Positions 1 through 11,861 of a stretch of 11,861 nt of DNA are shown piece after piece (positions within the stretch are counted from its first letter, which is position 1; every line of letters begins with the position of its first letter). The DNA comes from Candidatus Heimdallarchaeota archaeon (GTDB lineage: Archaea > Asgardarchaeota > Heimdallarchaeia > Heimdallarchaeales > Kariarchaeaceae): NCBI GenBank assembly GCA_015523565.1, contig WAKA01000137.1, forward strand, positions 1 to 11,861, read 5' to 3'. The notes beneath the pieces were generated by a model. It was not told where the DNA came from. It saw only the letters and a list, made by a program, of their open reading frames with translations, and made no database searches. Made by a program: the position numbers and the translations under genes.

Positions 1-30
1 CCCGCCAGAAGTTAAAATACCGATCTTCAT
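1..30 (-). CDS. pfkA: 6-phosphofructokinase (PfkA family, ATP- or PPi-dependent), 5' end only, continuing off the window
   Basis: The reverse complement of 1-30 reads ATG AAG ATC GGT ATT TTA ACT TCT GGC GGG = MKIGILTSGG, the PfkA N-terminal signature (typically KIGILTSGGDxPG). A TATA-like TTTAATAT (60..53, - strand) lies ~22 nt upstream. Only 10 codons are visible. Confidence 0.8.
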   Translation of the reverse strand, partial: MKIGILTSGG

Positions 31-52
31 CAAGAAGACAGATTAAATAGGA

Positions 53-66
53 ATATTAAACTTCAC
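53..66 (-). promoter_or_regulatory. Putative archaeal BRE/TATA promoter for pfkA
   Basis: The minus strand reads GTGAAG-TTTAATAT, ending ~22 nt before the ATG at 30, which is the spacing expected for a leaderless archaeal mRNA. Confidence 0.45.
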
Positions 67-428
67 CAAATTTTCTAAAACTATTGTGAAGAAAACAATC
101 AAGCAGGCAACAACGAAACACTCCGTAAAATATTGAACAATGTTCAGATAAAAAATTACGAGAATATATCTTTTGAAAAATAAAATTTATAATCAAACCA
201 TGAATTGATGAATTATTCCATGGATTAACAAAGCATTTTATGTATTAATGATAAGATGCTAAAACCAATAATTATGGGAATCGGGATTTTAGTTTTGATT
301 TTTGCATATTTTAAGCGAATGTAGTATCCATACCTTGTTCCAAAAATATGTTCTCTTTGTCACAAAAATCATGAAATATGTAAGAGAAATAACCGATTTA
401 CTGAAATACCTCACAAGAATCATAACCT

Positions 429-1619
429 ATGGATTTCAGTTTCACTGATGAGCATAAAACATTGAGGCAAGCGGTAAGAAGCTTTGCTGCGGAAGTGGCA
501 CCAACAATCCCTGAGTTGGACAAGAAACATGAATATGACAGAAAAACCATTGAAAGAATGGGAGAAGAAGGATTTTTAGGGGTCTGCATTCCTGAGAAAT
601 ATGGCGGTGCAGGGATGGACTACATATCTCTTGGCATCTTGAGTGAAGAGCTGGAATATGTAGACACATCCCTTAGGGTTGTCATGTCTGTCCATGTAGG
701 CCTGAATTCATTGGGGCTTCTGCAATGGGCAAATGAAGAACAAAAACAAAAATACCTTGTCCCACAAGCCCAAGGAAAGAAAATTGCAACATATGCATTG
801 ACAGAGCCGAATGCGGGATCAGATGTGGCAGGTATGCAAACCACTGCAACCAAAGAGGGGGACTACTATATCTTGAGAGGCGGAAAGATGTGGATAAGCT
901 TGGCAGACACAGCAGATCAATTTTTGACTTTTGCATATACAGACAAATCCAAAAAACATCACGGCATTTCCGCATTCATTGTTGAAAGAGGCTTCAAGGG
1001 AGTAAGTACGGGATCAATCAAGGATAAACTTGGTGTAAGGGCGGGAAACACAGGTTTCATCAATTATGATGAGGTTGCAGTCCCTGCTGAAAACTTGGTG
1101 GGACTTGAAGGGGAAGGATTCAAGATAGCCATGACATGCCTTGATAATGGAAGATATACAGTTGCCGCAGGAAGTGTGGGGCTTGCAAAGGCGGCAAGGG
1201 ATGCGGCACTCAAGTATGCACATGAAAGGGAGGCATTCGGTGTTGAAATAGGGAAACACCAGTTGGTACAAAGACTTTTCGCTCACATGGTTCGTGGAAT
1301 CGAAACAGCAGAGCTCCTCACATATAGGGCAGGATGGATGAAGAACATGGGCTTAAGGAACACAAGGGAAACAGCTCTTGCAAAATGGCATGCGACTAAC
1401 GTTGCCCAAGAATGCGCAGATGCGGCAATTCAAATCCATGGAGCATATGGATACTCTGCGGAATATCCAGTAGAACGTTTTTGGAGAAATGCAAGAGGAG
1501 CAAGGATTTATGAGGGCACTGACCAAATCCAAGAACTTATCCAAGGTCAATATGCACTTGGCTACCGTGTAGACAAGCCATTGAGAAAAGAGCTTCCAAA
1601 ATATGAACCAAGTGACTGA
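429..1619 (+). CDS. Acyl-CoA dehydrogenase (short/branched-chain-like)
   Basis: 396 aa with the ACAD motifs ALTEPNAGSD, GGKMWIS, DKLGVRA, GEGFKIAM, AIQIHGAYGY and RIYEGTDQIQ (catalytic Glu in the SCAD/MCAD position). Substrate cannot be determined. Confidence 0.96.
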   Translation: MDFSFTDEHKTLRQAVRSFAAEVAPTIPELDKKHEYDRKTIERMGEEGFLGVCIPEKYGGAGMDYISLGILSEELEYVDTSLRVVMSVHVGLNSLGLLQWANEEQKQKYLVPQAQGKKIATYALTEPNAGSDVAGMQTTATKEGDYYILRGGKMWISLADTADQFLTFAYTDKSKKHHGISAFIVERGFKGVSTGSIKDKLGVRAGNTGFINYDEVAVPAENLVGLEGEGFKIAMTCLDNGRYTVAAGSVGLAKAARDAALKYAHEREAFGVEIGKHQLVQRLFAHMVRGIETAELLTYRAGWMKNMGLRNTRETALAKWHATNVAQECADAAIQIHGAYGYSAEYPVERFWRNARGARIYEGTDQIQELIQGQYALGYRVDKPLRKELPKYEPSD

Positions 1620-1641
1620 ATTAAAAGATTAAGAATTAACG

Positions 1642-3339
1642 CTAAATCAATCCATTCAACAAGACCATCAAGGGTCCAATGACCATCGATATGGTAATAC
1701 TCCATCTGATAGGTTGAGGAATGTCAAACCTGACTTGCAAACCATTGACCTTGTCCACAAATTCCTTGGCTGGGGGAAAACCATTTCCTGATGCAAGAGC
1801 ACTTGAGAAGTCAATGTCATTATGCATTTTCAGGAATTGCTGGAAACTCTGTTGTATTTGTTGTCTCAAGCTTGGATGGTCACGATCTGCAAGGACAATA
1901 AGCCGAAGACCATTATTCTCCTCGACCAAGATGTCATTGTTGCCACGTTTGATGGTTGAAACAACCTCATCACCACCAGTCAGCTCCTTGTCAACCGATG
2001 AAAGAGCAGTGAAAAACCCAGAAAGCAGATATTCATCCGTGTCAAAAGTCACCAGATGGGAAGCTAAAGGAAGTCCTTCTTTTGTAATCAACAAGACATC
2101 ATGAACCATTGCAGGTTCATAAGAAAGAACAAGGAAGACAGAAAGAAGAAGTATGGCAAAATCAATCGAGAACAGAAGAGGAATAAGCCACTGGGGAACT
2201 GAAAGATTGTTGGCGTTGTTTAGGTAAAGGAGCTCATATATCACCCCAGGAAGAATAAATGAGAGCAAAAGGAAAAGAGAAACCAAGAGCACTAAATTCT
2301 TGACAGAAACCCCATGAACCTCCTTGAGCTGTGAAAAAGCTTTCTTGATGGTTGAATAATCGTGAGGAACAAATAATAACCAAACCAACACGGAAAGGGC
2401 AAGTAAAGAGACAGGGATCACCATTAAAGGACTCAGTTCAGAAAAGGCAAGGGTATTTCCAGCCCTAAGCAGTGTCAGTCCAACATTGAAAACAAAATTC
2501 ATGATGAAAGGCAATACGATTGATCCAGTTTGTTCGAATGATGAGAAGTTGATGTAGAGAATTATGAGGAAAACAGCAACCTGGCCCCAAAATAGGAAGG
2601 GGGAGAAGTTGGGAATTGATTTCCAGTCAAAAATTATTTTGAAAAGAGTAGTCACCTTTTCCCGACCTTGAATGAGGAAAAAGAAAATCAAATAGAACAC
2701 ATAGAAAATGGTGGCAAGAATATTTGCAATACCTACAGGAAATCGAGACTTTAGGGAAGTATGTGCATAGCTGAAAAAGAAGAAGCCTGCAGAAAGTGGC
2801 CAAATGAAACCCATTTCGATGATTCCAAAGTAATAACTGGCGTTAAGCTCTTTGGGTGTAAACAATCGATCACCCACAGTATAAGCGAATATTGAAAGGA
2901 ACCCATTTGATCCAAATTCAAGGTAAAAGAGTGGGGTCATTATGACATAGAATATCAGGATGGATATAAATCCCAATGCAATACCTTTACGAACAAGACT
3001 CATGAATGACTGATCCTTGGTGTGAAAAGTATAACCGAAATCAGACCAAGTCCATCCATCCCTAGTGCGTCGGATCCATAAGCCAAACACAAGGCTGGAT
3101 ATGAAAAGAAGTCCATTCAATACAAACGTAATCCTGACAATTTCCTCAAAATTCCCACCTCTTAAATCCCCAACATTTGGAGAGCCCAAATACCCATCCG
3201 CAATGGGACGATAAAGATTAAGTCCTTCAAACGCAGCATCAACCAATGCAATGATTGTAAAACTTACAAGAAATATAAAACTTATCTCAACGATGAGGAT
3301 AAGTCGATCCAAAGTATTATTCAAATTTTCGATCATCAT
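1642..3339 (-). CDS. Polytopic membrane protein: degenerate CPBP/CAAX-protease-like domain + longin/roadblock-like domain + C-terminal TM helix
   Basis: 565 aa with about ten hydrophobic helices in aa 12-407. CPBP-like scaffold: GWTWSDFGY, PLSAGFFFFSY, IFYVFY, QTGSIVLPFIMNFVFN. Soluble aa ~411-535 (DVLLITKEGLPL...DEYLLSGFFTALSSVDKEL...LRLIVLAD) match the pattern of Asgard longin-like domains. Hydrophobic tail at aa ~544-565. The CDS is secure; the domain calls are by eye. Confidence 0.7.
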   Translation of the reverse strand: MMIENLNNTLDRLILIVEISFIFLVSFTIIALVDAAFEGLNLYRPIADGYLGSPNVGDLRGGNFEEIVRITFVLNGLLFISSLVFGLWIRRTRDGWTWSDFGYTFHTKDQSFMSLVRKGIALGFISILIFYVIMTPLFYLEFGSNGFLSIFAYTVGDRLFTPKELNASYYFGIIEMGFIWPLSAGFFFFSYAHTSLKSRFPVGIANILATIFYVFYLIFFFLIQGREKVTTLFKIIFDWKSIPNFSPFLFWGQVAVFLIILYINFSSFEQTGSIVLPFIMNFVFNVGLTLLRAGNTLAFSELSPLMVIPVSLLALSVLVWLLFVPHDYSTIKKAFSQLKEVHGVSVKNLVLLVSLFLLLSFILPGVIYELLYLNNANNLSVPQWLIPLLFSIDFAILLLSVFLVLSYEPAMVHDVLLITKEGLPLASHLVTFDTDEYLLSGFFTALSSVDKELTGGDEVVSTIKRGNNDILVEENNGLRLIVLADRDHPSLRQQIQQSFQQFLKMHNDIDFSSALASGNGFPPAKEFVDKVNGLQVRFDIPQPIRWSITISMVIGPLMVLLNGLI

Positions 3340-3467
3340 TTGATTAAACCACCACTGCTATAAATATTTGCCCTTTAGGAAAAATTAGACAGTAATTTGT
3401 TTTCGCATATTTTTATCGTTGCCATTTTCAGAGAAAAATTTTTATTCAGTAGGAAAAGAAAGAACAT
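3340..3467. promoter_or_regulatory. 128-bp divergent promoter region
   Basis: Minus strand: GGGCAAAT-ATTTATAG, with TTTATA (3364..3359) ~20-23 nt before the ATGs at 3339/3336. Plus strand: GAAAAA-TTTTTATT (3433-3446) ~21 nt before the ATG at 3468. Confidence 0.5.
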
Positions 3468-4037
3468 ATGTCATTTGATTTATTATTCAACACAGGACTA
3501 AAGATGGAGAAAGAAGGATTCAAAGCCTTGGCAGATGATCCCAGCACCACTAAAGACGCGTGGGTGTTGATTTTGGGATCAATCGTTGTCTATGCCTTGT
3601 CAAAATCAGTTGGATTTTCCTCTTTTGAGTTTCCATTTGAGGTAAATAATACAAAAATAATAATTAATTGGGTTACTGTTTTTGTAATGGCATTGATCTA
3701 TGCTTACTTTGCAACCATAGCATTCACGTACATCTATGGATTTGTTGCAAAAATCATGGGGATAAGAATTGAGTATAGTGCACTGATACGAATAATGGGT
3801 GCTGTTCAGGTTTGGGCATACATAGGAAGCTTGATTTCCTTTGTATTGAATTTTGGCAGCATTTTTTATTTGATTGCCCTTATAGGATTTGTCATTGGAG
3901 TAATTGAAGTATCAGAAAAAGATGAATTAACGGTTTTCATGGCATTGTTTATTGCCTTGGTTTTGACAGCCCTCTTAATATTAGTGTCTATAGGGGGATT
4001 AGTCCTGCTTATCTTTATGGGAATAATTGGAATGTGA
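3468..4037 (+). CDS. Yip1-domain membrane protein
   Basis: 189 aa. An N-terminal 'EGFKALADDPSTTKDAWVLI' is followed by ~5 TM helices containing 'FVAKIMG...YSALIRIMG' and 'FVIGVIEVSEKD', the typical prokaryotic Yip1 layout. Confidence 0.7.
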   Translation: MSFDLLFNTGLKMEKEGFKALADDPSTTKDAWVLILGSIVVYALSKSVGFSSFEFPFEVNNTKIIINWVTVFVMALIYAYFATIAFTYIYGFVAKIMGIRIEYSALIRIMGAVQVWAYIGSLISFVLNFGSIFYLIALIGFVIGVIEVSEKDELTVFMALFIALVLTALLILVSIGGLVLLIFMGIIGM

Positions 4038-4089
4038 AAAAAAGATTGCCCCATACCTTAAATAAAATAAAACAATAATATACTCAACC

Positions 4090-5403
4090 ATGGTAGAATT
4101 CTTGCAAACTCTGGATGAGGTAAATTCCCTTTACAATGACTTAAGCAATCATCCTTCGTTTCAGATAAGAAACAGGTTGTTTATGGGAGGAGGGAAATAC
4201 GGTGCAGGTCTTGCAGAACTTTCGGGGCTATTGCAAGAGATACAAATGACATTGAAGGGGCTTCCTGAAAGAAAGAAAGAATTTTTTGGAGATGAACTGC
4301 AAAAGAAAACCCAAGAACTAAAAAAAACGCTGGAGATGTTGATAACCCACCATAGCATGCTTTCAACAGAGGATTTGATAAAACTCAAAGATGTGTTCCG
4401 AGTAGAATTGCAGGACTTTGCCAAGAAAGTGAATGAAATAAAGGAAATGCCAGATCAGGAAATTCCAACAAATGAGGAGATGTTGACAGAGGAGTTAAAA
4501 GAGTTAAGACAAAAGATAGAGGACGGATTTACCGCACTGGACAGTTCATACCTTTGGAGGGGAATGGTAAGGAACGAAGGAGAAGACGAAGTAAGAGTCA
4601 TAAAAGAATTACAGAACCAGGTCATCAAAAATATTGCAAATATTGATGATGTTGAAATTTTAAAGTTTTTAGCTATGTTTTCCGCAGAACTAAGAAACAT
4701 AGTAACTGATTCCAAAGACGAAAACCTGCTTCTGATCAATTTTTTCCTTTTCCTGACAGAACTGCTTGAAAAACCCAACTCATGGAAATTAAGCAAGCCA
4801 GACAAGGGAAATCCCAGCAAGAGTAAAATTACCCACCATGATGTTATGCTTGATTTGGAGACAAAAATCAATAGAGGAATGACCACTTGGCTAATCTATC
4901 TTTTCGATGATCTAGAGAAAAACACACCCCTAGAAAGTTTGGATGAAGTATTCGTAAATGAACTCTATCAAATGAGTAGAGATCCAATTGAATTCTTCAT
5001 GTGGACCATGTCCCAGTTCGCGTATCGGAAAAAGGATGACGAGCTTATTAGCCTTTCAGAAACCTATGCCACATTGGCCAGCTCACTTTTGAGCCTCATT
5101 TTTGACTTGGAGAATTTGGGTTATTCAGACATTGCAAAAGAGGTCATGGAATTCAATGCCATCAATCCAAGTACCGCAATTGATGACATCGCAGATCTCT
5201 ATGATCCAAAAAAAATCAATCCGAATACATTGAAAAATGCAATAAAAAAGAACATGTCTGAGCTTTCAAGATTGGCGACAGACATTTCCCAATTGGGAGA
5301 TCTGGAAGACGCGATTATAAGAGTGTTTAACTTTTCGTTCAGGGACAATGAGTTCCATACAATTGAACAGGTGAGAGAATTTTTACTGACTTTACAAAAC
5401 TAA
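4090..5403 (+). CDS. Hypothetical soluble alpha-helical protein
   Basis: 437-aa ORF rich in E/K/L, with heptad-like segments at aa ~40-150 and no recognisable catalytic motif. TATA-like CTTAAATA (4057-4064) lies ~25 nt upstream. Confidence 0.85.
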   Translation: MVEFLQTLDEVNSLYNDLSNHPSFQIRNRLFMGGGKYGAGLAELSGLLQEIQMTLKGLPERKKEFFGDELQKKTQELKKTLEMLITHHSMLSTEDLIKLKDVFRVELQDFAKKVNEIKEMPDQEIPTNEEMLTEELKELRQKIEDGFTALDSSYLWRGMVRNEGEDEVRVIKELQNQVIKNIANIDDVEILKFLAMFSAELRNIVTDSKDENLLLINFFLFLTELLEKPNSWKLSKPDKGNPSKSKITHHDVMLDLETKINRGMTTWLIYLFDDLEKNTPLESLDEVFVNELYQMSRDPIEFFMWTMSQFAYRKKDDELISLSETYATLASSLLSLIFDLENLGYSDIAKEVMEFNAINPSTAIDDIADLYDPKKINPNTLKNAIKKNMSELSRLATDISQLGDLEDAIIRVFNFSFRDNEFHTIEQVREFLLTLQN

Positions 5404-5464
5404 ATTGAGAAAAAATGCTCCTAAAAACTTATTAATTGATGGTCATAAATATTTCTGAGAAGAT

Positions 5465-7231
5465 TTGGATATTGGCGAACAACTACTAAAAGGAAATTTT
5501 CAACAGTTGTTAGAGAAAATTCCCGAAACATTTCCAGAAGGATTAAAAAATCGTATTCAAGCGAAGGTGTACTATTATCAGGGGAAATTTAAGGAAAGCA
5601 TTGAATTCTTTGAAAAAGCCATGGATTTGGAAAATTCAGAAATTGAAAAGTTGAAAATCATTTCAGACTATACAAGGGTTTATATTAGAATTGGAGAAAT
5701 CACAAAAGCAGAACAAATTCTTCAAAATAGCAAAAACAAAATTTTTCAAATAAACAAAAAAGGCAGTGAATGCAATTTTGAGGGGAGAAAAGCAATCTGC
5801 AGATATTCAGATATTTTTTCACAGACAGATGACAAGAAAACAAAAGAAGCTTTGACAAACTATTATACAATAATTAATTATTTCAATTGGAGCAAGGGAA
5901 TTGTTAGTGCAAGCATTGAATGCCAAAGGAAGCTTTTAGATGCTATTGAAGACAAAACCACCTTTGAATATTTTAGTGCCCTCCATACGTATTTTCGAAT
6001 GGAAGCTCTAGGAGCAAGAAATTTAGAGCTAATTCCAGAATTGAGAGAAACAATCAAACACTTGAAAGAAAAGGGTTACAAGATGGCAGAAGCAGAAAGT
6101 CTCAATCTTTTAGGAGTTCTCCACTATTTCAGGGGAGAGTACGAAAAATCCTTGGAAATATTCAAACAAGCACTGGAAATAAGTGAAAAAATTGGCATGG
6201 TATATCTAAGTTCTTTAATCAGGGCAAATATCGGGGGATCTTTGAAAAATTTAGGCTTCATTAACCAAGCATTGGAATATCTTCAACCTGCATTCGAGTT
6301 TGAACAGAGGGTTGGTATCACAAGAAATCTTCCTCTGATATTGAACAATATTGCTTTTTGTTATATTCTTTTGGGGGATTACGAAAAAGGAAAAGTGTTC
6401 TTGCAACAGTCATTGGAATTGTTTGAGAATTACACACATCCATATTCCTATAGTGCAACAATGATGGAGATTGCACAGGCAGAATATATAACGCAAAATT
6501 ATGATGAAGCTTGGGCATGGCTGCAAAAGGTTCATGAACGAGCATTAGAAGAAGAAAGCATAATTCTTGCCGCAACTGCATTGTTCTATATGATACAGAT
6601 AGCTATAGAAACGGGCAAAAAAAATGTCCAAAATCTCATAATGGATCTGAAACAAGTTGCAGAAAATCATGACATTCCAAAGATCAAATTCCTTTCCGAT
6701 CTTGCAAATGCGATATTCCTCAAAGATCAAGGAAGATTCAAACAATTGGCATTGGCAGAGGAAATATTGAAGGATTTGGAAAAACGGGTCGATGAGACAG
6801 AGATCAACATAAGGCTCATGGTTTATCTTCATTTGTTGGATATCCTGTTAATGGAGCTTTTAGTCAAAGAAAATCCAGAGATAATAAGGGAAATATTGGA
6901 ATATACAAACAATATGAACAGCATAGCCACATTGTCAGAGATACCACATACAAAATTGGAAATGGCACTTCTCAATGCCAAGATACAGATAATGGCAGGA
7001 AAACTAAAATCAGCGATGGATATCTTGGATGAGGTTGAGATAGAGGCAAGAAAGTATGCTTTGAAAGAGGTGCAGGCAAAGGCAATTTCACTCAAGGATG
7101 AGATTGAACAGGCATTTGAAGAGTTGGCTTCGCCAGTGCCTTTAGAAAAAACAACCTCATTCAGTCAATTGCAAAAACAGGAATTGATTGATTATTTGAA
7201 AAAAGTCCAAAAAATCGTGTCCCTTCAATAA
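5465..7231 (+). CDS. Tetratricopeptide repeat (TPR) protein
   Basis: 588 aa with a TTG start. TPR units include AKVYYYQGKFKESIEFFEKAMDL, SLNLLGVLHYFRGEYEKSLEIFKQALEI and ILNNIAFCYILLGDYEKGKVFLQQSLEL. AAAAA-CTTATTAA (5423-5435) lies upstream. Confidence 0.9.
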   Translation: MDIGEQLLKGNFQQLLEKIPETFPEGLKNRIQAKVYYYQGKFKESIEFFEKAMDLENSEIEKLKIISDYTRVYIRIGEITKAEQILQNSKNKIFQINKKGSECNFEGRKAICRYSDIFSQTDDKKTKEALTNYYTIINYFNWSKGIVSASIECQRKLLDAIEDKTTFEYFSALHTYFRMEALGARNLELIPELRETIKHLKEKGYKMAEAESLNLLGVLHYFRGEYEKSLEIFKQALEISEKIGMVYLSSLIRANIGGSLKNLGFINQALEYLQPAFEFEQRVGITRNLPLILNNIAFCYILLGDYEKGKVFLQQSLELFENYTHPYSYSATMMEIAQAEYITQNYDEAWAWLQKVHERALEEESIILAATALFYMIQIAIETGKKNVQNLIMDLKQVAENHDIPKIKFLSDLANAIFLKDQGRFKQLALAEEILKDLEKRVDETEINIRLMVYLHLLDILLMELLVKENPEIIREILEYTNNMNSIATLSEIPHTKLEMALLNAKIQIMAGKLKSAMDILDEVEIEARKYALKEVQAKAISLKDEIEQAFEELASPVPLEKTTSFSQLQKQELIDYLKKVQKIVSLQ

Positions 7232-7244
7232 TTTGCTTTTTTCT
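7232..7244 (+). terminator. Possible oligo-T archaeal terminator after the TPR gene
   Basis: TTTGCTTTTTTCT directly follows the stop codon. Confidence 0.35.
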
Positions 7245-7280
7245 GTGACAATTTAAAAATTGCAACAATCAAAAAAGATC

Positions 7281-8204
7281 ATGGATCATTCTGTTGCCTT
7301 TGTCGTCAACCCTGAAAGCAGAGGAGGGGAAACTGGGAGGACTTGGGAAAAAAAGCTGAAAGTAATTGAAAAACATCTGACCTACCCATTCACATATCGA
7401 ATTGCAAAAGGTATAGGAACAGGTGTTCAAACCACGAAAGAGCTTATTGAGGAAGGGCATACCATGATCATCTCTGTAGGGGGAGAGGGAACTGCAAACG
7501 AAGTTGTAAATGGAATCATGGAGAGTCGAAAACAAGTGGTCATGGGATTTATTAAGTCAGGAACAGTCAATGACTACCTGAAGGTGATCAACTGGCCCTC
7601 ATCCCTAGAGGAACAAGTCAAGCTCCTGAACGAAGCGAAAACAGTGAAAACACCATTGACATTTTGTGAAGCAATAGGGGAAAGATCAAGATATGGACTT
7701 AATGTGGCAGACGTCGGGATAGGTACATCAATATCCTATGATGCATCAGTCAAAAGGTCGATCACATGGATAAAATCTGGACTGCGATATACACTCCTTG
7801 CAATCAAGGCAATCGTTAAATGGCGAAACATCCCATGCACCATTACAACAGACAACGAAAAAATAGAAGGCAATTTAAGCCTGTTCATGGCTGGCTTTTC
7901 AAAAGAATCAGGAGCATACAGAGTTCTTCCAAAGGCAAACCCTTGGGGAGAGAAAATGGCGTACCTCGCCGCCATGAACTTTTCAAAAATCAAGATGATC
8001 AGGCTCATGGGGATACTTAAGAAAGGAGAACATGAAGGATATCCCAATGTGCACATGGATTTTACCTCAAAAGCAGTCATCGAATCCAACGAACCCATGA
8101 TGGTTGAGGTTGACGGAGAGGTATTTGGATACAATACAAACAAGATAATTGTCAAGGCCATCCCCAACGCCATTGATGTCATTTCCGCAAACACAAAGCC
8201 CTAA
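7281..8204 (+). CDS. Diacylglycerol/sphingosine kinase family (DAGK_cat, YegS/DgkB-like) lipid kinase
   Basis: Motifs VVNPESRGG, VGGEGTANEVVNG, SGTVNDY, LNVADVG and VEVDGE. The ATG at 7281 is preferred over the track's TTG at 7260 because TTTAAAAA (7252-7259) lies ~21 nt upstream of it and the domain begins there. Confidence 0.88.
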   Translation: MDHSVAFVVNPESRGGETGRTWEKKLKVIEKHLTYPFTYRIAKGIGTGVQTTKELIEEGHTMIISVGGEGTANEVVNGIMESRKQVVMGFIKSGTVNDYLKVINWPSSLEEQVKLLNEAKTVKTPLTFCEAIGERSRYGLNVADVGIGTSISYDASVKRSITWIKSGLRYTLLAIKAIVKWRNIPCTITTDNEKIEGNLSLFMAGFSKESGAYRVLPKANPWGEKMAYLAAMNFSKIKMIRLMGILKKGEHEGYPNVHMDFTSKAVIESNEPMMVEVDGEVFGYNTNKIIVKAIPNAIDVISANTKP

Positions 8205-8229
8205 TACCATAAGGAGAAAATGAGTTAAA

Positions 8230-9012
8230 TTGAAAAAGATATGGTGGGTCACATTACTATTGCTCCTTTCAATCCATTCTGCATCAACCACATTCGCCAT
8301 CAGCACAGCAAATGTCGAGGTTGATGACCAACCAATGGTAGACAACACCATCATAGTGTCACAGGTCACCTACGAGAAAGACGGGTGGATGGTCATCCAT
8401 AATGACATCAACGGTCAACCAGGGGATATTGCAGGCATGGAAAGGGTTCAAGCGGGGATCAATGACAGCGTCATTGTCAAATTGGATCCGAAATATGTCA
8501 CAAACACAATGTATGCCATGCTACACCAAGACAACGGCATTATTGGCAAATGGGAACTCACAAAAGATTTCCCAGTCTACATCAATGGCAGTGCACTGTC
8601 ACCACCCTTCCAAGTTACAGGCAACCTGCATTCAAGCATTGAAAATGCAACACTTGACGGAACAAAACTAAAATTCGATGCAATCAGCGCGGCAACAGGA
8701 TGGGCTCTTGTCCTTGCCAAAAACAAAACAGTAAGCAAATACCACCTGAAACATGGAAAAAATTCAGTGGCACAAAATCTTAGTCTAGAATACAATAAAA
8801 TTACAATCAAGCTTTATATAGATAGAGGAACAATAGGAATCATGGACAGTGCAGACATGTTCACAGGAAAGGAGATCACAATTGAGAATTTACAGACCAC
8901 AGTACAAACCACAGACACCTACGCCCAAACTGTCCAAAAAGAGAATGGGTTGAACCTGCTATGGGTCATTCTCCCACTCATCATAAAAAAAAGACAGCCA
9001 ATCGAACAATAA
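8230..9012 (+). CDS. Secreted/cell-surface protein (DUF7282-like beta domain) with a C-terminal sorting-like tail
   Basis: Signal peptide MKKIWWVTLLLLLSIHSASTTFA; GWMVIH...PGDIAG...AMLHQD domain plus a degenerate second copy (GWALVL...LYIDRG); Thr-rich linker; ENGLNLLWVILPLIIKKR tail. The DUF name is recalled from memory. Confidence 0.7.
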   Translation: MKKIWWVTLLLLLSIHSASTTFAISTANVEVDDQPMVDNTIIVSQVTYEKDGWMVIHNDINGQPGDIAGMERVQAGINDSVIVKLDPKYVTNTMYAMLHQDNGIIGKWELTKDFPVYINGSALSPPFQVTGNLHSSIENATLDGTKLKFDAISAATGWALVLAKNKTVSKYHLKHGKNSVAQNLSLEYNKITIKLYIDRGTIGIMDSADMFTGKEITIENLQTTVQTTDTYAQTVQKENGLNLLWVILPLIIKKRQPIEQ

Positions 9013-9049
9013 AAAATCCAGCCAAAAAATACCAATCAAACAATAAAAA
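9009..9049 (-). terminator. T-rich terminator region downstream of atpF
   Basis: After the atpF stop the minus strand reads TTTTTATTGTTTGATTGGTATTTTTTGGCTGGATTTTTT. Confidence 0.45.
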
Positions 9050-9391
9050 TCAAATGTCCAACTCTATACCCAAAGCATTCTTGACCAAAGATTTCAGAGC
9101 ACTTTCCTCTTTTTCCATCTTCCCTTCAGGACCAGGAATTTCGACTATGACTGGCCATGGACGCAACATTGCACGTTCAAGGATACGCCTGTTCATCTCC
9201 GCATATTTTTCAGTAATGATCAGCACTGCAACACTGTCATCCTGCAACAGCTTCGTCAACAGTTTCCGACCATCATCCCCTTCAGGAACTGCATAAATGT
9301 GCTTGATACCAGCAAGCTTCAGACCCAATGAGGTCATCTCATCTGTCAACCCAACAATTCGAGACCGCTCTACAAACCTATGGCTCATCAA
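9050..9391 (-). CDS. atpF: A/V-type ATP synthase subunit F
   Basis: 113 aa containing IVGLTDEMTSLGLKLAGI, VAVLIITE, PVIVEIPG and LVKNALGIEL, which match the subunit F pattern (archaeal nomenclature). Confidence 0.9.
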   Translation of the reverse strand: MMSHRFVERSRIVGLTDEMTSLGLKLAGIKHIYAVPEGDDGRKLLTKLLQDDSVAVLIITEKYAEMNRRILERAMLRPWPVIVEIPGPEGKMEKEESALKSLVKNALGIELDI

Positions 9392-9399
9392 TATACACC

Positions 9400-9723
9400 T
9401 TACTTAAGCAAAAGCTCCATGGCAGCCTTGACAGCTTCTTTCCCCTTTGCCTTCTGCGACTCGCGAAGAGCCTCCTTCTTTTCAGCAGTTTCCTGATCAA
9501 TCTGCGCCAATAAATCCTTGCTTTTCGATTCCTCCTCCCTAATAAGCTTGTCAATTTGGCTCTCAGCCTCTTTACGGGCATCAGAAATGATCTTTTCCGC
9601 TTTTGACTTCGCCTCCTCCAATATCTGCGCAGCCTTGACTTTGGCTTCCTCCTCAAGCTTTGAGCTCTCTTCTTCAATATCCACGATTTCCTTAAGGATT
9701 TCCTCTGTTGATGTCATCTCCAT
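9400..9723 (-). CDS. atpH: A/V-type ATP synthase peripheral stalk subunit H (G-like)
   Basis: 107-aa E/K/A-rich coiled coil (EILKEIVDIEEE...ILEEAKSKAEKIISDARKEAE...EAVKAAMELLLK) ending 8 bp upstream of atpF. A GGGAG SD-like motif lies 7 nt before the ATG. Confidence 0.8.
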   Translation of the reverse strand: MEMTSTEEILKEIVDIEEESSKLEEEAKVKAAQILEEAKSKAEKIISDARKEAESQIDKLIREEESKSKDLLAQIDQETAEKKEALRESQKAKGKEAVKAAMELLLK

Positions 9724-10290
9724 CTATATTCTCCCAAATGGGATTAAAAGAGATATGGTGTGGAACGGAATGTTTGTATTTACATTCATTTCTTAAAAAA
9801 CACATTTGAAAATTCCTTTAAAATATAATTGCAAAAAAAATGGTTTCGGACATGCAGGCATTATCCACCACCAATCCAATCAACAACATAAAAAGGGAAA
9901 CACCCATGACATGCATCCTCAATTAACATCCTGCAAAATGACCAAATGCATGATACAAAGCCCCATAATATAAAACACATTGATCACCACAAAACAGCAC
10001 CCGACTACAACCATAAAACATCCCCACCAAAAACAACCCAAACAAGGGATACATAGATGTTTACAAAAAGGCAAGGGAATAAAACCATATGTCCCAAATA
10101 TCCCAAATAAGATAAATTACCGCTTAAACAGAGTGCTGAGTGCATGGGCAACGACCAAATTGTAAACTTTGCCCCGAAAAACATAAGCGATATTGGCAAT
10201 TCATGGAAAAAATAGTTTAATTACATTGATTTGTTGCTAAAACCTACTGTTTTGCGAGGTACGTACCACCCTTCAAACCCCCACTTCTGG

Positions 10291-10575
10291 GAAAGATTTA
10301 AATATACAAAACTTCAAATTTTCGCAAATTTGAAAAAACATACATCTAGGAAAACACTAAATTCTTGACAGTTGCGACCCGATCCACCAGCACAATCCAG
10401 AATTGACATGATTCGCCAAGTTCATGCCCTGAAACCCCAAAATTTTTGGTGCGATTCTCATTGTGCAAAATTTTCAATCTCCACTTTCCGAAAATGCATC
10501 CTACAATCGCGGTTTTCCGCTCATGCATTTTTGAAAAAGCTTATTAGGGAGGCTGAAAATAGAAAAAACATAACG
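10291..10575 (+). promoter_or_regulatory. CRISPR leader with BRE/TATA-like elements
   Basis: Non-coding DNA 5' of the first repeat. GAAAAAG-CTTATTAG (10533-10547) ends 28 nt before repeat 1, and a second element GAAAGA-TTTAAATA lies at 10291-10304. The left boundary is approximate. Confidence 0.65.
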
Positions 10576-11861
10576 GTCTCATTGAGTGAGAATCCTAGAA
10601 TTAGGTTGAAACTTTTCAGCTCTTCTTGGATAATTTCACGCAAGATTGATGTCTCATTGAGTGAGAATCCTAGAATTAGGTTGAAACAGGCAATGCGTGA
10701 TTTTTATATTTTCCAAACCTCATTGTCTCATTGAGTGAGAATCCTAGAATTAGGTTGAAACTATGTTTCAGCCAATTCAAACATAGACATAATATGTTGT
10801 CTCATTGAGTGAGAATCCTAGAATTAGGTTGAAACATTTTCATCGGTATATTGTGCAATGGAGCCCCCGTGTGTCTCATTGAGTGAGAATCCTAGAATTA
10901 GGTTGAAACATTTATACATGATTTCAACATCTCTGTTGTTATAAATCGTCTCATTGAGTGAGAATCCTAGAATTAGGTTGAAACACTTTATCAAATGCGG
11001 GAGAAACAGAAGTTATTGTTGATGTCTCATTGAGTGAGAATCCTAGAATTAGGTTGAAACCAGTGAGCGGAGCGAACAAGAGCAAAAGCATTCAAAGGTC
11101 TCATTGAGTGAGAATCCTAGAATTAGGTTGAAACTGGAACACTATACTTTCGGTGGCGAAATGCTTATAAAGTCCCATTGAGTGAGAATCCTAGAATTAG
11201 GTTGAAACTACATTGAAATGTGAACACTTTTCTGGAAATCAATAAAGTCTCATTGAGTGAGAATCCTAGAATTAGGTTGAAACTCAGTAAGATATTCCTC
11301 AGTATCATAAGTTATTGGTAGTCTCATTGAGTGAGAATCCTAGAATTAGGTTGAAACCCAATGCAGCTATTGCACCAGCTATCACTATGGTTGTCTCATT
11401 GAGTGAGAATCCTAGAATTAGGTTGAAACCAAATACGGTTTCGGTCTTCTTCCCACATCGCCGAATGTCTCATTGAGTGAGAATCCTAGAATTAGGTTGA
11501 AACAACAAACCTCCCAATTTCTGCTTGAATTGCTTCCTTGTGTCTCATTGAGTGAGAATCCTAGAATTAGGTTGAAACCGGGCGACTCAACTTCAGGTCA
11601 CAGTTTGTGACTGAGGTCTCATTGAGTGAGAATCCTAGAATTAGGTTGAAACACAAGGAACTACAAAGGTTGTTGGGGCTACCAAAGAGTCTCATTGAGT
11701 GAGAATCCTAGAATTAGGTTGAAACTTCGTATTGTATTATCAAATTATCAAGATTGTATTTATGTCTCATTGAGTGAGAATCCTAGAATTAGGTTGAAAC
11801 GAAGGGGAGCTTGCCCATGACTGAGAAATCTAATGTCTTGTCTCATTGAGTGAGAATCCTA
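10576..11861 (+). CRISPR. CRISPR array with 37-bp repeat GTCTCATTGAGTGAGAATCCTAGAATTAGGTTGAAAC; 17 full + 1 partial repeat, 17 unique spacers of 35-39 bp; truncated by the window end
   Basis: Repeats start at 10576, 10651, 10725, 10799, 10873, 10948, 11024, 11098, 11172 (T4>C variant), 11247, 11321, 11393, 11467, 11542, 11616, 11689, 11764 and 11840 (partial). The 3' GTTGAAAC end and the upstream leader orient the array on the + strand and suggest a Cas6-processed class 1 (type I/III) system. Confidence 0.99.

Follow-up and report, generated by a model that had tools for sequence, protein, structure and literature searches.

A degenerate CPBP-fold membrane domain joined to a predicted longin in a conserved family of Asgard archaeal proteins

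Introduction

What does a membrane domain of the CPBP (Rce1) type do once its catalytic residues have been replaced and a longin has been joined to it? The question is raised by one open reading frame on a contig of Candidatus Heimdallarchaeota archaeon (WAKA01000137.1, assembly GCA_015523565.1; the whole stretch of 11,861 nucleotides is called the window here). In Rce1, E140 and H173 activate water, H227 and N231 form the oxyanion hole, and R145 lies at the base of the cavity (PMC5874806). The initial annotation, made from the sequence alone, described a catalytically dead relative of such proteases with a tail-anchored longin-like domain, and proposed a receptor coupled to a GTPase-regulating module. 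Here, the fold, catalytic site, topology, and family of the protein are analyzed and the possible roles weighed.

Results

A polytopic protein in a patchily distributed family

The features of the gene and its product are listed in Table 1. AlphaFold2 models were built on the family alignment, and both the full-length protein (pLDDT 86, pTM 0.83) and the membrane domain alone (pLDDT 90, pTM 0.89) were modeled with confidence; the full-length pTM suggests that the whole protein is one compact unit. As the initial annotation had laid out, three transmembrane (TM) helices follow motif 4 in the model (residues 304-323, 346-376, and 385-406), after which the chain runs through the soluble domain (407-538) into one last hydrophobic helix (542-564). 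Across the family there are 11 hydrophobic helices, 10 of them N-terminal to the longin. The last helix is thus present as described, but "tail anchor" is the wrong label for it, because the term is used of soluble proteins whose only membrane helix lies at the C-terminus and this is the eleventh helix of a polytopic one. A homodimer prediction for residues 345-565 scored 0.17 against a mark of 0.42.

Table 1. Features of the CPBP-longin gene and protein, with positions in the window
Feature	Residues	Window position	Strand	Remarks or basis
Whole open reading frame	565 aa	1642..3339	-	11 predicted TM helices; CPBP pseudo-protease, 2 TM, longin, final TM
CPBP/Rce1-fold membrane domain, TM1-TM8 and amphipathic helices	10-344	2308..3312	-	VIA Z, Atlas TM, Atlas features
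Degenerate motif 1	181-190	2770..2799	-	E140 to A184, E141 to G185, R145 to F189 (Rce1 numbering first); alignments
Degenerate motif 2	212-216	2692..2706	-	H173 to Y216; alignments
Motif 4 region	271-285	2485..2529	-	H227 to N281; N231 kept as N285; alignments
TM9-TM10 hairpin	346-406	2122..2304	-	Brings the chain back to the cytoplasmic side (predicted); mean identity 0.40-0.43
Longin domain (predicted)	407-538	1726..2121	-	Alpha1 helix (434-454) is the best-conserved part, 0.76
Longin model elements (E, strand; H, helix)	E407-419, E424-428, H436-454, E460-465, E468-475, E478-484, H489-505, H522-532			AlphaFold2 model
TM11	546-564	1648..1704	-	Pins the longin at its C-terminal end (predicted)

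A first search returned 47 homologs with 41-68% identity, and the full-length family members number 63 in all. Named members, among them HeimC2_06490 (OLS28430.1) of Heimdallarchaeota LC_2, are all annotated "hypothetical protein" and all come from Asgard archaea. The family is nearly restricted to Heimdallarchaeia (Kariarchaeaceae and Hodarchaeales) and mostly single-copy, as in the window's genome. Matches occur in 22 of 400 genomes of the phylum: in 7 of 11 other genomes of the window's own family, in 2/3, 9/22, and 2/2 genomes of three other families of the same class, and in one genome of a different class, with no match in the large families of other classes (0/135 genomes in the largest). 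The gene was not found in five relatives that are 92-95% complete, and one genome from the window's own genus, 93% complete, lacks it; this patchy distribution shows that the protein is dispensable. Trees were quick IQ-TREE and FastTree reconstructions. The quick tree roughly follows the Hodarchaeales and Kariarchaeaceae labels, which fits vertical descent with losses. Four divergent members (P0055 and P0198 to P0200) have the same architecture as the main clade. In a tree with active CPBPs, main and divergent members fall together in a single clade, the divergent subclade being sister to the main clade (FastTree support 0.996).

A search for a stand-alone version of the membrane domain found just fragments and one truncated member of 220 residues, and no active CPBP fused to a longin was seen among 124 longin-bearing library matches or 32 Asgard CPBP open reading frames, a small sample. 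In P0050, the TM10-longin piece is duplicated before a truncated membrane domain, probably an assembly artifact. The window's genome also encodes a 756-residue protein (C207:20661-22928, reverse strand; L006) with an intact CPBP domain C-terminal to a large permease-like membrane region, and a 754-residue counterpart is found in genome G055.

The membrane domain has the CPBP fold

Against 48,161 PDB representatives, just two matches to the membrane domain exceed Z 8 in the VIA fold search, namely, SpdC (6u0o; Z 11.6, 230 residues aligned, rmsd 4.9) and Rce1 (4cad; Z 11.5, 229 aligned, rmsd 4.7), the next being at Z 6.2; Z values below 13 call for caution with helical bundles, but three further lines concur: the Atlas searches, a profile-profile comparison, and the PF02517 matches of the divergent subclade. 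TM1-8 map along the entire Rce1 chain. In Foldseek, 4cad ranked first and Rce1 chains took ranks 1, 2, 4, and 5, but with E values of 0.17-0.3. The Atlas shape search placed a PF02517 cluster on top (TM 0.51/0.60; next, 0.33), and 24 of the 30 matches in the Atlas feature search were PF02517 (CPBP) clusters. Profile-profile comparison (hhalign) with 29 Asgard CPBPs gave a score of 37.2 (E = 1.3e-4, probability 54%). The reversed profile scored 12.1, and 60 block-shuffled ones scored 16.8 +/- 2.6, with a maximum of 25.4. The CPBP fold that had been proposed for this region is thereby borne out. Neither APH-1 nor PrsW is among the 50 best entries listed for the membrane domain in this fold search; the two may nonetheless be kin.

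Direct sequence searches yield less. Pfam and NCBIfam returned for the protein only a subthreshold Robl_LC7 match (PF03259, E = 0.0023), a PDB sequence search with the family profile found nothing, and the main clade has no PF02517 match in Pfam. P0198 to P0200 do match PF02517 (E = 3.7e-4, 0.017, and 0.0072), the best at 21.2 bits and so below the cutoff of 22.4, and they match Sybindin as well (E = 0.02-0.03). The protein is a CPBP superfamily homolog, predicted not to be an active CAAX protease, and its sequence relation to PF02517 is indirect.

Loss of the catalytic residues and conservation of the former site

E140, R145, and H173 are missing from all full-length members, being replaced by Ala, Phe, and Tyr, respectively, in 54/54 of those aligned, whereas N231 is retained in every aligned member. 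In the main clade, E141 is Gly in 50/50, and H227 is Asn in 48 and Thr in 2 of 50. The four divergent members retain E141 and H227 and are the only ones with an intact HxxxN, so that the EExxxR position reads A-G-xxx-F in the main clade and A-E-xxx-F in the subclade. Because the subclade keeps these two residues and matches PF02517, it fixes the register of the dead motifs, which hhalign against the 29 Asgard CPBPs and a joint alignment both confirm. The motif positions had been assigned correctly at the outset (A184, G185, and F189 at E140, E141, and R145; F212 to Y216 at FxxxH; N281 to N285 at HxxxN), and the alignment of homologs upholds the suggestion that the loss of catalytic residues is conserved. 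The alignments show that no full-length member keeps the proteolytic Glu/His chemistry; the protein is predicted to be noncatalytic.

The replacement residues at the dead site are nearly invariant. Conservation along the protein peaks in TM4 (mean identity, 0.79) and reaches 0.68-0.72 in TM1, TM2, TM5, and TM7, compared with 0.37-0.43 for TM3 and TM8-10; the dead site is therefore maintained and not decaying. Since the main and divergent groups form one clade, the simplest history has the fusion and the loss of the dyad first and remodeling later. The residue patterns suggest that the protease site decayed stepwise and that the divergent subclade may be a living intermediate.

A predicted longin between transmembrane helices

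In the AlphaFold2 model, residues 407-538 have the topology beta-beta-alpha-beta-beta-beta-alpha-alpha. Longin folds are matched by VAMP7 (Z 10.9), AP2 sigma (9.9), Mon1-Ccz1 (9.7), and an Asgard longin (9.6), and roadblock folds, with Z up to 11.0, are level with longins on the core. Roadblock matches end at residues 500-513, and the helix preceding the domain is a hydrophobic TM helix; longin matches extend to residues 534-540. A longin has a five-stranded sheet, a central alpha1 helix, and two C-terminal helices, and is defined by its C-terminal instead of its N-terminal helix (PMC10933270), whereas in a roadblock an N-terminal helix packs on the sheet. Because only longins align through the final helix, the model-based comparison shows that the soluble loop before the last helix is a predicted longin. 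G422 and P424 (GxP) and the D435-xxLxSGFxxA-A445 stretch are conserved throughout the family, in agreement with the GLPL/DxxLxSGFxxA pattern first noted; the longin fold proposed with it is likewise supported. An Atlas feature search with the longin gave just leads under 0.9.

The Asgard longin set is large, with 450 library matches, and 42 open reading frames in the window's genome carry the same longin type. About a dozen of them encode proteins of 290-450 residues in which the longin comes last, after 4-7 TM helices (contigs C126, C154, C50, C185, C54, C194, C204, C31, C72, and C22; L072-L081). A membrane domain with a longin output is thus a common local design in this genome. The membrane domains of these proteins have no Pfam match, and they are a candidate receptor family. 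The protein studied here holds the sole longin of the 42 with TM helices on both flanks, and it has no counterpart among 122 scored library matches. About five residues separate the longin from the last helix. A SNARE-type tail-anchored longin, of the kind in Sec22 and VAMP7, was considered and rejected, as ten TM helices precede the longin and there is no SNARE motif; the analogy with such proteins drawn in the initial annotation does not hold. Fusions of longins to signaling domains have been reported in Asgard NPRL2-like longins (10.1101/2020.10.19.343400).

Predicted topology places the former cavity and the longin on opposite faces

The N-terminus and loops 2, 4, and 8 carry 17-20 Lys plus Arg per 100 residues, compared with 3-7 in loops 1, 3, 7, and 9, the exceptions being loop 5 (11.7) and the short loop 6 (3.9). 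Helix count and this K/R bias together place the N-terminus and the longin in the cytoplasm, and the longin is thus predicted not to face the outside of the cell, a location which would have spoken against the original proposal. SpdC likewise has its post-TM8 part in the cytoplasm, and its TM3-4 loop lies outside the cell (10.1101/2020.05.21.109470). The cavity mouth of MmRce1 is on the side of the eight-helix unit that faces away from its two termini (PMC5874806). Because TM1-8 span the whole Rce1 chain and two more helices precede the longin, cavity mouth and longin would lie on opposite faces. From charge bias and these parallels, we strongly infer that the N-terminus and the longin are cytoplasmic, with the former cavity opening on the outer face or outer leaflet. 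The new Phe and Tyr residues could fill the former cavity.

Gene neighborhood and small GTPases

Gene context points to no partner: across about 30 loci, no neighbors are shared beyond the genus level, and no GTPase gene is a conserved neighbor of the CPBP-longin gene. A-type ATPase H/F and acyl-CoA dehydrogenase neighbors are kept in close relatives only. In the window, A/V-type ATPase subunits H(G) and F form a two-gene unit (9050-9723, reverse strand) apart from the remaining operon, and five opposite-strand genes lie between it and the CPBP-longin gene; in two close relatives (L065 and L021), H(G)/F sit directly upstream of that gene in the same direction. Head-to-head with it in the window is a gene for a weakly Yip1-like membrane protein (3468-4037, forward strand; PF04893, E = 0.0075), an adjacency not conserved in close relatives. 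Next comes a frame for a 437-residue helical protein (4090-5403, forward strand) with no convincing family match, followed by a gene for a TPR protein. A CRISPR array (10576-11861) runs off the contig end; its 37-bp repeat, which ends in GTTGAAAC, is present at least 17 times in full, with a period of 72-76 bp and unique spacers; the 11,861-nucleotide window contains no cas genes. Elsewhere, three loci of the divergent subclade (L035, L100, and L101) have the gene between those for an MFS transporter and for proline racemase and aconitase X (hydroxyproline use), in close relatives only, and the homolog in Heimdallarchaeota LC_2 (L102:5085-9472) lies convergent to a gene for a Cdc48/p97 AAA ATPase and to an MCP-signal gene, an arrangement not conserved elsewhere.

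The window's genome encodes 20 small GTPases, none of which has a CaaX ending (0/20), and Cys is not enriched at position -4 (27, compared with 28-34 at neighboring positions). A PPTA prenyltransferase alpha subunit was not found in this 90% complete genome. Two adjoining long open reading frames of 841 and 1,374 residues (C135:3291-7532, forward strand) have multiple PF00432 prenyltransferase/squalene-cyclase repeats.

Discussion

How might a protein without its protease chemistry function? Noncatalytic CPBPs work by binding to other proteins in the membrane (PMC12260438; 10.64898/2026.10.04.756536): SpdC scaffolds SagB, SpbR inhibits signal peptidase, and the CovS kinase is tuned by CflP and Abx1. 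A partner-binding role is most likely here, because the degenerate CPBPs studied so far bind another membrane protein. We give about even chances to a membrane sensor or scaffold, a noncatalytic CPBP protein that serves a longin signaling module. By analogy with SpdC, SpbR, and CflP/Abx1, the remodeled site lined with aromatic residues and Asn, or the TM1-TM2-TM4 surface, would bind a fixed partner without cutting it. The partner might be a second membrane protein, bound through a TM segment or a peptide, or else a lipid, in either case at the outer leaflet. The longin would be held by TM10 and TM11, its alpha1 helix pairing with another longin or roadblock protein, and its state might be relayed onward to the network, small-GTPase or TPR/two-component, of which Asgard longins are part.

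A longin that is rigid and pinned at both ends may instead be a static tether, which counts against a sensor/scaffold of this kind, as do the patchy distribution, the two exceptional loops, and the lack of a conserved neighbor. In a static scaffold, the dead CPBP bundle would hold a partner membrane protein, much as SpdC holds SagB or as APH-1 serves in gamma-secretase, while the longin only localizes or assembles the complex, with no transmembrane signal; we consider this somewhat unlikely, though a real competitor. It draws on the scaffold SpdC being the best structural match, on a longin pinned at both ends in domains predicted as one unit (pTM 0.83), and on the non-GTPase roles that are also known for longins (PMC10933270), but the former active-site helices, and not just the outer surfaces, are near-invariant, which fits a retained binding pocket, and the many 4-7 TM-longin proteins of the genome suggest a modular sensor-output design.

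More doubtful is a one-chain transmembrane receptor, in which the Rce1-type cavity, turned into an outward peptide or lipid site, would by its occupancy switch the clamped cytoplasmic longin as a GEF or GAP platform for a small GTPase. The opposite-face geometry is receptor-like; it strengthens the receptor idea of the initial annotation and speaks against the binding of prenylated GTPase tails from the cytoplasm. A GTPase-regulating role would be drawn solely from the behavior of longins elsewhere.

It is improbable that the site has been rewired for other chemistry, such as lipid or acyl transfer, by E175, N75, N206, Y213, Y216, N281, N285, T289, N295, and K228. E175, N75, Y213, K228, and N295 are indeed invariant in 50/50 main-clade members, but the positions are not kept in the four divergent ones (E175 is His, Tyr, or Phe; N75 is Thr or Ile; N206 is Arg), no His is left in the main-clade site, and the degenerate CPBPs tested to date work without catalysis (PMC12260438). 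We think it very improbable that the bundle forms a longin-controlled gated transporter or lipid translocator: buried polar residues run along several helices and weak matches to MFS and RnfA/NqrE bundles reach Z 5-6, but such values are background for helical bundles, and no conserved transport genes lie nearby. Hardly credible is a cytoplasmic pocket of the Rce1 kind that would take up the prenylated CaaX tails of small GTPases and pass them to the longin, a link implied by the initial annotation for which Rce1 as second structural match, the 20 small GTPases, and the PF00432 repeat proteins could be cited, but which fails on the lack of CaaX ends, the unenriched Cys, the missing PPTA alpha subunit (at 90% completeness), and a cavity mouth on the face opposite the longin.

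The inputs to the large Asgard repertoire of longin/roadblock proteins and small GTPases are almost unknown, and this family offers a concrete, strongly conserved, membrane-embedded candidate with a confident model in Hodarchaeales and Kariarchaeaceae. The possible living intermediate suggests the stepwise decay of an intramembrane protease into a binding module after longin fusion, and comparable cases are the SpdC-type regulators of bacteria and eukaryotic APH-1. It is patchy, and no eukaryotic counterpart was seen. If the one-chain receptor reading is true, an intramembrane-protease-derived receptor sits in the archaeal lineages closest to eukaryotes.

No description of a CPBP-longin fusion was found in the literature searched, largely the main texts of open-access papers, as the initial annotation had supposed. 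The architecture is real, conserved, and apparently undescribed, while its two parts and the general membrane-plus-longin design are already known.

With SpdC (LyrA) of Staphylococcus aureus (PDB 6U0O), the protein shares the eight-helix CPBP fold (Z 11.6 over 230 residues), degenerate motifs, a cytoplasmic extension after TM8, and the prokaryotic orientation, at 10% identity. The noncatalytic CPBPs SpdC, SpbR, LnsB, and CflP/Abx1 are stand-alone proteins that regulate hydrolases, signal peptidase, or histidine kinases, and none has a longin or three extra helices. With Rce1, the type II CAAX protease (PF02517, 4CAD), it has in common the fold (Z 11.5 over 229 residues), the motif spacing, and N231, to which the subclade adds E141 and H227; it differs in the loss of E140, R145, and H173 in all members, a cavity that probably opens outward, and the lack of CaaX substrates in the genome. 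APH-1 of gamma-secretase, reportedly identified as a degenerate CPBP-clan member by Pei et al. in 2011, has seven helices and no longin; the likeness lies in a CPBP-clan protein that lost catalysis and turned scaffold, and orthology is not claimed. Known longins (VAMP7, AP sigma, TRAPPC2/sybindin, Mon1-Ccz1, and the NPRL2-like Asgard longins) have the same topology, with Z 9-11 over 109-130 residues, and Asgard longins share the GxP/DxxLxSGF signature, but here the domain occupies the final cytoplasmic loop of a protein that has 11 TM helices and no SNARE motif. Similar in design are the Asgard 4-7 TM proteins that end in a longin, together with the NPRL2-like fusions. The family's membrane profile matches none of the 4-7 TM proteins, its membrane domain being a CPBP pseudo-enzyme, whereas the pairing of a membrane domain with a cytoplasmic longin, and lineage-specific domain shuffling, are shared.
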